Sequence record: PZ386974.1
Length of the DNA: 64,000 nucleotides
From: a phage
Reading direction: 5' to 3' (one strand)
In this document: positions 1-64,000 of the stretch, piece after piece
Layout of the letters: every line of letters starts with the position of its first letter
How positions within the stretch are numbered: the first letter of the stretch is position 1
Notes under the pieces: generated by a model
Seen by the model: only the letters and a program-made list of their open reading frames with translations
Database searches by the model: none
Told to the model about the DNA's origin: nothing
Translations under genes and position numbers: made by a program

Positions 1-841
1 TTTTACCAGGTGCAACTTGGTCATAACATTCTGAAACTAATTTATCGATGAACCATGAATAATCTGCGGCATATTTTGGAGCTAATGCACGAAGCTGTTT
101 GATATCTTTGTTCTTCATTGCTTCGATAACATCAGAGACTGTGCCACGGTCATTAGTTACGATAGACAAAATACCCGCATCAAGAACACCTTTAGACGAG
201 TACTGGTCTAATTGGCCAATTGTACGACGAAAGTCCGGGAAGTTCTTTTTAACCAGAGCTGCAACAACTTTCATATCAGCGATTTCGATATTTTCATTCT
301 TACAGATTTCAACCATACGATGAATCATTTTCTTCATCATCGAGATTTTATCTTCTTCGGTTGGACGTCCGAATTCGATAACTCGACAACGACTACGTAA
401 CGGTTCGATAATTCCATCGATGTTGTTGGCAGTAATAATAATAGAACAGTTACTAGAGAATTCTTCCATAAACGTACGAAGGTGACGTTGTGATTCGGCG
501 AGACCACTACGATCAAATTCATCAATAACAATAACTTTAGGCTTGCCTTCCATTGAGACTGAACGAGCGAATGCAGTTAATGGACCACGCACAAAATCAA
601 TCTTACAATCAGAACCGTTGACGAACATCATTTCGGCATTGATATCATTACATAATGCTTTTGCTACGGTTGTTTTACCTGTACCAGGAGAAGGAGAGTG
701 CAAAATAATATGAGGAAGTTTTCCTTTAGATACTAAAGACTTGAATGTTTCATGGTCATACGCAGGCAGAATACATTCGTCAATGGAAGAAGGACGATAT
801 TTCTGTTCTAGAATGTGTTCTTTGGAATTGATAGTAATCAT
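1..841 (-). CDS. 44: Clamp loader large subunit gp44 (AAA+ ATPase); C-terminal ~38 aa lie beyond the window start
   Basis: Minus-strand ORF with ATG at 841..839 running off position 1; own translation MITINSKEHILEQKYRPS... with Walker A SPSPGTGKTT and Walker B VIVIDEFD; matches T4 gp44 as recalled. Confidence 0.9.
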   Translation of the reverse strand, partial: MITINSKEHILEQKYRPSSIDECILPAYDHETFKSLVSKGKLPHIILHSPSPGTGKTTVAKALCNDINAEMMFVNGSDCKIDFVRGPLTAFARSVSMEGKPKVIVIDEFDRSGLAESQRHLRTFMEEFSSNCSIIITANNIDGIIEPLRSRCRVIEFGRPTEEDKISMMKKMIHRMVEICKNENIEIADMKVVAALVKKNFPDFRRTIGQLDQYSSKGVLDAGILSIVTNDRGTVSDVIEAMKNKDIKQLRALAPKYAADYSWFIDKLVSECYDQVAPGK

Positions 842-916
842 GTAATTTTCCTCATTATCATTAAACTGGAGGATTTCTCCTCCATAATCGTACTACATTA
901 AACGTAAAGCTTTGAC

Positions 917-1603
917 TTAGAAGTCGTGAGTAGAATCGGCTTCCATCGCAATAACATAACTTACTTGAGAGCTTTCAAACTTAGCTGCAACTTTATCACC
1001 AGCTCCCCACAACATTACTTTATAGTTACCTGGCTGAATTTTCATATTAGCCATATTGATTACGAAGTTAAAGTTGTTAGAACCATCATAATCAGTAAGA
1101 GTCAAAGAATACTTAGGACGAGTTAGTCCAGAATCTTCAACTTTATTATAACCATTGATAACAATTTTACCATCTTTATTTGTAATAGCAATTGTATCAA
1201 TCTGGAGACCACGTGAAACTCGAAGCAATTGTTGAAGGTCTTCAGCTTTAATTTCAGTAATCACAGAAGCCACCGGGAATTGAATTGGCTTATTAGGAAA
1301 AACAATGGTGCTCTTGTCGGCAGCAGGCCAATAAACTGTGGAACGTGTATCTGCAATTTTAATATTGCCGTCAGTGTGCATTGAAATTTCAGCATCGTCA
1401 GACACTAGACTCAAAATGCTTAAGAAGCTATTCAAATCATAAAGTGCTACGTCAAAATCAATTTCATCAGAGATATTTGCTTCCGCATAAGTGGTGCCAT
1501 TAACTGCACGAGTCATAATAAATTTACCTTGACTCAGCAGAATGCCGGAGTTAATAGAGGCAAAGTTTTTCAGAATAGCGATAGTATCTTTAGACAGTTT
1601 CAT
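917..1603 (-). CDS. 45: Sliding clamp gp45
   Basis: Track ORF 917..1618; first codon is TTG, true ATG at 1603 gives MKLSKDT...ADSTHDF (228 aa), near-identical to T4 gp45 as recalled. Confidence 0.93.
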   Translation of the reverse strand: MKLSKDTIAILKNFASINSGILLSQGKFIMTRAVNGTTYAEANISDEIDFDVALYDLNSFLSILSLVSDDAEISMHTDGNIKIADTRSTVYWPAADKSTIVFPNKPIQFPVASVITEIKAEDLQQLLRVSRGLQIDTIAITNKDGKIVINGYNKVEDSGLTRPKYSLTLTDYDGSNNFNFVINMANMKIQPGNYKVMLWGAGDKVAAKFESSQVSYVIAMEADSTHDF

Positions 1604-1645
1604 TTTATTTCCTTTCAAGACAATTCAAAGTTTATAACAAATTTA

Positions 1646-2062
1646 TTATGCAGCAACCATCTGCTTTTTAATAGCTTCAGGCAGTGATTCAATATATTCT
1701 GGAATTTTAGAAGCAACAATTTCACCAGCTGCAATTAGTTGTTCGTCGGCATCAACACAGTAAAAATCTTCAAGGCGTTCAGAACCGTCTTTATCAAGAA
1801 CGATTTTAGCACCTGCTTCGATAGAATCTTTATAGTGCTTACGCATCAAATGAATCCACATATCAGACACATCGTTATCAATAAAACCATAAATCATAAA
1901 ACGAGTTTCTTGTGGCAAAGATTGGAGTTTTTTAGCACTTGCGTCATCACAATGCAGGACCCATGCTTTACGAACACGATTATGGTTATGCGGGTTAGCG
2001 TCAGTACGGATAGAAGTAACTTTCAGATCAGCAGCGGTAAAACCTTTAGCAGTAGTAAACAT
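1646..2062 (-). CDS. rpbA: RNA polymerase binding protein RpbA
   Basis: 138 aa ORF immediately downstream of gene 45, the T4 rpbA position and size class. Confidence 0.7.
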   Translation of the reverse strand: MFTTAKGFTAADLKVTSIRTDANPHNHNRVRKAWVLHCDDASAKKLQSLPQETRFMIYGFIDNDVSDMWIHLMRKHYKDSIEAGAKIVLDKDGSERLEDFYCVDADEQLIAAGEIVASKIPEYIESLPEAIKKQMVAA

Positions 2063-2074
2063 ATTATTTCTCTC

Positions 2075-2275
2075 TTATTCGTAGAAGTCGGTAACTGTCC
2101 ATGCGGAATTGCGATTAGACATTATTTTATTATACTCATCTTTAAAAGCAGATTTGAGCATTTGTTCAGTAACAATATGTTCTTCACCTGAAAACGTATT
2201 GGTCAAAACATATTTTTTAATTTCAGGGACAACGAGAAGATGTTGGCCAGTTGAATACTCCATGTTGTTCTCCAT
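2075..2275 (-). CDS. Hypothetical protein (T4 45.2 position)
   Basis: 66 aa ORF between rpbA and gene 46, ATG start. Confidence 0.5.
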   Translation of the reverse strand: MENNMEYSTGQHLLVVPEIKKYVLTNTFSGEEHIVTEQMLKSAFKDEYNKIMSNRNSAWTVTDFYE

Positions 2276-2317
2276 TTAATTTGATGTGGTCATTATAACC
2301 ACATCGTGTTAAAGCGT

Positions 2318-4006
2318 TTATGAAACAGTCATTACAGTAAATCGTCCAACTTTGCTCATCCGAAGATGTTGTCCATAACGTTGAGGGTCATGGTCTCGAT
2401 GAGAGATAATGAACACATTAGTATTTTGTAAACTTCCAAGAATGGTATCTATAGCCTTAACAGCCTCAGAATCGACAGCCCCGTCAAAAACCTCATCAAG
2501 AATCAGAGTGTTGATTTTAACACCAGAGACCTTTTCAGCAATATCTCTCCATGTAAACAACAATGCGATATCGATACGTGCCTTTTCACCTTGACTAAAT
2601 GAAGCATAACTAAAATCTTCACGACCACGTGATTTTATAGATTCATTGAATTCTTCGTCAATAGAAAACACGTAATCAGCTTCCATGATTTTAAGATAAT
2701 GGTTAATCTGCTTGTTGAACAGAGGCACATATTTTTTAATGATAGCACCTTTAATACCAGAATCTTTTAACATATCTGTGATAATACCACGATGGTATTT
2801 TTCAAGAACGATATCCGATTTTGTTTTAATGATTTTATCAAGTTCTTTTTGAAGCAAAGCTATCTCATCGGCATGGTCGATAAATTCTGCTGAGGCTTGC
2901 TCTATTGCAGCTTTAACTTTCTTAGCTTTATCAATAGTGGCAATCATTGCTTGTTTCTTGGTATGAATATCAGATGCAAGGTCCTGTTTAGTCTTAACAT
3001 TAGCTCTATATTCGTCCACTAGGACACTCAGATTATCTCTGTGACATGTAAGTTGCTCGAATGAGTGATTACATTCGTGAAGCTTATCGGTAATCTTAGA
3101 GACAATAGGATCACCCTGGTGCAACTGTGATGCACAAGTAGGACATGTGCCACCATCATGATACATCTTAATAACTTTGTTGTATGAGTCGATTTTAGAT
3201 TTAATCAAGAATGCTTCTTGTCCTATCTTGTTGAATGCCTCAGTAGGGTCTTCATCAAGAACGATATTAAGTAGTCGCTCATTAGCTTCTTCGATTTCTG
3301 CTTTTAATGAACGAGCTTCTTTGGCTAGGTCGTCATACATATTCTGTAGACGCGCTACATTATCACCAGATAATTTCTTTTGACGTTCGATATTCTCGTT
3401 ATAAATCTTAATTTGTTGGATAACACCATCTTTCTTGGCATCGAGAACTTGTCCCTGGGAATTAAGTTCTCGAACTTGAGACTTATTGATTTTATCCATT
3501 TCGGCGAGTGTGCCGACTTCTAAAAGGTCTTCGACAAGTTTTCTACGAGCAGGGGTGCTAAGAGCCATGAAAGGGGTATACCCTGCCGTCCCAAGCACAA
3601 CGATCTGTTTAAAAGACGCGTATGACATTCCGATGCTACGTTCAAATTCTTCTTGGAAGTCACGACTGCTGGCAGATTCATCGAGACGAACACCGTCAAC
3701 GGAGATTTCGAAAATATTGGGCTTTTGGCCACGTCTAATGAAGTATTTTTTATCATCGAATTCCATCCAAAGCTCAACTAAGAGCTCTTTCTTGTTCGTG
3801 CTATTAATGATTTGTCCTTTCTTAACATCACGAAATGGTTTACCGAAAAGTCCGAAAGTAATGGCTTCTAACATCGTAGATTTACCACCGCCATTTTTAC
3901 CAGTGATTAATGTCTTTTGGACTTTATCTAATTGGATATCAATAGGATTCCCACCTACCGACATGATGTTTTGATAACGAACACGATTTAATTTAAATGA
4001 TTTCAT
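2318..4006 (-). CDS. 46: Recombination endonuclease subunit gp46 (Rad50/SbcC-like ATPase)
   Basis: 562 aa; N-terminal P-loop GKNGGGKST, long coiled-coil, CxxC hook-like motif (GGTCPTCAS), C-terminal LILDEVFD Walker B; T4 gp46 size. Confidence 0.92.
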   Translation of the reverse strand: MKSFKLNRVRYQNIMSVGGNPIDIQLDKVQKTLITGKNGGGKSTMLEAITFGLFGKPFRDVKKGQIINSTNKKELLVELWMEFDDKKYFIRRGQKPNIFEISVDGVRLDESASSRDFQEEFERSIGMSYASFKQIVVLGTAGYTPFMALSTPARRKLVEDLLEVGTLAEMDKINKSQVRELNSQGQVLDAKKDGVIQQIKIYNENIERQKKLSGDNVARLQNMYDDLAKEARSLKAEIEEANERLLNIVLDEDPTEAFNKIGQEAFLIKSKIDSYNKVIKMYHDGGTCPTCASQLHQGDPIVSKITDKLHECNHSFEQLTCHRDNLSVLVDEYRANVKTKQDLASDIHTKKQAMIATIDKAKKVKAAIEQASAEFIDHADEIALLQKELDKIIKTKSDIVLEKYHRGIITDMLKDSGIKGAIIKKYVPLFNKQINHYLKIMEADYVFSIDEEFNESIKSRGREDFSYASFSQGEKARIDIALLFTWRDIAEKVSGVKINTLILDEVFDGAVDSEAVKAIDTILGSLQNTNVFIISHRDHDPQRYGQHLRMSKVGRFTVMTVS

Positions 4007-4251
4007 ATGTATTCTCTTCGAATGAAGTCCTCTACATATTTTAACATGTCATCTCTATCAGCAAAATATTCATCTAGTTCTGCATACATAACAACACCTG
4101 GCGCGTACTCACAGGTAACATACATTGTTCCAAAGAAACTAGGAGTTGATTCCTCGTAATTCTCAGTCCATTCAACGATACCAATATAACCGTCACCAAT
4201 ACTAAATTCATGACGATGGATTTCATAATCAGTCTTCGTCATTATACGCAT
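4003..4251 (-). CDS. Hypothetical protein (46.1 position)
   Basis: Track ORF 4003..4257; internal ATG at 4251; overlaps gp46 start (coupled). Confidence 0.5.
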   Translation of the reverse strand: MRIMTKTDYEIHRHEFSIGDGYIGIVEWTENYEESTPSFFGTMYVTCEYAPGVVMYAELDEYFADRDDMLKYVEDFIRREYI

Positions 4252-4486
4252 CCTCAATACACGCTTCAGCCATTTTAAGAATAGAGCCAGGAGTATCGTT
4301 GTCCATTATATTAAAGCTAAATTCAATAGCCCAGTCGGTGCAGACATGAACTGCTTTAACTTCATTGCCTTCAACGCGTAATGGCTCAATCCAATACTTG
4401 ATAGTGTTCTCGAATCCATCATCATCTTTAACGTCAATTTCAACTTCAAGGTTGAGTCCAGCATTGTTAAATTCATCTAAAGTCAT
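4229..4486 (-). CDS. Hypothetical protein (46.2 position)
   Basis: 85 aa acidic ORF with ATG start, overlaps neighbours. Confidence 0.5.
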   Translation of the reverse strand: MTLDEFNNAGLNLEVEIDVKDDDGFENTIKYWIEPLRVEGNEVKAVHVCTDWAIEFSFNIMDNDTPGSILKMAEACIEDAYNDED

Positions 4487-5502
4487 TGTGTTGCCTCGAT
4501 ATAAAGTTCGTTGGAATATTTGACCAGCGCTTCTCTGTCTTCGTCTGAGATATCTGGAATCGCGTCAATATATTCTTTAATGATATCTTGAAGTGATTTA
4601 ATCTCTATTTCCTGGTCGTCATCAGATTCAACACTGTTATCAACTTTAGAAACCATACGAAGAGAGTGAACTACTTTTTCAAGTTCAGATTCAAACTTAG
4701 TCAACTCTGAATCGATTTCTGATACTATAACACGTACGGCTAGATTAGTATAATCAGAATAATTGATTTTGCCTTTAAACGGATAAGTGATTCGTCGATG
4801 CCATGTTGTTTCATTAGGAATAAATTCCATACGTTCAACATCAGTGTCAAATACCCAGAATCCTCGAGGGTCGTTCTCATCGCCTGCAGTAAGGGTCCAT
4901 GGTGTCCCAATATATTTGACGTTAGCAGCTTCAGAGATTGTGTGGAAGTGGCCGGACCAGACTTGTTTATAGGTCTTTAAGAAATCAGGTTCAAGCCCAT
5001 GAGACTTCATTCCTTTATAGAAATAAAAGCCATTCAGTTCCCAGTGCCCAACACAATACGCTGCGGAAGAAGTCTTGATGTGCTCTAAGATTTCACCTGT
5101 ATTTTCTTCACACATCCATGGAACGATATCAATCAGACATCCGTCAAAATCTACAGTAGTTGGATGTTCATAAATAGTAAAGTTTTCAAATTGAGTTAAC
5201 AATTCAGAAACAGTGTTAGGTGTTATTGTATTCTTAAACGCCATGTCATGGTTTCCTATCGTGACATGAACGTGAATGCCTGCTTTAGAAATCATATCAA
5301 CGATTTCACGATTGAATTCCATTGTACGATGTGTTATTGCTTTACGGACGTCAAACCAATCACCGTACTGAATCCAAGTTTTAATCCCGTGTTTCTTAGA
5401 GTATTCAATTGCTTGTCGAATACCATCACGTTGAATATCTTGAACCCATGGGTCGTCTTGTTTGACTCCGATATGGAAGTCGCCTAAGTGCAAAATTTTC
5501 AT
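4483..5502 (-). CDS. 47: Recombination endonuclease subunit gp47 (Mre11/SbcD-like phosphoesterase)
   Basis: 339 aa; calcineurin-like phosphoesterase motifs (MKILHLGDFHIG, GNHD, GHWE); T4 gp47 length. Confidence 0.92.
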   Translation of the reverse strand: MKILHLGDFHIGVKQDDPWVQDIQRDGIRQAIEYSKKHGIKTWIQYGDWFDVRKAITHRTMEFNREIVDMISKAGIHVHVTIGNHDMAFKNTITPNTVSELLTQFENFTIYEHPTTVDFDGCLIDIVPWMCEENTGEILEHIKTSSAAYCVGHWELNGFYFYKGMKSHGLEPDFLKTYKQVWSGHFHTISEAANVKYIGTPWTLTAGDENDPRGFWVFDTDVERMEFIPNETTWHRRITYPFKGKINYSDYTNLAVRVIVSEIDSELTKFESELEKVVHSLRMVSKVDNSVESDDDQEIEIKSLQDIIKEYIDAIPDISDEDREALVKYSNELYIEATQ

Positions 5503-5554
5503 ATTATTTCCTCATTAGTTAATTCATTTTATCATCCGTTTATAAAGCAAAAAA

Positions 5555-5572
5555 GGAACTCCGAAGAGTTCC
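5555..5572 (-). terminator. Intrinsic terminator hairpin GGAACTC-UUCG-GAGUUCC followed by a U-run on the minus strand
   Basis: Perfect 7 bp stem with UUCG tetraloop, then TTTTTT on the minus strand; coordinates approximate. Confidence 0.55.
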
Positions 5573-5745
5573 TATCCACATAATACACCGTACAGAGGCT
5601 CATTTGAACTTTTAAATCGAATGGGCTTGTACGTAATAGTTCCTTCGGCTTTAGCTTTATCATAAGACTCTTTAAAACGTCTCATTCTTTCTGCTTTGCC
5701 TTTACGGATTTTATCGAAATTTTCAGAAGTCGGGATGTTCGTCAT
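5572..5745 (-). CDS. Small hypothetical protein (about 57 aa, below track threshold)
   Basis: Own translation MTNIPTSENFDKIRKGKAERMRRFKESYDKAKAEGTITYKPIRFKSSNEPLYGVLCG with AGGTG upstream; stop abuts the terminator hairpin; coordinates approximate. Confidence 0.35.
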   Translation of the reverse strand: MTNIPTSENFDKIRKGKAERMRRFKESYDKAKAEGTITYKPIRFKSSNEPLYGVLCG

Positions 5746-5965
5746 GCATAAGCACCTCTCAGAAAATGCCTAAATCAATTTCTCTCATCGTTTCCACCAT
5801 TTCTTAACTTGAAATGAATCGACCCACACGAGTTGTTTTGGGTCTGCCTTTACAATAGGCGGACAAATTTCTGTAATAGAACCGTCGTGATATTCCTTTT
5901 CAGAAATTTTAACACAAAGAGGACCTCCCAATTTAAGGGTGAACCCTGCGTTCAGCTTCAGACGT

Positions 5966-6289
5966 TTAAACTTTGTTTGAACTAGCGCCATTAATGATGT
6001 CCTCAATAGCCTGACGAGTAGTAACCCACTGGATTTTAATTAACTTGTCATTGTACGGTTGTCGTAGAATATCCCGAGATTTCTTAATAGCATATTCGTA
6101 AGCTTCGAAGTTGTTTTGAATTGCTGCTTCTTGAGCATGAGCATAAAGACGGTTTAGTTCAAAACGATTCTTTTTAAGAATCTTTTCGGATTTTTTACGT
6201 GCTTCAGCTTCATTTTTCTTTTGGATTTCTTGTAGCATTTTAGCTACTGCATCTTCTGCTTCTTTATTTTCAATAATCTCGGTAGTCAT
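5966..6289 (-). CDS. Hypothetical protein
   Basis: 107 aa track ORF between genes 47 and 55. Confidence 0.5.
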   Translation of the reverse strand: MTTEIIENKEAEDAVAKMLQEIQKKNEAEARKKSEKILKKNRFELNRLYAHAQEAAIQNNFEAYEYAIKKSRDILRQPYNDKLIKIQWVTTRQAIEDIINGASSNKV

Positions 6290-6290
6290 A

Positions 6291-6506
6291 TTATCTCATT
6301 AAATTAAAATAAAAACGTCCATCCTCTTCAATACAGAACTCATACTCAACCGGAGTCCCGTTTATTGAAAATGACACGTCATGTGGGTTCAAAGGGTCGA
6401 TGTCAAAATTAATTTTAAATTCACGACCCAACAGTTTTACCAAATAAGGGATTGCTTCGTCAAAAGGTTCTTCTAAGTAGTTAGAGATGTCAATTGTCAT
6501 CCTCAT
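6291..6506 (-). CDS. Hypothetical protein (start overlaps gene 55 stop)
   Basis: Track ORF 6291..6584 extends into gene 55 in another frame; ATG (MRMTIDIS...) sits at the gene 55 stop. Confidence 0.45.
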
Positions 6507-7047
6507 ATAAAAAATCCAAACTAGGCGAATCGCTAACAACTTCCTTCTTTTCAGCCCCAGGAGCTTTATAAGCGGATTCTTCATAATGCGTCATTTTATC
6601 GTAGATGTCTTGAATAAACGTTTCATCTACCAACGCTACCATATCATCGTCATGACTGTCATAGACATTATGAACGAAGTAACTATATTTCTTTGCAACT
6701 TCCTTACGTTCTTTTTTGATACGTTGGACAAAAGCATTAAAACAAGCTCGAGTTATGTATGCATGTGGGTTATTGTACTTAGTTTCGTCGAAATTATGAA
6801 GTCCCTTAATAGAGGCTTCAATCCCATCTGCAATCATCTCCTGCTTCCAAGACTGGGTATATCCTGAAAAGTTGAAACGTTTGGACAGGCCTTCGGCGAT
6901 AAGCATAATTGCTAAACCGATGGTATCATTCTGACGAATAATTTTGTTTGGGTCTTTATTATTTAAGAGCTCCTTTTTCCACTCGATTATAGCGGCGAGA
7001 AGCTCTTTATTATTCACATAGTTATTTTTAGGTTTTTGTTCAGTCAT
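6490..7047 (-). CDS. 55: Late-transcription sigma factor gp55
   Basis: Track ORF 6490..7065 begins at TTG; ATG at 7047 gives a 185 aa protein ([10 protein letters not shown]...[12 protein letters not shown]) matching T4 gp55 as recalled. Confidence 0.93.
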
Positions 7048-7069
7048 AAGTACCTCTTGGCTCAATTCA

Positions 7070-7103
7070 TAGGTCTATTATATCATAATATTTAGAGACC
7101 TAT
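7070..7103 (-). promoter_or_regulatory. Promoter-associated inverted repeat (PeSL-like) upstream of gene 55
   Basis: ATAGGTCT...AGACCTAT arms flanking an AT-rich segment containing TATAAT on the minus strand; coordinates approximate. Confidence 0.4.
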
Positions 7104-7119
7104 CTTAAAGCACGAGATA

Positions 7120-7389
7120 CTATCGGAGCAAACAATAAGCCTGAAACACTTTTTCCATTAAACGTTTGAACTCATGGATATCGATATAAAACTCAGTAAG
7201 ACCGGCATTATAAAGAAAATCTAAAAAGTTATCATGTGTTTCGTTATAGTCGCCTTCGTTTAATTGAGATACATGAGTTTCCCAAAAACCAACACCTTTA
7301 ACGAATGGAAAATACGTGACTTTCATGAAGTTATCGACGTAAAATTCGCCCAGCTTTTCTTCAGTTATACTGATTCGAGTTAATTTCAT
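7120..7389 (-). CDS. Hypothetical protein
   Basis: 89 aa track ORF. Confidence 0.5.
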   Translation of the reverse strand: MKLTRISITEEKLGEFYVDNFMKVTYFPFVKGVGFWETHVSQLNEGDYNETHDNFLDFLYNAGLTEFYIDIHEFKRLMEKVFQAYCLLR

Positions 7390-7613
7390 TTTAGTTCCTT
7401 TGCTGCTTCAAGAGCAGCATCCAGCGAATCAAATTGGTCAACGAAATCAATATTCAACGCATCGTCAACCGTAGCATATAACCACCATTGTTTGAATTCA
7501 TATTCTAGGATAAATCCAGGCCCTTCAATCTGAGGAAGACCTAGACTATTTGTACCAACTTCGTAACCAGCTAGACGCAGGTCATTAATCAAAGTTTCTG
7601 TTAATACGCTCAT
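7386..7613 (-). CDS. Hypothetical protein (acidic)
   Basis: 75 aa track ORF overlapping neighbours by 4 nt. Confidence 0.5.
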   Translation of the reverse strand: MSVLTETLINDLRLAGYEVGTNSLGLPQIEGPGFILEYEFKQWWLYATVDDALNIDFVDQFDSLDAALEAAKELK

Positions 7614-7942
7614 TTTACCGCCTTAACAATTTTAAGGTCAACGAATTTTTTCTTACGTTGATTTTTCATACGACGGATAGTCTTTTCAGAGATTTCATGT
7701 TTCTGATAAGCTTTAGATTCAACACCAAATGCAGCAACGTCAAATTCAGAAAGAATATATTGTACTAGAATTTCACGAATAGAATTACGTCCAATTTTCT
7801 GGTCGTGTTTTTGCATGATTTCGTAAAGACGGAATTCCCATGCGTCAAGAACTTGAGGAGTAACAATATTGCCAGATTCCAGAAGAGCAACAACTTTATC
7901 GAAAGCGAAAGAATTAACTACGTTTTTGATTTTAGTAGACAT
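7610..7942 (-). CDS. Hypothetical protein
   Basis: Track ORF 7610..7981; internal ATG at 7942 (MSTKIKN...) with Shine-Dalgarno. Confidence 0.5.
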   Translation of the reverse strand: MSTKIKNVVNSFAFDKVVALLESGNIVTPQVLDAWEFRLYEIMQKHDQKIGRNSIREILVQYILSEFDVAAFGVESKAYQKHEISEKTIRRMKNQRKKKFVDLKIVKAVK

Positions 7943-7957
7943 ATTATTTTCCTCGGT

Positions 7958-8010
7958 TATTTTATTATCCAACGAGAGCATTATACTCTGCTCCCAAGAG
8001 TCTGTACACT
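7958..8010 (-). promoter_or_regulatory. PeSL-like early promoter with inverted repeat around the -10 element
   Basis: Minus strand reads GTACAG-N17-TATAAT with GAGAGCA/TGCTCTC arms; near-identical copy at about 37355-37410; coordinates approximate. Confidence 0.45.
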
Positions 8011-8248
8011 ATTTTTTAAGCATGAAAAGTAAGTAATTTGTATCACGTGGAGTAATATCAACACCCATATCAAAGATGCCTTTATAGATCGGGTATTTGT
8101 TTTCGGTTGTATCGAAGCTGAAACTATTTCCATCACAACTAACAGTAATAGCATCTGTTAAAATGTCATACTCAATCCTAACAATTGAATCCCCAATTTT
8201 AACGTCGAGGTGTTTTTTGAATTTGATAAAATCTAATTCTTGGGCCAT
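8009..8248 (-). CDS. Hypothetical protein
   Basis: 79 aa track ORF with ATG start. Confidence 0.5.
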   Translation of the reverse strand: MAQELDFIKFKKHLDVKIGDSIVRIEYDILTDAITVSCDGNSFSFDTTENKYPIYKGIFDMGVDITPRDTNYLLFMLKK

Positions 8249-8270
8249 GATATTTTCCTCATTTTAAGAC

Positions 8271-8308
8271 GATAGGAAGATAATAACATGTCTTCCTATC
8301 GTTGTACA
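8271..8308 (-). promoter_or_regulatory. PeSL-like promoter/stem-loop (GATAGGAAGA...TCTTCCTATC)
   Basis: 10 bp inverted repeat enclosing an AT-rich -10-like loop, TGTACA -35-like element; coordinates approximate. Confidence 0.4.
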
Positions 8309-8311
8309 TTA

Positions 8312-8512
8312 TTAACCGAACTTTTTAGCGCCTTTCCAGCCTTCGTACATAACTGCACAAGTCAGTAGTACAGCGTGCTGGCATTCTTTGTATTTGTAAA
8401 TCCAGAACCAGCGTAAGAAGTCTTCATCCTCAACGCCGTTGAGTTTCATATTGGCAAAGAATTCGGCACGTTCTTCACGAAGCTTTTGCGATAACATAGA
8501 TTCAGGATTCAT
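8312..8512 (-). CDS. Hypothetical protein
   Basis: 66 aa track ORF. Confidence 0.45.
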   Translation of the reverse strand: MNPESMLSQKLREERAEFFANMKLNGVEDEDFLRWFWIYKYKECQHAVLLTCAVMYEGWKGAKKFG

Positions 8513-8643
8513 TTTGTGTTCCAGGCCCCATTTTCATCGATGAACTTAATCCAGTCATTTACAGACCATTTAGTTGTATCACCCTTTGGATTAACATTTA
8601 AAGTATATAATCCCTGCTTAAAAAGCATTCGTTTGATATTCAT
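8509..8643 (-). CDS. Small hypothetical protein (start uncertain)
   Basis: Track ORF 8509..8736 overlaps 8651..8971 in another frame; internal ATG (MNIKRMLFKQ...) taken as start. Confidence 0.3.
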   Translation of the reverse strand: MNIKRMLFKQGLYTLNVNPKGDTTKWSVNDWIKFIDENGAWNTK

Positions 8644-8650
8644 AATTTCC

Positions 8651-8944
8651 TCAACTGTAACGATAACATTCGTTAGCTTTACGTTTGGCTTCAGTATGAG
8701 AAGTATTATAATCATAATCTTCTTTACTGTAAACATCTTTTTTCAACTTACGAACTTCTTTGCGGAGTTGTCGATTCATTTCATTCTTGACTTCAGAATC
8801 AACGCCTTTCATACGTTTCCATTTATCTGAGCGGAAAATGTTTTCAACCATGTCTTTGTGGCTAACACCGTCAGGAGCTTTACGCTTACCAAAATAGTCG
8901 TAATCGCGAACTTTCAAATCTTTACGACGATATGTTTTACCCAT
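8651..8944 (-). CDS. Hypothetical basic protein (Lys/Arg-rich)
   Basis: Track ORF 8651..8971 begins at TTG; ATG at 8944 (MGKTYRRKDLK...). Confidence 0.45.
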   Translation of the reverse strand: MGKTYRRKDLKVRDYDYFGKRKAPDGVSHKDMVENIFRSDKWKRMKGVDSEVKNEMNRQLRKEVRKLKKDVYSKEDYDYNTSHTEAKRKANECYRYS

Positions 8945-8951
8945 AAGTACC

Positions 8952-9200
8952 TCAGAGGTTGATCGATACAACGCGTTTGATAAAATTCACTTCACTTACT
9001 GAAAGGTCTTTAAGACCGATTGATTCTAAACGCTGAGTAAGCGTCAACATCGGGATATAATCCCATTGAGTTTTATTTGCTTGATAAGTACGAACGCCAT
9101 TAGCAATTTCAACATGCAAATCGGAAATGGTAATGAATACCGGATGCTCGTCATTAACTTTAAGGGTTAGAACAACCTTCTTTGAATCTAAACTAATCAT
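8952..9200 (-). CDS. Hypothetical protein
   Basis: 82 aa track ORF with ATG start. Confidence 0.5.
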   Translation of the reverse strand: MISLDSKKVVLTLKVNDEHPVFITISDLHVEIANGVRTYQANKTQWDYIPMLTLTQRLESIGLKDLSVSEVNFIKRVVSINL

Positions 9201-9379
9201 GGCTTAATTTCCTTCGCAATTGAACAGAAGATACTACGGTCACAAAGCATTTCACCAATTTCTGGATATTTGATTGAACGGTACCAAACATCCAGGCTTG
9301 AAACTCTGGTTATCTGTACTGCATTACCGTTGACAGAATAGTACTGGTCAACCTTAATTTCTTTATCTTCAATTGTCAT
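9197..9379 (-). CDS. Hypothetical protein (60 aa)
   Basis: Track ORF 9197..9541 begins at GTG with a low-complexity N-terminus; ATG at 9379 (MTIEDKEIK...) is preceded by GAGGAAAACAAA. Confidence 0.45.
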   Translation of the reverse strand: MTIEDKEIKVDQYYSVNGNAVQITRVSSLDVWYRSIKYPEIGEMLCDRSIFCSIAKEIKP

Positions 9380-9527
9380 TTTGTTTTCCTCTGTGGTAGA
9401 TGGTGCTAATCTTAACATATCTATCGAGGATGTAAACTGTTTTATGAAAATATTTTTGATTTGAGAGGGGCACAAGGAGATAATGAAGTGAAGATTCCAA
9501 TGGATTATATTAGAAATGAGATAAAGA

Positions 9528-9548
9528 AGACCAGGCGGCACCTGGTCA
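9528..9548 (-). terminator. Hairpin GACCAGG-tgccg-CCTGGTC at the 3' end of the nrdH-like gene
   Basis: 7 bp perfect stem overlapping the stop codon, followed by a T-rich tract on the minus strand; coordinates approximate. Confidence 0.4.
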
Positions 9549-9869
9549 ATCTTCTATGATATCAGAGTCATATCCTAATGAAATCAAGGACTTTTTAAAC
9601 TCTGCAATATTCTTTTGTTTCTTATCATTTAAAAATATGACAGGATAACGAATATTAAGTGAAGTGAATCCTGCACGTTTAGCAAGAGATACGATTAAAG
9701 GACGGTCATATTCAATCTTACCATTATTAGTGAGGACTTTATAAAATGTATAAGGAGCATTGAGCTCCTTTAAAAGTTTTGTAACAGTATAACATCCTGG
9801 ACAACGTCCTACTTCTTCAGGGATGCCATAGATTTCAATCTTGTTCTTTAAGTTCGAGTTTTGTTCCAC
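9546..9869 (-). CDS. nrdH: Glutaredoxin-like protein (NrdH-like redoxin); start uncertain, probably GTG
   Basis: C-terminal ~100 aa KIEIYGIPEEVGRCPGCYTVTKLL... carries a CPGC redox motif; no in-frame ATG upstream of the domain; sits upstream of nrdG as in T4. Confidence 0.55.
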   Translation of the reverse strand: MEQNSNLKNKIEIYGIPEEVGRCPGCYTVTKLLKELNAPYTFYKVLTNNGKIEYDRPLIVSLAKRAGFTSLNIRYPVIFLNDKKQKNIAEFKKSLISLGYDSDIIED

Positions 9870-10153
9870 GAGAAATAATTCCTTGGTAAGCCCAATAAGG
9901 AGGATTAACAGAATCCTCGCCAGAGTTTTCTTCAGGAAAATAAACCTGGATAACAAATCCAGACTCATCAAAGGTAAAATAAACCGTAGGCAGTTCACCT
10001 AACAATTCGACACGAGCATTAATTTCTTCTAGATCTCGTTCACGTCCAGCCCAAAAAACTAGGATTTAGACTACATTCATAGAAATAATAGTCATTACCG
10101 AACATATCAAAACCTTTCCAACTCTCTACCACATACCGCTCAAAACTAATCAT
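9835..10153 (-). pseudogene. Frame-interrupted ORF: ATG at 10153, frame change at a T6 run, continues about 64 codons in the +1 frame
   Basis: Frame 1 MISFERYVVESWKGFDMFGNDYYFYECSLNPSFLGWT-stop; frame +1 continues WAGRERDLEEINARVELLGELPTVYFTFDESGFVIQVYFPEENSGEDSV... without a start codon; junction at TTTTTTGGG. Confidence 0.35.
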
Positions 10154-10155
10154 AA

Positions 10156-10371
10156 TTAAGCCTTTTTATCAAGAACAGAATTCAGTTTATTAGTAATTTT
10201 GTCCAAACGTTCATTGAATTCGCTGGAGGATAAACCCTTTTCTGGAGAAATTAAACTAATCACGAAAAATACACCAGTAAAAGGAATAAGAAAAATAGCT
10301 CCAACTGCCATAAACAAAAAGAACGTTACAGTTGTAAGAAAATCAGCTAAACCTTTACGAAATTTATACAT
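10156..10371 (-). CDS. Hypothetical small membrane protein
   Basis: 71 aa ORF with a hydrophobic helix (VTFFLFMAVGAIFLIPFTGVFFVISLI). Confidence 0.5.
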   Translation of the reverse strand: MYKFRKGLADFLTTVTFFLFMAVGAIFLIPFTGVFFVISLISPEKGLSSSEFNERLDKITNKLNSVLDKKA

Positions 10372-10481
10372 ATTTACCCTTAATTAACTAAGCATTGATA
10401 ATCATTAAACTATATTGCGAATAAAATTCTGGGCCAAAACGAAAAATCATATCATTTATAGTATCCATAATATAATTCAAT

Positions 10482-10952
10482 TTAATCATGTTTCCACACC
10501 CCATCGGTATTTGACCAAAGTCGCTGATTATCTGATCCTCGCCACAGCTTTTTAGTCGGAAGATTTTTCTCATACTTCCCATCAATAATAACATCAACAT
10601 ATTTAAGCATTTCTAGTTGTTTAATATCTTCAAACTTATATCCTGTCCACAACCAAATGCTTTTATTGGGATAAAGATTTTTTACTGTTTGAACAATGCG
10701 ATGAATAACATCTCGGTTATCAGGATAGAGAGGGTCTCCTCCGGTTATAGTTAATCCTTCTATATAATCATTATTCAAACATTCAATTAATTGTTCTAGT
10801 GTCTCTCCAGTGAATGGAACACCGTTTCTAGCATTCCATGTTGATTTATTATAACACCCTTCGCATTTATGCAAACAACCTGTGACGAAAAGAACGACCC
10901 TGCAACCAGGGCCATTCACAAAATCGCAAGGATAAAATCTATCATAATTCAT
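10482..10952 (-). CDS. nrdG: Anaerobic ribonucleotide reductase activating protein NrdG (radical SAM)
   Basis: 156 aa; CLHKCEGCYN radical-SAM cysteine motif; immediately downstream of nrdD with an ATGA overlap. Confidence 0.9.
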   Translation of the reverse strand: MNYDRFYPCDFVNGPGCRVVLFVTGCLHKCEGCYNKSTWNARNGVPFTGETLEQLIECLNNDYIEGLTITGGDPLYPDNRDVIHRIVQTVKNLYPNKSIWLWTGYKFEDIKQLEMLKYVDVIIDGKYEKNLPTKKLWRGSDNQRLWSNTDGVWKHD

Positions 10953-12766
10953 TGGTGTTTAACCCTATGCATGATTTCTTTATTTTTGCCTAGATTAAAT
11001 CCGCGTTCGTTCGGGTTTCCAAGATAACCACACGTTCTTCTTATTGTGTTCATCTTTTTAGGATCAGTTTCTCCACAAATAGAACAAACAAATCCGTTTT
11101 CAGTAGGAGTCATTTCATGGGTACTTCCACACGTAAAACATTTATCTACTGGCATATTAACACCAAAATAATCTAAATGTTGTGCAGCATAATCCCAGAC
11201 AGCCTCAAGTCCCTTTAAATTGTTTTTCATATCTGGAAGTTCAACATAAGAAATGTGACCACCTGACGCAATGAAATGATATGGCGCTTCACGAGAAATC
11301 TTTTCAAACGGAGTAATATTTTCTTCTACTGAAACATGGAAACTATTAGTGTACCAGCCTTTATCAGTGACATCCTTTACACTTCCATATTTTTCCGTGT
11401 CGAGTTTACAGAAACGATAACACAAGTTTTCAGCAGGAGTAGAATACAAGCTAAAAGCAAAACCGGTTCTTTCGGTCCACTGTTTAAGATGAGTATTCAT
11501 TTTAGTTAAAATTTCTTGTCCAATATCACGACCGACAAGAATATTCAATTCGTGAATACCAATGTATCCTAGGGACACTGAACTTCTACCGTTTTTAAAT
11601 AACTCAATTATATCGTCATCAGGTTTAAGACGGACCCCGAATGCACCTTCTTGGTAAAGAATAGGAGCAACAGTCGCTTTAACCCCTTTTAAGGAACTAA
11701 TTCTACACATCAAAGCTTCAAAACACAAATCCATTCGTTCATCGAACAATTCGGCAAATTTCTGTTCATTGAACTGTGTTCCAATATAAGAATCTAATGC
11801 GATACGAGGAAGATTCAGTGTTACAACACCGAGATTATTACGTCCATCAAGAATTTCATTACCGGTCGAATCTTTCCATACGCTCAAGAAACTACGGCAA
11901 CCCATTGGAGAAACAGGAACTGAAGAACCGGTAATAGCTTTATTATTCTTAACCGAAATAATATCAGGATACATTCTTTTGCTTGCGCACTCTAGAGCAA
12001 GCTGCTTAATATCATAGTTCGGATCATCTTTATAAAGATTAACACCTTCTTCAACAAACATAACAAGCTTAGGGAAAATAGGAGTTATTCCATCACGACC
12101 AAGACCTTTAATGCGGTTTTTAAGAATTGCCTTCTGAATCATTCGTTCAGTCCAATCGGTTCCCGTACCAAATGTAATTGTTACAAAAGGCGTTTGTCCG
12201 TTTGAACTAAAGAGAGTATTTACTTCATATTCATAAGCTTGGAATGCGTCATAGACATCTTTTTCTGTTTTGGATTGAGCATAATTCAACGCATCAGCGA
12301 TTTGCCATTTTTCTGCATCTTCAATATGTTTTGCATAGGTGCGTTTAACATAAGGAGAAAGTACTTTATCTACATTAGCAAAAGTCGTTCCGCCATACTG
12401 GTGAGAAGCAACTTGTGCGGTAATTTGTGCCATAATTGCAGTAGCAACGCCAATAGATTTAGGCGTTTCAATTTGAGCATTGCCTAATTTAAATCCATTC
12501 TCAAGCATCCCATTTAAATCGACTAAACAGCAATTAGTAAATGGAAGAGCAGGAGAATAATCAATATCATGCATGTGAATGATTCCGCTTTCATGCGCAT
12601 TCATAATAAAAGACGGGACCATATTTTTGGCAATGTGCTTAGACACAATACCAGCCATAAGGTCCCGTTGAGTTGGAAAAACACGAGAATCTTTATTAGC
12701 ATTCTCGTTTAAAAGGTCTTTATTAGTTTTATGAATTAATCCTTCAATTTCTTTTTCAATTTTCAT
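10949..12766 (-). CDS. nrdD: Anaerobic ribonucleoside-triphosphate reductase NrdD (glycyl radical enzyme)
   Basis: 605 aa, the T4 NrdD length; C-terminal zinc-ribbon cysteines (CFTCGS...CSICG) and glycyl-radical region (RTCGYLG). Confidence 0.92.
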   Translation of the reverse strand: MKIEKEIEGLIHKTNKDLLNENANKDSRVFPTQRDLMAGIVSKHIAKNMVPSFIMNAHESGIIHMHDIDYSPALPFTNCCLVDLNGMLENGFKLGNAQIETPKSIGVATAIMAQITAQVASHQYGGTTFANVDKVLSPYVKRTYAKHIEDAEKWQIADALNYAQSKTEKDVYDAFQAYEYEVNTLFSSNGQTPFVTITFGTGTDWTERMIQKAILKNRIKGLGRDGITPIFPKLVMFVEEGVNLYKDDPNYDIKQLALECASKRMYPDIISVKNNKAITGSSVPVSPMGCRSFLSVWKDSTGNEILDGRNNLGVVTLNLPRIALDSYIGTQFNEQKFAELFDERMDLCFEALMCRISSLKGVKATVAPILYQEGAFGVRLKPDDDIIELFKNGRSSVSLGYIGIHELNILVGRDIGQEILTKMNTHLKQWTERTGFAFSLYSTPAENLCYRFCKLDTEKYGSVKDVTDKGWYTNSFHVSVEENITPFEKISREAPYHFIASGGHISYVELPDMKNNLKGLEAVWDYAAQHLDYFGVNMPVDKCFTCGSTHEMTPTENGFVCSICGETDPKKMNTIRRTCGYLGNPNERGFNLGKNKEIMHRVKHQ

Positions 12767-13236
12767 TTTAAACTCTTTCTAAGCTGCTTTTTGAATGAAG
12801 CTATTAATTGTGTTTTAGTGTCAGATTCATTATATTTAAATCCTCTTTGAAGCATCTCAGTCATCATTTCCTCTTTACCTAGTCTTGAGAACTCTTTAGT
12901 TTTGTCTGGAACAAAATTAGGATGGATATTATTATCAGAATAATCTTGTTTCAAATAAGCAAGAAGAGCTTCAAGCCATTCGAGGTAATCAACGTTTTGA
13001 CCTTTAAGACCAGAACGGTTGAACTTATGCTTCATTTGACCTTCTGCTGCGTTGCACAGGTTACATAGTAAACCACGAACCTTACCTGCTTTTGGCCCGT
13101 TTAATTCATGGTCGTGGTCAAGATGGTTACCTTGAACATCAGGGTCTAATTCACGGTGGCAAATAGGACACTTACCGTTCTGTGCATCATAAAATTTTTG
13201 TTTTTCTTCTTTATATTTTGCGCCTGATAATAACAT
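12763..13236 (-). CDS. 49: Endonuclease VII (Holliday junction resolvase) gp49
   Basis: 157 aa; MLLSGAKYKEEKQKFYDAQNGKCPICHREL...HLDHDHELNGP... near-identical to T4 endo VII as recalled. Confidence 0.93.
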   Translation of the reverse strand: MLLSGAKYKEEKQKFYDAQNGKCPICHRELDPDVQGNHLDHDHELNGPKAGKVRGLLCNLCNAAEGQMKHKFNRSGLKGQNVDYLEWLEALLAYLKQDYSDNNIHPNFVPDKTKEFSRLGKEEMMTEMLQRGFKYNESDTKTQLIASFKKQLRKSLK

Positions 13237-13271
13237 GATAAACCCTTACCTTAAATAGATAAGGGTATTTA

Positions 13272-13685
13272 TTAACTTAAACGTCTTTCTAAATATTCAA
13301 TGTATTCTGCGGCTGCTTGCATCAGGTTACCTTCATAGCCGTCGTTATTTTCTTGTCCGGCTAATTTAGCTAATGCATAAGAAATTCGTTCACCTTCGAA
13401 TTCACCAAGTCCGCCATCACAAACTTCTTGGTCAATTTCTTCGAGTTCATCTATTGAATGGGATTCCCAGAAGCACCAAAGAGAAGTATCACGGTCATAG
13501 ATGCAAAGTTTCTCACCTGTGTTCAACATCACTTCGATAATGCCATGGTCGCCATAACCATCTTCGGTAGTAGTACCAATTACCTTGATGATTGTTCCTT
13601 TCTTTAATTCAGGAAACTTGACTTGTAGTTCTTCATCTTCTTTAACAATCTTGAACCATTTACCGCGAGTTTCAGAAATATTCAT
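13272..13685 (-). CDS. Hypothetical acidic protein (T4 pin/49.x position)
   Basis: Track ORF 13272..13823 has a low-complexity extension; ATG at 13685 (MNISETRGKWF...) gives 138 aa. Confidence 0.45.
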   Translation of the reverse strand: MNISETRGKWFKIVKEDEELQVKFPELKKGTIIKVIGTTTEDGYGDHGIIEVMLNTGEKLCIYDRDTSLWCFWESHSIDELEEIDQEVCDGGLGEFEGERISYALAKLAGQENNDGYEGNLMQAAAEYIEYLERRLS

Positions 13686-13686
13686 A

Positions 13687-13857
13687 TCAATATTCTCTAT
13701 AAAAGTTACGATGAGAACGTTTAGCTTTGCGAAGCTGACGTTTAGTAGGACGAACTGTAAATGGTTGTCCAGAGAAAAAATTCGGATCGGTTTTAATAAG
13801 CAAATACCAATCATGCTTGCCATTTTTTAATAAACGGTACAATAATTTAACTTGCAT
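13687..13857 (-). CDS. Small basic hypothetical protein
   Basis: Track ORF 13687..13884 begins at TTG; ATG at 13857 (MQVKLLYRLL...). Confidence 0.4.
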   Translation of the reverse strand: MQVKLLYRLLKNGKHDWYLLIKTDPNFFSGQPFTVRPTKRQLRKAKRSHRNFYREY

Positions 13858-14158
13858 AATAATCTCTTCCCATTTCCATATCAATTAATTCATTTATTGA
13901 AGGTTCATCATAACACGTTTCTTCGTCGTTGTAAAATGTTTCGACGTCTGGCTCGACCGTCTCCCATCGAGCCGAATACCACGGTTTAACCGCGGAGCTT
14001 ATTGAGCTCTTCATAATCAATCCAGGATTCTAGTCCGGATGGTAAAGCCGATTCAATTTCCCAAAGAAGCTCTTCAATTTTTTGAAGACGATCTAATTCT
14101 TCAACAGGAATAGTAACCATTGATGGAGCTCTTGCTGCACTAATATCGTAAATCATAT

Positions 14159-14374
14159 TTACCCCAGTTTAACCATGCAATCGCCGTATTTCCATTTAGA
14201 AATAGACTTTTCGCCATTAGAATAATAAACTTCGAGTTTAGCACGATTATTTTTAATTTGAATAACCTTGGCTGTCATCAAAGTTCCATACCCATAGTAA
14301 ACTGCAACTTCATCACCTACATACACCGCGTTTCCACGGTAGTCATGGATATAATCAGTTCCTTTAAGCATCAT
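14159..14374 (-). CDS. Hypothetical protein
   Basis: 71 aa ORF overlapping nrdC by 4 nt. Confidence 0.5.
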   Translation of the reverse strand: MMLKGTDYIHDYRGNAVYVGDEVAVYYGYGTLMTAKVIQIKNNRAKLEVYYSNGEKSISKWKYGDCMVKLG

Positions 14375-14634
14375 TTAAAATATTCCCGCAGTTGATCAAA
14401 TCCACCGATCGAAGTTCCATCAGGAGCAAACACCTGAGGCATCGTCAACCCAACATGTGTTTCACGTCCTAGTTTATTCAGAAGCTCGTCAATTTTTTCT
14501 TCATCAAATACACCTTTCTCTGGCATCACGTTAATGAATTCGAACGGCTGTTTCTTAACAGTCAGCAATCGTTTCGCATTATCACAATAAATGCATTTAT
14601 GAATAGTAGAGTCATACCCGTACACTTTAAACAT
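14371..14634 (-). CDS. nrdC: Thioredoxin/glutaredoxin NrdC
   Basis: Track ORF 14371..14652; ATG at 14634 gives 87 aa MFKVYGYDSTIHKCIYCDNAKRLL... near-identical to T4 NrdC as recalled (CxYC active site). Confidence 0.92.
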   Translation of the reverse strand: MFKVYGYDSTIHKCIYCDNAKRLLTVKKQPFEFINVMPEKGVFDEEKIDELLNKLGRETHVGLTMPQVFAPDGTSIGGFDQLREYFK

Positions 14635-15040
14635 TATTTTTCCTTTCATCAATTAAATATGCAATGCCAAATACAATACATGTAATAAAACCTGTGATAC
14701 AGATAGAAACCAACAACACTGTACCAAAGAACCAAATCAAGTTATCTTTAGTAGTTTGTTTGATATCCATCTCACGAATTTCTATAGCTATCGTATCACC
14801 TTTATTCAGAAGCGTATAAAACGATGGCGATACACGCCTGTCAAAAACTCGTCCTTGCTCATCTTTATAGACGGCAATAAATTCTAATTTAGAATATTTT
14901 CCTGTAGATTGACCTGAGATTAGCTCTACTACCTCCACAGGAATTACTTTAGTTTCCATGTAAGTATTCTGGCTGTTCCAAATGAACGGGATGATGGCAA
15001 AAACTAAAGCTGCAATAAAACAACGAAGACTATATCTCAT
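14627..15040 (-). CDS. Hypothetical membrane protein (N- and C-terminal TM helices)
   Basis: 137 aa; hydrophobic segments at both ends. Confidence 0.5.
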   Translation of the reverse strand: MRYSLRCFIAALVFAIIPFIWNSQNTYMETKVIPVEVVELISGQSTGKYSKLEFIAVYKDEQGRVFDRRVSPSFYTLLNKGDTIAIEIREMDIKQTTKDNLIWFFGTVLLVSICITGFITCIVFGIAYLIDERKNNV

Positions 15041-15345
15041 TATAATGTTCTCTCAAATTTGTGGAAGCATTTACGGCATTTCAATTTCAAGTTATCACTG
15101 GTCCAGTTAACCAGTTGGACTTGGATAGTTCCACATTCTGGGCATGGGTGTTTTGCTGCCGATTTGGCAGCATTTTCACGTCGTTCAACCATTTTCATTA
15201 TTTCGTTCCATGCTGGAGGAACGAACTCTTCTTCACCATGAATTTTATCTCGCTGAACAAATTCAATCTTTGAACTATCATCAATAAACTTAACTAAGCC
15301 ATGATTAGTGCTCATATCAATATCCTCTAGAAGACGTAGGTTCAT
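15040..15345 (-). CDS. Hypothetical zinc-ribbon protein
   Basis: 101 aa; CPEC...CRKC cysteine pairs near the C-terminus. Confidence 0.5.
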   Translation of the reverse strand: MNLRLLEDIDMSTNHGLVKFIDDSSKIEFVQRDKIHGEEEFVPPAWNEIMKMVERRENAAKSAAKHPCPECGTIQVQLVNWTSDNLKLKCRKCFHKFERTL

Positions 15346-16292
15346 TATAACACCTCAATGGCATTTCGTAAACCATCCGCTTTCGCGTTCAGAGCTTTTA
15401 ACGATTTAGTCTGTTCTTTAATCTGGGCTTCGACTTCTTTAAGACGAGATTTGAGATATTCACGTTCTTCGCTCAAGTTGTCAACTTTTTCTACTTTAGG
15501 TTCTTTAATAGTCTTAAGTTTATACTCGTTAGGGTTCTTCAACTTAATTTGAATGCGAGAACTGAATAACATCGAACCGTTATCTTCGGTTTCGTCATAC
15601 ATTTCTACTACGTCCATGATTCTTAACATCATGCGAAGTTTATAAGACAGCGAACGAACGGTTTTATTGTGCTTCTTAATTTCTTCAGCTTTCATGGTGC
15701 CGAGATTACGTGAGTAGTAATAAGGAACCTGGATATCAATTGACAATGATGCGTTACCATTACCTGTTGGTTTGAATACTGCAGTAACCCAATCTTTAAC
15801 ATGAACTTTATTTGTACGATCATCGCCACCAGTGAATAATTTACGAGAATGTTTAAAAAGCATATTCACTTGGTTATTGAATTCACAAGCAAATTTATCA
15901 GCAAATTTAGTTTCAGGAATGGTAGATAACCAATCAGCCAAATGAGTCTTTTTAACATCATTAACAATAGTGAATTCAACCAAATCGGTTTTAGATGTCA
16001 CAGATTTAATAAAGCTCGGCTTCATAAAGTTTTTAATGTTATCGCGAGCTACAGTAGAAGATAATAAACGAGAACGTTTGAACCATTGAAGCAGCGTCCC
16101 TAATGAATGAGAATATGCATTTTGAGTATCTTTACAGATATGATTTTCTTGGCCTGTGTATGTAAGAAAATCACGAAGAATACTATAAACCACACCTTTA
16201 TGTGGAACATCAGTCCAAGCACCAGTAGCACGTTGAGCGTGAGCGTTAGCGATAAGACCGGCAAAGTATTCAATGTAATGTGAACGTGTCAT
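15345..16292 (-). CDS. Hypothetical protein with C-terminal coiled-coil
   Basis: 315 aa ORF with ATG start; Lys/Glu-rich heptad-like tail. Confidence 0.55.
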   Translation of the reverse strand: MTRSHYIEYFAGLIANAHAQRATGAWTDVPHKGVVYSILRDFLTYTGQENHICKDTQNAYSHSLGTLLQWFKRSRLLSSTVARDNIKNFMKPSFIKSVTSKTDLVEFTIVNDVKKTHLADWLSTIPETKFADKFACEFNNQVNMLFKHSRKLFTGGDDRTNKVHVKDWVTAVFKPTGNGNASLSIDIQVPYYYSRNLGTMKAEEIKKHNKTVRSLSYKLRMMLRIMDVVEMYDETEDNGSMLFSSRIQIKLKNPNEYKLKTIKEPKVEKVDNLSEEREYLKSRLKEVEAQIKEQTKSLKALNAKADGLRNAIEVL

Positions 16293-16320
16293 AATATTTT
16301 CCTCTCGTTAAGATAAATTC

Positions 16321-16350
16321 ATTATACTCCAACCATCCTTGGTTGTAAAC
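16321..16350 (-). promoter_or_regulatory. Early promoter (GTTTAC-N18-TATAAT) with hairpin CAACCA-tcct-TGGTTG in the spacer
   Basis: Plus strand attatactccaaccatccttggttgtaaac; 27 nt identical copy at 17341-17367. Confidence 0.5.
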
Positions 16351-16354
16351 TGAT

Positions 16355-17314
16355 TTATGATTTTAACGCATTCATTGCGTTAAAAAGTTTAGAATACTGC
16401 AACTGGAGATTCGTTACAACACTTTGAGCATCACGAAGCTTAGCTTGTGCTTTGTCAAGTTCAACAGACAGTTGGTCCATAGTGGCCTTGATTTGATTGT
16501 AATGGTAATCTTCGACCGGAAGAAGGTCATTAGAAACATTTAGTTTTACTGCAGACAGTTTGCACACATTTGGCAAACCTTTAAACATTGATTTACCCGA
16601 AGTAGAATAAGCACTTAGGACTTCGGCCTGTTCAATTGGGGTCCCAGTAAGCGATGCTTCAAACGTTGCATTTTCCTTTTTAAGATTTTGATAATATTCG
16701 GAGTCTTTGTGCCACCATGGCGCAGGAACCTTTTTACCAATAGATACACGAGCCTGGATAGCGATATGGCCCTTATTCTTGATAGGGTTGATAATATTAA
16801 GCTCACGAGAATAAATTGCTTTAATCTGGTGGATATTATCACCTAACACTTCCAATGCTTGGTGGAATACACGAGCAACGTTATCATTCTTAGGTTTATA
16901 CGTAAGAGTGAACTCATTCTCACTGATAACCATGATTTCCAACTTATCGTAAGTATATTTCAAATGTTTCATGTTAATTGCTTGAGGACGAATACGAGAA
17001 GCAATGGCCATCAGATTGTTAAGGTTATTCCGGAACTGCTTAGCGAAATATTGACCTTCACCGCCAATACAAAAATTACGAAGTTTCTGTTTGGCCAATA
17101 AACGGCTGAACTCACCATTTTTAATGAACTCTTTAACGGGTGTGTTAGTAACGCATTCAAATTGGGTAAACATACGAGAAGTAATCCCATAATATGAACA
17201 GATTTCCTCAATCTCTTCAGGAGTCTTTACAGGCATACGGATAGGATTAGGTCCTGGAGTATATGCGTTCGAGGTAAATTCTTTGATAAGTTCTCTACGT
17301 GTAATAAAAGCCAT
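16355..17314 (-). CDS. Hypothetical protein with C-terminal coiled-coil
   Basis: 319 aa ORF, ATG start. Confidence 0.55.
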   Translation of the reverse strand: MAFITRRELIKEFTSNAYTPGPNPIRMPVKTPEEIEEICSYYGITSRMFTQFECVTNTPVKEFIKNGEFSRLLAKQKLRNFCIGGEGQYFAKQFRNNLNNLMAIASRIRPQAINMKHLKYTYDKLEIMVISENEFTLTYKPKNDNVARVFHQALEVLGDNIHQIKAIYSRELNIINPIKNKGHIAIQARVSIGKKVPAPWWHKDSEYYQNLKKENATFEASLTGTPIEQAEVLSAYSTSGKSMFKGLPNVCKLSAVKLNVSNDLLPVEDYHYNQIKATMDQLSVELDKAQAKLRDAQSVVTNLQLQYSKLFNAMNALKS

Positions 17315-17340
17315 TTTATATTCCTCATGTTGAAAAATTT

Positions 17341-17370
17341 ATTATACTCCAACCATCCTTGGTTGTACAT
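17341..17370 (-). promoter_or_regulatory. Early promoter/stem-loop, duplicate of the 16321 element
   Basis: attatactccaaccatccttggttgta repeated exactly; -35-like TGTACA. Confidence 0.5.
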
Positions 17371-18365
17371 CATTCCTTAAGAAGTTTTACTACTTGAATA
17401 AGATTAGCTCGTTCTGTTTTATTTTTACCGTTTAAGCCTGCTAATCGTGAGATTTCATCGTCAGTCTGTTGAATAGTTACATTAAGTTCGTTAATCAAAG
17501 CTTCAAAGTATTTGATTTGCTCAGCATGTTTTGATTCAAATTTCTGAACCGGAATAACGTCTTGGTTCAGTTCATCAATAAGGTCTTTAAGAGCATCTTC
17601 TTGGTTGATATCATATTCAACTTCTTTTATTTCTTCAACTAGCTCGTCTTTATATCTAACGTCTTTTAGTCCTGGTGCTGGTCCTGAAATCTCTTCTTTA
17701 AGAGTACAAACATACCCAATACGGTATCCAGTGCCGTCTCGCTTGATATCAACTTCGTCGATAAATCCACAATGTTTGAGACCAGAGCCGATTAGGTCAA
17801 AATATCCTTGACGACGTCCTTCAAACGTTACACGAACTACTAAGACAGTTTTGCCTGCAATCTTTTGAAGCTCACATTTATAAAAGTCAGTTGAACCTGA
17901 ATAACGTGGATGAGTTTTAAAGTTCATCTGACGATCTAGGCCCATTTGTAAACGTGCTGTTACGGCCATAAAACGTGTTTGGTTCTCGTTAAGATGAGCA
18001 ACAATCCATTTCAAAGGCATTTTACACTGTTCACGACCGAACAAATCAGTACGTCCTAGATTACGCAGGATGTTGTTAGAGTTAATCATCGACAGAACGT
18101 TAAGTTTATTCAGCGCGCTGAAGATTCCATCAGCCATTGATTTTCCGTAGCCTTTACACGCTTTAATAAGCGCTCGCGGTAGATTAGTATAGATTTCAGA
18201 CGGCATATGAAAATCAAATTTACTAACCAGTAATTGATGAACTTGGATAGCAATTCGTTCATAATTAAGCGCTCTGCGATCATTATGGTCTTTAAACCAC
18301 ACTTTAATCTGTGAAGCACATAAACCGTTAATTTCATGTTTTATCGCATCAGATGTAATGCTCAT
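17370..18365 (-). CDS. Hypothetical protein with C-terminal coiled-coil
   Basis: 331 aa ORF. Confidence 0.55.
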   Translation of the reverse strand: MSITSDAIKHEINGLCASQIKVWFKDHNDRRALNYERIAIQVHQLLVSKFDFHMPSEIYTNLPRALIKACKGYGKSMADGIFSALNKLNVLSMINSNNILRNLGRTDLFGREQCKMPLKWIVAHLNENQTRFMAVTARLQMGLDRQMNFKTHPRYSGSTDFYKCELQKIAGKTVLVVRVTFEGRRQGYFDLIGSGLKHCGFIDEVDIKRDGTGYRIGYVCTLKEEISGPAPGLKDVRYKDELVEEIKEVEYDINQEDALKDLIDELNQDVIPVQKFESKHAEQIKYFEALINELNVTIQQTDDEISRLAGLNGKNKTERANLIQVVKLLKE

Positions 18366-18427
18366 AACTATTTCCTCAGATTGAATTGGAACTCAAAACC
18401 ATTATAACCCGTCCTTGGGTAAAGCGT

Positions 18428-18955
18428 TTATGCGTGAACCGTCTTTAAACGTTCTTCAAATTTCCGAAGAGTACTAATACGTTCTGCTTTCTGTTTTGTA
18501 TAGTTTGCAATACGTTCCGAAGTGAGAGCGTATCGTTCGTTTACTGTTTCTTTCATGAAGTCAGGGATTTCACGAGAAGCTTTAATTTCATCAAACTTAT
18601 CGAGTACTGCCTGGTCTTCAGCGATTAAATTTTCGTACATCTCGATATCTTTCTTAATAAACTCGATATCTTCCTGGGTTACTTTGGATAAACGAGATGC
18701 TTTATCCTTTTTGTACTGCTCGTTAGTTTCACGAGACCAGAATAATGTACGGTTTTTGTTAGTGTTTTTGTAGACTTCCACAATTCCAACTGAATCGATG
18801 ATAACAATCCAATTCCAGCGAGATTTGAAAATCTGACCTCCATCTACGGTAATCTCGTTACCATAAGCAACGTCATTAAAGAACTTGCTTTGTGCTTCAG
18901 ATTTAAATTTACCGTCGTTATAATTTACCAGGTTGAAAATATCTTTAGCGTTCAT
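18428..18955 (-). CDS. Hypothetical protein
   Basis: 175 aa ORF. Confidence 0.5.
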   Translation of the reverse strand: MNAKDIFNLVNYNDGKFKSEAQSKFFNDVAYGNEITVDGGQIFKSRWNWIVIIDSVGIVEVYKNTNKNRTLFWSRETNEQYKKDKASRLSKVTQEDIEFIKKDIEMYENLIAEDQAVLDKFDEIKASREIPDFMKETVNERYALTSERIANYTKQKAERISTLRKFEERLKTVHA

Positions 18956-18970
18956 GTTTTACCTCCAGTA

Positions 18971-19011
18971 GTTGATAGGTCTATAATAACATAACCATAG
19001 ACCTTGTAAAC
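18971..19011 (-). promoter_or_regulatory. PeSL-like promoter: GTTTAC -35, TAGGTCTAT/ATAGACCT arms around a TATTAT -10
   Basis: Plus strand gttgataggtctataataacataaccatagaccttgtaaac; coordinates approximate. Confidence 0.45.
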
Positions 19012-19013
19012 AA

Positions 19014-19301
19014 CTAAAAGAAACTTTTTTCGGTATTTTTTCCACTGAACCAAACCGACTTCGGGATTTTTTGTAATTTTTCAGATTTAAGTTTCTCTTC
19101 CTGTTCTTTCTTATATACACCCTTGTCGTACTGGAGCATCTCTATGGCATTCTTTTGCAAACGATCTAAGGTAATTAAGGCTTTAGTTTTTCCTTTCAAG
19201 GAAGAGTCCTGGCGAACCTCCTCGCTATATTGCATCGTAGAACTAACCATACGATGAGCATAGAGTTCGACTGCGGCTTTAATTTTTTGCATAAAATCCA
19301 T
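19014..19301 (-). CDS. Hypothetical protein
   Basis: 95 aa ORF. Confidence 0.45.
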   Translation of the reverse strand: MDFMQKIKAAVELYAHRMVSSTMQYSEEVRQDSSLKGKTKALITLDRLQKNAIEMLQYDKGVYKKEQEEKLKSEKLQKIPKSVWFSGKNTEKSFF

Positions 19302-19438
19302 AACATATCCTCTTTGATTTGTACATCATTATTTTAAATATTTCTATGCCCTCAGTAGGTTCCTAGTGTCCTTCTTTGAGGTAAGCCATATGATTATTCA
19401 TCTTTATGGCTTTTGTTACCTCAGAACTTCCTATAAGC

Positions 19439-20417
19439 TTATTTCAGTAAAGTTACTTCGGAGATTTCCTCCCAACCATCTTTATCAGTTGAAATAAAAT
19501 CTGCTACATAAAGAGCCGTACGTAATGATACATTGCGAAGACGAGATACGTTAGCCTTCATCCAGGACAATGCTTTGTACGTTTCAGCATCAGTCAGACC
19601 ACGTTTCTGCATCATGTCAGTAGATAATATTACGTCTTCAACTCGAACCATAATCTCTTCATTAGAGTGTACTCCAAGGTCGAGATACACTGAACGAGAT
19701 ACTAAAGCTTGAAGGTGTGGGGCAAGTTTCGAACCACGTTCTAACTCTTTATCGATATCAACGTTTGTAATGAAAACGATAGTACCTTCAAACTCAAATT
19801 CTTTATCAATACCCTTATCATCAAGATAAGATGACGCAGTGCTCCAACAAACTTTGCGTTTATCTCCGGTATCTAATGCTGCTTTAAGAAGGTTCAAGAT
19901 ATCCATATCAGAGAATACATCAACATCGTCGATTAAGAGAACGCTGTCTGCATCACGGTTGAGCCAAAGTTGTTCGTAAAGGCCGATACCAGAGATTTTA
20001 CCATTAATGCTTTTGTATTTGATGAAACCATTATCATTAGCATTATTAAGTGCTTTATCCAGAGAATACGTCTTACCAATACCGGCTGCACCTGAAATGA
20101 TGAGTGAACGAATTTTGCCATCGATAATGCCATTCGTCATCATGTTCATTACTTTAAAGCGTTTGTTGATACGAGTTTTCATATCTTCAGTGCTTTCAAC
20201 AACTGCAACTGGTGATGTCTCAACTCCTTCCATTACGATGTCTGATTTGAAGACCCATACTCCACGTTCAGAACCATCAATCATAACGAAAATTTTACCA
20301 TCACCTAAGTGGGAACATTCAGGATTAAGCTTTGCTGGGAACCATGTCTTTGTGGCGACATAAGAACCAGAGATTTCGTTATTACGATAGATACCTTTTT
20401 TGATTTGAACGTTGAAC
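19439..20417 (-). CDS. Hypothetical P-loop NTPase
   Basis: Walker A GAAGIGKT and Walker B LLIDDVD; track start 20440, but the ATG at 20417 has a strong GGAGA Shine-Dalgarno. Confidence 0.55.
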
Positions 20418-20516
20418 ATTTTATTCTCCAATTTACTCATTTCGTTTCGATAGGTCTATAATAACATATCCTAAAAGCATGTACACTACTTTTTAAAAAT
20501 ATTTTAACCCCCTAAA

Positions 20517-20532
20517 GGGACCCGAAGGTCCC
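20517..20532 (-). terminator. Hairpin GGGACC-UUCG-GGUCCC downstream of the 20538..20819 gene
   Basis: Perfect 6 bp GC stem with UUCG loop; the following U tract is interrupted. Confidence 0.4.
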
Positions 20533-20537
20533 CACAT

Positions 20538-20819
20538 TTACTTATCGCACTTAGCAACATAATTAGGCATATCACAGAATACGGAGCGAGTAACTACTCG
20601 ACCCTTTGACCATGCTTCAGTTGCTTGTCCGGCAGTGCTATTAATATAGCTTGATTTGATATTCTCAATACCCTGAGAATGTGATGCATTTACCGAACCG
20701 TTGGAAGGCCCAGAAGACTGGTTACCACCAGCTCCTGCACTACCGCTGGCTGCACCCGTGGTAGCACCAACAGAGAACGCCATCATTACTGCGAATAAAC
20801 CAATTACTAATTTTTTCAT
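20538..20819 (-). CDS. Hypothetical secreted Gly/Ser-rich protein with signal peptide
   Basis: N-terminal MKKLVIGLFAVMMAFSVGA, then a G/S/A-rich low-complexity region and two C-terminal cysteines. Confidence 0.5.
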   Translation of the reverse strand: MKKLVIGLFAVMMAFSVGATTGAASGSAGAGGNQSSGPSNGSVNASHSQGIENIKSSYINSTAGQATEAWSKGRVVTRSVFCDMPNYVAKCDK

Positions 20820-20850
20820 ATTTACCTCAAGTGAATGGTTATTTATCTAT

Positions 20851-21840
20851 TTATTTATAGTAAGAATTATGATTTTCGAGATAGACTTGCTCAAGGAAAT
20901 CATCCCAGAAACTCATATCTACTTTTTGTTGCATACCGTTCTTAGCGGCTTGTTCTGATGCTTGTTCAACTTGGTCAACGATATCTTCTAGGAATTCTTG
21001 TACAGTTTTAAACGTATGTTTACCAAGCTTAACATCGAGAATAAATGGAGCATCCTGAAGCGGGTAAACCAGGTCACCGGTTTTGTAAATTTCCAATAAT
21101 TGAAGTCCACCACGACATGCATGACTCAATGCTTTCCAGTCAATACCTTCGTTGGCTTCCGCCTTACGAGCACGTTCACCATAGTTCTCTTCCAGTTTAA
21201 CCAGGATGGCATTGAACTCTTTATTGGTTAACGTGTCTTGGAATTTACGGTCCAACAGATTATAGAATGTTTGCTTACCTGTTTTCTCGTTTTCGGTTTC
21301 AACCCACGAAGCAAATTCACCTACAGGCAGAACATTCTTCATATGTGATAAACGAATTACTGCACCATTATCAAAGTATTGTCCCCATTCATTAGAACGT
21401 TTAAGGGCTTGTCGAAGAACAGCCAGTCGAGAACCCTTGACACCGTATTTAGAAGCTTGCTTACGGACATACCCTAAATAAGATTTCATGTTAGTGGTAT
21501 AGAAACGAGACCTGTTATCTTGAATATACTTCCATACATCAGGCAAATCAGATTTAACTACTAGACTTTGTGGAGTGTGAAGCATATCTAATGCGACGGT
21601 TTCACCATCTGCAGCTAGTTTAAAGAAATATTTGAGACTATATAACTCATGGTCCACGTCGTCTTTTGTGTTCTTAGAAGATGTGTTATTCGTGTTCTTG
21701 CTCATATGTTCTTTAACGTTACCGGTCAAGATATCACGAGCATGAGGGACATAAATTTCTTTAAAATCAACGTCAGATTCTGGGGTAGACGTTCCATAAA
21801 GGTGGCTACCAAAGTAGCCTTTCATAATTGTTTTCATCAT
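20851..21840 (-). CDS. Predicted nucleotidyltransferase-fold protein (Pol-beta-like NTase motif)
   Basis: N-terminal GSHLYGTSTPESDVDF (GS-x10-DxD) and downstream VALDMLH acidic residue; 329 aa. Confidence 0.5.
   Translation of the reverse strand: MMKTIMKGYFGSHLYGTSTPESDVDFKEIYVPHARDILTGNVKEHMSKNTNNTSSKNTKDDVDHELYSLKYFFKLAADGETVALDMLHTPQSLVVKSDLPDVWKYIQDNRSRFYTTNMKSYLGYVRKQASKYGVKGSRLAVLRQALKRSNEWGQYFDNGAVIRLSHMKNVLPVGEFASWVETENEKTGKQTFYNLLDRKFQDTLTNKEFNAILVKLEENYGERARKAEANEGIDWKALSHACRGGLQLLEIYKTGDLVYPLQDAPFILDVKLGKHTFKTVQEFLEDIVDQVEQASEQAAKNGMQQKVDMSFWDDFLEQVYLENHNSYYK
20852..20859 (-). promoter_or_regulatory. Late promoter-like TATAAATA (minus strand) upstream of the 20538..20819 gene
   Basis: Exact TATAAATA about 33 nt upstream of the ATG. 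Confidence 0.4.
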
Positions 21841-22310
21841 TTAGCCTTATATTCAAGAGTAGGACAGACTTTTTCTTTACGAGCTTTAAGGTATTCACCT
21901 ATTAATGATTTCTTACGTTCAATAGGCGCAAGTCCATTTTTAATTCGTTCTTGGTTTTGTGCAATGAGCTCAATTTCTTTATAATATTTTCTGTCGTTAT
22001 ATTTGTCTAACAACCAAGACGGACCAATTACCGCCCCGACAGCAATAAGAACCATTACTGATATTGTTAAAATGCCTATACCAATTGAAGCAGGAACTAA
22101 TGTCCATAAACTACTAAAGACAAAGAATTTAGTTAAAATTTCTTGGCCAATGATTGCGGCACCTGCTAAAGTTGCAAATCCAACAATTGAAACAGCCAAT
22201 ACCGGAATAAACGTTTTCCAAAAATAAGCACATAATGTTTTCGGACGATTCCATGTACTATTGAACGTGGCATAAATTTTAAAGTGCCAAGAGTTTTCAT
22301 TGATAATCAT
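21837..22310 (-). CDS. Hypothetical membrane protein
   Basis: 157 aa with several hydrophobic helices. Confidence 0.5.
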   Translation of the reverse strand: MIINENSWHFKIYATFNSTWNRPKTLCAYFWKTFIPVLAVSIVGFATLAGAAIIGQEILTKFFVFSSLWTLVPASIGIGILTISVMVLIAVGAVIGPSWLLDKYNDRKYYKEIELIAQNQERIKNGLAPIERKKSLIGEYLKARKEKVCPTLEYKAK

Positions 22311-22319
22311 AATAATTCC

Positions 22320-22862
22320 TTATTTCAAAGTCGGGATAATAGAATCGAGATAAGCTTTAAGAGCAACTGCTTCATCTTTGTCTAATGTAATGATATGTTG
22401 ACGAAGGTCGTCAATTTGACGAATAACTACAACATCACCGTCTTCATAAGAAGGATTAACGCTCAGGACTGTTGTATAGTCAGGGTTGTCCTGATTTGTA
22501 ATAAAAGCATTACGACATTTAGCCCATTGAAGTTTGGCCTTTTTGGCTGTTTCAGATTCCATGAATTCTTTCACTTTAGCGACGAATGTTTTCCAATTAT
22601 TAATAGAAAAACATTCGTCTTCTGTTTCGATATTAACCCCACTATAAAGTCCGTGATAAAAACGAACTTGAAGGTCTTCATCAATGTTAATTACAGATGC
22701 ATGGCCTGGTGGATTGAGTTTCAAAATCTTGTCCAGTTCCATAGGAAGAATAGTAACAGCATCATCTTCTTGCGTCAGAACGTAAGCATAACCGCGTTTT
22801 TCAATACATAAATCACCAAACAATTCAGTTGTTTCAATTACAGTTTTCATATTATTCACCAA
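22320..22862 (-). CDS. Hypothetical protein
   Basis: 180 aa ORF. Confidence 0.5.
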   Translation of the reverse strand: MVNNMKTVIETTELFGDLCIEKRGYAYVLTQEDDAVTILPMELDKILKLNPPGHASVINIDEDLQVRFYHGLYSGVNIETEDECFSINNWKTFVAKVKEFMESETAKKAKLQWAKCRNAFITNQDNPDYTTVLSVNPSYEDGDVVVIRQIDDLRQHIITLDKDEAVALKAYLDSIIPTLK

Positions 22863-23150
22863 TTAAAGTTTCAACAAAATTCACCAAAGCATTCTGGCAA
22901 GCGTCAACCTGATTTTCATAAAAGTCTCCGTTATCATTTACCGCATGATAAGCTACATCATTCAAATCTGAATCGGCTTCACGTAAGTCATGGATAAGGT
23001 CCATCAATTTATTAGCTTGTTCACGGGTCATTTTACCATACTCGTTTCAATAAGATTCACTATGCCGTTTACCATGTTATAAGTAAACATCGGATAATTG
23101 TATTGTACTACAACATAAGCGATAAGCAAAAGTTTCATTTTGTTCTCCGT

Positions 23151-23195
23151 TCGTTTTGATAGGACTACTATAACATAGTCCTATCAAGTTGTAAA
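23151..23195 (-). promoter_or_regulatory. PeSL: GTTTAC -35, perfect 10 bp inverted repeat GATAGGACTA/TAGTCCTATC with the -10 (TATAGT) in the loop
   Basis: Plus strand ttttgataggactactataacatagtcctatcaagttgtaaac; coordinates approximate. Confidence 0.5.
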
Positions 23196-23432
23196 CTACC
23201 GATTGTGTTTTAAATGTTGATAAAGTTCTTCAACTTGTTTAGGGTCCAAAACAATTAAGTCATTTTCTTGACGAAGATAAATCCATCCCTTATCCCCAGG
23301 GCCATTTTTACAAAACATCACCGTCGTCATATCGTCATCTTCAGCGCTTTCAGGTAAAAGTTCAAGTACACCATCTTCAGATTTTCCAGTATAATCGTAA
23401 AGCATAATATCCTCACATAATCTCGTTAACAT
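23196..23432 (-). CDS. Hypothetical protein
   Basis: 78 aa ORF. Confidence 0.5.
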   Translation of the reverse strand: MLTRLCEDIMLYDYTGKSEDGVLELLPESAEDDDMTTVMFCKNGPGDKGWIYLRQENDLIVLDPKQVEELYQHLKHNR

Positions 23433-23592
23433 ACATTTGCAATTCGGTGTGCGTATCAGCCATCTTTTTCATAGCTCTGTTAATGTCGATGTCTCCATCT
23501 TCGCAACCATGAGCATTTTCCCAATCAGATACCGCATTAGCGTACTCTTCAATCAAAAACATCAACTTAGAAATTTTTTCTTTACGTGACAT
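23413..23592 (-). CDS. Hypothetical protein
   Basis: Track ORF 23413..23661 begins at TTG; ATG at 23592 (MSRKEKISKLMF...). Confidence 0.45.
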   Translation of the reverse strand: MSRKEKISKLMFLIEEYANAVSDWENAHGCEDGDIDINRAMKKMADTHTELQMYVNEIM

Positions 23593-23664
23593 AACGTTCT
23601 CCTCTAGTAAGTAAGGTCTACTATAACACAACCTGAGGAAAAGTAAACTGCTAAATGCCAAAAA

Positions 23665-23686
23665 GCCCCAACCTTTCGGAAGGGGC
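23665..23686 (-). terminator. Intrinsic terminator hairpin GCCCC-uu-CC-GAAA-GG-uu-GGGGC plus U-run, downstream of rI
   Basis: Same hairpin sequence recurs at about 39055 and, with a different loop, at about 38511. Confidence 0.6.
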
Positions 23687-23693
23687 TATTAAA

Positions 23694-23996
23694 TTAGATA
23701 GATGTAGGCTCTAATTTTATTTTCATGAACTCAGCAAATTGTCTGGCGGTTTTTATGCCTTGTTCATGACATTCAAATGCATCATCACAGGGACTATTTT
23801 TGTAATGCTTTGCCATATACTTATAGAATTTTTCAGAATTCTCGACATTTTGAATTTCAAACAAAGTATATACGTTTTTAATCCCTGATTCCATAAAGTT
23901 ATCAAAATATGGGTCGATATGTGCAGTACCAACGATAGGAGTTGTTGCTGCAAAAAACCCCAGCATCGCTATGACAGCTATCGCTCTTAAGGCCAT
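23694..23996 (-). CDS. rI: Lysis inhibition regulator RI (antiholin)
   Basis: 100 aa; MALRAIAVIAMLGFFAAT... signal-anchor N-terminus and ...DPYFDNFMESGIKNVY... resemble T4 RI as recalled. Confidence 0.75.
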   Translation of the reverse strand: MALRAIAVIAMLGFFAATTPIVGTAHIDPYFDNFMESGIKNVYTLFEIQNVENSEKFYKYMAKHYKNSPCDDAFECHEQGIKTARQFAEFMKIKLEPTSI

Positions 23997-24008
23997 ATAG
24001 GCCTCCTG

Positions 24009-24221
24009 TTAATTTTGGCCAGTATTTATTTTTCGCCTTTGGACGGCCTTAACATCTGTGAGGTATTTTTCCAGCTTGCGCTTGCGTGTATAATCAGCTT
24101 TAGAACCAGTTTGACGGATATCCTCATTTAAATGAGAAATAGAATGTCCTAATTCTCTTCGGATTTCATCCAATTGGGTTACAGTAAGATTACGAAGTTG
24201 TCTTTCGTTTAATTGCTGCAT
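24009..24221 (-). CDS. Hypothetical protein
   Basis: 70 aa ORF. Confidence 0.45.
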
Positions 24222-24248
24222 ATATACCTCTTGGTTAGATATTAGTAT

Positions 24249-24830
24249 TTATAACAACCCTGTCAAATCATTCCAATGCTTCCGGCATAATGACACGTAT
24301 CTATCAGTATCACCAATTTCAATTTGACTGCCATCTGTAATTGGAAGTCCGTCTTCCGTGACTCTAGCTACCATTGTGGCCTTTTTACCACAATGACAGA
24401 CACCTTTAAGTTCAACAAGCTTATCGGCAATAGCCATTAATGCTTGAGAACCTTCAAATAGATTACCTTTAAAATCTGTTCGTAGTCCATATGCCATTAC
24501 TGGCACATTGTATACGTCAACAATACGACTAAGTTGATACACCTTTTCAGTAGTTAAGAACTGAGCTTCGTCAACAAATACACAATGAATATCCTTTTGT
24601 GCTGCAGCCCATTTATAGAATTCAAAGATGTCCATGTCTTTTGTAATTATATTGGCATCCTGACGAATACCAATACGAGAGACTATTTCACCTTTTGAAT
24701 CACGAGTATCAATAGCCGGTTTAAGAACTAATACACCCATGCCACGTTCTTTATAGTTATGTGCAGCAGTAAGTAATGAAGCAGACTTACCGGCATTCAT
24801 AGCGGCATATGTAAAAATTAAACTAGCCAT
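24249..24830 (-). CDS. tk: Thymidine kinase
   Basis: 193 aa; P-loop AAMNAGKS, VFVDEAQF, C-terminal zinc-binding CHCG...C motif. Confidence 0.92.
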   Translation of the reverse strand: MASLIFTYAAMNAGKSASLLTAAHNYKERGMGVLVLKPAIDTRDSKGEIVSRIGIRQDANIITKDMDIFEFYKWAAAQKDIHCVFVDEAQFLTTEKVYQLSRIVDVYNVPVMAYGLRTDFKGNLFEGSQALMAIADKLVELKGVCHCGKKATMVARVTEDGLPITDGSQIEIGDTDRYVSLCRKHWNDLTGLL

Positions 24831-24839
24831 AAGAGTCCC

Positions 24840-25022
24840 TTATAGTGAATTCACGTAGTCAATGAGTTCTTGTTCTTTCCTGTCAAATGATTCCATCAAT
24901 GCGTGATATTCTTCGTCCGTCAAAGGAGCATATTCATCGTACGCATTGGTGGCTGCTTGTTCATCCAATAGGTCATGGATAAGTTCAAACAGTTTAGTTT
25001 TCTCTTCTTTAGACAATTTCAT
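24840..25022 (-). CDS. Hypothetical acidic protein
   Basis: 60 aa ORF. Confidence 0.45.
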   Translation of the reverse strand: MKLSKEEKTKLFELIHDLLDEQAATNAYDEYAPLTDEEYHALMESFDRKEQELIDYVNSL

Positions 25023-25513
25023 TTAGGTTCCCAATCAACAATCACAATTTCTAGTTTAGTGGAATACGTATCCAAAATCTCTTCGATGACATCCCAGTTT
25101 CCACCACCAATACCTGCACCAATTCTTGGCATATAAATTACAGGCTTTGTTATCTTATTCTTTCCGAATTCATTTAATTCTATTATACAATTCATTAAAG
25201 CAGAGTACTCAAAATTAGGTCCCGGCTCAAACTGTGTATAAAGATTAAAGCAATAAGCTTTATGGGTCTTAAAATATTTTTCATAAACCGAATAAGTCCC
25301 GAGTTTAGACTCGTCTCCGAATTCGGTTTGAAGTTTATCGGCTTCCAGAATTTTTGGATAAGCCTTTGCTAATTGTCCTGCCACACCCGCGCCCATTGTA
25401 TGAAAACAATTACACCCATGAGCAATATTATTACCTTTAGAAAACAGGGCGACAATATCGCCCTTGATATAGTTTTTAATCACTTGCTGCAAGTCCTCTA
25501 TTATAAGAGTCAA
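25019..25513 (-). CDS. Macrodomain protein (TARG1/DarG-like ADP-ribose binding or hydrolase fold); start codon uncertain (TTG at 25513 or GTG at 25483)
   Basis: YIKGDIVALFSKGNNIAHGCNCFHTMGAGVAGQ and YMPRIGAGIGGGNW align to the TARG1 motifs (IAHCISEDCRMGAGIA and MPRIGCGLDRL) as recalled. Confidence 0.65.
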   Translation of the reverse strand: MTLIIEDLQQVIKNYIKGDIVALFSKGNNIAHGCNCFHTMGAGVAGQLAKAYPKILEADKLQTEFGDESKLGTYSVYEKYFKTHKAYCFNLYTQFEPGPNFEYSALMNCIIELNEFGKNKITKPVIYMPRIGAGIGGGNWDVIEEILDTYSTKLEIVIVDWEPK

Positions 25514-25823
25514 CTAGACGGTCCACCATAGAATTGCATGCTGCCTTATCTTTAGGTTCCGCCACCGAGCATTCTAATATTTGCCATTTTTTATAGTATC
25601 TTTTAATTAAGGTAGACGCCTTGAACCTACTAGACGCCCCATCTTTTTCTCCGTCTTTATACGCATATAACAATTTTTGTGAAAAATCTACTTTACACTC
25701 TTGACTTTTACCACAATAATCAGACGCCGTTCTATTTGTATACTCCGTTACATCAGTATATGTAGTATTAGCAAGAGCGTTAAATGAAACCAAGCCAACT
25801 ATTAAAGCCAACATTTTGGTCAT
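25476..25823 (-). CDS. Hypothetical periplasmic protein with signal peptide (T4 vs-size, 115 aa)
   Basis: MTKMLALIVGLVSFNALA signal peptide; four cysteines. Confidence 0.5.
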   Translation of the reverse strand: MTKMLALIVGLVSFNALANTTYTDVTEYTNRTASDYCGKSQECKVDFSQKLLYAYKDGEKDGASSRFKASTLIKRYYKKWQILECSVAEPKDKAACNSMVDRLVDSYNRGLAASD

Positions 25824-26362
25824 TCTTTTATTTCCAGTAGTTTATTTGATTTAAGGTAATTAGCCTTTTCTAGGACTTCAGAAGCATATTTATTTCCAGC
25901 ACTTGTCTTCCATCCCGCATTATATGAGGATATAGCTTTTCTTATATCCCCGTTATGTATATTTAACCAATAAGAAAATTCGATATAAGCCCATCTGGCT
26001 GAATTAGACCGCTTAGATAGCATTTTCTTAATTTGGGCATCAGTCATATTATAACCAAGCTGGTTAATTCGTGCCCTCATTGTTGGTAGATAATTTTGGA
26101 ACATTCCATACGCATGGTGACCTTTCTTATCTTTAAGATTAATACCAGCAGATGATTCCTGCCATAGTATTGCGGCCATTATGTATCCAAGTCCTTTCTT
26201 ATGCATATTTTCATGCGTTTTAAATTTTCCATCCTTAGAAAACTGTTCCCCAAACTGATAAGCATAATTCAAGTTATCGAGTTGGACATTACTAAAAGTA
26301 TGCTCGGAGCTATGTGCTGATAACGAAAGAGCAAATAGACCAGCGAGTAGTGCTTTTCTCAT
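25820..26362 (-). CDS. Putative secreted lytic transglycosylase (SLT-like domain)
   Basis: Signal peptide MRKALLAGLFALSLSA; WQESSAG...YGMFQ...SYNAG resembles SLT catalytic motifs. Confidence 0.5.
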   Translation of the reverse strand: MRKALLAGLFALSLSAHSSEHTFSNVQLDNLNYAYQFGEQFSKDGKFKTHENMHKKGLGYIMAAILWQESSAGINLKDKKGHHAYGMFQNYLPTMRARINQLGYNMTDAQIKKMLSKRSNSARWAYIEFSYWLNIHNGDIRKAISSYNAGWKTSAGNKYASEVLEKANYLKSNKLLEIKE

Positions 26363-26370
26363 GTTTACCT

Positions 26371-26829
26371 CTAGATTTTAATCACTGCTTTAGAAGCTTT
26401 TCCTGGTAGTCGTTTACTGTTAATAATAGCCATTCTACATTGAAGAGTCTTCATTTTGAATGCCGGATTTTCGCGACAAACTGTAAGTCCTAACCAAAGA
26501 TTTCCATCAGTTATTTCTAAACGGCCTGGGCGGTACTCGACACCTTCGACAAAATCTTCATCAACATCCGGACGTGCCGGCATTGATAAAAATTCTGCAA
26601 CTTCTTTAACGTGATTTTTTACTTTATGAAATAATTCAAAAACGTAATTCTCATCTATTTCTCTCTGGATGGCACGATCTAAGAGATGTTGAGAATACTT
26701 GATATGAAAGCCTGGTAGTCCAAGAGACTTTGCAGCATCTTTTATACCGGCATTTATTTTGCGGAACTCCGTTTCAAAGATTCGACGGAGTTTATTACGG
26801 CGGATAAAAACTTCCGAATTGATAGTCAT
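26371..26829 (-). CDS. regB: Endoribonuclease RegB
   Basis: Track ORF 26371..26853; ATG at 26829 gives MTINSEVFIRRNKLRR...RMAIINSKRLPGKASKAVIK, near-identical to T4 RegB as recalled. Confidence 0.9.
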   Translation of the reverse strand: MTINSEVFIRRNKLRRIFETEFRKINAGIKDAAKSLGLPGFHIKYSQHLLDRAIQREIDENYVFELFHKVKNHVKEVAEFLSMPARPDVDEDFVEGVEYRPGRLEITDGNLWLGLTVCRENPAFKMKTLQCRMAIINSKRLPGKASKAVIKI

Positions 26830-26834
26830 TTTGA

Positions 26835-26885
26835 TTTCTCCTCTAGTTGACAAGTCTATAGTAACACAACTAGAGGAGAAGTAAA
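26835..26885 (-). promoter_or_regulatory. PeSL upstream of regB: GTTTAC -35 and 14 bp inverted repeat TTCTCCTCTAGTTG/CAACTAGAGGAGAA around the -10
   Basis: Right arm contains the GGAG Shine-Dalgarno of regB; coordinates approximate. Confidence 0.5.
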
Positions 26886-27185
26886 CTACTCTTTGAAAGG
26901 AATTAACTTTTTAACTGCTTTAGATACTTCGTCACGAACCTGATGGAAGTTCTTGAGCTGTTCAAGGCGTTGTTCGTAATACGCAATCTCATCTTCTTCA
27001 AGACAATCGTCAGCGTCTTCTTTCAGATATGCCTTGTACTCATTAAAGAGGGCCCATAGGCGGTTCTCAAAGTCATCAAGGCTTTGAATTTTCTTGTGCT
27101 TCGGAACAAGGCCAAAAGGATTGCTTTCAGTTATGCGTCTAGATGCTTCATAATGAGTTCCAAAGCCTGATAGGATTTGAGCCAT
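26886..27185 (-). CDS. Hypothetical protein (T4 vs.x position)
   Basis: 99 aa ORF. Confidence 0.5.
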
Positions 27186-27451
27186 TAGTATTTTTCCTCA
27201 GGTCGAAATACCGCACGACATGCCCACATGCTGGCTTCTTTTAGATGTTGCTTAGCATACTTAAGAGCCTGCACTGCATCCATATCTTCTTTGGTTTGTT
27301 GCTCTGTTTCATTTTCTTTCAAGATATATGCTTCTTCAATCAGAGCATCAAACAACAATCCAAGACGGACTTCTGCATCTTTAATAGCGTTCACTTTACC
27401 GATTTTATCATCGGTATGCGGCTTGTAGCCTTTGATGTCTTCAATCGACAT
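27185..27451 (-). CDS. Hypothetical protein (T4 vs.x position)
   Basis: Track ORF 27185..27619 overlaps the next gene in another frame; internal ATG at 27451 ([10 protein letters not shown]...). Confidence 0.45.
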
Positions 27452-27665
27452 AAGGAATTTCCTCATCGGTGGCAAGGTCATATTCGACCAATTGGATAGG
27501 CTCATTAATACCATATCCACGTACAGTGATATCAGTTGTCGGATAGTTTCCAGTAATATCACCCATTCTAAATGCTTCAGTGAATGATTGCTCGCCTGAG
27601 CAACTAAACCAGGCGGCAAAACATTTTAAAACATCTTCAGACCCTTCTATAATCAATTTAGCCAT
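27441..27665 (-). CDS. Hypothetical acidic protein
   Basis: 74 aa ORF, ATG start. Confidence 0.5.
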   Translation of the reverse strand: MAKLIIEGSEDVLKCFAAWFSCSGEQSFTEAFRMGDITGNYPTTDITVRGYGINEPIQLVEYDLATDEEIPYVD

Positions 27666-28027
27666 TATAGACTCTCAGTAAAGGTGCGAGCGATAACGTC
27701 ACGCTGCTGTTCCGGAGTCAGAGAGTTAAAGCGAACTGCATAACCGGATACACGGATGGTCAACTGCGGATATTTTTCTGGATGCTTAACTGCATCTTCC
27801 AGAGTTTCACGACGCAGAACATTAACGTTCAGGTGTTGACCACCTTCAATTTTAACTTTAGGTTGTTGTTCAATTTCAATTTCACGGGCATTCAAACCGT
27901 AGAAAATTTCCGGGTCTACAATAGCGTCTTCTTTAAAAGTCTTAGAGACAATAATCCTGGCTTGAGTACCGTCTTCAAAATAAATAGTGCCTTTGTGTGT
28001 GCCTTCAAGAATTTGATATGCTTTCAT
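27665..28027 (-). CDS. Autonomous glycyl-radical cofactor (GrcA/YfiD-like; T4 Y06I-type)
   Basis: C-terminal ...[59 protein letters not shown] with the RVSGY glycyl-radical motif. Confidence 0.85.
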
Positions 28028-28033
28028 ATAACC

Positions 28034-28342
28034 TCAATTAGAAAATAAATTTATCCAAGTTTTTTCTTTAATCAAAAATGGGTCGGAATTAAACGCCATT
28101 AAACTTTGAGTGATTAATCCCTTAAATGGCCCATCAATAAATTCCATTTTGAAATGTGGAATACTAGTCATTAACCGTGCATTAGGAGCAGTACAAAAAA
28201 CCTGCTGCCCTGCGAACGGACCTTTAGTCAAACGGTATCGTTTAGGTTTAAAATGGTAAATCTCGTAATTTTCTACAAGGGCCCTTTTATTGCATACTGG
28301 GCTGTTATAACAATGCTCAAAAACTTCAATAGTGGTCATCAT
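28034..28342 (-). CDS. Hypothetical protein
   Basis: Track ORF 28034..28405; ATG at 28342 overlaps the upstream stop (ATGA coupling). Confidence 0.45.
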   Translation of the reverse strand: MMTTIEVFEHCYNSPVCNKRALVENYEIYHFKPKRYRLTKGPFAGQQVFCTAPNARLMTSIPHFKMEFIDGPFKGLITQSLMAFNSDPFLIKEKTWINLFSN

Positions 28343-28878
28343 TGCATTCCAATCACAAAAAATTGAGGACGAGCAATACCACCGATGCAATATTTGCTTT
28401 TGCAACAGTGTTGGACTGTTTTAATATGGATGTCGTAAATCTTATCCATATCAGGAGCTTTAATAGGCTCGTCAATTATGTACAGAATACGAGAAAGCGT
28501 TAATCCACGGAATTTATGTCCTTCATTACCAATAAAACTACGGACAGAATCAGTAAATAAACGGAATCGAATATCATCGCTAGAATATCGAGAAAATTCT
28601 TTTTCAATGTTGCCGGCAGAAATTTTAGCGTAAGCTGAAGTATTAGAAAGAACAATAACTGTTCCGCCATCATACAACCAATTAGCAGCAAAATTAGTCA
28701 CAGCAATTGATTTACCGGATTGTCTGCCGCCGTCTAAACGAAGTGTACAGTACTGCTTGAGTACGTCTTCAAATGGTGGGGCATAACCGTTCTTACAAAT
28801 TTCTTCTACTCTAGCATCAGAATGGTGTGTAAAAGCATTCATCAGGGATAGATAAGGTCCGGTTAAAAATGTTCTCAT
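28339..28878 (-). CDS. Hypothetical P-loop protein
   Basis: 179 aa; GGRQSGKS Walker A-like and LYIIDEP Walker B-like motifs. Confidence 0.5.
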   Translation of the reverse strand: MRTFLTGPYLSLMNAFTHHSDARVEEICKNGYAPPFEDVLKQYCTLRLDGGRQSGKSIAVTNFAANWLYDGGTVIVLSNTSAYAKISAGNIEKEFSRYSSDDIRFRLFTDSVRSFIGNEGHKFRGLTLSRILYIIDEPIKAPDMDKIYDIHIKTVQHCCKSKYCIGGIARPQFFVIGMQ

Positions 28879-29051
28879 TTAGTTTCTCTTAAGGTTGGGG
28901 CCGTTCCGTGGCACATGTTAGGTCCTTCGACTCGCTATGTAAACCCATTACCGCACTTGGGCTCGACCTTATTACAGGTTGGAAAAGGTACATCACTCAG
29001 AGGACTCGACGTTCATGAGGAGAGGTTGCGTTTCCCTTTATTAGGCAAGAA
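28879..29051. other. GC-rich non-coding island with repeated (G)CTCGAC motifs
   Basis: About 170 nt with no convincing ORF, visibly more GC-rich than flanking DNA; motifs gggctcgacc, ggactcgacg, tcgactcgc. Confidence 0.4.
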
Positions 29052-29381
29052 TTATACTCTAGGCTTTTGAGCTTGTTTGGTATTGGATTCCCATGCAGCT
29101 TTGGTAATTTTGTTAGCGGCATAACCAAAGGCATTAGATAGAACACCTTTAGAGTTGAATACATCCAATCCAATAAGTACACCGGCTGTGTTAAATTTAG
29201 GAGCAAAGTACGCATTAGTTTTAGAAAGAGCTTTTTTCAATTCAGGGTCTTGAACCAAACCATCAAAAACGCCTTTACTATTTACTTTATATGTTACTTT
29301 GGGATTTTTACCTTCTTCGATAGCAGCTTTCTGTTCCGCAGATAATGTAACTTCAGTGATAAACTCTTGATACGTTTTCAT
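29052..29381 (-). CDS. Internal-protein-like protein with capsid targeting sequence (MKTYQEFITE)
   Basis: N-terminal decapeptide matches the T4 IP capsid-targeting consensus MKTYQEFIAE; 109 aa, basic. Confidence 0.6.
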   Translation of the reverse strand: MKTYQEFITEVTLSAEQKAAIEEGKNPKVTYKVNSKGVFDGLVQDPELKKALSKTNAYFAPKFNTAGVLIGLDVFNSKGVLSNAFGYAANKITKAAWESNTKQAQKPRV

Positions 29382-29406
29382 TTTGTTCCTATTGTTTTAA
29401 TTTATG

Positions 29407-29721
29407 TTATTCTTTAGGGAAGTTTTTAGAGTATGCATCATAAAGTTTATTACCGATGCGACGGAAGACTTTAGCTGCAAAACGGTTTTCAGGGTTTTTA
29501 ATCATGATTTGCATCATGTAAGTTCCTGCATCCGAAAGAGCTTCTTCATAGTACCCATTAATTTCTTTAAGGGTCCTACGTTTACCACCAGGACCATCAA
29601 CAGTAATTTTCCATTTACCTGTAGAAGTGCGGCTCGGTGGCTCAACTTGTTCAATCCAAATATAACCACCTTCAACGCGTTGGTTGGCGGATTCTGCAAT
29701 AAATTCTTTATACGTTTTCAT
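29407..29721 (-). CDS. Internal-protein-like protein with capsid targeting sequence (MKTYKEFIAE)
   Basis: N-terminal CTS; 104 aa. Confidence 0.6.
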   Translation of the reverse strand: MKTYKEFIAESANQRVEGGYIWIEQVEPPSRTSTGKWKITVDGPGGKRRTLKEINGYYEEALSDAGTYMMQIMIKNPENRFAAKVFRRIGNKLYDAYSKNFPKE

Positions 29722-29785
29722 TTTTTGTTTCCTTGTTTGTTTTGATAGAGTAATTATACCATATTAATACTTAAGCGTAAACAAT

Positions 29786-30046
29786 TTAAGCTTTACCGCC
29801 AGAAATAATTCCGAAGTTGTTAAAATCGTATCCAATATCGTCAACATCTACTTTAGGGCTTGCTACAACATAAGCAATTTCACTACGTTTTGCATAGGTG
29901 TTGATTTCTTTACCATCGCCACCTAAGAAAGAATACCCATTACGCTTTAATGAGCCAAAGTCTTCCGCATCACCAATGAAAGCTTTAACTTTAAATTTAG
30001 GACCTTTGGCATCTGCTTCAATGATAAATTCTTGATACATTTTCAT
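29786..30046 (-). CDS. Internal-protein-like protein with capsid targeting sequence (MKMYQEFIIE)
   Basis: N-terminal CTS variant; 86 aa. Confidence 0.55.
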   Translation of the reverse strand: MKMYQEFIIEADAKGPKFKVKAFIGDAEDFGSLKRNGYSFLGGDGKEINTYAKRSEIAYVVASPKVDVDDIGYDFNNFGIISGGKA

Positions 30047-30052
30047 TTTTCC

Positions 30053-30466
30053 TTAGTAAATTGATTTACCATAGTATTTGTACCAAGTCGGACGTTGAGC
30101 AATTTTTTCATCTAAGCGTGCTTGACTTATCGCAATGGACGCTTCGGACGGGACGTAATTATTACGAAATTCGGCAGGGATGTCGGAAATATCCTGGACA
30201 GTCGTGTCCTTGATTTTGAAACCACGTTTCAAGCATTCAGCGATTAGCTCGATTTGTCGTAAACGTAAAAATTCGAGTTTGTCGTAAAAGAATGTTACGT
30301 GACCTGTGCCTAAGATAAATGTTGGAGAGATTTTAAAATCCTTTACACGTTTACCGTTTTGAACATGTTTACGGACTGCACCAAATACGCGTGGTAATTC
30401 ACGATACTCAGCCATAAGATGTTGGTCGGCCAGTTCAGAAACAAGCGTTAAATTGATACGGGTCAT
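30053..30466 (-). CDS. denV: Endonuclease V (pyrimidine dimer DNA glycosylase) DenV
   Basis: Track ORF 30053..30478; ATG at 30466 gives 138 aa [34 protein letters not shown]..., near-identical to T4 DenV as recalled. Confidence 0.93.
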
Positions 30467-30469
30467 AAT

Positions 30470-30525
30470 TTCCTCCAAGTAGTTGATGAATGTATAGTAT
30501 CAAAGTCCTTGGAGGAAGTAAACAC
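30470..30525 (-). promoter_or_regulatory. PeSL upstream of denV (TCCTCCAAG/CTTGGAGGA arms, GTTTAC -35)
   Basis: Plus strand cctccaagtagttgatgaatgtatagtatcaaagtccttggaggaagtaaac; coordinates approximate. Confidence 0.45.
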
Positions 30526-30806
30526 TATTTTTCTGAAGCGCCTGAAATATATTTTTCAAGACGTTGTTTCATTAGCGAGCCGTTCTTAGCGATTTCTTCT
30601 GGTTTATCGCACATACGCAACAGTGCTTCAAGCTTAACGATATCACTGGTGCGCTCAAATTTGCGAGTATCTATCTTACTAGCAAGTTCAGAAATACGTG
30701 CTAATAGACTTTCAGCTTCAACCAAAGCTGCACCTAGCTTAGTTGCAAATGTGTCGGTAGCTTCGTTAAGAATAGATTCTGATAAAAATTCACTATATGT
30801 TTTCAT
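30525..30806 (-). CDS. Internal-protein-like protein with capsid targeting sequence ([10 protein letters not shown])
   Basis: Track ORF 30525..30821; ATG at 30806; sits between e and denV, the T4 ipII/ipIII position. Confidence 0.6.
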
Positions 30807-31291
30807 ATATACGCTTTCCAAGTTCCTGTTTTAAATGTTGAGATTACGCGTTTCGCGCGATTAGGTGTCTGACGATACCATTTAGATTGGGCTAGATTTA
30901 CTGCCGCTTCGTCCCAACGTTTCTGTTGAAGCATACGAAGAGAATTAGTAAAACCGGCGACGCCTGCTACACCCATTTGGAAGACCATATTGACCAACGC
31001 ACATCGACGAACCGCATCTAAAGAATCATACACCGGTTTAAGTTTAGCATTACCCAAGATTCCGCGAACGGCTTTATCAACGTCTTCATTAAATAGCTTT
31101 TCAGCCTCATCAAGGGTAATTGTACCGTTGCATTTACGACCGATCATTCTGTCAAGTTCAGCTTTAGCTACGGCTAAAGACGGGTTCTTTGTTACTAAAT
31201 GGCCTATGCCAATCGTCCAAAAGCCTTCAGTGTCTTTGTATAAAGTCAGTCTAAGACCTTCGTCATTACGAAGCATTTCAAATATATTCAT
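30803..31291 (-). CDS. e: Lysozyme (endolysin) e
   Basis: Track ORF 30803..31303; ATG at 31291 gives [32 protein letters not shown]..., matching T4 lysozyme as recalled (catalytic E11, D20, T26 context). Confidence 0.95.
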
Positions 31292-31319
31292 AATACCTCC
31301 CACGTTTATAGGAGGTATT
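31292..31319 (-). promoter_or_regulatory. Hairpin sequestering the gene e Shine-Dalgarno, with a late-promoter-like TATAAAC in the loop
   Basis: AATACCTCC-tataaacgtg-GGAGGTATT directly before the ATG on the minus strand; same architecture as T4 gene e. Confidence 0.55.
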
Positions 31320-31325
31320 TATTAC

Positions 31326-31784
31326 TTATAGGAGTGTAGTGAGCACCTTATATAATGATTTGCCCATTACATATTCCCATTGAGAAGGTTTAATTAAAGC
31401 GAATGCATCAAATTCAGGAATCTGTCGTCCGTCTGGGAATGTATGATAGGAATTACAAACACTGTTTCTGAATTGCTCGTGCTCTACAGGGATGGTATAT
31501 AGGAACAGATGAATATTCTTATTGTCTGAGTAATGATGTTCACCTAGGTCTTTCAGGAAGGCAGGGTCATATTGTGTAAACCCAGTTTCTTCTTCGCATT
31601 CACGAATAGCGGCTTCAATAGGAGATTCACCAGGCTCGACACGTCCTTTAGGAATATCCCACCGATGAGCTAAAGAACCTTTAGGACGAGAACCAGTTAC
31701 ACGCCCCATGAATAATTCTTTATCTTCGGTAAGGAAAATAATACCGGCTGATAGTTCTTTCACTTTATTTTTCTTACTCATCAT
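31326..31784 (-). CDS. nudE: Nudix hydrolase NudE
   Basis: Nudix box GRVEPGESPIEAAIRECEEETGF; 152 aa; immediately upstream of e as in T4. Confidence 0.85.
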   Translation of the reverse strand: MMSKKNKVKELSAGIIFLTEDKELFMGRVTGSRPKGSLAHRWDIPKGRVEPGESPIEAAIRECEEETGFTQYDPAFLKDLGEHHYSDNKNIHLFLYTIPVEHEQFRNSVCNSYHTFPDGRQIPEFDAFALIKPSQWEYVMGKSLYKVLTTLL

Positions 31785-32025
31785 CTCGGTCCCATGATTT
31801 GGCCATTAATTCGGACATAAATTCTTCAATGCGCGTTTCTTTAGATGGACTTTCACTATTAGAGACCGCAAGTTTGTAATCTGCAATAGGACAGAACATA
31901 TCAAGGTCCATATTAAGGTCGTCTTTGATTTTTTCTTCTGACACATCTTTATCGTATGTGTACAGATAACTATCACATGATTCTGATTTAATGTAAATTG
32001 CTATACTCATCTCAAATTCCTGCAT
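31774..32025 (-). CDS. Hypothetical acidic protein
   Basis: 83 aa ORF. Confidence 0.45.
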   Translation of the reverse strand: MQEFEMSIAIYIKSESCDSYLYTYDKDVSEEKIKDDLNMDLDMFCPIADYKLAVSNSESPSKETRIEEFMSELMAKSWDRDDE

Positions 32026-32498
32026 TCGGTAATAAAACGTTCAACTTCGTTATTCTTGGCTTTTATCTTGTCTTTATGTTCTTGTAAACTACTTTTAATA
32101 AGATTAATAATGATGGCGGCGGTACCTCCACCAATTATACCGCCAATTATACTTACGATACTAGATGCTAATAAGATAGCAATAATATCAACAAAACCGA
32201 AAGAACTCACCTTAGTACTGAAAAACCATATAGACGGTACAAATATAATCCATCCTGTTATCCATTGACACTTATTGAAAAACTTTTCAAGCTCAGCTTG
32301 AGTTGTTCGTATTACTTCATCGATAGGTTGATATCCATTAATGTATCTGTTCACGATAATACCTGCTGGCTGGTCGATTTTAAATTCTTGGCAAATACGT
32401 TTAACTAAGTAGGATGGACATCCTGTCCAATCTACTGAATAGTATGAAATACCTTTATTGCCGTCGTCTATATTAGACCAATATGTTTTGTTAATCAT
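32007..32498 (-). CDS. Hypothetical membrane protein (Gly-zipper TM helices)
   Basis: 163 aa; hydrophobic segments including IIGGIIGGGTAAIIINLI. Confidence 0.5.
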   Translation of the reverse strand: MINKTYWSNIDDGNKGISYYSVDWTGCPSYLVKRICQEFKIDQPAGIIVNRYINGYQPIDEVIRTTQAELEKFFNKCQWITGWIIFVPSIWFFSTKVSSFGFVDIIAILLASSIVSIIGGIIGGGTAAIIINLIKSSLQEHKDKIKAKNNEVERFITECRNLR

Positions 32499-33184
32499 TA
32501 CCAGCCTTCCATAGGGAATTCCAGATAAACTTGAGCATTGACACGAATTTCATTGGTAATCTTTTTAACTCGGTCTGTATTACGAGATACACGTCCGAAC
32601 CAACGCCATCCATTACTAATTGCACGAGAACCAGTGTGCCATGTTTGCCAATCAAACTGAAGAAGAGTACGGTCTGGAGCTTCCCATTTCTCTAGTTCAC
32701 CTTTTTCAATTTTTTCGAGGACTTCTTTGTGCCACTGGCGATAGATAAGTTCGCCATCAGGAATCTGACTGAACTCTGCAGTTCCTGTTGCAAAATGAGT
32801 AGGACACACATCAGCGTTAACAAGACCAAGAATATGTTCAGACAAATAGCGAGGATTGTCATAATCAGGTTGTCCTGCAGTAATAAAATGTTGTCCTGTT
32901 GGAATATCCGGGCGTGGTACGTCATCATGGTGATAACCAGGAATAGCAGGATACCAACCAGGCATCAGCATATGGACTCGTGAATCAAATACTACATCCG
33001 AGTCTTTCCAATCGTCAGGAAGATTTTGGATAAAGCTACGAGTAATTGGACCGCCGTTATCAAAAGCAAAATTCAAATCGCAATTAAAGAACATAGGCTC
33101 GTTTTTAATCTGGTCATTTTTAATCGCATGAGCAAAACCACCTACTGCACGAGCTTGACTATTAAACACTTTAGAACTATTCAT
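32498..33184 (-). CDS. Hypothetical protein
   Basis: 228 aa ORF; His/Asp-rich central region; no fold assigned. Confidence 0.5.
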   Translation of the reverse strand: MNSSKVFNSQARAVGGFAHAIKNDQIKNEPMFFNCDLNFAFDNGGPITRSFIQNLPDDWKDSDVVFDSRVHMLMPGWYPAIPGYHHDDVPRPDIPTGQHFITAGQPDYDNPRYLSEHILGLVNADVCPTHFATGTAEFSQIPDGELIYRQWHKEVLEKIEKGELEKWEAPDRTLLQFDWQTWHTGSRAISNGWRWFGRVSRNTDRVKKITNEIRVNAQVYLEFPMEGW

Positions 33185-33185
33185 A

Positions 33186-33491
33186 TTATTTTCCTCGGCA
33201 TTCTTTAATGAAATTTTCTAGATTGGTAGATTCAATAGCTTTTTTACGAGCTTCGGCATGTTCTTCTTCAGACAATCTACATTTGTAATTGACCCAGACA
33301 TTATGGTCGAAACTAGTTGTGGCATATAATAACAATGCTCCAACGAATAGCAAAAACGGCGATAAGAATACAAAACCAGGAACACCATCCATATCGTACG
33401 CCTTTTGTAATACTGCAACAGAAAGAGCTGCGTAAAAAGGTGATGCAAATATTGTTAAAAGACCAATTCGGTTGGTTTCGCCTAATTTCAT
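33186..33491 (-). CDS. Hypothetical membrane protein
   Basis: 101 aa with two hydrophobic helices. Confidence 0.5.
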   Translation of the reverse strand: MKLGETNRIGLLTIFASPFYAALSVAVLQKAYDMDGVPGFVFLSPFLLFVGALLLYATTSFDHNVWVNYKCRLSEEEHAEARKKAIESTNLENFIKECRGK

Positions 33492-33504
33492 AATATTCTC
33501 CTCA

Positions 33505-33550
33505 TGTTTTAATAGGACTACTATAACATAATCCTATAATTGTGTAAACA
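33505..33550 (-). promoter_or_regulatory. PeSL (ATAGGACTA...TAATCCTAT arms, GTTTAC -35)
   Basis: Plus strand ttaataggactactataacataatcctataattgtgtaaac; coordinates approximate. Confidence 0.45.
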
Positions 33551-33561
33551 GTTTTGCGAAA

Positions 33562-34518
33562 TTATTTGAAAGGTTTTACCATATGGAAATTTTGTTTGAA
33601 ACGTTTGACGTAATCGTCATGTCCTAAACTTTGGTACATACTTACTACTTTGCTGTAGTTTTCCCAGGCATATTCACGGAACCAACCGGAGGTGATGCTT
33701 GTACAGACTTTTTCCAATGCCATCATAAAACTGGCTTCAGGGTTAATTTTAAAGTCATTAGGAATTTGAGAACGTTCTAATGCTAGTACACATGATTCTT
33801 CGTATACGCCGGCCAATTTGACCATTTCTGGTAATGATTCGAACTTCTCGCGTGAGGTCATGACTTCAGAACCATCTTTCATATAAAATGTATACGCTGG
33901 ACGGTCTGTTAGTGCAATGGCTTCATGAATAGTATCATGGTCATATGTATAGATGTCATCTTTAAAGAACGCACTTTTAGAAGTGTCAAGAACAGGGTGA
34001 GCATAGTTCAAGGTTTCTTTCTGGCGTTTCAGCATAATTTCAGTAAGTTCATCGTTCAGCGTAACACCTTTACCACGAAGATACTGAATATGGTTCATAG
34101 TCTTTAAAAAGAATGGGTTATTTTTCTTGAAACGATGAGACATCTTAATTGCAAGACATATCTCAGGAGTTGCCCAGTAAAACCCGTTCAAACGGTCTTT
34201 AGTCAAATTTTTCTTGGCGTATTTTAAAAGGTCATAAGAAGACGTGAAATCTTCAGGAGTGAGTTCACCGACTAATTCACGGACATTAGTGATTGCCGGA
34301 ACGATATATGCTTCAAAATGAGTTTCGCGTCCATTATGGAAGCATTTGAAAACTTGGACATCAGGGTTATCTTGGTGAACATATACACCCATCATTTGAT
34401 TTTTGAATGCATTCCAAGAACATTGGTCCGCAATAAAGTCCCAGTCACTATTTTTGATAGCGTTAGAATCAATAAGACCGTGATAGTGAAGTGCACGAGA
34501 ACCAATAACTAACATCAT
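33562..34518 (-). CDS. Hypothetical protein; possible divergent nucleotidyltransferase fold
   Basis: 318 aa; N-terminal VIGSRALHYHGL...SDWDF loosely resembles a GS...DxD NTase motif but with longer spacing. Confidence 0.45.
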   Translation of the reverse strand: MMLVIGSRALHYHGLIDSNAIKNSDWDFIADQCSWNAFKNQMMGVYVHQDNPDVQVFKCFHNGRETHFEAYIVPAITNVRELVGELTPEDFTSSYDLLKYAKKNLTKDRLNGFYWATPEICLAIKMSHRFKKNNPFFLKTMNHIQYLRGKGVTLNDELTEIMLKRQKETLNYAHPVLDTSKSAFFKDDIYTYDHDTIHEAIALTDRPAYTFYMKDGSEVMTSREKFESLPEMVKLAGVYEESCVLALERSQIPNDFKINPEASFMMALEKVCTSITSGWFREYAWENYSKVVSMYQSLGHDDYVKRFKQNFHMVKPFK

Positions 34519-34546
34519 AATATTTTCCTCGGATTAATTCATTAAC

Positions 34547-34798
34547 TTAAATTTCACGACATGCGATATTATATTCATCCCAGAGGTCATCGTGTGAAGC
34601 CTCTACCAATGGAACGATTGTACCGTTTATGTCTTCATTATAAGGGCAAATTGTACAGTGCGCATCTTCGAATCGGATGCCTTTGTGTTCAGATTTTTTA
34701 TAACGCATATCGAATATCTTTGCAAACTTTTCACGAGTAATGGTTTTACCAACCACTTTGGTTCCGATACTTTCGTAATAAATCATTGTGGACTCCAT
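34547..34798 (-). CDS. Hypothetical protein
   Basis: 83 aa ORF. Confidence 0.45.
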   Translation of the reverse strand: MESTMIYYESIGTKVVGKTITREKFAKIFDMRYKKSEHKGIRFEDAHCTICPYNEDINGTIVPLVEASHDDLWDEYNIACREI

Positions 34799-34799
34799 T

Positions 34800-34845
34800 T
34801 GTTTTGATAGGACTACTATAACATAGCCCTATCTTGTTGTAAACT
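34800..34845 (-). promoter_or_regulatory. PeSL (GATAGGACTA.../...TAGCCCTATC, GTTTAC -35)
   Basis: Plus strand gttttgataggactactataacatagccctatcttgttgtaaac; coordinates approximate. Confidence 0.45.
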
Positions 34846-34848
34846 GTT

Positions 34849-35046
34849 TTAGCAAGAATAACTAGATGATACCCAGCCTTGAACAGTGATACTATTGTGG
34901 GATAATGAGATAGCGTCCTGGAGATTCAGACCTGCGTTATCTTCAATCCACAATGTAACTTCTTCACGCTCTTCGGTTGCAATTTGGAACAGGTTTTCCA
35001 GAGCAGCTACTGCCGTACGTACAGCACAATCTAATTCACGAGACAT
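34849..35046 (-). CDS. Small protein, member A of a tandem paralogue triplet (C-terminal GWVSSSYSC)
   Basis: 65 aa; C-terminal motif shared with the next two ORFs. Confidence 0.5.
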   Translation of the reverse strand: MSRELDCAVRTAVAALENLFQIATEEREEVTLWIEDNAGLNLQDAISLSHNSITVQGWVSSSYSC

Positions 35047-35055
35047 ATTGTTTCC

Positions 35056-35328
35056 TTAGCAAGTGTGAGAAGATGCTACCCAACCACCGGTTTCGAGGCT
35101 CAGGTTGTAGTCGTATTGATAAACGTCAGCCCATTCAGCATAACCGTTTTTTGTACAACGTTCAAGATCGGCTTTAAGCTGTCCGGGTGAATGATAGGTT
35201 CCACCCATACCATAAGCTGGATACAAGTCGAATGTTGTGTTTTGTTTATCAGCAATTTCTTTGGCAGCCTCAATAGCTGCATAGATTTTTGCTACAGCTT
35301 CAGCCAGCTCGGTTTGTTCTTTAGACAT
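35056..35328 (-). CDS. Small protein, member B of the paralogue triplet (C-terminal GGWVASSHTC)
   Basis: 90 aa; shares IADxxxxxF...YGxGxTYxxxG and the C-terminal motif with member C. Confidence 0.5.
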   Translation of the reverse strand: MSKEQTELAEAVAKIYAAIEAAKEIADKQNTTFDLYPAYGMGGTYHSPGQLKADLERCTKNGYAEWADVYQYDYNLSLETGGWVASSHTC

Positions 35329-35337
35329 AATGATTCC

Positions 35338-35643
35338 TTAGCACAACGCAGAAGACGAAACCCAAGCACCTTCAGTAATAACGTAACCATTACCTTCACG
35401 CTTAACATCGCCACCATTATTTTCAATTTCGTTTTTCATCCACTGGGATACGATTTCACCCTTAGGATAATAAGTACGGCCGCTACCATAATCACCTACA
35501 GAAAACGATACTGCATATTGGTCTGCGATCTTTGTTGCTTCTTCTTCGATACGTTCAGCTTGATTCAGAAGTTTATAAATTGCATCTGAAGCGGATTTGG
35601 CATCATTAAACTCTGGTACTTTAATTTCAATAATCTTACTCAT
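35338..35643 (-). CDS. Small protein, member C of the paralogue triplet (C-terminal GAWVSSSALC)
   Basis: 101 aa. Confidence 0.5.
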   Translation of the reverse strand: MSKIIEIKVPEFNDAKSASDAIYKLLNQAERIEEEATKIADQYAVSFSVGDYGSGRTYYPKGEIVSQWMKNEIENNGGDVKREGNGYVITEGAWVSSSALC

Positions 35644-35741
35644 TTTCTACATTCCTTAATAAAGTTTTCGATTGTTTCATTTTCACGTCTAGCTAGGAGT
35701 TCATTATAACTAATCATTTGAGAAGCGTAAACAGTATAAAT

Positions 35742-36164
35742 TCAGTTCAGGCTTTTGCATCTTATCTCCTTAACGAATTCCATAGCTTCTTCGTATTCAT
35801 ACTTTTTAACAGCTTCATCATACTGAGCTTGGGCTTTTGCGCACTGAACTTTCCATTCTCTTAATCGGGCTCTGTGATGACGGCCTTGGTACCAATATCC
35901 CACCCAGTTAATAGGCATTAATAAAAATGGCACAATAAACGACCCGGCTATAATAAGTAAAAACACTGCATCAGACGATATAACTTCACTAGAATCTAAA
36001 ACAGCTCCTATAATCATAAAGATTAAAAATGCTAAAGCTAAAATAGGGCCAAATAGTACTTCATTTGGGATTAATTTACGCTTATATTCATACGCCCAGG
36101 GCTTACTTGGCATGTATAGGGTTGGCTTTGACATATTCTCTACATTCCATAATAAATTGCTCAA
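35742..36164 (-). CDS. Hypothetical membrane protein
   Basis: 140 aa; two TM helices then a charged C-terminal helix. Confidence 0.5.
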   Translation of the reverse strand: MSNLLWNVENMSKPTLYMPSKPWAYEYKRKLIPNEVLFGPILALAFLIFMIIGAVLDSSEVISSDAVFLLIIAGSFIVPFLLMPINWVGYWYQGRHHRARLREWKVQCAKAQAQYDEAVKKYEYEEAMEFVKEIRCKSLN

Positions 36165-36699
36165 GGATTAAATTGTTAGTGAAATTAGGACTAACAACCA
36201 TAGTTTCATAAAGCGCATCAATAGCACTTAAAGCATCAACTCTTTTAAGCAAAGGCTTGCCTTCATACATAGTTTCAGAATCGATGATTAACGTAAAGTA
36301 ATATTTTTTATTATCGACTAGAACTTCTGTATCGATATAAAACATATTAGACCTCAGAAGCTTATCTCTAAAACCATAATAATCTTCTGAACGTTCACTG
36401 ATATATTCCAATTCGGTGTTTAAACAACAAACAGACCACGTAGGAGCGACGAAATCAGTGAATCTAATATCATGGTCTGCGACTAGTTTAGCAATAGCTC
36501 CGATATCATGAATCATAATACCTGGGGCTAATAAAGATTTTCGGCGATTTGCGTATTCAGTTGTCTCATAAGAAGCTGACCAGTACCATTTACGTCCAGT
36601 TGCAACATATCGTAATGAATCAACTAAAGACGTAGGTGGATTTACCTTATCTCGGAACTCTTCGAACATTGAGTCAATATCATTATTTTGGTTTCGCAT
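36103..36699 (-). CDS. Hypothetical protein
   Basis: Track ORF 36103..36720; ATG at 36699 (MRNQNNDIDSMF...). Confidence 0.5.
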   Translation of the reverse strand: MRNQNNDIDSMFEEFRDKVNPPTSLVDSLRYVATGRKWYWSASYETTEYANRRKSLLAPGIMIHDIGAIAKLVADHDIRFTDFVAPTWSVCCLNTELEYISERSEDYYGFRDKLLRSNMFYIDTEVLVDNKKYYFTLIIDSETMYEGKPLLKRVDALSAIDALYETMVVSPNFTNNLILEQFIMECREYVKANPIHAK

Positions 36700-36748
36700 G
36701 TTAACTCCTTTATTATCCAAAAGGAGGACCGGAGTCCTCCGTATTATT

Positions 36749-37342
36749 TTATTTCAAAGAGTTAATATATTCTTGTACATCAGCAGAAGTGGTTTCGACA
36801 CCGGCTGGAGTACCATTGAATGTTTCAACACGAGTCAGAGTGTCTTCGATATCAACCTTAGTCAGTGCAGCGATTTCAATTACATCATCGGCCGTAGAGA
36901 TACCAAGGGCATTGGCTGCTCGAGTTTCACGAATGTATTCGAGTTTGATTGCCAGATTCTGACGAGCATCATCAAGTTCAACCACCTTACGAGCAATTTC
37001 AATTCGCATAGCGGCATACCCGTCAGCTTTTGTATTAAGTTGTTCGGCAGTTCGACGATACAGAAGACCAAGCTTAGCATGCATGGTAACATCTTGTCCT
37101 TCAGCCAGGAGCTTACGAATTTCACGTTCCTTAGAAGCGGCTTGCTTATTCTTTTCGATAACAAGTTCGCGAATACGTTTTTCTTCATTAATAGATTTAA
37201 CAGAAGCCGTTTTTAGTTCTTTGATTTGGGTAATCAACTTATCTGCAGCTGCATTATACTGTTCTTCGACAGTCAGATTTTTAGCCATAGCAGTACCCAG
37301 TTTAGTGCGGATGAATTCAACAAGTTTCTTCAGTGTGTTCAT
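36749..37342 (-). CDS. Hypothetical coiled-coil protein
   Basis: Track ORF 36749..37357; ATG at 37342 ([10 protein letters not shown]...); helical heptad-rich sequence. Confidence 0.5.
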
Positions 37343-37354
37343 ATTATTACCTTT

Positions 37355-37410
37355 CAATTGGTGGTTTATTATCCAACGAGAGCATTATACTCTGCTCTCA
37401 AGAGTTTGTA
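37355..37410 (-). promoter_or_regulatory. PeSL (TTTACA-N17-TATAAT with GAGAGCA/TGCTCTC arms), duplicate of the 7958 element
   Basis: ttatccaacgagagcattatactctgctc shared with 7965-7993; coordinates approximate. Confidence 0.5.
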
Positions 37411-37412
37411 AA

Positions 37413-37640
37413 TTATTTTTTAATCAAATTGACATAAAACTTGGCGTCTTCGGGGTGCATGCCTTCGCAGTATTCTTCAACCATGAACTTCTTAACAGCT
37501 TCATAAGGACCGCTAAGATTAAGCTCAGTTGTCCAGAACTTGGAATCTTGTACTGAATCGATACGAACTTCAGGGTGACGGTTGCGAATAACTTCTTCAG
37601 TGTATTCATAATCAACGACATCAATACTAACTTTAGCCAT
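37413..37640 (-). CDS. Hypothetical protein
   Basis: 75 aa ORF with ATG start. Confidence 0.5.
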   Translation of the reverse strand: MAKVSIDVVDYEYTEEVIRNRHPEVRIDSVQDSKFWTTELNLSGPYEAVKKFMVEEYCEGMHPEDAKFYVNLIKK

Positions 37641-37910
37641 TTTGTTTTCCTCTTGATTTGATAGGACTACTATAACATAAACTTACTTAGATGTAAATTA
37701 TTTCAACGTCACCTTTAGCTGCTTTATAACCTTCAGCCCAAGATACAACAGAGTTTTTATCTGAGGATTCAAATTCAGGCATTGGACTTTCACCAATATT
37801 CACACAGTATGTTTCTTCATTTTCATCGAACCAAATAATTAAAGTAGTCATTTTGTTTACTCCTCTGTAGTTGATAAGTCTATAGTATCACCATCCTTGG
37901 TGCTTGTACA

Positions 37911-38414
37911 TCATTTATTTTTAATTTTGCAAATTTTTTCTGCTTCAGCAATTGCAGCGTCAATGATGCTTTGTGCAATTTTATTACTAGTTGACCTGGC
38001 AATCACACTAAGAACAATTTCTTTTTCTTCACCACCCCAACCCCAAGTCCTTTGTTCGTGGGTACCTTTAACTACAGCTGAAACTTCAACAGAACGTCCA
38101 CCATCAGAAGTTTTAACATCTACAACCCAATCACCATCTTTCTCTTCTACCCTTGATTTATCCCAAGAAATACTAATATATGATTCGCTATCAATAGAAG
38201 TCGCCGGGTTTTTCTCTACCGTAAGACCTTCACTTTCCAGCCATTCAATAGTATTTGCGCATAAATCTGAAGAACACCTAATCGGAAACCGGCAAGATTT
38301 TTCACCTTTAGCTGCAGCGTTATACATCTTTTCTAAAATACGCTTTTGCACGTTTTTAAAAATAGTTTCAGCAGATTCTTCAGATTTTTTATTCAGTTCA
38401 GTGTAAAGACTCAT
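37911..38414 (-). CDS. Hypothetical protein
   Basis: 167 aa ORF with ATG start. Confidence 0.5.
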   Translation of the reverse strand: MSLYTELNKKSEESAETIFKNVQKRILEKMYNAAAKGEKSCRFPIRCSSDLCANTIEWLESEGLTVEKNPATSIDSESYISISWDKSRVEEKDGDWVVDVKTSDGGRSVEVSAVVKGTHEQRTWGWGGEEKEIVLSVIARSTSNKIAQSIIDAAIAEAEKICKIKNK

Positions 38415-38510
38415 AATATTCTCCCCATGTTTTGATAGGTCTATAGTAACACATCTAGGGAAGAAGTAAACATCTTTATGAAATATTTTTATGCCCTAGA
38501 TACCAAAAAG

Positions 38511-38532
38511 CCCCAACCGTAAGGAAGGGGCA
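38511..38532 (-). terminator. Terminator hairpin GCCCC-uu-CC-UUAC-GG-uu-GGGGC plus U-run, downstream of the IP-like gene
   Basis: Same stem as the 23665 and 39055 hairpins with a different loop. Confidence 0.55.
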
Positions 38533-38537
38533 TTCTA

Positions 38538-39002
38538 TTATTTAATTTGTTTAGCAGACCAGATACGGTCTTTAATAAGTTTTTGGATATCTTCAACATA
38601 CTCAAGGCTATGAGCGTGAGGATTATCTTTGAAGCTATGTGCTCGTGCCAGTTTCTGGCCTTCTGTTTTGATTACTAAAAGCTCTTTAAGAATTGCTTCA
38701 TACTTAGAAATAATTCCTTTGGCGATATTTTTTTCTTGAGCGGCTTTAGGGTCCGCTTTTGGTGCAGGTGCTTTACCTGTAGCTTTCTGGAACAATTCAC
38801 CTGATGCAGCTAGGCTTTTAAAAACTCGGCTAACAGTATTAGCATTAGTAAAACCTTCGGCTTTAAAATCTCTAATAAAACGGAAACGTTCTTCATCAGA
38901 GGCGTCTTTGTAAGAATATTTACCTGCTTGAATTGCTGCAATCGCAGCGGCTTTTACATCTGAACTAGATTGTTCAGTCAAAAATTCAGCGTATGATTTC
39001 AT
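38538..39002 (-). CDS. Internal-protein-like protein with capsid targeting sequence (MKSYAEFLTE)
   Basis: 154 aa, Lys/Ala-rich; N-terminal CTS-like decapeptide. Confidence 0.55.
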   Translation of the reverse strand: MKSYAEFLTEQSSSDVKAAAIAAIQAGKYSYKDASDEERFRFIRDFKAEGFTNANTVSRVFKSLAASGELFQKATGKAPAPKADPKAAQEKNIAKGIISKYEAILKELLVIKTEGQKLARAHSFKDNPHAHSLEYVEDIQKLIKDRIWSAKQIK

Positions 39003-39054
39003 GTTGCTTTTCCTAAGTTAATTAACTTATCTATTTATTATTATGCAAAAAAAA

Positions 39055-39076
39055 GCCCCAACCTTTCGGAAGGGGC
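39055..39076 (-). terminator. Terminator hairpin GCCCC-uu-CC-GAAA-GG-uu-GGGGC followed by a U8 run
   Basis: Closes the tRNA/small-RNA transcription unit on the minus strand. Confidence 0.6.
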
Positions 39077-39388
39077 TATGCCTTGCGGCAACCTTGTCGG
39101 GGTTCCACCTGCTAAGGCAAGTGTTTGTACGAAACGCCGGGATTCGAACCCGGTTATTAAGTAGTTGACGCTACTCAATATTTTTAAAAGGCCATATCTC
39201 GACCATATCCGAACGTTCCGTCAAAAACGCTACTCGGCTTACGGCAAAGATATTTCCTCGAATCGATAATTCGGTGCGCCGTTTCTGCTGTGATGTAAGG
39301 GGATATTAACAAATCGTAAAGATTTATTAAGACCAGTCCTTACTCAGGGAGCATCAGTCCGACGACTTACCGGTAGCGACCCGGCTTC
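39077..39388 (-). ncRNA. Candidate stable small RNA region (T4 rnaC/rnaD-like position), including a tRNA-like T-arm
   Basis: About 310 nt without ORFs between the tRNA-side ORF and the terminator; canonical CCGGG-TTCGAAT-CCCGG T-arm at about 39137-39153 but no full cloverleaf. Confidence 0.3.
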
Positions 39389-39733
39389 TTATTTTGACAT
39401 ATCATCAATTTGCTCTCGACGCCGACGCCATAGATTAATCACTTCATTAACACATTCGGCGTTTGATATATGACGGCAATAATATAATGATTCGCGTTTC
39501 TGGAACCGATGTTGCAATGGGATTTCGTTTAAAAGGTCTTTACGGTCAAAGTATTCAAAACTAGTTAACCCAGAACGGTTTTTAATGAACTTCCAATGAC
39601 CGAATTCATTTTGAACATAGATGTAATCTGCATGTTGGTATAACAAATTAATCAATCGGTCTGAAATAACTGTATCATGTTCGTTAAAATAAAACGTTAA
39701 ATCATGAACTACCAGATAAATATTGCCTTTCAT
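39389..39733 (-). CDS. Hypothetical protein adjacent to the tRNA genes
   Basis: Track ORF 39389..39781 begins at TTG inside tRNA-Arg; ATG at 39733 (MKGNIYLVVHDL...) has an upstream Shine-Dalgarno. Confidence 0.45.
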   Translation of the reverse strand: MKGNIYLVVHDLTFYFNEHDTVISDRLINLLYQHADYIYVQNEFGHWKFIKNRSGLTSFEYFDRKDLLNEIPLQHRFQKRESLYYCRHISNAECVNEVINLWRRRREQIDDMSK

Positions 39734-39751
39734 ATTTTCCTCACTTAAAAT

Positions 39752-39828
39752 TGGTCGAGACAGAAGGATTCTAACCTTCAACCTACGGATTAGAAGTCCG
39801 TTGCTCGATACAATTGAGCTATGCCTCG
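39752..39828 (-). tRNA. tRNA-Arg (anticodon UCU), CCA encoded
   Basis: Hand-folded cloverleaf: acceptor CGAGGCA/TGTCTCG, D-stem GCTC/GAGC, anticodon stem ACGGA/TCCGT with loop CUUCUAA, T-arm GAAGG-TTAGAAT-CCTTC. Confidence 0.75.
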
Positions 39829-39834
39829 AATATA

Positions 39835-39908
39835 TGACCCAGACCAGATTCGAACTGGTAACCTTTCCCTTATGAGGGGACTGCTGCTAACCATTGAGCT
39901 ACAGGGCC
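39835..39908 (-). tRNA. tRNA with CAU anticodon (Ile2-type as in T4, or Met)
   Basis: T-arm ACCAG-TTCGAAT-CTGGT, anticodon loop CUCAUAA, acceptor GGCCCTG/CTGGGTC with one mismatch; D-arm folds imperfectly by hand. Confidence 0.55.
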
Positions 39909-39987
39909 TAAATAACTTTCTATTATGAAAGGCACTTTAGAGTACCTTTGGTAATAGAGGGTATGAATTAATAATAACACATAATTC

Positions 39988-40503
39988 TTAAAGCAAATCA
40001 ATCATTTTAACAGTTGGCAAAACGATTTCTTCTTCAATATAAGCAAATTCGACACGTTCAACTACACGCAAGAAATCGTAATCATAGTATTCAGAAGCAT
40101 AGCCAAGAATATCAATAAGACCTTGAGATATCTCATCGCCTTTCACAAAGAACAGGTCGAATACGCGGGCTTCGTCTTCTTCAGATTTATTACCAAGGTC
40201 GACTTCAATATCAAAGACCTTTTTAATGAATTCCGGCTGGAGCTGGTCTGAAAACAGTCCTTCAACCAGATATTCGTAGATAATAAGCGAGCAATCACTG
40301 AATGGTGTATTACCACAGTAACGTTCAGCTTTAGTGCTGGAATGACGACTCTTAAATTTCTTCAAGAGATATTTAAACTGTTGGAGCTCATGTTCTTCCA
40401 CACCAAATAATGTTTTGGTTTTATAGTTGTCACCGTCATTTTCCCAAGTAGTGACATCAATTACGTAACCCTTAGGAATTGTACTGCCTAAACAAATATT
40501 CAT
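39988..40503 (-). CDS. Hypothetical protein
   Basis: 171 aa ORF with ATG start. Confidence 0.5.
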   Translation of the reverse strand: MNICLGSTIPKGYVIDVTTWENDGDNYKTKTLFGVEEHELQQFKYLLKKFKSRHSSTKAERYCGNTPFSDCSLIIYEYLVEGLFSDQLQPEFIKKVFDIEVDLGNKSEEDEARVFDLFFVKGDEISQGLIDILGYASEYYDYDFLRVVERVEFAYIEEEIVLPTVKMIDLL

Positions 40504-40507
40504 TTAC

Positions 40508-40798
40508 TCACCGTACCATATTAATGTAATTATATTCAATGCAACGTAATTTCAAAGGATTCTTGAAAATATCATATTCAAGAGGGCCTTGTTCTGTTTC
40601 AATAAAGAAATCAAAGTTAACTGTGTTAAATTTATCGTCTTCACAGAGTAATTTAACTTGCGAAGATGAACGGTCGATATAAACCTTTTCAACCTCAAAG
40701 TTAGTCAGAATACCGTAGTCATCGACTAGTGCTTTAGCTGCTCGTTGGTCGCTTTCATATCCGTTCTCGACAGATTTTACTTTAGCGTAAAGAATCAT
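40508..40798 (-). CDS. Hypothetical protein
   Basis: 96 aa ORF. Confidence 0.5.
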   Translation of the reverse strand: MILYAKVKSVENGYESDQRAAKALVDDYGILTNFEVEKVYIDRSSSQVKLLCEDDKFNTVNFDFFIETEQGPLEYDIFKNPLKLRCIEYNYINMVR

Positions 40799-41157
40799 GA
40801 ATGTTCCACCATTTCAAAGGTATGAGCATCAACAATATGATACCAGTCAAAATTTTCTTCTGCGTTTTTATAAATTTCGCGAAGAGCCTCAACAGTTTTT
40901 CCTGTAGCAACAAGGTCGTCAATACCACCAAGAGGATAACAGTCATAACCAGCAAACAGAAGGAAATTAATAGTTTCTGTAGGTTCTGGATGCAGAACTC
41001 CGTTATCGTCTACCACTTCAAAGAAAGTGTAAGAAGGAGTACAAGTTTTAATCCAGGTCCATGCTTGAGCTGCTGAATCAAATGGTCTGCGTATCAAACG
41101 ACAATCAGGGTCTTTAGAAGGATTTGCTTCAAAATCCGCATATACATGATATTTCAT
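40795..41157 (-). CDS. Hypothetical protein
   Basis: Track ORF 40795..41175; ATG (MKYHVYADF...) at 41157. Confidence 0.5.
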   Translation of the reverse strand: MKYHVYADFEANPSKDPDCRLIRRPFDSAAQAWTWIKTCTPSYTFFEVVDDNGVLHPEPTETINFLLFAGYDCYPLGGIDDLVATGKTVEALREIYKNAEENFDWYHIVDAHTFEMVEHS

Positions 41158-41158
41158 T

Positions 41159-41344
41159 TTACTCACCTTTTGCAATTTTATCCATAACGATAGCGATTAA
41201 ACCGATTAGAAATGCTACTACCAATGAGATAGAATTTTCTGATGTTGACAGTAGTCCGCAAATGAATCCTACAAACATCGAAAAACTAAAAGCCATTGAA
41301 GCAATTACTACAGCAACATTACGAATCAGTTCAGCGCGTTTCAT
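41159..41344 (-). CDS. Small hypothetical membrane protein
   Basis: Track ORF 41159..41365; second ATG (MKRAEL...) has the stronger GGAGA Shine-Dalgarno; single TM helix. Confidence 0.45.
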   Translation of the reverse strand: MKRAELIRNVAVVIASMAFSFSMFVGFICGLLSTSENSISLVVAFLIGLIAIVMDKIAKGE

Positions 41345-41369
41345 TTTATTTCTCCATTTACTCATTTGT

Positions 41370-41415
41370 TTTGATAGGACTACTATAACATAGTCCTATC
41401 AGCATGTAAACTACT
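41370..41415 (-). promoter_or_regulatory. PeSL: GTTTAC -35, inverted repeat GATAGGACTA/TAGTCCTATC with -10 TATAGT in the loop
   Basis: Plus strand gttttgataggactactataacatagtcctatcagcatgtaaac; same arms as the 23151 copy. Confidence 0.5.
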
Positions 41416-41702
41416 TATAGAAGAGTTTTTGCAATAATTTTAAGCTGAGCTACAGAAATATGCTTAGCTTTAAACAGTGCAGTCTCTTCAGCCGGAGAGA
41501 TAACAATAGTAGCGCCATCTTTCTTAGCAGACCATCCATCCCCTAAATAAACAGTACCTTTTACTTCTTCGCCGTCAACCAGACTAATCATTGGTTTACC
41601 CTCGCGTCCTTTATTTGCTTTAATAACTTCGGAAGTAAGGGTTGCTTCGGTCAGAGTAGAAACGTTAGCAACAGGTGATATAAATTCTTTATAGGTTTTC
41701 AT
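41415..41702 (-). CDS. ipI: Internal protein I (IPI), capsid-injected anti-restriction protein
   Basis: 95 aa; MKTYKEFI... CTS and ...GREGKPMISLVDGEEVKGTVYLGDGWSAKKDGATIVISPAEETALFKAKHIS... near-identical to T4 IPI as recalled. Confidence 0.9.
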   Translation of the reverse strand: MKTYKEFISPVANVSTLTEATLTSEVIKANKGREGKPMISLVDGEEVKGTVYLGDGWSAKKDGATIVISPAEETALFKAKHISVAQLKIIAKTLL

Positions 41703-41779
41703 TTTATTTCCTTGAGGTTGTTTATTTGATAGGATGATAGTAACACACCATCATCCTTATGTAAACTGTTTTGTGAAAA

Positions 41780-42465
<686 letters not shown>

Positions 42466-42469
42466 TTTA

Positions 42470-43204
42470 TTACCTTAAGATTGTTTCAATTTTAGAATAA
42501 AGCTCTTCTAAAGAGCCGTCGTTTGTAATAACTAAATCGCCTTCTTCAATAGGCAACCCAGCTTCTGTAATATGTTTATCGGTGGATTCCGTACCAGAGC
42601 GAACCACATGAATAACTGTAGCACCCATCGCTCTAGCGGTTTCCATTTCATGGACTTGACGTGTATCGGTTACGACATAGTAATCGAAATCACTTCCAAT
42701 ATAATCCATATAGTTTAATGCAAAAAGCTTAACCCAATACATACGGTCAAATAAATTAACGACAACATCCGTACCGAGGGCTTGCATAAGACGGCGGATT
42801 GACCATGTGTCGTTGATATTATTTATAGCTTCACGCAGGGCTTCATATGGTTTAATATCTAGATACGAATATCCACCTTCTAACGATGATAATACTTTAA
42901 CATTATTAATCGGTAAATATTGACTTTGTAAATAAATTAGCGCTTCTTCCATTAATTCAATAACATCCAACTTATTGATATTTAATGGCGTTTCACGGTC
43001 GTATCCAACACCTTCAAAGTATTCATATTTCAACTCAGTGAATACATCAGGGTTTTCAGCATGTTTACGTTCCCAGGCTATTGCTAGAGCGTCTTTAATC
43101 GGATAGGCCAATTGGTATTTTACGGATTTAAAGTTTGAATTGATGTAATCAGCAGTGGTGTCTTTACCACTACGTTTGATGCCGCTTAAAAAGATTAGCT
43201 CCAT
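42470..43204 (-). CDS. 1: Deoxynucleoside monophosphate kinase gp1
   Basis: 244 aa; MELIFLSGIKRSGKDTTADYI... P-loop kinase matching T4 gp1 as recalled. Confidence 0.9.
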   Translation of the reverse strand: MELIFLSGIKRSGKDTTADYINSNFKSVKYQLAYPIKDALAIAWERKHAENPDVFTELKYEYFEGVGYDRETPLNINKLDVIELMEEALIYLQSQYLPINNVKVLSSLEGGYSYLDIKPYEALREAINNINDTWSIRRLMQALGTDVVVNLFDRMYWVKLFALNYMDYIGSDFDYYVVTDTRQVHEMETARAMGATVIHVVRSGTESTDKHITEAGLPIEEGDLVITNDGSLEELYSKIETILR

Positions 43205-43257
43205 AGGTTTTCCTCATATAATTTATGAGTGATTATAACATACGGAGCTAGAAGCGA

Positions 43258-43842
43258 TTAACGCAAGGAAGGGTGTCTAGAAATGGATTTAGATTCGACC
43301 GCTTGACGTGGTTGTTGAGATACAATGACTTCACCATCTTTTTCTATCGTCATATACGCGTAGTGAATAGTTGCTACGCACGTAACGGCAGGGTCAGAGT
43401 CTTCGGTGTAACTAAATTCAATTTCACTCAAATCAGAAATCCATGGTTTATAGAAATTTGCCGTCAAAACTACTTCTGTCTTATTGTTGTTTAAAATGTG
43501 CAAAGTAACAAACTCAGGACCATCGGAGTGGGCCGTATTATGTCCGGTTATATAGTTATTAGTGCTGAGCATCCATTTATACATGTTCATCCAGGACGTC
43601 ATGTCTTCATCAACTATAAATCGTACAACAAAAGGGTCATATTCAAATGTGGTGCCTGCACGCATTGCACGTCCTAACCCCATTGTGCCTGTCACAGTTT
43701 CAACAACAGGAATTCTCACACCTGGCAATGGAGCCGTTTGGGCATTGAGCACAAAACCTGAAGTTCGTGTACTATCTGGGATATCCACAACAAAGTTTGT
43801 TATATTTGTTTGGTTAAAAATCTGTCTCGTTGGACGAGTCAT
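43258..43842 (-). CDS. 3: Tail completion and sheath stabiliser protein gp3
   Basis: Position between genes 1 and 2 as in T4; about 194 aa; start taken at the internal ATG (MTRPTRQ...). Confidence 0.7.
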   Translation of the reverse strand: MTRPTRQIFNQTNITNFVVDIPDSTRTSGFVLNAQTAPLPGVRIPVVETVTGTMGLGRAMRAGTTFEYDPFVVRFIVDEDMTSWMNMYKWMLSTNNYITGHNTAHSDGPEFVTLHILNNNKTEVVLTANFYKPWISDLSEIEFSYTEDSDPAVTCVATIHYAYMTIEKDGEVIVSQQPRQAVESKSISRHPSLR

Positions 43843-43944
43843 AAGCACCTCAAAAACGCTTTAATAAAAATGCAGTATAATGGTTTTAGGTCTCTTCCAT
43901 TAATCCGGTTCAACAGAATATCAGAAGAACGGAAGAGAATAGAA

Positions 43945-44766
43945 TTAAGATTTCCAAACAGTATTCGCAGAGAAACGTTTTCCTTTTGACATAAACTGCT
44001 GAGTAGGTAACATGATTATGTTAGCCCAGTCTTTAGGAGCTATTTCTGTTATTGTTCCTCTAATGTGGCCTGGCAGGTATGCTTTAATCATTTTGTCAGC
44101 ACCTTGAAATCCTTTCACCTTGCTCCAGTCTATCTTCAACTTTGTGTTATTAGTAATAGTAGTTGTGCTAGCATATTGCTTCAGCAATTCTTCAAGAAAC
44201 TGTTGGCGTGCTTTAGGTGGGATATAGTGCAAGTTTAACCCATACATCAAATTATGTTTACCTAATCCTAAATAAATAATCAAAGGATATCGGTCCCAGT
44301 ATGGCAGAGTATCTTTATGTTTAGCATCATACACGTAAGTATAAATTTTGCCTGGCGTAGGCTTGACTACTTTATGACCTTTTACACTTTTTTTAATTGT
44401 TTCAACAAACCACTTAGATGATTTGTTGTTTACTGCTGCGCCTTCATTTCTAATCTTTTCTCGTATTGAACTGCGAAACGAGTTTATCATCAGAAGTTGA
44501 CGTTCTTGCTTATTGAGTTTATTTTTAGGTTTAGATTCAAGCGTTTCAATTTTCTGTGCAGTCTTAATAGATGATGCATATCTAGACATTGCAGATGTAA
44601 ACGACGAGTATTTTATTCCTTTTGATTCTGCAAATGCTTTTGCAGTGATTCCTTTCTCTTTAGCTTTCTTGTATTCTAATCCTATCTCAATCCATTTTCT
44701 TTCATTCATAGACTGAGCAATCTTAGGGGCTTGTACGCCTTCAGATATAATTTGGAATATGCTCAT
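43945..44766 (-). CDS. 2: DNA end protector protein gp2
   Basis: 273 aa basic protein at the T4 gene 2 position and length. Confidence 0.8.
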
Positions 44767-44768
44767 AA

Positions 44769-45218
44769 TTACCCCTTGTATCCGAGTTTTCTAAGACCAT
44801 CTTCGGTTAGAACTCGAAATTTTATATTTCTCTTTTCAGCAACAGCTGAGGCAGCTTTCCATTTGTCACAGTTCACAGACCACGTGTAGATTTCATTCAT
44901 ATAACGTTTCTTTGCTGCAGTCGTAAGATTTGCAGGCTTAATAGGTGGTTGAGTTTCTTTCTTTGGTTTTATTTCTACAAAGAACTCTTGACCTGATGCA
45001 TCTTTCATCCATATGTCCATATAGTATCGACGTTTTTTACCTTCTGCGTTACAGAAATATGGAATTACTGCTGTTTCACTACCCCATGCAATAATTTCTG
45101 GATTTTTATCCAACCATTCGAAAAAGAATTTTTCCCAGTTTGAACGATACGTTATTTTGGTATGGTCTCCACGGTATTTTTTTAAATTTTTTGGGACCCA
45201 TTTACCAGAGTAGGCCAT
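44769..45218 (-). CDS. 4: Head completion protein gp4
   Basis: 149 aa at the T4 gene 4 position and length. Confidence 0.8.
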
Positions 45219-45229
45219 GTTGTCCTCCT

Positions 45230-45237
45230 TATAAATA
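45230..45237 (+). promoter_or_regulatory. Late promoter TATAAATA (plus strand) upstream of gene 53
   Basis: Exact octamer in the divergent 4/53 intergenic region. Confidence 0.5.
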
Positions 45238-45244
45238 GTATTAT

Positions 45245-45252
45245 TATTTATA
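45245..45252 (-). promoter_or_regulatory. Late promoter TATAAATA (minus strand) upstream of gene 4
   Basis: Exact T4 late-promoter octamer about 27 nt upstream of the gene 4 ATG. Confidence 0.5.
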
Positions 45253-45279
45253 CCAATTTCATATTGGAAGGAGACTATC

Positions 45280-45855
45280 TTGTTATTTACATTCTTCGAC
45301 CCAATAGGATATAGTGCTAAAACAGTTAATAAGAACGCACCTACTATTCCTATGACAGATATATTTCGTAACTATAAAGAGTACTTTAAGCGTGTGGCCG
45401 CCAATTATAGATTACGTTCTTATTACATTAAAGGCTCTCCACGCCCTGAAGAACTAGCGAATATCATTTATGGCAACCCGCAATTATACTGGGTTCTTTT
45501 GATGTGTAATGATAACTATGATCCGTATTATGGTTGGATTACATCTCAGGAAGCAGCGTATCAAGCTTCTATTCAGAAATATGCAAATGCCGGCGGCGAC
45601 CAAATTCTTTATCATATTAACGAGAACCGTGAGAAATTTTACAATTTGGTTTCATATCCGGACGAGCCTTTAGTGTGGTACGATAAAGGTGATGAAGCTC
45701 GTAAGTATCCGCAATATAAAGGACCTTTAGCTGCAGTAGATACTTATGAAGCGGCAGTATTAGATAATGAAAAACTTCGTAAAATAAAAATTGTTGCAAA
45801 AGAAGATATAAACTCGTTTATTACTGATTTGATTCGTGAGATGGAGATTGCATAA
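45280..45855 (+). CDS. 53: Baseplate wedge protein gp53
   Basis: 191 aa MLFTFFDPIGYSAKTVNKNAPTIPMTDIFRNYKEYFKR... matches T4 gp53 as recalled; initiates at TTG with a GGAAGGAGA Shine-Dalgarno. Confidence 0.92.
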   Translation: MLFTFFDPIGYSAKTVNKNAPTIPMTDIFRNYKEYFKRVAANYRLRSYYIKGSPRPEELANIIYGNPQLYWVLLMCNDNYDPYYGWITSQEAAYQASIQKYANAGGDQILYHINENREKFYNLVSYPDEPLVWYDKGDEARKYPQYKGPLAAVDTYEAAVLDNEKLRKIKIVAKEDINSFITDLIREMEIA

Positions 45856-47588
45856 TGGAAATGATTAGCAGTAGCCTTAATTGGTTCGTGGGTGTTGTCG
45901 AAGACAGAATGGACCCATTAAAACAAGGGCGAGTTCGAGTTCGAGTCGTTGGTCTTCATCCAGCACAGAGAGCACAAGGTGATGTACAAGGTATTCCTAC
46001 AGAAAAACTTCCATGGATGACTGTTATTCAACCTATTACGTCTGCATCAATGTCAGGTATTGGCGGTTCTGTTACAGGTCCTGTTGAAGGAACTCGAGTA
46101 TATGGTCATTTCTTAGACAAATGGAAAACAAACGGGATTGTACTTGGTACATATGGCGGGATTGTACGTGAAAAGCCTAATAGACTTGAAGGTTTTTCAG
46201 ACCCGACAGGCCAGTATCCGCGACGTTTAGGTAATGATACGAACGTATTAAACCAAGGTGGTGAAGCTGGTTATTATTCGAACTCTAACGTAATTCAAGA
46301 TAACAACTTGGATTATGGTATAAACCCAGATGATACAGATTTAGCAAATATTCCAGAAGATGATGACCCTAATTTTACAATAACAGAAATGTTACGTCGT
46401 GACGAAGGTCTTCGTGATAAAGTGTATTGGGACCATCTCGGATATCCTACCGTAGGTATTGGACACCTTATCATAATGGAAAAGACCCGAGATATGTCTC
46501 GAATTAATAAATTGTTATCTGATCAAGTAGGGCGTGAAGTAACAGGAAATCCGGGAACTATTACATTAGAAGAAGCAACAGCGTTATTTGAGAAGGACCT
46601 TGCTAAGATGCAGAAAGACATTCGTTCTAATTCTAAAGTAGGTCCTGTTTATGCTAAAATGAACAGATCTCGCCAAATGGCATTAGAAAACATGTGCTTC
46701 CAAATGGGCGTTGGTGGTGTAGCAAAATTCAATACTATGCTTAAAGCAATGGCCGAAGGTGATTGGAAAACTGCATACAAATCTGGGCGCGATTCATTAT
46801 GGTTCCAACAGACTAAAGGACGCGCTTCACGTGTAACAACAATTATTTTAACCGGTAACATGGAATCATACGGTGTTCCTGTTAAAACACCGCCTTCACC
46901 AGGAGTTGGTGCCGATTTAGTTACTAGAAATACCGATTCAGAAGACCCGGCTGGTCCTCCTGTTCCATTAGATTCACGCATCCTTTTTAAAGAACCAGAA
47001 TCAAGTTATCGTGGTGAGTATCCATATGTTCATGCTATGGAAACAGAAAGCGGTCATATCCAAGAATTTGACGATACTCCAGGTAATGAACGTTATCGCT
47101 TAGTTCATCCAACAGGGTCATATGAGGAAGTTTCTCCGTCTGGGCGACGTACTCGTAAAACTGTAGAAGACCTTTTTGACATCACTAATGGTGATGGGAA
47201 CTTCTTGATTTCTGGCGATAAGCTTGTTAACGTTGGTGCTAATGAAATATATTATAACATGGCAGACCGCCTCCATCAAATAGACGGCAATGACACAATC
47301 TTTATTCGTGGTAACCAATCTAAAACTGTTGAAGGCGATGGAACTCTTTACGTTAAGGGTAATATCAAAATAGTTGTTGACGGAAATGCAGATATTCTTG
47401 TTAAAGGTGATGCTAAAACTCAGGTCGAAGGGAATCATGATTACACCGTTAACGGAAACGTTAAATGGACCGTTAATGGTAATGTTGATATGACTGTTGC
47501 CGGGGATTGGGCAGAAACAATGTCTACAATGAGCTCAGTAGCTTCAGGACAATACACTGTTGACGGATCTCGTATTGATATTGGGTAA
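45855..47588 (+). CDS. 5: Baseplate hub and tail lysozyme gp5
   Basis: 577 aa; MEMISSSLNWFVGVVEDRMD... OB-fold N-terminus, central lysozyme domain (...DEGLRDKVYWDHLGYPTVGIGHL...), C-terminal beta-helix VxG repeats. Confidence 0.95.
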   Translation: MEMISSSLNWFVGVVEDRMDPLKQGRVRVRVVGLHPAQRAQGDVQGIPTEKLPWMTVIQPITSASMSGIGGSVTGPVEGTRVYGHFLDKWKTNGIVLGTYGGIVREKPNRLEGFSDPTGQYPRRLGNDTNVLNQGGEAGYYSNSNVIQDNNLDYGINPDDTDLANIPEDDDPNFTITEMLRRDEGLRDKVYWDHLGYPTVGIGHLIIMEKTRDMSRINKLLSDQVGREVTGNPGTITLEEATALFEKDLAKMQKDIRSNSKVGPVYAKMNRSRQMALENMCFQMGVGGVAKFNTMLKAMAEGDWKTAYKSGRDSLWFQQTKGRASRVTTIILTGNMESYGVPVKTPPSPGVGADLVTRNTDSEDPAGPPVPLDSRILFKEPESSYRGEYPYVHAMETESGHIQEFDDTPGNERYRLVHPTGSYEEVSPSGRRTRKTVEDLFDITNGDGNFLISGDKLVNVGANEIYYNMADRLHQIDGNDTIFIRGNQSKTVEGDGTLYVKGNIKIVVDGNADILVKGDAKTQVEGNHDYTVNGNVKWTVNGNVDMTVAGDWAETMSTMSSVASGQYTVDGSRIDIG

Positions 47589-47591
47589 TAT

Positions 47592-48107
47592 ATGGCACAA
47601 ATACTTCCTTTAAATACCGACTTAGGAGAAGACATGGAAGGGGCGTCTATTGACGTCCTTTTTACTCCACAGTTAGAAACAACCGAAACTTTAGTGTCAA
47701 TAAATATAACAGATTATGAACCGACACAAGGCATTACGGTAGATGGTAATCGTTTATATGGAACATATGAAAGTGTGTTTAGCTTTTCTTCGGATGCATT
47801 GAAATACCGATTAAATGATGATTTTGAAACCGCATCTTCATGGGATGATTTACCAAAAGATGAATCCACACAGTTATATTTGTGGAGAGCTCCTCAGAAT
47901 CTTCGTAAAGTGTTTAGTTATACGGTTGAAATGATTTATAACCACCAAGAAGAAAGTTCATCAGGCGGTTCTAGAAGTGACTCTGGTACAGAACCTCCAC
48001 CGGCTCCAGTACAAAAAACTCTTACTAAGGTTTATACAAAAACTATAGTAGGAAATTGGAGCAAATGGGCTCATCAATTACGAAACTATGTTTATGTGAG
48101 GCCGTGA
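47592..48107 (+). CDS. 5.1: gp5.1-like protein
   Basis: 171 aa ORF between genes 5 and 5.4. Confidence 0.6.
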
Positions 48108-48109
48108 AA

Positions 48110-48403
48110 ATGTCTGGCTTAAGTTACGACAAGTGCGTTACAGCAGGTCATGAAGCATGGCCTCCTACTGTAATAAATGCTTCCCAATCTAAAGTGTTCA
48201 CAGGCGGTATTCCTGTTCTTGTGGCAGGAGACCAAATAACACCTCATACAGAAATTAAAAAACCATACGAGACTCATGGAGGTGTTACTGAACCTCGTAC
48301 ATCTAAAGTATACGTCACCGGTAAAAAGGCCGTTCAAATGGCTGACCCAATTTCATGCGGGGATACTGTTTCTCAGGCCTCGTCAAAAGTCTTTATAAAA
48401 TAG
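48110..48403 (+). CDS. 5.4: PAAR-repeat spike tip protein gp5.4
   Basis: Track ORF 48056..48403; ATG at 48110 gives 97 aa, the T4 gp5.4 size; position after 5.1. Confidence 0.7.
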
Positions 48404-48411
48404 GAATTAAA

Positions 48412-50385
48412 ATGGCAAACACTCCTGTAAATTATCAATTAACCCGAACAGCGAATGCTATTCCCGAGATTTTTATCGGGGGCACATTTGCCGAAATCAA
48501 ACAGAACATTATCGAATGGCTTAATGGGCAGAATGAATTTCTTGATTATGATTTTGAAGGTTCACGCTTAAACGTATTGTGCGACCTTTTAGCATATAAC
48601 ACTCTTTACATCCAACAGTTCAGTAATAGTGCAGTGTATGAAAGTTTTATGCGTACTGCAAACTTGCGTAGTTCTGTTGTACAAGCGGCTCAAGATAACG
48701 GATATCTGCCTTCATCTAAATCAGCAGCACAAACAGAAATTATGCTCACATGTACGGATGCATTAAATAGAAACTATATCACCATTCCACGTGGCACTCG
48801 TTTCTTAGCATACGCTAAAGATACTTCTGTTAACCCATATAACTTTGTTTCTACTGAAGATGTCATTGTAGTTAAAGACAAAAATAACCAATATTTTCCA
48901 CGTCTTCGATTAGCTCAAGGACGTATTGTTCGCACTGAATTAACATTTGATAGATTAAAACCTATCATTATTCGTGATAAGAATATTGACCGTAATTTGG
49001 TTAAGTTGTATGTTGACGGAGCAGAATGGATTAACTGGACTCGTAAGTCGATGGTTCACGCTGGTTCTACGTCAACAATCTATTATATGCGTGAAACAGT
49101 TGATGGGAACACCGAATTTTATTTTGGTGAAGGCGAAATCTCTATTAACACATCAGAAGGTGCGTTAACATCTAACTATATTGGTGGCCTTAAACCTGTT
49201 CAGGGTTCTAAAATCGTAATTGAGTATATTTCTACTAATGGCGCAGATGCTAACGGTGCTGTAGGATTTTCTTATGCTGATACATTAGCTAATATCACGG
49301 TAATCGATATTAACGAGAACCCTAGCAATAACCCAGACTTTGTCGGGGCCGATGGTGGTGGTGACCCTGAAGATATTGAACGTATCCGCGAATTAGGCAC
49401 AATTAAACGCGAAACTCAACAACGTTGTGTAACCGCTTCCGACTATGACACATTCGTCTCTGAGCGGTTTGGTTCTATTATTCAAGCGGTTCAGACGTTC
49501 ACTGATTCTACTAAACCCGGTTATGCATTTATTGCTGCTAAGCCTAAATCTGGATTGTATTTGACTTCTGTCCAACGCGATGATATCAAAAACTATTTAA
49601 ATGATTATAACTTAGGGACTATTACACCTGTTGTTATTTCGCCTGATTATTTGTTTATCAAAATGAATATCAAGGTTACATACGCGTTGAATAAACTCCA
49701 AGAATCAGAACAATATCTTGAAGGGCAGATTATTAATAAAATAGACCGATATTATATCGAAGATGTAGAAATTTTTAACTCATCGTTTGCAAAATCTAAA
49801 ATGCTAACTTATGTCGATGATGCAGATATTTCTATTATTGGTTCTTCAGCTACTATTCAAATGGTTCGCGAAGTACAAAACTTCTATAAAACGCCTGAGG
49901 CCGGTATTAAATACAATAATCAGATTAAAGATAGATCGATGGAATCTAATATATTCTCGTTTGATTCGCACAGACCTAATCCAGAAAATGCAAACGAAAC
50001 TATTAAATACGGTGTTCGCATAGTATCTTCTGACCGTAATGACCGTGGCATAGGTCAAGTTATTATTGGTCCATTTGCAGACGGTGATGTTGTTGAAAAC
50101 GAAAATATACAACCTTATACAGGTAATGATTTTAATAAACTTACTGTTACTGACGGACGAAACAAATACTATTCAATTGGTGAAGTGAATTATCCTGCCG
50201 ATTCGATTTATTGGAACATTGCTAAAATTGACCTCACTTCAGACCGTTTTGAAGTTCAAACAATTGAACTTTATTCAGACCCTGCAGATGATATTATTTT
50301 TACAAAGGACGGTTCTTTAATCGTATTCGAAAATGACTTACGTCCTCAGTACTTAACTATAGATTTGGAGCCTATTTCACAATGA
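48412..50385 (+). CDS. 6: Baseplate wedge protein gp6
   Basis: Track ORF 48355..50385; ATG at 48412 (MANTPVNYQL...) gives about 657 aa, the T4 gp6 size class. Confidence 0.9.
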   Translation: MANTPVNYQLTRTANAIPEIFIGGTFAEIKQNIIEWLNGQNEFLDYDFEGSRLNVLCDLLAYNTLYIQQFSNSAVYESFMRTANLRSSVVQAAQDNGYLPSSKSAAQTEIMLTCTDALNRNYITIPRGTRFLAYAKDTSVNPYNFVSTEDVIVVKDKNNQYFPRLRLAQGRIVRTELTFDRLKPIIIRDKNIDRNLVKLYVDGAEWINWTRKSMVHAGSTSTIYYMRETVDGNTEFYFGEGEISINTSEGALTSNYIGGLKPVQGSKIVIEYISTNGADANGAVGFSYADTLANITVIDINENPSNNPDFVGADGGGDPEDIERIRELGTIKRETQQRCVTASDYDTFVSERFGSIIQAVQTFTDSTKPGYAFIAAKPKSGLYLTSVQRDDIKNYLNDYNLGTITPVVISPDYLFIKMNIKVTYALNKLQESEQYLEGQIINKIDRYYIEDVEIFNSSFAKSKMLTYVDDADISIIGSSATIQMVREVQNFYKTPEAGIKYNNQIKDRSMESNIFSFDSHRPNPENANETIKYGVRIVSSDRNDRGIGQVIIGPFADGDVVENENIQPYTGNDFNKLTVTDGRNKYYSIGEVNYPADSIYWNIAKIDLTSDRFEVQTIELYSDPADDIIFTKDGSLIVFENDLRPQYLTIDLEPISQ

Positions 50386-53300
50386 CAGTAAAAGCGCCAG
50401 CAGTCACAAGTCTCAGAATATCCAAGTTGTCCGCTAACCAAGTTCAAATACGCTGGGATGACGTTGGTGCTAATTTCTACTATTTCGTAGAAATCGCTGA
50501 GACTAAAACGGCAGACGGGGAAATAATTCCACCTGCCAGCTACAGATGGATAAATTTAGGATATACTCCTAATAGCAACTGGTTCGAAAATAGCTTAGAC
50601 CCATTAACTTCTTATATTATTCGTGTATCAACTGCCGCCGAAGGCTTCGAGAGATCTGATTGGGTATATACTGAAATATTTGAATCATTTCAGACTAACG
50701 CTTATACATTTCAACATATGATTGAAATGCAATTGGCTAACACTTTTATTAGAGAAAAATTTACAAATAACAACATGGCTTATGTCGATTTTAATAACGA
50801 CACTATAATGGCAGCTCTAATGAATGAATCGTTCCAATTTAGCCCTGCTTATGCAGATATTTCATCTATTAAAAATTTCATTATTGGCGAAAATGAGTAT
50901 CATGAAATTCAAGGTTCGATTCAACAGGTGTGTCATGATATAAACCGTGTTTATTTGATGGAATCCGAAGGAATTCTTTATTTGTTTGAACGGTATCAGC
51001 CTGTGGTTAAAGTCTCTAATGATAAGGGACAAACCTGGAAATCGGTTAAATTGTTTAATGACCGTGTAGGGTACCCTGTATCAAGAACAGTGTATTACCA
51101 GACAGATTACACCACGTATGTTCTTGGGTACGATAAATTATTTTACGGCCGTAAATCAACAGACGTTCGTTGGTCTGCTGATGATGTGAGATTTAGTTCT
51201 CAAGATATAACATTTGCTAAAATTGGTGACCAGTTAAATTTAGGATATGATGTAGAAATATTTGGTAACTATGCATCATTACCTGCTAACGTATCACGTA
51301 TTGCAGAAGCTATCGTTTGCAATGACGATTATGTATACGTTGCTGCTCGAGATAAAGTTCGTTTTATTAAAACTAGTAATGCCCCTATTGATTCAGACCC
51401 GTTATCTCCGACATATTCCGAACGTTTGTTTGAACAAGAAACATTTAACATCACAGGTAACCCTAAAGCAGTTTGCTATAAAATGGATTCTGTCGGTGGT
51501 AAAATATTTGCACTGATTATTGGTGAAGTTGTTAATCTTAATGACGACCCGAGGACCACTCCTATTGTCGATTCTGCTGATAAGGGTGTTTACGTTCTAG
51601 ACCATGATGCTGGCACATTTAAACGTGTGTTTGGTAATACTGAAGAAGAACGCCGTCGTATTGAACCTGGGTACACCAGTATGTCTACTGATGGTGTTGA
51701 GTTATCTATTTCATCTAGTAATTTTAAATTTTTAGAATCAGATATTGTTGATGACCCAAAAACACAAATCAAGTACGGTTTAATCGGTGCTGTTAAATAT
51801 GAGTATCCTCGCGAATGGTTGGCTGATAAACATTATCATATGATGGCATTTATTTCAACTGAAGACTCTCAATGGGAATCGTTCACTCCTCAACCGATGG
51901 AATACTATGCTGAGCCATTCTTTAGTTATTCTAGAAAGTCTGGTACTCGTTGTTGGATTAATAACTCAGACAAGGCCGTTGTAATTTATTCTGATTTACT
52001 TTACACTAAGGTTATTGAGAATCATCCACTTAGTTCTTCAGACCGTGAAGTTCATGAATATTGGAAGGACGGTGACTGTACAATAGTGATGCCTAACGTA
52101 GATTTCACCGGATTTAAAAAATATGCATCAGGCATGATTTTCTATAAATCATCAGGTGAGATTATTTCTTATTATGATTTTAGTTATCGTGTTAGAGATA
52201 ATGTTTCTATAATTTGGAAGCCTACTAATATATTCTTAACAGCATCGTTACAAAACCAAGAAAAAGATACCACATGGACTCCTGTAGAAGAGAATGGTAT
52301 TGCAGACCCAGATTTACGACCATTGCTCACTACAATGATGCCGGAGTCTTATCTTTTAGATAATTCAAACTTCGAAGCATTCTGTGAGGCTTATATTCAG
52401 TATCTTTCTGACGGCTATGGGACCCATTATAACAACCTTTTAAATCTTATTAAAAATCAATACCCGCGCGAAGAACATGCGTGGGAATATTTGTGGTCTG
52501 AGATTTATAAACGAAACATTTACTTAAACGCCGAAAAACGCGATTTAGTGTCTCGTTTCTTTGAATCAAGAAGTTATGACTTCTATTCAACTAAAGGAAC
52601 TGAAGCATCATATAAATTCTTGTTTAAAGTGCTTTATAACGAAGATGTTGAAATTGAAATTGAATCTAGTTCCGGGACCGAATATGATATCATCATTGAA
52701 TCTGATTCGTTGACAGAAGATTTGGTCGGACAAACCATATACACCGCGACAGGACGTTGTAATGTGACGTATATCGAGAGAAGTTACTCTAAAGGTAAAT
52801 TACAATGGACTGTAACAATTCACAACCTCTTAGGACGTTTAATCCAAGGACAGGAAGTTAAAGCTGAAAGACTCCCTGGTTTTGAAGGTGAAATTGTTCG
52901 TGGTATTAAAGGTAAAGAGCTTTCTCAGAACAACATCGATTACATAAATCGTGGTAGAGCATACTACGTAATGAAGATTAAATCTAAACTTCCATCATCT
53001 CGTTGGAAATCAGACGTATTACGTTTTGTTCATCCGGTTGGATTTGGATTTATCGCAATTACCCTTCTCACAATGTTTATTAACACCGGATTAACACTTA
53101 AACATGTTGAAACCGTTATTAATAAATACAAAAACTATAAGTGGGATTCTGGATTACCGACTAAATATGCAGACCGAGTGGCTAAATTAGACCCACAAGG
53201 AAATGTTGAGTTTGACCCTATTACAGGTAAAGCGATATATGAAATAGGCCCTATGGCTGGTCAAGATTATCCATTACCCGAAGATTATAACGCTGAAAAC

Positions 53301-53480
53301 AATAACTCCATATTTCAAGGTCAACTTCCATCGGAACGACGTAAACTGATGAGCCCATTATTTGATGCGTCCGGAACAACATTCTCTAAATTTAGAGATT
53401 TGGTTGAACAGCGGTTAATCGATAATGTAGGAAATCCAAGAGACCCCGTGAATCCACCACAGGTTAAATTAGATGAATGA
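50382..53480 (+). CDS. 7: Baseplate wedge initiator gp7
   Basis: 1032 aa, identical in length to T4 gp7; synteny. Confidence 0.92.
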   Translation: MTVKAPAVTSLRISKLSANQVQIRWDDVGANFYYFVEIAETKTADGEIIPPASYRWINLGYTPNSNWFENSLDPLTSYIIRVSTAAEGFERSDWVYTEIFESFQTNAYTFQHMIEMQLANTFIREKFTNNNMAYVDFNNDTIMAALMNESFQFSPAYADISSIKNFIIGENEYHEIQGSIQQVCHDINRVYLMESEGILYLFERYQPVVKVSNDKGQTWKSVKLFNDRVGYPVSRTVYYQTDYTTYVLGYDKLFYGRKSTDVRWSADDVRFSSQDITFAKIGDQLNLGYDVEIFGNYASLPANVSRIAEAIVCNDDYVYVAARDKVRFIKTSNAPIDSDPLSPTYSERLFEQETFNITGNPKAVCYKMDSVGGKIFALIIGEVVNLNDDPRTTPIVDSADKGVYVLDHDAGTFKRVFGNTEEERRRIEPGYTSMSTDGVELSISSSNFKFLESDIVDDPKTQIKYGLIGAVKYEYPREWLADKHYHMMAFISTEDSQWESFTPQPMEYYAEPFFSYSRKSGTRCWINNSDKAVVIYSDLLYTKVIENHPLSSSDREVHEYWKDGDCTIVMPNVDFTGFKKYASGMIFYKSSGEIISYYDFSYRVRDNVSIIWKPTNIFLTASLQNQEKDTTWTPVEENGIADPDLRPLLTTMMPESYLLDNSNFEAFCEAYIQYLSDGYGTHYNNLLNLIKNQYPREEHAWEYLWSEIYKRNIYLNAEKRDLVSRFFESRSYDFYSTKGTEASYKFLFKVLYNEDVEIEIESSSGTEYDIIIESDSLTEDLVGQTIYTATGRCNVTYIERSYSKGKLQWTVTIHNLLGRLIQGQEVKAERLPGFEGEIVRGIKGKELSQNNIDYINRGRAYYVMKIKSKLPSSRWKSDVLRFVHPVGFGFIAITLLTMFINTGLTLKHVETVINKYKNYKWDSGLPTKYADRVAKLDPQGNVEFDPITGKAIYEIGPMAGQDYPLPEDYNAENNNSIFQGQLPSERRKLMSPLFDASGTTFSKFRDLVEQRLIDNVGNPRDPVNPPQVKLDE

Positions 53481-54477
53481 TTCAAGTGTTATCTATCGTG
53501 CAATAGTTACATCAAAATTTAGAACAGAGAAAATGCTGAATTTTTATAATTCAGTTGGGGATGGAGATGATAAGAACTCCATTTATATTACGTTTGGACG
53601 TTCAGAGCCTTGGGCGTCAAATGAAAATGAGGTGGGCTTCGCCCCACCTTATCCTACAGATTCTGTTCTTGGTGTTACTGATATGTGGACCCATATGATG
53701 GGTACCGTTAAAGTTTTACCTTCAATGTTAGATTCTGTTATTCCTAGACGTGATTGGGGAGATGTGCGATATCCAGACCCTTACACGTTTAGAATTAACG
53801 ATATAGTCGCATGTAATACTGCTCCGTACAACGCGACAGAAGTTGGAGCCGGTTGGTTAATTTACCGTTGTTTAGACGTCCCTGACGTAGGGCTCTGTTC
53901 AATAGAATCTTTAGATAATAAAGACGAATGTCTTAAATTAGGTGGTAAATGGACTCCGTCTGTTCGTTCTATGTCTCCTCCTGAAGGCAGAGGCGATGCT
54001 AATGGGGTTATCGAAACCGGTGATGGATATATTTGGGAATATCTTTATGAGATTCCTGCCGATGTGTCAATTAACCGTTGCACTAATGAATATCTTGTAG
54101 TTCCATGGCCGGAAGAAATTAAAGAAGACCCCACCCGTTGGGGATATGAAAATAACTTAACTTGGCAACAAGACGACTACGGCTTGATTTATCGTGTTAA
54201 AGCTAATACAATGCGGTTTAAAGCATATTTTGATTCTGTTTATTTCCCTGAGGCAGCTTTGCCAGGTAACAAGGGTTTTAGACAGATATCAATTATCGCA
54301 AACCCATTAGAAGCTAAGAAAAATCCAAATGACCCTAATGTTAAAGCAGAAAAGGATTATTACGACCCTAGAGACCTGCAACGTCATTCTGGTGAAATGA
54401 TTTATATGGAAAACCGACCACCTGTTATTATGGCAATGGACCAAACAGAAGAAATTAACATTTTGTTTATGTTTTAA
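53473..54477 (+). CDS. 8: Baseplate wedge protein gp8
   Basis: 334 aa, the T4 gp8 length; synteny. Confidence 0.92.
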   Translation: MNDSSVIYRAIVTSKFRTEKMLNFYNSVGDGDDKNSIYITFGRSEPWASNENEVGFAPPYPTDSVLGVTDMWTHMMGTVKVLPSMLDSVIPRRDWGDVRYPDPYTFRINDIVACNTAPYNATEVGAGWLIYRCLDVPDVGLCSIESLDNKDECLKLGGKWTPSVRSMSPPEGRGDANGVIETGDGYIWEYLYEIPADVSINRCTNEYLVVPWPEEIKEDPTRWGYENNLTWQQDDYGLIYRVKANTMRFKAYFDSVYFPEAALPGNKGFRQISIIANPLEAKKNPNDPNVKAEKDYYDPRDLQRHSGEMIYMENRPPVIMAMDQTEEINILFMF

Positions 54478-54481
54478 TTAG

Positions 54482-54504
54482 GGAGCCTTCGGGCTCCTAT
54501 TTTT
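54482..54504 (+). terminator. Hairpin GGAGCC-UUCG-GGCUCC plus U-rich tract after gene 8
   Basis: Perfect 6 bp stem with UUCG loop followed by TATTTTTG. Confidence 0.5.
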
Positions 54505-54509
54505 GTATC

Positions 54510-54517
54510 TATAAATA
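54510..54517 (+). promoter_or_regulatory. Late promoter TATAAATA upstream of gene 9
   Basis: Exact octamer about 33 nt upstream of the gene 9 ATG. Confidence 0.55.
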
Positions 54518-54549
54518 GAATATAATATCGGACAACAAAAGGCAGAATT

Positions 54550-55422
54550 ATGGCATTTTTTAAGCAAACTCCTAAACAATTAATCGATACCGGCGAAATT
54601 GGTAATGCCTCAACAGGTGATATCTTATTCGACGGTGGTAATAAAATAAATGACGATATCAACGCTATTTACAATGCATTTGGCGATCAACGTAAAATGG
54701 CCGTAGCAGATGGAACCGGACCTACAGGTCAAACTATTCATGCCACAGGTTATTATCAAAAAGGAAAGGCGGTCGATTATCAAACTCCTATTAAACCAGG
54801 CACTATGCATGATATTGATGCTTCTGATGGTGGTGTGATTGTTATTATTGACCGTCCTGAATTAGGTGACTCTGTAGAATTCATAAACTCTAATGGGTCT
54901 ATTTCTGTTAACAATCCTTTAAGTATCCAAGTAACTGATGGTTCAATTAAAGGTGTTCTTAATAATCTTGTTATTTCCACCCCTTATACCCATGTTGTTC
55001 TTCGTTGTGTTGAAATTAATGGGCCGACTTCAGTATGGAATTATTCTACTGATAGCATGTTTGGGCAGAAAGAATCTCCTGTCGATGGGACTTGGAGTCT
55101 TACAGGAAACACAGTTTCTATTCCTCTGTTTTATCGCACAGATTATAACATGGCTAAATTGCTTGTTACATGTCAATCCGCTGACGGTAGAAAAATAAAA
55201 ACATGTGAAATAAATATTCTAATAGATACAATTAACTCAGAAGTTCTTTCTACCGAATTTGCAGTAATGCGAGTTGGTAATGTAGATGAAACCGACGAGA
55301 TTGCTAATATTAGCTTTAGTATTATTAACAACTTTGCTACTATGACGATTACATCCGATATTATTGGATTACGTTCGGCAGTTAAAATTATCTCAACTCA
55401 GAAAATTGGGGTCGCTCAATAA
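54550..55422 (+). CDS. 9: Baseplate protein gp9 (long tail fiber socket)
   Basis: 290 aa; synteny with T4 gp9. Confidence 0.9.
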   Translation: MAFFKQTPKQLIDTGEIGNASTGDILFDGGNKINDDINAIYNAFGDQRKMAVADGTGPTGQTIHATGYYQKGKAVDYQTPIKPGTMHDIDASDGGVIVIIDRPELGDSVEFINSNGSISVNNPLSIQVTDGSIKGVLNNLVISTPYTHVVLRCVEINGPTSVWNYSTDSMFGQKESPVDGTWSLTGNTVSIPLFYRTDYNMAKLLVTCQSADGRKIKTCEINILIDTINSEVLSTEFAVMRVGNVDETDEIANISFSIINNFATMTITSDIIGLRSAVKIISTQKIGVAQ

Positions 55423-57227
55423 TGAAACAAAATATTAAAATTGGTAACGTCGTTGATGACGGACAAGGCGATTACCTTCGTCGAGGTGGTGAAAAAATAA
55501 ATGAGAACTTTGACGAAATCTATTATGAATTAGGTGATGGTGAAGTTCCTTATGCCGCTGGTGCATGGAAGACTTATGATGCGGCTGATGGTCTTAATCT
55601 TAAGGCTGCTTGGGGTAAATCTTATGCAATTAATACTACTTCTGGACGAGTTTCGGTAAATCTTCCTAAAGGGACGATTGCAGACTATAATAAAGTTATT
55701 CGTGCTCGTGACGTATTTGCAACTTGGAACATTAACCCTGTTACTTTAATTCCAGCAAACGGAGACACTATTAAAGGTTCTTCATCTCCGGTGGAAATTA
55801 ACGTTCAGTTCTCTGATTTAGAATTAGTTTATTGTGCTCCTGGACGTTGGGAATACATCAAGAACAAACAAATTGACAAAATAGTTAGCTCTGACATTAG
55901 TAACGTTGCTCGTAGAGAATATCTGGTTGAAACCCAAGGTCAGACCGATTTCATGGATGTTTTTAACGGGACCTCTTATAATGTTAACAACATTCGCGTA
56001 AAACATCGTGGCAACGAATTGTACTATGGTGATGTATTCAGTGATAATAGTGATTTTGGTTCTCCAGGCGCTAATCCTGGTGAACTGGTTGCACTCGATG
56101 GATTTAATATTAGATTACGCCAACCATGTAATGTTGGCGACACTGTACAAATTGAGACATTCTTAGATGGTGTTTCTCAGTGGCGTAGTTCATATACTCG
56201 TCGCCAAGTTCGCATTTTAGATAGTAAATTGACTGCTAAAAAGTCTATTGATGGAAGTATTTACGTCACTGATTTGAGTACGTTCCGGTCTATTCCATTT
56301 ACAGCATTTGGTATTAATCCTACGGAACCACCTAACCCTAATTCGTTAGAAGTTCGCTTCAATGGTATTCTCCAAGAATTAGCTGGTACTGTTGGAACTC
56401 CTATTTTCCGTTGTGAAGGTGTGGATGCTGATTCTGAAGAGTCATGCGCTAATCTCGGTGGGACGTGGACTCAATCGTATACAGATTATGCGATTGAATA
56501 TACTGATAATATCCCTAGCGCAATTCTGTTTGACCGTCAATTTGAAGACCAAGACATTATTACCATCACATGGTTTAATAACGATTTAGGAACTCTTCTT
56601 GAAATGGAAGAAATCCTTGATGTCGCTGATGAGAAATATGTTTCTCAAGGGTCTAACATTGAAATTACTGGTGACGTTGCATTAACCGATTTCGATAAAA
56701 TTGGATGGCCTAATGTAGAACCTGTTCCTAAGTATGAACGTGAATTCTCGACTATCTCAGCAATATTTGATACAATTTATCCTGTCGGGACTATTTACGA
56801 AAATGCGGTTAACCCTAATAATCCGGCAACTTATTTAGGTTTTGGTTTGTGGAAAATTTGGGGACAAGGCAAAGTATTAGCAGGTTGGAATGACGACGCA
56901 TCCGATCCTAATTTTGCATTAAATAATAATGACCTTGACGTCAATGGTAACCCTACTCATACCGCAGGTGGTACCGTTGGTGTAACAACCATCACATTAG
57001 AAAATGCTGATTTACCAGCTACACAAACCGATGAAAAGGTTCTTATTTCTGATGATAATGGTACAGTAATTATAGGCGGTTGCCAATATGACCCGGATGA
57101 AGAAGGTCCTATTTACACTAAATATCGTGAAGACCATGCAAAGACTAATGGATCTCATGTTCCAGCGCGTTCTATAACTAATATTCAGCCATCTATAACT
57201 GTATACCGTTGGGTAAGGATTGCATAA
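55422..57227 (+). CDS. 10: Baseplate wedge protein gp10
   Basis: 601 aa; synteny with T4 gp10. Confidence 0.9.
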
Positions 57228-57886
57228 TGACTGTACTTAATACAAAGGCGGGAGTTATTTCCCGTCATGCTGATTTTTTGAATTACAGAAAAAATCCAGC
57301 TCAAATTGATGTTTTAAACAACCAAGCTGTAGGTTCCGTGACTATTTCTCAGTTAGCTCGCGGTTTTTATGATGCTAACGTAGAATCTGCAATAAATGAT
57401 GTCCATAATATGGCACGAGCTGATATTGGTACTGTTGTCACAAACACTTCAGGCGTATCGCCTGAAGGTACAGCACAAGTTGATTATTGGACTTTTTCTG
57501 GTGATGTTCTCGACGATACTTTGACCACTGGAACGCCAGTCGTTATTAACGTATTTGGACTTGCTGTTAAAGCAACAATCGGTATGACTGATAACGAATT
57601 AACGGCACAAGTTCGTATAGCTTTACAAGAAGCCATTGCTAATCAAATCGCTATTTCTTCTTATAAAGACCATCCATCCGAAGGTAATAAACTTCAGGTG
57701 ACATATTTAGATAACCAACGTCATGTGTTGCCAACATATGCTTCGTTTGGTGTAACAATTTCGCAAGAAATTTTGTCTGAAGCAAAATCCGGATACGGAA
57801 CATGGAATTTATTAGGTGCCCAAACGGTTACTCTTGATAACCATGATACTCCTACCGTTTTCTACCACTTTGTGAGAGCCTCATGA
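57227..57886 (+). CDS. 11: Baseplate wedge protein gp11 (short tail fiber attachment)
   Basis: Track ORF 57209..57886; ATG at 57227 overlaps the gene 10 stop (TAATG); 219 aa, the T4 gp11 length. Confidence 0.9.
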
Positions 57887-59466
57887 GTAATAACAATACA
57901 TACCAACACGTTTCAAATGAATCTATTTACGTTGAATTCGACCCTACTGGGTCGAATTTTCCAGATACAGTCACTAATGTCCAAGCCGCATTAGCTGCTA
58001 TTTCTCCTTCAGGTGTTAACGGCGTCCCGGAAGCAACAACTACTACACCTGGAATTATTCAAATAGCCACTCCACAAGAAGTTATTGATGGATTAGATAA
58101 TAGTAAAGCTGTTACTCCGGCATCACTGAATGCTCGTCTACAATATCCTAATGCAACCGAAACTCAATATGGTTTAACTCGTTATGCTACTGAAGATGAA
58201 GCAGTAGCCGGAGCTATTGACGATGCATCAATTACTCCGCTTAAATTGAATCAAAAAATAGACAATGTATTCCAGACAAAAGTATCAACAGAAGCAACAA
58301 ATGGTGTAATTAAAATTTCAACTTCTGCTGCGGCATTAGCTGGTTCTGACGATACAACGGCAATGACCCCGTTAAAAACACAACAATTAGCAATTAAACT
58401 TATTTCACAAATTGCTCCAAATAATAGTGACGCCACCGAATCTATTACAGGTGTTGTTCGTTTAGCTACAGTTGCACAAGCACAACAAGGCACCCTGCGT
58501 GAAGGCTATGCAATTTCACCTTATACCTTTATGAATTCAGTAGCATCAGAAACTAATAAAGGTGTCGTTAAACTAGGGACACAGACTGAAGTAAATAGTA
58601 ACAACTCTTCAGTTGTAGTGACCGGCGCAACATTAAACGGGCGTGGGGCTACAACTTCTTTACGTGGAGTTGTTCGTTTAACTACACAAGCGGGTAGCCA
58701 ATCAGGTGGTGATGGTTCTTCTGCCCTTGCTTGGAATGCTGATGTTATCCACCAACGAGGCGGTCAAACTATTAATGGCACGCTTCGCATTAATAATACG
58801 TTGACGGTTGGTTCTGGTGGTGCTAATATAACGGGTAATGTCAATATGACTGGTGGTTATATTCAAGGCAATCGTATTGTGACTCAAAATGAATTAGACC
58901 GAATTCTTCCAGTTGGCGCTATTACAATGTGGGCTGCAGATAGTTTGCCGAGTTCGGACTGGCGTTTCTGTCACGGTGGGACCGTTTCTGCTTCAGAATG
59001 TCCGGTATATGCTTCCAGAATTGGGACACGATATGGTGGTAGTTCTTCTAACCCAGGCTTGCCCGATATGCGTGGATTATTTGTTCGCGGCTCAGGTCGT
59101 GGTAACCATTTAACTAACCCTAATGTTAATGGTAATGACCAATTCGGTAAGCCTCGTCTGGCGGTAGGTTGTACCGGTGGATATGTTGGTGAGGTGCAAA
59201 AACAACAGATGTCATATCATAAGCATGCTGGCGGTTTTGGTGAACATGACGATGCAGGAGCATTCGGTAATACTCGTCGTTCAAACTTTGTTGGTACTCG
59301 TAAAGGACTTGACTGGGATAACCGTTCGTATTTTACTAACGATGGATATGAAATTGATCCAGCGTCTCAGCGTAACTCTAAATATACCCTGAATCGTCCA
59401 GAATTAATTGGAAATGAAACTCGCCCATGGAATATTTCTTTAAACTATATCATTAAGGTAAAATAA
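57883..59466 (+). CDS. 12: Short tail fiber protein gp12
   Basis: 527 aa, identical in length to T4 gp12; Gly/Thr/Ala-rich fibrous repeats. Confidence 0.92.
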
Positions 59467-60914
59467 TGACTGATATAACTCTGGTAGATTTACCATATGT
59501 TGACGGCCCACCAGACGCGGGTCAGAGTCGTATTGAATGGATTAAAAACGATGAAGAAATAACAGGTGCTGACACAAAATACGGTTCTGAAGGTGTAATG
59601 AACCGTCCTATTGTTGAAGTTCAACGTAACGTAGAAGCGTTAGATGTTAATATTAAAACTATAGCATCTTCTTTGAATACGGCCAATGAAGATATCAAAG
59701 CTATTCAAGGTATTTTAGATGTTTCTGGGGATGTTGATGCTCTTGCACAGATAGGCCAGAACACCCAAGATATCGATGTCATTAAAGTCACAGTTCAAAC
59801 CCATGCCAGTGAATTGAATGATTTGAATGAACATATTGATGCGAATACTGACGATATTGGTGTTTATAATCAGGAAACAGATTCAGTTTATAGAACGGTT
59901 CGTAACGACCTGCTTTGGATTAAAAATGAATTAGGACAATATACCGGTCAAGATATTAATGGGGTTCCTACTCCAGGAAATGATAGCACTGGTATGAAAC
60001 GCCGTATTATGACTAATAGCTCCGTAATTGTTGACCACGGTGTTCGTTTAACCGATTTGGAAACTAAATTTGCTGATTCTGACGTCGGCTCTTTAACTGT
60101 TGAAGTTGAACACTTGCGCGAAGAAATGGGGCCTCGCACTTCTTTCACTACTCCAGTGTTTAGTCGTCTTTCCGGTATTGATTTAACTTTGTCGCGTCAA
60201 AATGCTGACTTGGATGGCATTAAACAGTCTATTGGGTATCCTAATACGACTTCTATTATTACTACAACTAATGCGAATAGTTCAGCAATAAACGACATTA
60301 ATCTTGAGCTCAATCAATCTGGTGGTATTAAACCTCGTTTGACTACAGTAGAAACTGCCATTGGCGCCGATGATTTGCCTACTACAATCCAAGGACGTAT
60401 TAAACTCAATACTGATGCTATCGGAGCATTGAATACTGTTGTCGGCTCTGATTCTTCGTCAGGATTGCGTTTTAATGTGTCATGGTTAAATAACGTAGTT
60501 GGTGTTGACGCTTCAGGTGGGAAACCGGAACCAGACGGCTCTTTGCTTTATCGTACTCGAGAGCTTGAAGGAACTATCGGTGGGCTGAGTAATGACATTC
60601 AGAACATTCAAACTGATGTTGGGACTAATTCCACAGGAATTAAGGGTTCTGTAAACACATTAAATACTCTTATAAATGGCACCAACCCAAATGGTTCGAC
60701 TGTTGAAGAACGCGGTATATTGCCTACAGTTAAAAGTCATGATACGACAATTAATGGTTTAACTTCTAGAATTGCTACTCTTGAAACTGATTTGGCCGCT
60801 GCAGAAGCTGAAATCCAAACTCTTAAGGACGCTGGATATATTGAAGATGCTCCTTCAGACGGTAAATTCTATGTTCGCAAAGATGGTGCATGGGTTGAAC
60901 TTCCTACAGCTTAA
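59466..60914 (+). CDS. wac: Fibritin (whisker) wac
   Basis: 482 aa coiled-coil; N-terminus [28 protein letters not shown]... and C-terminal foldon-like ...GYIEDAPSDGKFYVRKDGAWVELPTA. Confidence 0.93.
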   Translation: MTDITLVDLPYVDGPPDAGQSRIEWIKNDEEITGADTKYGSEGVMNRPIVEVQRNVEALDVNIKTIASSLNTANEDIKAIQGILDVSGDVDALAQIGQNTQDIDVIKVTVQTHASELNDLNEHIDANTDDIGVYNQETDSVYRTVRNDLLWIKNELGQYTGQDINGVPTPGNDSTGMKRRIMTNSSVIVDHGVRLTDLETKFADSDVGSLTVEVEHLREEMGPRTSFTTPVFSRLSGIDLTLSRQNADLDGIKQSIGYPNTTSIITTTNANSSAINDINLELNQSGGIKPRLTTVETAIGADDLPTTIQGRIKLNTDAIGALNTVVGSDSSSGLRFNVSWLNNVVGVDASGGKPEPDGSLLYRTRELEGTIGGLSNDIQNIQTDVGTNSTGIKGSVNTLNTLINGTNPNGSTVEERGILPTVKSHDTTINGLTSRIATLETDLAAAEAEIQTLKDAGYIEDAPSDGKFYVRKDGAWVELPTA

Positions 60915-60920
60915 TGAAAA

Positions 60921-60934
60921 GGGCCTTCGGGCCC
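60921..60934 (+). terminator. Hairpin GGGCC-UUCG-GGCCC after wac
   Basis: Perfect 5 bp GC stem with UUCG loop; no clear U-run, so it may be an mRNA stability element rather than a terminator. Confidence 0.35.
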
Positions 60935-60946
60935 TAAAGGATTTAT

Positions 60947-61873
60947 ATGTCAGGTTATAATGCACAAAACCCTAAAGAATTAAAGGATGTAATATTACGT
61001 CGTTTAGGCGCTCCTATTGTAAATGTTGAATTAACTACAGACCAAATTTATGATTGTATTTCACGAGCGTTAGAACTTTATGGCGAATACCATTTTGACG
61101 GGTTGAATAAAGGTTTCCATGTATTTTTTGTTGATGACGAAGAAAAATACCGTCACGGCGTATTTGATATGCGTGGTTCTAACGTATTTGCTGTAACAAG
61201 AATTATAAGAACAAACGTTGGCTCTATTACTTCAATGGATGGTAATGCAACTTATCCATGGTTCACTGATTTCCTTTTAGGAATGGCCGGTGTTTCAGGT
61301 GGTATGGGTAGTAATTGTGGTAAATTCTACGGTCCGAACGCTTTTGGCGCTGACCTCGGGTATTATTCTCAATTAGTATCTTATATGGGTATGCTTCAAG
61401 ATATGATTGCTCCTCTTCCAGATTTTTGGTTTAACTCTGCAAACGAGCAATTAAAAGTAATGGGTAACTTTAGACAGAAAGATGTCATTATCGTTGAATC
61501 GTATGTTCGCTCTTATATCGAGACCCATAAGATGGTAGGAAATACAGTAGGGTACGGTCAGGTTGGTCCTCGTGATTCATGGTCTATTTCTGAACGTTAT
61601 GATAATCCAGACCATAATTTGGTCGGACGTCGAGTTGGTGAAGATCCTGCAACTAAACAAGGCGCATATAACAACCGCTGGGTTAAAGATTATGCAACTG
61701 CATTAGCTAAAGAGCTTAATGGACAAATTCTTGCTAAACATCAAGGTATGATGTTACCGGGTGGCGTCACTGTTGATGGTGTTCGATTAATTGAAGAAGC
61801 TCGTTTAGAGAAAGAAGCTTTACGAGAAGAGTTATATTTACTGGACCCTCCTGCAGGTATTTTGGTAGGTTAA
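60947..61873 (+). CDS. 13: Neck protein gp13
   Basis: 308 aa; synteny with T4 gp13. Confidence 0.9.
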
Positions 61874-61874
61874 T

Positions 61875-62639
61875 ATGGCAACTTATGATAAAAATCTTTT
61901 CGCCAAGCTAGAAAATCGTGGTGGGTATTCTCAGACAAATGAGACTGAAATCCTCAATCCATTTGTCAATTTTAATAATTATGAGAATAGTCAGACATTA
62001 GCCGATGTTCTAGTGGCAGAAAGCATACAGATGCGCGGTATTGAATGTTTTTATGTTCCACGTGAATATGTTGCCGTGGACCTTATCTTTGGTGAGGACC
62101 TTAAAAATAAATTTACTAAAGCATGGAAATTTGCTGCATATCTGAACTCTTTTGAAGGTTATGAAGGAGCGAAATCGTTCTTCAGCAACTTCGGAATGCA
62201 AGTTCAAGACGAAGTTACATTATCTATTAACCCGGGTCTTTTCAAACACCAGGTCAACAATCAGGAGCCCAAGGAAGGTGATCTAATATACTTCCCAATG
62301 GACAACAGTTTGTTTGAGATTAACTGGGTTGAACCATATGACCCATTCTATCAAGTAGGTAAAAATGCGATTCGTAAAATTACTGCAGGCAAGTTTATTT
62401 ACTCTGGCGAAGAAATCAATCCGGTGCTTCAGAAAAATGAAGGTATCAATATACCTGAATTTAGTGACTTGGAACTTAACCCTGTTAGAAATCTTGACGG
62501 TATCCATGACATTAATATCGATGAATATTCTGAAGTTGAGCAAATCAATTCAGAGGCAAGTGAATACGTTGAGCCGTATGTAGTAGTTAACAACCGTGGT
62601 AGACAAAATTCACCATTTGACGATGGGTTTATGAATTAA
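61875..62639 (+). CDS. 14: Neck protein gp14
   Basis: 254 aa; synteny with T4 gp14. Confidence 0.9.
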
Positions 62640-62691
62640 TAAATAGATAAGATAAAGCAAACACCGGTCGAAAGGCCGGTTAGGAGAAATG

Positions 62692-63513
62692 ATGTTTGGC
62701 TATTTTTACAACTCGTCGTTCAGGCGATATATCACAATGATGGGCGATTTGTTTTCAAATATCCAAGTTAACCGTCAATTGTCTACAGGCAATAAATTAA
62801 TTAGAGTTCCTATTACGTATGCATCTAAAGAGCACTTTATGATGAAACTTAATAAATGGACCTCTATAAACTCACAAGAAGATGTGGCTAAAGTCGAAAC
62901 TATTCTACCACGTATAAATCTCCAAATGGTAGATTTCGTTTATAACCCAACGTTTAAAACGAATATATTGAATAACTCTCTTTTGAGTAAATCGACTAAG
63001 GATATTGTAGACCAATACAACCCATCACCAATTAAAATGATTTTTGAACTGAGCATCTTTACTCGTTATGAAGATGATATGTTCCAAATCGTTGAGCAAA
63101 TTATTCCATATTTTCAGCCACATTTTAATACGACTATGATTGAGCAATATGGGCAGGATATTCCATTTGAAAGGGATATTAAAGTCGTATGGATGGCAGC
63201 AGCAATGGATGAACAAATAGACGGTGATAATTTATCCCGTCGACGTTTAGAGTGGTCATTAACATTTGAAGTAAATGGATGGATGTATCCTCCGGTAGGC
63301 GCAGCTGAAGGCCTTATTAAAACGACTTATCTTGATTTTCATGCTAATGAACGAGACCTTCAAACAGCCGCCAGCGTTTTTGAATCAGTTGATACAGAAA
63401 TTAAACCGAGAGACGTTGAAGCACAAGATTGGAATGGTGAAGTTGAACAAACTTATACTCATGATATTCCAATCCCGACTCCACCAACCCCTCCTGGTCC
63501 TAGAAAACAATAA
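62692..63513 (+). CDS. 15: Tail sheath stabiliser / tail terminator gp15
   Basis: MFGYFYNSSFRRY... matches the T4 gp15 N-terminus as recalled; second ATG chosen for Shine-Dalgarno spacing. Confidence 0.9.
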   Translation: MFGYFYNSSFRRYITMMGDLFSNIQVNRQLSTGNKLIRVPITYASKEHFMMKLNKWTSINSQEDVAKVETILPRINLQMVDFVYNPTFKTNILNNSLLSKSTKDIVDQYNPSPIKMIFELSIFTRYEDDMFQIVEQIIPYFQPHFNTTMIEQYGQDIPFERDIKVVWMAAAMDEQIDGDNLSRRRLEWSLTFEVNGWMYPPVGAAEGLIKTTYLDFHANERDLQTAASVFESVDTEIKPRDVEAQDWNGEVEQTYTHDIPIPTPPTPPGPRKQ

Positions 63514-63522
63514 GAGGTAAAT

Positions 63523-64000
63523 ATGGAAGGTCTAGATATTAATAAGCTTTTAGATATCTCTGACCTCCCTGGAATATCTGGGGAGGAAGTAGAGGTATAT
63601 GCTCCTTTACAATTGGTGGAAGTTCAGAGTAATCCTCAAAACCGCACCCCGGATTTGGAAGATGACTATAGCGTTGTTCGTAAGAATATGCACTTCCAAC
63701 AACAAATGTTAATGGACGCTGCCAAGATTTTTCTTGAGACGGCTAAAAATGCCGATTCTCCTCGTCACATGGAAGTATTTGCAACTCTTATGGGGCAAAT
63801 GACTACGACGAACAAAGAAATACTGAAGCTTCATAAAGATATGAAAGAAATCACATCTGAACAGGTTGGCACTAAAAGTACTGCTCCATCTAGTCAGATG
63901 AATATCCAAAATGCTACAGTGTTCATGGGCTCTCCAACAGAATTAATGGAAGAAGTAGGAGATGCTTACGAGGCTCAAGAAGCTCGTGAGAAGGTGATTA
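63523..64000 (+). CDS. 16: Terminase small subunit gp16 (3' end beyond window)
   Basis: ATG at 63523; own translation [49 protein letters not shown]... matches T4 gp16 as recalled; ORF runs off the window end. Confidence 0.9.

What the first reader, a model, noticed from the sequence alone, without database searches (positions are those of the whole stretch)
34849..35643. Tandem triplet of small paralogues with a conserved C-terminal G-W-V-S/A-S-S-x-x-C end
Three adjacent minus-strand ORFs (65, 90 and 101 aa) end in QGWVSSSYSC, GGWVASSHTC and GAWVSSSALC. Members B and C also share an internal IADxxxxxF...YGxGxTY block. A tandem expansion with a strictly conserved C-terminal peptide ending in Cys is unusual for phage accessory genes and suggests a shared recognition or modification tag, or a common fold with diversified N-terminal surfaces. 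I do not recognise this family.
Basis: seen in the sequence. Interest (0 to 1): 0.7.

Follow-up and report, generated by a model that had tools for sequence, protein, structure and literature searches.

The report
Cys-tailed mini-proteins partnered with phage nucleotidyltransferase
Three neighbouring small phage genes belong to a large, unnamed family of acidic mini-proteins that all end in the same Trp-Ser-Ser-Cys tail. They are almost always encoded just upstream of one particular nucleotide-transferring enzyme, so the pair looks like an undescribed two-part phage system.

Summary
Three adjacent minus-strand ORFs of 65, 90 and 101 aa end in QGWVSSSYSC, GGWVASSHTC and GAWVSSSALC. The motif occurs nowhere else in the six-frame translation of the window (about 0.001 expected by chance). 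The three are true paralogues under purifying selection.

They belong to a phage family of at least 243 clusters at 50% identity. Members have a median length of 88 aa and a median pI of 4.5. In about 90% of those listed, the protein ends W-x-[SA]-S-S-x-x-C, with the Cys as the last residue. The family has no Pfam or NCBIfam model, no solved or fold-level relative, and no paper in the searched library.

The new result is a conserved gene pairing. Tail-bearing ORFs (1-5 per locus) lie upstream, on the same strand, of a DUF7277/DUF7275 protein; in the window this is 33562-34518. The pairing held in 73 of 80 enzyme-anchored loci, 8 of 8 small-protein-anchored contexts and 24 of 24 tail-anchored loci. 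None of 175 tail ORFs lay downstream or on the opposite strand. The partner models confidently as a Pol-beta-type nucleotidyltransferase closest to the MenT1, MenT3 and MenT4 toxins.

I infer that the tail engages this enzyme's active site. A pseudo-substrate regulator role seems most likely, with covalent modification a close rival. That mechanism is untested.

The parts
35338..35643 (-). Member C (101 aa). It has an N-terminal helix, the IAD...YGSGRTYY hairpin, and the tail GAWVSSSALC.
   Evidence: ORF and translation. phrog_899 at E 2e-22. AF2 pLDDT 91.5. dN/dS 0.16-0.31.
35056..35328 (-). Member B (90 aa). It has the helix, the IAD...YGMGGTYH hairpin, and the tail GGWVASSHTC.
   Evidence: phrog_899 at E 1e-18. 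dN/dS 0.30-0.41. tblastn finds it in 282 phage records.
34849..35046 (-). Member A (65 aa). This is a shortened paralogue with the helix and the tail QGWVSSSYSC but no YGxGxTY block.
   Evidence: phrog_4882 at E 8e-37. Its body links to B-type proteins by iterative HMM once the tail is removed. dN/dS 0.27-0.42.
35341..35364 (-). Tail codons of member C (WVSSSALC), directly before the stop codon.
   Evidence: Family logo.
35059..35082 (-). Tail codons of member B (WVASSHTC).
34852..34875 (-). Tail codons of member A (WVSSSYSC).
33562..34518 (-). Partner enzyme (318 aa, DUF7277 + DUF7275, phrog_2141). It is a Pol-beta-type nucleotidyltransferase with invariant G6-S7, D25-x-D27, K125, H128, K139, H194-D195, H198, E240-E241 and E248-R249.
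35703..35731 (-). Sigma-70/early-type promoter-like site upstream of member C (TTTACG-17-TATAAT).
   Evidence: Consensus scan only. The number of sites in the region does not exceed the shuffled expectation.
34815..34843 (-). Second promoter-like site, between member A and the 83-aa ORF and enzyme (TTTACA-17-TATAGT with TG).
   Evidence: Consensus scan only.
34547..34798 (-). 83-aa ORF between the trio and the enzyme (phrog_3723). It is a lineage-specific insert and not a conserved part of the module.
   Evidence: Homologues were found upstream of the enzyme in only 4 of 83 loci, all close relatives. PHROG hit.

Best explanation
A, B and C are paralogous early-gene products. Together with the 318-aa nucleotidyltransferase (NTase) encoded just downstream, they form a conserved two-component phage module.

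Shown: the family and its invariant tail; the near-obligatory upstream, same-strand linkage to the enzyme gene; and the NTase fold and catalytic motifs of the enzyme.

Inferred: the conserved end W-x-S-S-S-x-x-C-COOH, presented on a small helix-plus-sheet scaffold, is the element by which each paralogue engages the enzyme's catalytic cleft as a pseudo-substrate. In this picture the Trp takes the place of a stacked base. A Ser hydroxyl takes the place of the acceptor 3'-OH. The terminal Cys thiol and carboxylate sit at the Mg/triphosphate site. The acidic body occupies the surface that would otherwise bind RNA.

The most likely consequence is antitoxin-like control of an RNA/tRNA-3'-end-modifying NTase. 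Control could mean inhibition, timing or retargeting. This resembles MenA1 acting on MenT1, but uses an unrelated protein and a different contact element. Tandem copies (1-5 per phage) would supply dosage or diversified versions.
For: 1. Linkage. In 80 loci anchored on the enzyme, 175 tail-bearing ORFs were found and all are upstream on the enzyme's strand (175/1112 ORFs, versus 0/868 downstream and 0/1930 opposite). 73 of 80 loci have at least one. In 8 of 8 distant contexts anchored on the small protein, the enzyme gene follows. The gap is 1-69 nt in six of them; in the other two, one or two ORFs intervene. The other neighbours are not conserved. In a body-independent DNA scan for the tail plus a stop codon, 24 of 24 family-positive hits with enough flank have the enzyme downstream.

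3. Analogy. menA1 encodes a 68-aa helical antitoxin directly upstream of menT1, and it blocks the active site of MenT1 (PMC10435456, PMC11375011).

4. The small proteins are acidic: median pI 4.5 and net charge -8.

5. They evolve faster than the enzyme: about 50% identity where the enzyme is about 75%.

6. Remote enzyme homologues lack any tail ORF but keep the catalytic core, and they sit beside RNA ligase 2, polynucleotide kinase or tRNA clusters. The enzyme therefore probably has its own RNA substrate, and the small proteins are an add-on.

7. Member A shows that the helix plus the tail is the minimal conserved unit.
Against: No physical interaction, activity or toxicity has been tested, and no complex model could be run here. 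Tandem arrays of up to five diversified 'antitoxins' are atypical for toxin-antitoxin pairs. A lytic phage has no obvious need for an addiction module. Chemically reactive invariant residues (Ser-Ser and a Cys that must be the very last residue) hint at chemistry rather than docking. The enzyme does not match the DUF1814/AbiEii Pfam model and lacks the MenT phospho-acceptor position. The small proteins show no sequence or fold similarity to MenA1. At least one enzyme with all invariant residues stands alone (L022). In the window, an extra ORF and a promoter-like site separate the trio from the enzyme.
Confidence: 0.4

Rival explanations
1. Covalent-substrate model. The NTase transfers a nucleotide (or a chain of nucleotides) onto a tail Ser hydroxyl, or onto the Cys, of each paralogue. 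The tail is then a post-translational modification site shared by several effector mini-proteins. The modified form is the active species, or the modification switches it off.
For: The invariant residues are exactly nucleophilic ones (Ser+3, Ser+4 and the terminal Cys). Several diversified paralogues share one tail next to one enzyme, which is the usual pattern for precursor-plus-modifying-enzyme clusters. From established knowledge, Pol-beta-fold NTases do nucleotidylylate proteins: GlnE, GlnD, DrrA, and MntA on HepT. The linkage statistics are the same as for the best explanation.
Against: Remote enzyme homologues work without any such partner. The enzyme's closest structural relatives act on tRNA or antibiotics, not proteins. 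AF2 shows the tail folded into the sheet rather than free. No mass-spectrometry evidence exists.
Confidence: 0.3
2. Adaptor or specificity-subunit model. The tail is a docking peptide for a non-catalytic site of the enzyme. The variable bodies recruit different targets, for example different tRNAs or host proteins.
For: The conserved tail combined with a variable acidic middle, and 1-5 diversified copies per enzyme. The linkage evidence is as above.
Against: The bodies are tiny and their variable region is low-complexity D/E/S/G/Y, which makes a poor specific recognition surface. The strict requirement for Cys as the last residue is hard to explain by docking alone.
Confidence: 0.12
3. RiPP-like maturation. 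The enzyme activates a tail Ser by nucleotidylylation for beta-elimination, and the terminal Cys adds to the resulting dehydroalanine. This would give a C-terminal lanthionine-type ring, since Ser-x-x-Cys-COOH is the spacing seen in AviCys/lanthionine rings.
For: The S-x-x-C-COOH spacing holds in 135 of 142 members. Precursor-like genes lie in tandem next to one enzyme. The enzyme's C-terminal domain carries invariant His, Asp, Glu and Cys residues (H194, D195, H198, C272) that could bind a metal.
Against: No LanB, LanM, LanKC, LanC, LanD or YcaO-like domain is present in the enzyme or the neighbours. Tail spacing is flexible in some phages (SSC, SSxC). The protein is predicted to be folded with the tail in a strand. 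C272 is lost in remote homologues.
Confidence: 0.06
4. Independent small proteins. The tail serves the mini-protein's own function, such as metal binding, disulfide- or metal-mediated oligomerisation, or a C-terminal degron. On this view the adjacency to the NTase gene is only shared regulation or hitch-hiking.
For: The confident stand-alone fold includes the tail. Half of the members have the terminal Cys as their only Cys, which is compatible with intermolecular metal or disulfide sites. RB69 carries a truncated, tail-less copy of C, so individual copies are dispensable.
Against: Hitch-hiking cannot explain the linkage. It holds across Straboviridae, rV5-like, PolA-type and jumbo phages whose other neighbours differ entirely, always with the same order and strand.
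Confidence: 0.08

Closest known systems
MenA1-MenT1 (MenAT1) and the wider MenAT/AbiE nucleotidyltransferase toxin-antitoxin systems (DUF1814)
   Same: A small upstream gene is followed by an NTase gene. The enzyme's best structural matches are MenT1, MenT3 and MenT4. It has the Pol-beta GS...DxD motif plus a downstream invariant Lys at similar spacing. The small partner has a long helix and is acidic. The partner evolves faster than the enzyme.
   Different: The enzyme has no sequence-level match to DUF1814 and is about 120 aa longer than MenT1, with a distinctive His/Asp/Glu-rich C-terminal domain (DUF7275). The MenT phospho-acceptor Ser/Thr is not conserved. The small proteins are unrelated to MenA1 or AbiEi in sequence and fold. 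They come in 1-5 tandem copies and carry an invariant C-terminal W-x-S-S-S-x-x-C that has no counterpart in MenA proteins. The module is encoded by lytic phages, not bacterial chromosomes.
MntA-HepT (MNT-HEPN, type VII toxin-antitoxin system) and GlnD/GlnE protein nucleotidylyltransferases
   Same: A Pol-beta-fold NTase is paired with a small protein on which it acts. This gives a precedent for NMP transfer to a protein hydroxyl.
   Different: Those enzymes modify Tyr on unrelated substrates (HepT, PII, glutamine synthetase). Here the candidate acceptor would be a Ser next to a C-terminal Cys, and no modification has been shown.
RlaP (PF10127), the RNA-ligase-associated Pol-beta NTase of phages and bacteria
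   Same: It is a phage-borne Pol-beta NTase found near RNA-repair genes. Remote relatives of the window's enzyme also sit next to RNA ligase 2, polynucleotide kinase, metallophosphoesterase genes or tRNA clusters.
   Different: It is a different Pfam family; the window's enzyme shows no PF10127 hit. RlaP has no described small Cys-tailed partner.
RiPP precursor clusters (lanthipeptides with a C-terminal AviCys, e.g. epidermin)
   Same: Tandem small ORFs share a conserved Ser/Cys-containing end beside one enzyme gene. The Ser-x-x-Cys-COOH spacing matches.
   Different: The conserved end sits in a predicted folded domain. There are no Lan-type or other known RiPP enzymes nearby. The proteins are cytoplasmic early phage products.
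PHROG families phrog_899, phrog_4882 (small proteins) and phrog_2141 (enzyme)
   Same: The window's proteins are members, with E-values from 1e-18 to 1e-150.
   Different: All three PHROGs are 'unknown function'. The PHROG entries carry no annotation that links them, and none mentions the tail.

Membership tests
Cys-tailed mini-protein family (phrog_899 / phrog_4882; no Pfam model) | Significant profile match to the family | tested here: met
   phrog_899 matches C at E 1.8e-22 and B at 9.8e-19; phrog_4882 matches A at 7.7e-37. The exhaustive profile search finds 243 representative clusters.
Cys-tailed mini-protein family (phrog_899 / phrog_4882; no Pfam model) | C-terminus W-x-[SAP]-S-S-x-x-C with Cys as the last residue | tested here: met
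   All three window ORFs have it. Among the 142 motif-bearing members (of 152 proteins on file), Cys is terminal in 135.
Cys-tailed mini-protein family (phrog_899 / phrog_4882; no Pfam model) | Encoded upstream, on the same strand, of a DUF7277/DUF7275 gene | tested here: met
   In the window, the trio lies at 34849-35643 and the enzyme at 33562-34518. Elsewhere the pattern holds in 73/80, 8/8 and 24/24 loci.
MenT/AbiEii DUF1814 NTase toxins (partner enzyme) | Match to the Pfam AbiEii/DUF1814 model | tested here: not met
   Only DUF7275 and DUF7277 were reported at E <= 0.1. The enzyme profile has no sequence match to any PDB chain and no PADLOC hit.
MenT/AbiEii DUF1814 NTase toxins (partner enzyme) | Pol-beta NTase motifs I/II (hG[GS]...DxD) and a bi-lobed NTase fold | tested here: met
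MenT/AbiEii DUF1814 NTase toxins (partner enzyme) | Motif III Lys and motif IV Asp (MenT1 K137/D152; MenT3 K189/D211) | tested here: inconclusive
   Invariant K125 lies 100 residues after D25, compared with 96-109 in the MenT proteins (PMC7450476, PMC10435456). No invariant Asp lies 15-22 residues after it. No structural superposition was available.
MenT/AbiEii DUF1814 NTase toxins (partner enzyme) | Phospho-acceptor Ser/Thr two residues before the first catalytic Asp (MenT1 T39, MenT3 S78) | tested here: not met
   The residue at that position is N, P, I or P in the four aligned homologues. The feature itself is described in PMC11375011.
MenT/AbiEii DUF1814 NTase toxins (partner enzyme) | Nucleotide addition to tRNA 3' ends, and growth inhibition that is relieved by the upstream gene product | not testable with these tools
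   This needs biochemistry and toxicity assays.
MenA1-type antitoxins (small proteins) | Sequence or fold similarity to MenA1 | tested here: not met
RiPP precursors (lanthipeptide/AviCys type) | A known RiPP maturation enzyme (LanB/M/KC/C/D, YcaO, rSAM) in the neighbourhood | tested here: not met
   The Pfam scan of 20 neighbouring ORFs shows none.
RiPP precursors (lanthipeptide/AviCys type) | Ser/Thr plus Cys in a terminal core peptide that is not part of a folded domain | tested here: inconclusive
   Ser-Ser-Ser-x-x-Cys is present. However, AF2 places W-V-S-S in the last beta-strand with pLDDT about 87.
ThiS/MoaD-type sulfur carriers | Beta-grasp fold and a C-terminal Gly-Gly | tested here: not met
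   The C-terminus is Cys, not Gly-Gly. No beta-grasp hits appear in the fold searches.
RlaP NTases (PF10127) | Match to PF10127 | tested here: not met
   No such hit appears. The family definition comes from PMC12776372 and PMC7824862.

The most novel reading that the evidence does not exclude
The tail is the acceptor site of a new phage protein modification. A MenT-like nucleotidyltransferase would attach nucleotide(s) to a Ser, or act on the terminal Cys, of a family of diversified mini-proteins. This would create protein-nucleotide conjugates (or a derived ring) that act early in infection, for example as decoys or inhibitors of host RNA-targeting defences.
Probability: 0.3. Interest if true: 0.85.

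Novelty: new variant of a known kind. Interest (0 to 1): 0.72.

Why it matters
The module is common. The enzyme is present once per genome in 734 sequenced phages of many hosts, and the small-protein family has at least 243 clusters at 50% identity. Even so, both components are annotated as hypothetical, and no paper in the searched library mentions them.

The work links a conserved phage enzyme of MenT/AbiEii-like fold to a dedicated family of partners defined by an invariant C-terminal Trp-Ser-Ser-Cys end. If the partners regulate the enzyme, this is a phage-borne counterpart of NTase toxin-antitoxin control built from unrelated parts. If they are substrates, it is a new protein modification.

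Either outcome gives a concrete handle on a block of early genes in the hyperplastic region of T-even-type phages. In the window, that block lies a few kb from the tRNA genes and the anti-defence genes IPI and Acb1. The question is directly testable in RB69-type phages, which are easy to manipulate.

Tried and rejected
- **Known small-protein families:** Pfam, NCBIfam and PADLOC scans of the three proteins found nothing.
- **Sequence search against PDB:** the family profile returned only designed helices, and the enzyme profile returned nothing.
- **T4 counterpart:** T4 e.2 and e.3, at the syntenic position, are unrelated to the family. I did not search the whole T4 genome.
- **The 83-aa ORF as a third module component:** rejected, because it is present in only 4 of 83 loci.
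- **N-terminal extensions of longer family members:** no recognisable domains.
- **The search for related loci with the small-protein alignment:** failed because no stretch was conserved enough. I replaced it with enzyme-anchored loci and a tail DNA-pattern scan.
- **Conserved 3' ends as a DNA/RNA element or translational-coupling artefact:** rejected, because codons differ between copies and the motif persists across very distant phages.
- **Sulfur-carrier idea:** this was prompted by a 'sulfurtransferase' label in phage F27. That label belongs to the neighbouring membrane-protein ORF, and nothing here supports it.
- **RlaP identity of the enzyme:** rejected, because RlaP is a different Pfam family.
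- **Residues that differ in partner-less enzymes (D193, Y172, H174, Y190, Y209):** noted as candidate contact residues, but the comparison is confounded by phylogenetic distance.
- **Literature searches:** DUF7275, DUF7277, the PHROG ids, RB69ORF137c-139c, and combinations of C-terminal cysteine, nucleotidyltransferase and phage returned nothing relevant.

Full report
**1. Observation**

The three ORFs exist as described, on the minus strand. A is at 34849-35046 (65 aa), B at 35056-35328 (90 aa) and C at 35338-35643 (101 aa). They end QGWVSSSYSC, GGWVASSHTC and GAWVSSSALC. B and C share IAD-x5-F...YG-x-G-x-TY.

A six-frame search finds W[VIL][SAT]SS only three times in the 64-kb window, each time eight codons before a stop. 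Residue frequencies predict 9e-4 such events, and 200 shuffles gave none.

The Ser codons differ among the copies (TCT, TCG, TCA, AGT), so selection acts on the peptide and not on a DNA repeat. dN/dS against orthologues in related phages is 0.16-0.42. Each ORF has a Shine-Dalgarno sequence, and a promoter-like site (TTTACG-17-TATAAT) precedes C.

With its last ten residues removed, A retrieves B-type proteins by iterative HMM search. A is therefore a shortened paralogue that keeps the N-terminal helix and the tail but has lost the Gly-rich hairpin.

**2. Genomic setting**

The window comes from a Mosigvirus-type (RB69-like) T-even phage, 97-98% identical to many E. coli and Shigella phages. 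The trio sits in the plastic segment between lysozyme e (30803-31303) and NudE (31326-31784) on one side. On the other side are two tRNA genes (39752-39908), IPI (41415-41702) and Acb1 (41780-42235). T4 has unrelated genes (e.2, e.3) at the corresponding place.

**3. The small-protein family**

PHROG places B and C in phrog_899 and A in phrog_4882. Both are 'unknown function'. Pfam, NCBIfam and PADLOC have nothing.

An exhaustive profile search of 1.84 billion representative proteins finds 243 clusters at E <= 1e-3. Of the 152 proteins on file, 142 end W-x-[SAP]-S-S-x-x-C. Among these 142 (selected by the motif):
- Ser+4 is present in 135.
- Cys is the very last residue in 135.
- 73 contain no other Cys.
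- The median length is 88 aa.

The consensus has four parts. It starts with an amphipathic helix ending ...EAExIADE. A hairpin F-x-F...YGMGGTYY follows. Next comes a variable D/E/S/G/Y-rich linker with a median length of 25 aa. The sequence ends G-x-W-x-S-S-S-x-x-C. The proteins are acidic, with a median pI of 4.5 and net charge of -8; A, B and C have pI 4.2, 4.7 and 4.7.

**4. The conserved partnership (the main new result)**

Neighbourhoods of three distant members all showed a DUF7277+DUF7275 gene immediately downstream. Five more did the same. In six of the eight contexts the gap is 1-69 nt; in the other two, one or two ORFs lie between. Two of the three intervening ORFs are themselves tail-bearing. 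The remaining neighbours differ completely; one of the phages has a family-A polymerase.

Anchoring on the enzyme instead gave 80 IMG/VR loci:
- With the strict motif, 65 loci carry 1-4 tail ORFs upstream.
- Nine of the other 15 carry variant tails such as GWNSSNC, GWYSSHC, SGWDSSSC and GEWLYSSESC.
- With the relaxed motif there are 175 tail ORFs. All are upstream on the enzyme's strand: 175/1112 ORFs there, 0/868 downstream and 0/1930 opposite.
- 73 of 80 loci have at least one, with 1-5 copies each.

A third test ignored the protein body. It scanned viral contigs for TGGNNNTCNTCNTCNNNNNNNTGYTAA. Of 137 matches, 79 do not end a 45-220 aa ORF and are chance. Of the ORF-ending matches recognised by the family HMM that had at least 2.5 kb of downstream sequence, 24 of 24 have the enzyme downstream.

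In the window the enzyme is the 318-aa ORF at 33562-34518. It is separated from A by an 83-aa ORF that occurs only in close relatives (4 of 83 loci).

**5. The partner enzyme**

It matches DUF7275 (E 5e-79), DUF7277 (E 1.5e-27) and phrog_2141. It has more than 2,200 homologues, all unnamed. It occurs once per genome in 734 sequenced phages, including Straboviridae of many hosts, rV5-like phages, Pseudomonas phages, a Xanthomonas jumbo phage and a roseophage. Remote versions occur in Streptomyces and Gordonia phages.

So it is a Pol-beta-type nucleotidyltransferase of the minimal-NTase/AbiEii-like kind. Residues invariant across all homologues are G6-S7, D25-x-D27, K125, H128, K139, H194-D195, H198, E240-E241 and E248-R249.

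It is not a sequence-level member of DUF1814 or RlaP. The MenT phospho-acceptor position is not conserved.

The most remote homologues (26-34% identity) keep this core but have no tail ORFs. They sit beside RNA ligase 2 plus a metallophosphoesterase (DSS3_VP1), polynucleotide kinase (Muntaha) or a tRNA cluster (WilliamBoone). RNA ligase genes are also close to the module in L092 and L093. The enzyme family is therefore broader than the partnership and probably has an RNA-end substrate of its own.

**6. Mechanism**

Shown: the family, the tail, the linkage and the NTase fold.

Inferred: the tail is the element that meets the enzyme. I favour a pseudo-substrate regulator model at about 0.4, for these reasons:
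- The gene order matches MenA1-MenT1, where a 68-aa helical antitoxin encoded upstream blocks the NTase cleft (PMC10435456, PMC11375011).
- The small proteins are acidic.
- They evolve faster than the enzyme.
- Partner-less enzyme homologues exist.

A covalent-substrate model follows closely at about 0.3. In that model a nucleotide is transferred to a tail Ser or to the Cys. The invariant residues are nucleophiles, the Cys must be terminal, and several diversified paralogues share one tail beside one enzyme. Adaptor, RiPP-like ring formation and fully independent function are less likely, for the reasons given under rivals.

Residues that are invariant in partnered enzymes but altered in partner-less ones are candidate contact residues. 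These are D193, Y172, H174, Y190 and Y209. This is only a lead, because the comparison is confounded by phylogenetic distance.

**7. Comparison and novelty**

The closest known systems are the MenAT/AbiE NTase toxin-antitoxin pairs. The resemblance covers the enzyme fold and the operon logic, not membership. The DUF1814 model and the phospho-acceptor feature were tested and not met, and the small proteins are unrelated to MenA1.

No paper in the searched library mentions DUF7275, DUF7277, these PHROGs, the RB69 ORFs or such a tail. I therefore rate this a new variant of a known kind (NTase plus small partner). Its partner family and its defining C-terminal Cys tail have no described counterpart.

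**8. Limits**

There is no experimental evidence, and no complex prediction could be run. Enzyme-fold conclusions rest on AF2 models. Promoter calls are consensus matches only. Copy counts may include a few overlapping-ORF artefacts. The RNA-repair neighbourhood is an impression from about a dozen contexts, not a statistic.

Noticed in passing
window 33562-34518 (-); L214, L215, L216, L091, L092, L093: Homologues of the DUF7277/DUF7275 enzyme repeatedly lie near RNA-repair or tRNA genes. Examples are RNA ligase 2 plus a metallophosphoesterase (roseophage DSS3_VP1), polynucleotide kinase (Streptomyces phage Muntaha), a tRNA cluster (Gordonia phage WilliamBoone), and RNA ligase or Metallophos genes in metagenomic phages. 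In the window, tRNA genes lie about 4 kb from the trio (about 5 kb from the enzyme gene). This suggests an RNA-end substrate, but I did not quantify it.
   Followed up: partly
P0002 (RB69ORF139c) and P0005, orthologues of window 35338-35643: In phage RB69 itself the orthologue of member C is truncated to 71 aa and lacks the tail. A second truncated variant of 64 aa exists in a metagenome. Individual paralogues therefore seem dispensable or redundant.
   Followed up: no
window 34547-34798 (-): The 83-aa ORF between the trio and the enzyme (phrog_3723, unknown function) contains Cys and His residues (…AHCTICPY…, …ACREI). It is present only in close relatives. A promoter-like site (34843-34815) precedes it.
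   Followed up: partly
window 41415-41702 and 41780-42235 (-): The anti-defence genes IPI (T4 nuclease inhibitor, E 1e-50) and Acb1 (anti-CBASS, E 1e-58) lie a few kb upstream on the same strand. Two tRNA genes, Arg-TCT and a CAT-anticodon tRNA, are at 39752-39908.
   Followed up: no
window 37413-37640 (-): A full-length Phage_FRD3 homologue (E 1e-38) sits in this e.x-type region, not next to frd as it does in T4.
   Followed up: no
window 35742-36164 (-); L001 7579-7974: The membrane-protein ORF just upstream of member C is labelled 'sulfurtransferase' in some GenBank records (e.g. phage F27). Here it shows only weak Yip1/LapA-like hits, so the label looks unsupported. Relatives also carry an extra ~360-bp e.3-like ORF between it and member C that the window lacks.
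   Followed up: no
L039, L040, L042, L067 (one lineage); L022: A few enzyme genes have no tail-bearing ORF within 4 kb upstream. In the L039/L067 lineage the otherwise invariant D193, Y209, W279 and E282 are replaced. L022 keeps every invariant residue and yet stands alone.
   Followed up: partly
L082 and L086 (2500-3990); L037, L044, L061, L075: Some phages carry four or five tandem tail-bearing ORFs. The bodies include 139-159 aa and 52-77 aa types that BLAST does not link to the main family, and the tails have shortened spacing (W-x-S-S-x-C, W-x-x-S-S-C). The W-to-C distance is therefore flexible, and the tail may have spread onto very divergent bodies.
   Followed up: partly
P0084 (1446 aa) and P0085 (953 aa), hits: Two very long proteins match the GDYGSGRTYY region of the profile in 5-6 repeated stretches. 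This probably reflects YD/Rhs-like beta-hairpin repeats, so the family's hairpin may resemble that repeat unit.
   Followed up: no

Follow-up and report, generated by a model that had tools for sequence, protein, structure and literature searches.

In the T4 pathway, internal proteins (IPs) bind the scaffolding core through an N-terminal CTS, gp21 removes the propeptides after Glu, and the IPs stay in the head and are injected (PMC9026906). T4 IPI to IPIII (Ip1 to Ip3) and Ip4 to Ip12 of other T-even phages have a ten-residue CTS with an L/I-x-E gp21 site. They are small, basic, and nonessential, are present in some phages and absent from their close relatives, and are unrelated past the tag. 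IPII and IPIII of T4 begin with MKTYQEFIAE and IPI begins with MKTFKEFTS...ITE. Ten IPIII residues suffice to package foreign proteins (Mullaney and Black 1996, summarized in PMC9026906), and mutagenesis of the IPIII CTS assigned positions 4 and 7 to targeting and positions 8 and 10 to processing, with Asp10 blocking cleavage (summarized in PMC9026906). Since 2025, T4 Ip1, Ip2, and Ip3 have been known as injected inhibitors, each of a different GmrSD type IV restriction enzyme (PMC12373910), and every further CTS-tagged protein is therefore a candidate anti-defense factor.

Two other systems are relevant here. T4 Alt and the ejection proteins of giant phages (phiKZ and SPN3US) enter the head by means of an N-terminal propeptide, which a prohead protease of the gp21 type removes by cutting after Glu. 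PeSL cassettes (promoter-early plus stem-loop) of T4-type phages consist of a variable open reading frame (ORF) between repeated stem-loop terminators, and the ends of their presence or absence coincide with the repeats (Arbiol 2010, PMC2839356; Comeau 2014, PMC4122927).

Here we describe gene A, found in a 64,000-nucleotide stretch of phage DNA (sequence record PZ386974.1; the window). Gene A probably adds to the known T-even IP class a new member that is essentially unannotated, at a variable locus without a counterpart gene in T4 or T2. Its product resembles the T-even IPs in the tag and the gp21 site, in being small, basic, and nonessential, in its presence or absence between close relatives, and in being unrelated to the other tagged proteins past the tag. 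In contrast to those IPs, gene A lies at a third locus 3' of rnaC rather than beside gene e/denV or 57B, and its only promoter is of the late type, unlike the early-type promoters of the known IP genes in T4 and in the window. Its product is larger than most, has two domains and a Lys/Ala/Pro linker, and is predicted to be packaged. The predicted propeptide is like those of Alt and the giant-phage proteins in its mode of cleavage but is a short IP-type decapeptide rather than a long propeptide, and unlike Alt, the gene A product has no ADP-ribosyltransferase or other enzyme domain.

Gene A and its CTS-like tag

The region is 97 to 99% identical to the genomes of the Mosigvirus phages JM17, mogra, SHSML-52-1, and ATK47, and the sequence assigns the window to a Mosigvirus, an RB69-like T-even phage. 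The minus-strand genes follow the T4 order: gene 1, 57A, 57B, ipI, tRNA.4 to tRNA.2, the tRNAs, rnaD, rnaC, and the e.x genes. Gene A comes immediately after the 3' end of rnaC, and tRNA-Arg and tRNA-Met are some 750 nt away from it. No Rfam model detects rnaC or rnaD, and both were placed by BLAST against T4. The features of this neighborhood are as follows.

38538-39002, minus strand: gene A, with an ATG start, 154 codons, and a TAA stop; precursor of 17.1 kDa
39011-39014, minus strand: Shine-Dalgarno AGGA of gene A, located by reading the sequence; 8 nt upstream of the ATG
39128-39266, minus strand: rnaC (species 1 RNA), 99.3% identical to T4 rnaC; annotated in ATK47 and T4
39273-39389, minus strand: rnaD
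39752-39828: tRNA-Arg, in the tRNA cluster
39835-39908: tRNA-Met, in the tRNA cluster
37911-38414, minus strand: next gene downstream of gene A, behind an early-type promoter

An earlier note on this DNA had described a Lys/Ala-rich protein of 154 residues next to the tRNA/small-RNA region and had counted its N-terminus as the fifth CTS-like sequence. These descriptions were borne out: the ORF is exact on the minus strand, its product has 21 Lys and 24 Ala among 154 residues, the RNA genes listed above adjoin it, and MKSYAEFLTE parallels T4 MKTYQEFIAE and is one of five tagged N-termini. The note had also proposed a search for the gp21 cleavage consensus (L/I-x-E), which is present as Leu8-Thr9-Glu10, with L-x-E retained in every homolog. 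In the proposed comparison with the T4 IP and Alt families, the tag is of the IP type and no Alt-like enzyme domain accompanies it.

All five CTS-tagged ORFs of the window are on the minus strand.

38973-39002, minus strand: CTS-like propeptide MKSYAEFLTE of gene A (codons 1 to 10), with the gp21-type cleavage motif L-T-E at residues 8 to 10
29052-29381, minus strand: tagged ORF matching phrog_3966 (function unannotated), adjacent to the next ORF
29407-29721, minus strand: tagged ORF matching phrog_3966
30525-30806, minus strand: tagged ORF directly after gene e, matching phrog_3499 "internal head protein"
41415-41702, minus strand: tagged ORF, the IPI homolog (phrog_4363), with a long propeptide ending in ...LTE

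The pattern MK[ST][YF]x[EQ]F[IL]xE was found in 4 of the 241 ORFs of the window, against 9e-6 expected by chance. The five tagged ORFs have 5 to 8 of their first 10 residues in common and no BLASTP similarity past residue 10. At the nucleotide level, the first 30 nt of gene A are identical to those of the other tagged genes at 17 to 23 positions. The two counterparts of 29052-29381 and 29407-29721 in the RB69 reference record are altered: tag position 10 is A instead of E in one, and the C-terminus is shorter and divergent in the other.

The gene A tag retains all four determinants known from IPIII: Tyr4 and Phe7 for targeting, and Leu8 and Glu10 for gp21 cleavage. These determinants are also kept by relatives in E. 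coli, Klebsiella, and Yersinia phages (at least three genera). The tags of the family include MKTYNEFLMTE, MKSYAQFLNE followed by VLNE, MKFKEFLAE, MLKFDEVLAE, MITFNDILVE, and MLNFNEFLAE followed by EINE; aromatic-x-x-hydrophobic-Leu-x-Glu is constant among them, and the neighboring residues vary. Some members have a second L-x-E 5 residues further on, and in all members the tag is followed by the start of a conserved domain (SSDVKAAA...). The only other L-x-E of the gene A product, LKE at residues 105 to 107, lies within a long predicted helix, and residues 1 to 8 have an AlphaFold pLDDT below 50, so that the N-terminus is modeled as disordered, as would suit an IP. Gln follows the predicted cut, where the T4 IPs and most relatives have Ala; this difference counts against reading the product as an internal protein.

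Conservation and predicted domains of the gene A product

A tblastn search matched gene A in 512 phage records, and 470 of these matches are near full length (at least 80% of the protein). Carriers include the Mosigvirus phages JM10, mogra, and PhAPEC2 and the Tequatrovirus phages RB68, PP01, AR1, and Bas42. Against the Tequatrovirus copies, which encode 157 residues at about 74% identity, dN/dS is 0.07 to 0.09, with dS above 1.5. This conservation marks gene A as a real coding gene under purifying selection. Relatives of 177 residues occur in Klebsiella phages (including Marfavirus), in Yersinia phage fHe-Yen9-01, and in Enterobacter and Serratia phages; the Klebsiella and Yersinia homologs have 35 to 39% overall identity and keep the L-x-E motif. 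An exhaustive HMMER search of 1.84 billion representatives returned only 8 related clusters, and the family is therefore narrow, with no informative distant homologs.

The family is present in about 500 sequenced therapeutic-type coliphages and Shigella, Klebsiella, and Yersinia phages; it has never been studied because the model phages T2 and T4 lack it. Nearly all records call its members "hypothetical." The curated ATK47 record (L001, KT184309; 4240-4705) annotates rnaC and its neighbors and leaves the 154-residue ORF out. The only source found to name a member "Internal head protein" is one UniRef entry, from Klebsiella phage KPKp (A0AAU8BA37). Phrog_2280 (function unannotated) is matched over the full length by the products of gene A and of gene B (described below) and by the Klebsiella homolog, with E values of 1e-53 to 2e-58.

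The predicted mature form of the gene A product comprises residues 11 to 154 (144 residues, 15.9 kDa, pI 9.6). The AF2 model is all helical, with a mean pLDDT of 77 and a pTM of 0.45, and places two domains on either side of a linker.

38790-38972, minus strand: three-helix N-domain, residues 11 to 71; AGKYSYKD..SDE.RF.F.RD.KAEGF...V...WKS in the alignments; AF2 helices 13 to 25, 36 to 48, and 54 to 67
38751-38789, minus strand: Lys/Ala/Pro-rich linker, residues 72 to 84, of low model confidence and of varying length among family members
38541-38750, minus strand: antiparallel helical hairpin, residues 85 to 154, with predicted helices 85 to 121 and 128 to 151; contains the LKE at 105 to 107
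38728-38734, minus strand: A7 run of the coding strand, where the linker meets the C-domain

The N-domain is the best-conserved part of the family. C-domains differ in appearance between the E. coli-type and the Klebsiella-type proteins, with one protein, P0020, bridging the two. Up to residue 43, the gene A product has weak similarity to T4 IPII (14 of 44 identities, hhalign probability of 23%), and phrog_7857 "internal virion protein" matches residues 1 to 43; both matches may point to relatedness with internal proteins. Sequence searches of Pfam, NCBIfam, and the PDB gave only subthreshold noise (MerR_1, GemA, streptavidin, and Shikimate_dh_N), and the domain searches found no enzyme domain. 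Fold searches with the model returned nothing specific or informative. An HeH/SAP-like DNA-binding motif was considered for the N-domain and set aside, as the Pfam, NCBIfam, and PDB sequence searches did not support it.

Two irregularities were seen among database copies. The frameshifted variants P0007, P0008, and P0009 all break at the A7 run, in both the +1 and -1 directions, and gene C of a metagenomic contig (L008, described below) is split at an A9 run (about 12800-12812) at the equivalent linker/C-domain junction. These breaks may reflect sequencing error, or else genuine slippage or phase variation. Separately, P0010 (94 residues, from a Logan assembly) is chimeric: an N-terminal portion similar to the tRNA.3-like protein (window ORF 40795-41175, phrog_1411) is joined to the last 30 residues of the gene A product (NPHAHSLEYVEDIQKIIKDRIWSAKQIK), which shows that genes flanking the tRNA cluster on opposite sides have recombined.

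The slot 3' of rnaC, its hairpins, and its promoters

Gene A is flanked by terminator hairpins, one on each side, that are 89% identical. These hairpins and the T4-style early promoter beyond the downstream one were established by folding, pattern search, and comparison with T4, having been missed by the automatic promoter and terminator scan. The window contains the GC-rich hairpin pattern 3 times, the expected number being 0.

39047-39077 (hairpin 39050-39076), minus strand: upstream terminator hairpin AGCCCCTTCCGAAAGGTTGGGGC plus a T8 run; -22.2 kcal/mol, z of -3.1
39031-39040, minus strand: late-promoter-like motif TAATAAATAG, which agrees with T4 TATAAATA at 7 of 8 positions; its end is 29 nt from the ATG
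38505-38531, minus strand: downstream terminator hairpin GCCCCTTCCTTACGGTTGGGGCTTTTT; -17 kcal/mol; right repeat of the cassette
38443-38471, minus strand: early-type promoter GTTTAC-N17-TACTAT, after the downstream hairpin; serves the next gene, 37911-38414

The tRNA/rnaD/rnaC transcription unit ends at the upstream hairpin, which also serves as the left cassette repeat. Downstream, hairpin and early promoter together form a PeSL-like element with the same layout as the region upstream of T4 e.8 and as a copy at 23620-23690 in the window. The hairpin of that copy, the third of the rnaC type (23660-23686, minus strand), is identical to the one at 39050-39076; it follows an rI-like ORF (23694-23996) and precedes an early-type promoter, GTTTAC-N17-TATAGT, forming a PeSL-like element far from the tRNA region.

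The earlier note had placed the cassette between a PeSL promoter and a conserved terminator hairpin. The hairpins proved to be on both sides; the early promoter, in contrast, is not directly upstream of gene A, where a late-type motif stands instead. Because the early promoter follows the downstream hairpin, it bounds the cassette on its 3' side and does not drive gene A. The downstream junction thus resembles a PeSL junction, a stem-loop followed by an early promoter, whereas at the upstream junction the stem-loop leads into a late promoter. The gene A cassette would therefore carry its own late regulation. Early-type promoters, or cotranscription with e, serve the remaining tagged genes of the window and the ip genes of T4; gene A would thus be regulated differently from these, which counts against the internal-protein reading.

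Among gene A and its relatives, the late-type motif lies 2 to 7 nt past the T-run of the upstream hairpin. A perfect TATAAATA is found at this place, 2 to 3 nt past the T-run, in 14 related loci (L003, L005, L006, L008-L011, and L017-L023), including that of a Klebsiella phage. The core is AATAAATA in window-type loci and in all gene B copies and CATAAATA in the Marfavirus copies. That the window has AATAAATA rather than a perfect TATAAATA counts against the internal-protein reading of gene A. The same variant stands before the lysozyme gene e (31316-31323, minus strand) and before the late gene 15 (62638-62645, plus strand); at gene e, in both RB69 and the window, it occupies the position of one of the two TATAAATA boxes of T4. 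We therefore read AATAAATA as a late promoter, and the T-to-A change at its first position appears to be tolerated in Mosigvirus late promoters. The automatic scan found no -35/-10 pair upstream of gene A, where the 44 nt from the T-run to the ATG are too short for one. Motif, position, and conservation together suggest a late-type promoter for gene A.

The contents of the slot vary among phages, with rnaC as the conserved anchor directly upstream. T4 has a single hairpin (AGCCCCGACCGAAAGGTTGGGGCTTTTTGGTATCTAAG...) between rnaC and the e.8 early promoter and no gene in the slot, which is also empty in T2 and PST. Gene A alone occupies it in the window phage and in RB68. The order in RB68 is hairpin, GG-TATAAATA, Shine-Dalgarno site, the 157-residue gene, a second hairpin copy, and then T4-like GGTATCTAGG; its flanking hairpins are near identical, and past the downstream copy, the sequence goes on as it does in T4, where the intergenic sequence is uninterrupted. 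G9062 shows the same near identity of the copies and the same T4-like continuation. The RB69 slot (L004, NC_004928) contains gene B (13429-13991, minus strand), with the tag MKTYAEFLTE. Genes A and B occur in tandem in G9062, in an IMG/VR contig, and in Mosigvirus phiE142, with a further identical hairpin between them. A metagenomic Mosigvirus-like contig (L008) has a third tagged gene, gene C (MYTVNEFLAE+TEIITE), preceded by TATAAATA. In Klebsiella phages too, the gene A homolog is located after the tRNA cluster and is preceded by a GC hairpin and TATAAATA. In IMG/VR, 5 loci with the rnaC anchor were covered.

Intact gene B, 187 residues long, was found in 165 records, G9062 among them. RB69ORF149c and ORF148c are two halves of one such CTS-tagged gene, RB69 being one base short compared with the intact copies. 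By BLASTP and hhalign, the gene A and gene B products align only over the tag (9 of 10 residues), and homology between them was rejected despite their joint membership in phrog_2280, which is therefore a mosaic of partly related proteins.

As the earlier note had suggested, the tag is reused at several genome positions: the slot is empty or holds A, B, A plus B, or C, and unrelated proteins have the same tag. The separation from the other IP loci also stood, with 2.4 kb between gene A and the ipI homolog (ipI/57B side) and about 8 kb between gene A and the IP genes on the e/denV side. The comparisons support modular reuse of the CTS tag on a cassette separate from the two classical IP loci. 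That gene A lies outside both loci counts against reading it as an internal protein; location at such a locus is a descriptive rather than a mechanistic feature. Different payloads with one tag in one repeat-bounded slot are the behavior described for classical IP loci and PeSL cassettes. The locus is a natural example of how tagged payloads move in T-even phages, with hairpin recombination shuffling cassettes that have their own late promoter.

Predicted packaging and possible roles of the gene A product

We consider it likely, although well short of certain, that gene A encodes a so far unnamed T4-type internal protein on a mobile cassette. Transcription would start late in infection, from the gp55-type late promoter right after the rnaC terminator. 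The ten-residue CTS, through Tyr4 and Phe7, would bind the precursor to the scaffolding core of the assembling prohead, where gp21 would cut it after Glu10. The basic 15.9-kDa mature protein would then stay in the head with the DNA and be injected together with it. The cassette itself, in a third variable IP locus, would be gained, lost, and swapped by recombination between the repeated terminator hairpins. The product has every sequence feature that the T4 IP pathway requires, and the promoter would supply it during prohead assembly; packaging into virions and gp21 cleavage are thus predicted. Since Ip1 to Ip3 inhibit GmrSD enzymes and RB69-group DNA carries arabinosyl-hmC, the most likely function, by analogy, would be to neutralize a host defense at DNA entry, with DNA association through the Lys/Ala/Pro linker as the main alternative. 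The literature search returned no virion proteomics for any phage that carries gene A, and nothing for RB69ORF149c and N-terminal tag peptides.

That the product is packaged through its CTS and serves a structural or DNA-associated role, as a histone-H1-like protein that condenses or neutralizes DNA or as a minor core component, is unlikely on balance. The mature pI of 9.6 and a linker that is much longer in gene C (SPKVKPAPTVPKPSTPKAKPEPKPEVKATPKAP) would suit a DNA-associated protein, yet the three characterized T4 IPs are also basic and are specific restriction inhibitors. A structural role would fit the C-terminal helical hairpin, which is typical of oligomerization modules, and the lack of any fold resembling a known defense inhibitor. 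However, gene A is absent from T4, T2, and PST and can be replaced by unrelated genes, which argues against a general structural role.

It is less probable still that the product is a late cytoplasmic protein that stays unpackaged and that IP genes recombining at their 5' ends gave it, as a by-product, a tag without targeting function. The 5' identity of 17 to 23 of 30 nt could serve as a recombination substrate, and chimeric genes do occur in the family (P0010). The residues kept across genera, however, are exactly the functional determinants 4, 7, 8, and 10, while codons and neighboring residues drift, and L-x-E persists in Klebsiella and Yersinia homologs at 35 to 39% overall identity. Moreover, because ten CTS residues suffice to package foreign proteins (PMC9026906), a late-made protein with this tag should be packaged. 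The probability that gene A is only an intergenic spacer with a chance ORF or a pseudogene in decay is negligible. This idea could draw on the copies frameshifted at the A7 run (P0007-P0009) and on the missing annotation in the curated ATK47 record, but it is refuted by the conservation data, with 470 of 512 records spanning at least 80% of the protein and dN/dS of 0.07 to 0.09 at dS above 1.5. A Shine-Dalgarno site, a promoter motif, and a confident helical model also argue against a chance ORF.

Taking gene A as an internal protein, a broader proposal may be made, which we regard as possible but doubtful as a whole. In T-even-type phages, the site 3' of rnaC would be a third hypervariable IP locus, not described before. 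The cassettes belonging to it (genes A, B, and C and the Klebsiella and Yersinia forms, pooled in phrog_2280), with their late promoters, would encode injected two-domain proteins that disarm defenses other than the GmrSD variants blocked by Ip1 to Ip3, for example, defenses against the arabinosyl-hmC DNA of the RB69 group. The linker A-run might also switch between full-length and N-domain-only forms. Further packaged proteins could be sought by a simple rule, the combination of the tag with a late promoter.

One further ORF of the neighborhood, 39389-39781 (minus strand), is homologous to RB69ORF150c/RB68_139 and occupies the gap between tRNA-Arg and rnaD. As listed, with a TTG start, it runs into tRNA-Arg, and at its 3' end it borders directly on rnaD; translation probably begins at an internal ATG (MKGNIYL...).

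Follow-up and report, generated by a model that had tools for sequence, protein, structure and literature searches.

The rnaD-rnaC locus at the end of the tRNA cluster in a Mosigvirus-type phage: two T4 small-RNA orthologues and a predicted tRNA-like fold for rnaC

The region 39077-39388 of the window analysed here, a 64,000-nucleotide stretch of phage DNA (sequence record PZ386974.1), almost certainly carries minus-strand orthologues of T4 rnaD (species 2 RNA) and then rnaC (species 1 RNA), as judged by sequence comparison. The reading that best accounts for the locus as a whole, with a probability of about 0.85, is that the two orthologues form the tail of a tRNA operon and that rnaC is a tRNA mimic. 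An earlier note on this DNA had proposed analogues of the two T4 RNAs. End-to-end alignment of the region with T4 rnaD and rnaC (NC_000866 71053-71171 and 70908-71046) and with RB3 rnaC and rnaD points instead to direct orthologues. The comparison with T4 that the note had suggested showed rnaC to be identical at 138 of 139 positions (99.3%), while the adjoining tRNA-Arg has just 54% identity to T4 tRNA-Arg; rnaD is 86.8% identical to its T4 counterpart, with the scaffold pairs kept.

The locus as such is already known, since rnaC is annotated at the same place in the record of Mosigvirus ATK47. A BLAST search with 39060-39400 matched 804 phage records, T4, RB3 and ATK47 among these; in T4 and RB3 the matched stretch carries annotations for both rnaC and rnaD, in ATK47 for rnaC. 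The gene order on the minus strand is as follows.

39835..39908, minus strand: tRNA-Met (CAU), first gene of the short tRNA cluster (ARAGORN; Rfam tRNA model, 54 bits)
39752..39828, minus strand: tRNA-Arg (UCU) (ARAGORN; Rfam, 66.6 bits)
39389..39733, minus strand: ORF of 114 aa, RB69ORF150c-like, PHROG 3355, inserted between tRNA-Arg and rnaD
39273..39392, minus strand: rnaD (species 2 RNA) orthologue, 120 nt (T4 alignment; model R2, 145.8 bits)
39267..39272, minus strand: spacer GAAUUA, 6 nt, between rnaD and the T4-annotated rnaC start
39128..39266, minus strand: rnaC (species 1 RNA) orthologue, 139 nt by T4 annotation (model R1, 152.9 bits)
39078..39124, minus strand: conserved 3' trailer with hairpins CACUUGC-CUUA-GCAGGUG and GCC-GCAA-GGC, 88% identical to T4
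39047..39077, minus strand: intrinsic terminator, GCCCCUUCC-GAAA-GGUUGGGGC and then U8, read from the sequence and annotated in relatives

The boundaries of rnaC and rnaD in the window are those of the T4 annotation, transferred through the alignment. Order and strand are the same as in T4, and trailer and terminator are conserved in both; the tRNA cluster, on the other hand, consists of two tRNAs in PZ386974.1 and eight in T4, and the 114-aa ORF parts tRNA-Arg from rnaD in this Mosigvirus-type phage. The stop codon of that ORF (39391..39389) overlaps the T4-equivalent 5' end of rnaD. The ORF, also recognised earlier, is real. The terminator placed earlier at about 39055 likewise stands, as a GCCCC..GGGGC hairpin with a U-run at 39047-39077; the U.U mismatch in its stem caused a simple terminator scan to overlook it. 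That the region is strongly structured was borne out by minimum free energies compared with shuffled sequence, with z values of -4.56 for rnaC (39128-39266), -3.61 for rnaD (39273-39392) and -6.70 for 39040-39400. A scan for sigma-70 promoters gave matches at chance level, and no T4 late-promoter box TATAAATA was found near the locus, the nearest on the same strand being at 42820. Both RNAs would share the transcript of the tRNA operon, of which they form the last part ahead of trailer and terminator.

The predicted fold of rnaC is very probably a four-way-junction tRNA mimic built from an acceptor-like stem, a T arm and two non-tRNA arms. Its parts are listed below.

39259..39265, minus strand: P1 5' strand, CGAUUCG, pairing with CGUUUCG at 39136..39130
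39189..39258, minus strand: P2, interrupted arm of about 25 bp (alignment and covariation)
39219..39224, minus strand: loop L1, UUGACG, apical loop of P2 (comparison)
39181..39188, minus strand: A-rich single-stranded linker UUAAAAAU between P2 and P3
39155..39180, minus strand: P3, 10-bp hairpin with compensatory changes in seven of nine counted pairs
39165..39170, minus strand: loop L2, CGUCAA, apical loop of P3 and exact complement of L1 (covariation)
39137..39153, minus strand: P4, the T arm CCGGG-UUCGAAU-CCCGG, read from the sequence
39125..39129, minus strand: 3' tail UACAA following the acceptor-like stem, with U at the discriminator position

P1 is an acceptor-like stem of seven positions (C1-G72, G2-C71, R3-Y70, a tandem U.U, C6-G67 and G7-C66), in which the tandem U.U is conserved, and it abuts the canonical T arm exactly as in tRNA. 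The T arm had been noticed before as a perfect hairpin, and it is indeed free of mismatches on the minus strand (39153..39137); the hairpin CCGGGTTCGAATCCCGG is the sole match in the 64 kb even when three mismatches are allowed (chance expectation 0.03). P2 and P3 stand in place of the D and anticodon arms. The DNA of P4, GATTCGAAC (39141-39149, plus strand), also fits the motif RAWTSGAAC, which is the cleavage motif of SegB (PMC13096335).

Support for this fold comes from 22 distinct sequences from at least ten genera. When the fold was laid over them 98.4% of cells were paired, while slid controls reached just 35-47%. Both sides had changed in 25 of 44 pairs, and none of 500 shuffles reached the observed values; RNAalifold independently counted compensatory pairs at 24 of 39. 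The sequence of P2 is replaced wholesale between clades, but its pairing and length stay, and no clade departs from about 25 bp for P2 and 10 bp for P3. The loops and the junction residues, in turn, are invariant across at least ten genera. A bulge of 3-4 nt lies ahead of the apical stem of P2; a K-turn at this position was ruled out, as no tandem G.A follows the bulge.

The apical loops of the two arms, L1 and L2, are fully complementary in all 22 aligned sequences and in four further ones (26 of 26 distinct sequences), and neither is palindromic. UUGACG/CGUCAA is kept in four more genera, in which the closing base pairs of both hairpins vary. The loops have changed together once, from A-U to G-C, giving UUGGCG/CGCCAA in the Marfa clade, so that the loop covariation amounts to a single evolutionary event. 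A pattern scan of metagenomes added just two Marfa-like copies and scans of IMG/VR few new variants; deeper divergence was therefore not reached, and the covariation of the loops still counts as one event. From these comparisons we regard the L1-L2 pairing as probably real. It may lock P2 and P3 together as a rigid scaffold, the contact being made inside a single molecule or linking separate ones, two arrangements which covariation cannot separate.

The geometry of the arms bears on this choice. Because P2 is much longer than P3, an intramolecular kiss would need a sharp bend at the 3-4-nt bulge. The alternative is that rnaC self-assembles, L1 of one molecule pairing with L2 of another, to give a symmetric dimer of two rods (P2, a 6-bp kiss and P3') or a larger ring or filament. 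Such an assembly would compete only with the intramolecular-lock reading of the structure, and we give it a minority weight. It is favoured by the exact, non-palindromic and co-varying complementarity of the loops, and by the constant lengths of P2 and P3 despite the replacement of P2, which fit an unbent antiparallel dimer. There are also precedents: a covarying kissing loop in ROOL that had been taken as tertiary turned out to be intermolecular, and ROOL and GOLLD alike lie near phage tRNA islands (PMC12286853), while cages and filaments are possible for RNAs of less than 200 nt (bioRxiv 10.64898/2026.07.01.735769). Against it stands, besides the blindness of covariation, the similar length of P2abc (about 20 bp plus loops) and of P2d, kiss and P3 together (about 21-22 bp), owing to which a folded-back 'paperclip' monomer is geometrically conceivable as well. 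A further step, that a dimer or larger assembly with several acceptor/T-arm 'handles', in principle a small-scale counterpart of the ROOL and GOLLD cages, is the active form of a self-assembling tRNA mimic and sequesters or scaffolds a tRNA-binding factor of host or phage, we hold to be doubtful.

The second RNA, rnaD, constitutes an independent family, as the covariation among relatives showed. It consists of a short hairpin at the 5' end, a hypervariable hairpin in the centre and a closing stem from which a single C bulges.

39369..39385, minus strand: 5' hairpin H1, stem (G)CCGG/CCGG(U) with the 7-nt loop GUCGCUA (fold and covariation)
39291..39346, minus strand: central hairpin, hypervariable
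39274..39281, minus strand: 3' strand of the closing stem, CGGCG(C)AC, pairing with GUCGUCG at 39366..39360, with one bulged C

All five pairs of H1 exhibit compensatory changes across genera; in the scaffold as a whole 96.8% is paired, and nine of 16 pairs are compensatory. At least three unrelated sequence versions of the central hairpin, folding alike, occur in relatives. In T4, RB3, Moonvirus, Karamvirus and the Marfa clade rnaD lies directly after the CCA of a tRNA, and each of the R2 matches in the last three comes right after such a tRNA-type CCA. The rnaD of PZ386974.1 does not follow a tRNA CCA, the ORF at 39389-39733 intervening. As an ORF and not a tRNA precedes it, 39392 marks the 5' end of rnaD as the T4-equivalent position only. 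A start after a tRNA CCA is a matter of context and does not define the family, and membership of the predicted rnaD stands on homology. At its other end T4 rnaD has an encoded ...ACCA, in contrast to CACCG in PZ386974.1. A single rnaD SNP appeared convergently in three lines during evolution on a semi-permissive host (PMC12685909). PZ386974.1 has a private U-to-C change at 39351; its identification with the BW1 adaptive SNP was rejected, because the published SNP falls within the variable hairpin, some 41 nt away from the true 3' end (a position obtained by arithmetic on the coordinates in PMC12685909).

In PZ386974.1 rnaC closes the tRNA cluster, with rnaD ahead of it and trailer and terminator behind. 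Elsewhere it is found inside tRNA arrays, in at least ten genera, for instance between tRNA genes in EcS1, KM16, Pet-CM3-4, fGh-Ecl04, Virsaitis27, Melville and Ursula; in these other genera it begins 5-6 nt past the CCA of the gene before it, and position -1 is mostly U. Model R1 finds a single copy per locus at 127-154 bits, and its match in the window spans 39125-39265 (152.9 bits, compared with 152.8 bits in T4). A lone pattern match among 185,579 species genomes, in an Actinophytocola MAG, was set aside as chance because model R1 does not match there. In Dhakavirus rnaC is precisely deleted, while rnaD is kept and the trailer is retained despite the deletion. Either RNA can occur without the other. 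Both are, by sequence criteria, covariation-supported families across many Tevenvirinae genera and the Marfa clade, and the distribution shows that rnaC behaves as a gain-and-loss cassette in tRNA arrays. The two may each be described as a conserved scaffold with a swappable arm.

As for processing, RNase P would cut the 5' end of rnaC and exonucleases would trim its 3' end, as for the neighbouring tRNAs, and the same cuts, together with the stems, would define and stabilise rnaD. The residue ahead of the predicted RNase P cut is U at 39266. T4-annotated rnaC starts at this base (U-1), one upstream of the predicted site, and ends in UA rather than CCA, and the details of processing proposed here are therefore provisional. 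In the Marfa clade the 3' tail reads UCCAA, i.e. CCA is encoded. Aminoacylation is unlikely to be a conserved property of rnaC.

If processing were all that matters, the region could act in cis only, as a set of processing signals, stabilising 3' structures and a terminator that serve the tRNA/ORF transcript, with the RNAs as stable by-products that have no function in trans. Both RNAs do lie where tRNA processing would free them anyway, and each is dispensable in some lineage. No target was found either: the longest words of rnaC and rnaD complementary to other sequence in the 64-kb window (13 and 12 nt) are of lengths that shuffled sequence yields as well, and BLAST against 5,426 E. coli genomes gave no E. 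coli homologue. We nevertheless find this explanation improbable, given that rnaC is 99.3% identical to T4 beside a tRNA-Arg at 54%, and that its loops and junction are invariant in at least ten genera with arms kept by compensatory change, none of which processing needs. Moreover, in T4 rnaC accumulates as a discrete, stable RNA of about 140 nt, RNAC having been detected on a Northern blot (rnaC and rnaD being classed as late in a T4-like phage) (PMC9697503), and the threefold selection of the rnaD SNP on the semi-permissive host (PMC12685909) also speaks for a role in trans. Since rnaC is internal to arrays in other genera, it is not a protector of the 3' end.

We therefore return to rnaC as a tRNA mimic acting in trans. 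Tentatively, it may be a non-decoding mimic that engages a factor which recognises the acceptor/T-arm of tRNA, with rnaD and rnaC possibly taking part in the phage-host conflict over tRNA. Against this, Dhakaviruses dispense with rnaC, and deletions of the tRNA region in T4 are viable on laboratory strains. The T-even tRNA region is known as an anti-defence locus, but T4, though it bears rnaC, cannot escape Septu Ec-B88 (PMC13096335); any role in counter-defence is therefore conditional and putative.

A special form of such a role would be that P3 of rnaC is a decoy for PtuAB-type nucleases (Septu, retron-Eco7), which cut the variable arm of tRNA-Tyr. P3 is located as a class II variable arm would be, a single nucleotide ahead of the T arm. 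Five letters of its loop CGUCAA, namely CGUCA, recur in E. coli tRNA-Tyr in the vicinity of the reported cleavage position C48/A49, and the phage tRNA-Tyr has GUCAU at the cut-site position. The match is, however, just a 4-5-mer and the loop is CGCCAA in the Marfa clade, and the failure of rnaC-bearing T4 to escape Septu Ec-B88 likewise makes a decoy very unlikely.

The possibility of a degenerate tRNA, also raised in the earlier note, held in one respect: the acceptor-like stem and the canonical T arm persist in rnaC. A pseudogene in decay it is not, as shown by its 99.3% identity to T4 beside a tRNA-Arg at 54%, and by the compensatory substitutions that maintain its non-tRNA arms. The absence of a complete tRNA from the region was confirmed, since ARAGORN called no tRNA or tmRNA in 39077-39388 and, together with Rfam, placed tRNA-Met and tRNA-Arg upstream and none inside. 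Neither at gathering score nor at E <= 10 did Rfam assign rnaC or rnaD to a family; at E <= 10 there was noise alone, namely tRNA-Sec at 17 bits (39129-39221, E = 2.7; gathering score 47) and isrK at 16 bits. The note had taken the lack of a covariance-model hit as evidence against small RNAs, a test that is non-discriminating because Rfam 15 has no family for rnaC/rnaD; purpose-built models do recover the RNAs, at 110-154 bits. That the 3' two-thirds of rnaC is nevertheless a genuine class II tRNA, or that the whole decays from one, could be argued from the canonical T arm and 3' acceptor strand, the weak tRNA-Sec match, the 94-96-nt tRNAs that ARAGORN calls over the segment in two relatives, the labels tRNA-Lys(ttt) for G29 and tRNA-Phe(gaa) for Pet-CM3-4 given by ARAGORN and in certain GenBank records, and an alternative acceptor helix that is 85.7% paired across the family. 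This helix, however, exhibits no compensatory change and scores below all 500 shuffles, its fourth pair is broken in 13 of the 22 sequences, and P1 and P2, which are incompatible with it, covary; the supposed anticodon varies between relatives and falls in the variable linker. The 94-nt alternative tRNA fold with an 'anticodon-like' CUNNNAA linker was consequently rejected (no covariation, broken pairs, no flanking stem), and in view of the extreme conservation of rnaC we consider a tRNA or its remnant extremely improbable. Finally, it is scarcely credible that the region encodes small proteins, although 'hypothetical protein' CDSs overlie it in many GenBank records, those of relatives included, and ORFs of 42-45 aa exist in the window at 39184-39312 and 39041-39178 (minus strand), because substitutions occur as compensatory stem pairs, P2 and the rnaD hairpin give way to unrelated sequences that fold alike, the ORFs run across the limits of RNA, spacer and terminator, and the curators of T4 and RB3 annotate RNAs at the locus; in line with the earlier note, only ORFs of 28-45 aa cross 39077-39388 and none gives it credible coding potential.

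The species 1 and 2 RNAs of T4 have been known since the 1970s and were among the earliest RNAs sequenced. They are still listed as of unknown function (PMC3014915, 2010; PMC9697503, 2022; PMC12685909, 2025). To find rnaC and rnaD in one more T4-like genome is ordinary; it is the comparative picture that makes the old question of their function approachable. In rnaC it offers a precise, mutable loop-loop contact, with Dhakavirus as natural rnaC knock-outs, and the tRNA arrays that host both cassettes are now recognised as anti-defence loci. The comparison also exposes a recurrent annotation error over rnaC and rnaD, in the form of false 'tRNA-Lys', 'tRNA-Phe' and 'hypothetical protein' calls.

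Among known systems, tmRNA shares with rnaC an acceptor stem and T arm built from the two ends of a longer RNA. In rnaC, however, the G3.U70 pair of tmRNA is absent (pair 3:70 is A-U in seven sequences and G-C in 15), as are a tag ORF and a pseudoknot ring, and ARAGORN makes no tmRNA call. YrlA, a bacterial Y RNA, is a tRNA-like non-coding RNA and a substrate of tRNA enzymes that is also found in phages (PMC4201824, Chen et al. 2014). The Ro60-binding stem of YrlA is made by its ends, with the tRNA-like module inside, whereas the ends of rnaC form the acceptor-like stem; Rfam gave no YrlA match at E <= 10, and no Ro60 gene is nearby, the neighbouring ORFs belonging to PHROG families without assigned function. 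ROOL and GOLLD are phage non-coding RNAs of 500-800 nt located by tRNA islands, with covarying kissing loops and multimeric cages (PMC12286853). They resemble rnaC in the proximity to tRNAs and in the complementary, covarying loops, but rnaC, known here from its sequence, has 139 nt, is unrelated to them in sequence and fold, and has no Rfam match.

The closest comparison is with tRNA itself (RF00005), in particular class II. With 139 nt rnaC is longer than a tRNA (70-95 nt); in place of a D arm and a 5-bp anticodon stem with a 7-nt loop it has arms of about 25 bp and 10 bp with 6-nt loops, its acceptor stem contains the tandem U.U, and its 3' tail is UACAA in the window and T4 types, not NCCA, and UCCAA in the Marfa clade. 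Both ARAGORN and the Rfam tRNA model at gathering score miss it. What rnaC shares with tRNA is the end-joining stem of seven positions, next to which comes a 5-bp T stem capped by UUCGAAU, a hairpin one nucleotide ahead of the T arm, a location in tRNA arrays and U -1 ahead of position 1.

In this phage, which is T4-like and of Mosigvirus type (its 38900-39950 segment is 97% identical to that of SA79RD, SF and relatives), the stretch downstream of tRNA-Arg holds the orthologues of the already known rnaC and rnaD genes of T4.

Features of the locus
39908..39835, minus strand, tRNA-Met (ARAGORN, Rfam)
39828..39752, minus strand, tRNA-Arg(UCU) (ARAGORN, Rfam)
39733..39389, minus strand, 114-aa ORF of PHROG 3355, downstream of tRNA-Arg
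39392..39273, minus strand, rnaD (T4 coordinates carried across the alignment)
39266..39128, minus strand, rnaC (T4 coordinates carried across the alignment)
39153..39137, minus strand, T-arm-like hairpin CCGGG-UUCGAAU-CCCGG
39077..39047, minus strand, terminator, hairpin followed by U8

An earlier note had described an ORF-free, structured stretch with a perfect T-arm-like hairpin and no complete tRNA, and all of this was confirmed. Folding energies lie well below those of shuffled sequence (z = -4.6 and -3.6 for the two halves, -6.7 for the whole stretch), the hairpin is unique within the window even with 3 mismatches allowed (0.03 expected), and ARAGORN and Rfam call only tRNA-Met and tRNA-Arg across the 64 kb. 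The suggestion of small RNAs like species 1 and 2 of T4 proved more literally true than proposed, since the matching DNA is annotated as rnaC ('species 1 RNA') and rnaD ('species 2 RNA') in T4 (NC_000866) and RB3, and as rnaC in Mosigvirus ATK47. A sensitive BLAST search with 39060-39400 matched 804 phage records, 680 of them over at least 80% of the query; Rfam 15 holds no family for either RNA. Identity to T4 is 138/139 (99.3%) for rnaC, 86.8% for rnaD, 88% for the trailer and 54% for the adjoining tRNA-Arg(UCU), which by this measure is of a different gene lineage beside a near-identical rnaC. The tRNA cluster (39752-39908, minus strand) has two members; T4 has 8 and RB3 has 10. A second terminator, at about 38500-38530 (minus strand) after a 154-aa ORF (38538-39002), has a GCCCC...GGGGC hairpin closely like that of the rnaC terminator.

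The fold of rnaC was compared in 22 distinct sequences, and then in 4 further ones, from Tequatrovirus, Mosigvirus, Gaprivervirus, Karamvirus, Moonvirus, Kagamiyamavirus, Kanagawavirus, Winklervirus, Gelderlandvirus, Marfavirus and unclassified contigs. All share one four-way junction. The closing stem P1 (C1-G72, G2-C71, R3-Y70, a conserved tandem U.U, C6-G67, G7-C66) adjoins the T arm exactly like a tRNA acceptor stem; R3-Y70 is A-U in 7 sequences and G-C in 15. It is followed by U and then ACAA, or in the Marfa clade CCAA, an encoded CCA. P2 is an arm of about 25 bp, broken by small interruptions, whose apical stem is preceded by a bulge of 3-4 nt; an A-rich linker leads to P3, a 10-bp hairpin ending 1 nt before the T arm. 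Across the alignment of the 22 sequences, pairing holds in 98.4% of cells, and 25 of the 44 pairs changed on both sides; none of 500 shuffles reached these values, and sliding the partners lowered pairing to 35-47%. The P2 sequence falls into at least three unrelated classes that cut across genera, with length (70-72 nt) and pairing kept, which indicates mosaic exchange of the arm alone. Over the P2 columns of the alignment (11-73), Karamvirus has classes A and B, and Moonvirus A and C.

The apical loops of P2 (UUGACG, 39224..39219) and P3 (CGUCAA, 39170..39165) are exact complements in 26/26 sequences; the Marfa clade has UUGGCG and CGCCAA, in which an A-U pair has become G-C through changes in both loops. 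Since the pairs that close the two hairpins are free to vary, the constraint sits on the loops themselves. Together, these sequences are good evidence for a putative 6-bp loop-loop helix, its covariation stemming from one evolutionary event and being compatible with a helix within one molecule or between molecules. Within one molecule P2 must fold back at its bulge, with an outward leg of about 20 bp and a return leg, via the kiss and P3, of about 21-22 bp, lengths that roughly allow it. A contact between rnaC molecules, which we consider possible though rather unlikely, requires no bend in an antiparallel dimer, and it has a precedent in ROOL, where a covarying 'tertiary' kissing loop proved quaternary (PMC12286853).

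Outside the T4/Mosigvirus/Gaprivervirus group, rnaC is flanked by ordinary tRNA genes: it lies 5-6 nt downstream of the CCA of one tRNA, the next tRNA follows after a few nt, and position -1 is usually U. In this setting it would be released by RNase P and 3' trimming. Searched with a covariance model of rnaC, each locus has exactly one copy (127-154 bits). In many genera rnaC has no rnaD beside it; two Dhakaviruses retain both rnaD and the trailer and precisely lack rnaC (...GGCGCACCGAA|CACUUGCC...). The rnaC T-loop DNA (39141-39149, plus strand, GATTCGAAC) fits RAWTSGAAC, the SegB cleavage motif of T-even tRNA genes (PMC13096335), and may offer a route to cassette gain, loss and mosaicism. 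In Erwinia phage Virsaitis27, where the rnaC T loop is degenerate (UGCAUC), tRNA-Ile and rnaC are separated by about 80 nt (L018, 1350-1430, plus strand) that have ...CCCACCA at the end and include a CUGAAGA loop. This segment may be a degenerate tRNA-Phe-like remnant; ARAGORN calls no tRNA on it.

Invariant parts of rnaD are the 5' hairpin CCGG-GUCGCUA-CCGG, UUCCCUG, AUCACAGC and the motif AAGUCGUCG, whose pairing partner is the 3'-terminal CGGCG(C)AC. The hairpin between them has at least three unrelated versions (T4/window, L009/IME341 and AnYang types), all adopting one overall fold. A covariance model based on these rnaD sequences found weaker, consistent copies (17.6-31.8 bits) in tRNA arrays of Moonvirus, Karamvirus and the Marfa clade, far from rnaC, starting 0-11 nt after a tRNA-type CCA, and either unannotated or under 'hypothetical protein' CDSs.

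rnaD-like RNAs in loci of relatives (own coordinates)
L005, 2196-2297, minus strand
L012, 791-890, minus strand
L037, 234-332, plus strand
L006, 2214-2313, minus strand
L019, 890-983, plus strand
L020, 916-1009, plus strand

Because of these distant copies and of compensatory pairing (96.8% of cells pair in the model-fitted alignment; 9/16 pairs compensatory), rnaD is a second structured family, independent of rnaC. In the window the ORF is inserted between tRNA-Arg and rnaD, and at 39351 (g on the plus strand; C42 of rnaD) a private U-to-C change turns U.G into C-G in stem S3, the other 11/11 aligned sequences having U. In Dhakaviruses AnYang (L040, about 690-760, minus strand) and IME341 (L041, about 685-760, minus strand) some 70 extra nt between the tRNA-Arg CCA and rnaD repeat GUCGU, GACUGAU, CAGCA and CGGCGCA in order, and may be a truncated tandem rnaD copy; a homing-endonuclease gene adjoins the locus.

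The function of both RNAs was given as unknown in 2010 (PMC3014915), 2022 (PMC9697503) and 2025 (PMC12685909); both are classed as late, and RNAC was detected by Northern blot (PMC9697503). Beyond what is established here (the identity of both RNAs, their folds, their location in arrays, their behaviour as cassettes and the complementary loops), the tRNA-processing machinery would excise the RNAs and terminal stems would stabilise them. For their function we propose a tentative reading, with a probability of about 0.35: rnaC would be a non-decoding tRNA mimic, its acceptor/T-arm handle shown on a rigid two-arm scaffold to a tRNA-recognising factor, and both RNAs would act in a phage-host contest over tRNAs. 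We favour this because they are confined to tRNA arrays, loci with an anti-defence role (PMC13096335), combine an invariant scaffold with a swappable arm, are dispensable in some lineages, and because an identical single rnaD SNP arose in 3 lines evolved on semi-permissive E. coli (PMC12685909). Against it, neither an antisense target within the window nor a host homologue (among 5,426 E. coli genomes) was found, T4 carries rnaC yet does not escape Septu (PMC13096335), and the CCA end of rnaC varies between clades, which makes charging an unlikely purpose.

A cis-only or by-product role of the two RNAs is improbable, being hard to reconcile with invariant loops and an rnaC 99.3% conserved beside a 54%-identical tRNA. 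That rnaC is a decoy for the tRNA-Tyr variable arm is more doubtful still, its only basis being a common CGUCA. A decaying tRNA, the degenerate tRNA of the earlier note, or a genuine one is very improbable; in two relatives ARAGORN does call a tRNA on the 3' two-thirds of rnaC, but the helix it needs lacks compensatory change, scores below all shuffles and has one pair broken in 13/22 sequences.

ARAGORN calls of tRNA-Lys(ttt)/tRNA-Phe(gaa), 94-96 nt
Phage G29, L042, 373-466
Pet-CM3-4, L006, 1204-1299, minus strand

This 94-96-nt fold was rejected, as covariation gives it no support. To trigger such a call, one changed nucleotide in the A-rich linker is enough, and the tRNA-Lys call over rnaC also stands in GenBank MK327940. 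Small proteins are contradicted by the substitution pattern and hardly credible.

The 50-year-old open question of what rnaC and rnaD do can be approached directly by experiment through the covariation-backed model, the contact between the loops, the natural loss of rnaC and the finding that rnaD is more widely distributed. ROOL and GOLLD are, like rnaC, phage RNAs found beside tRNA islands (PMC12286853).
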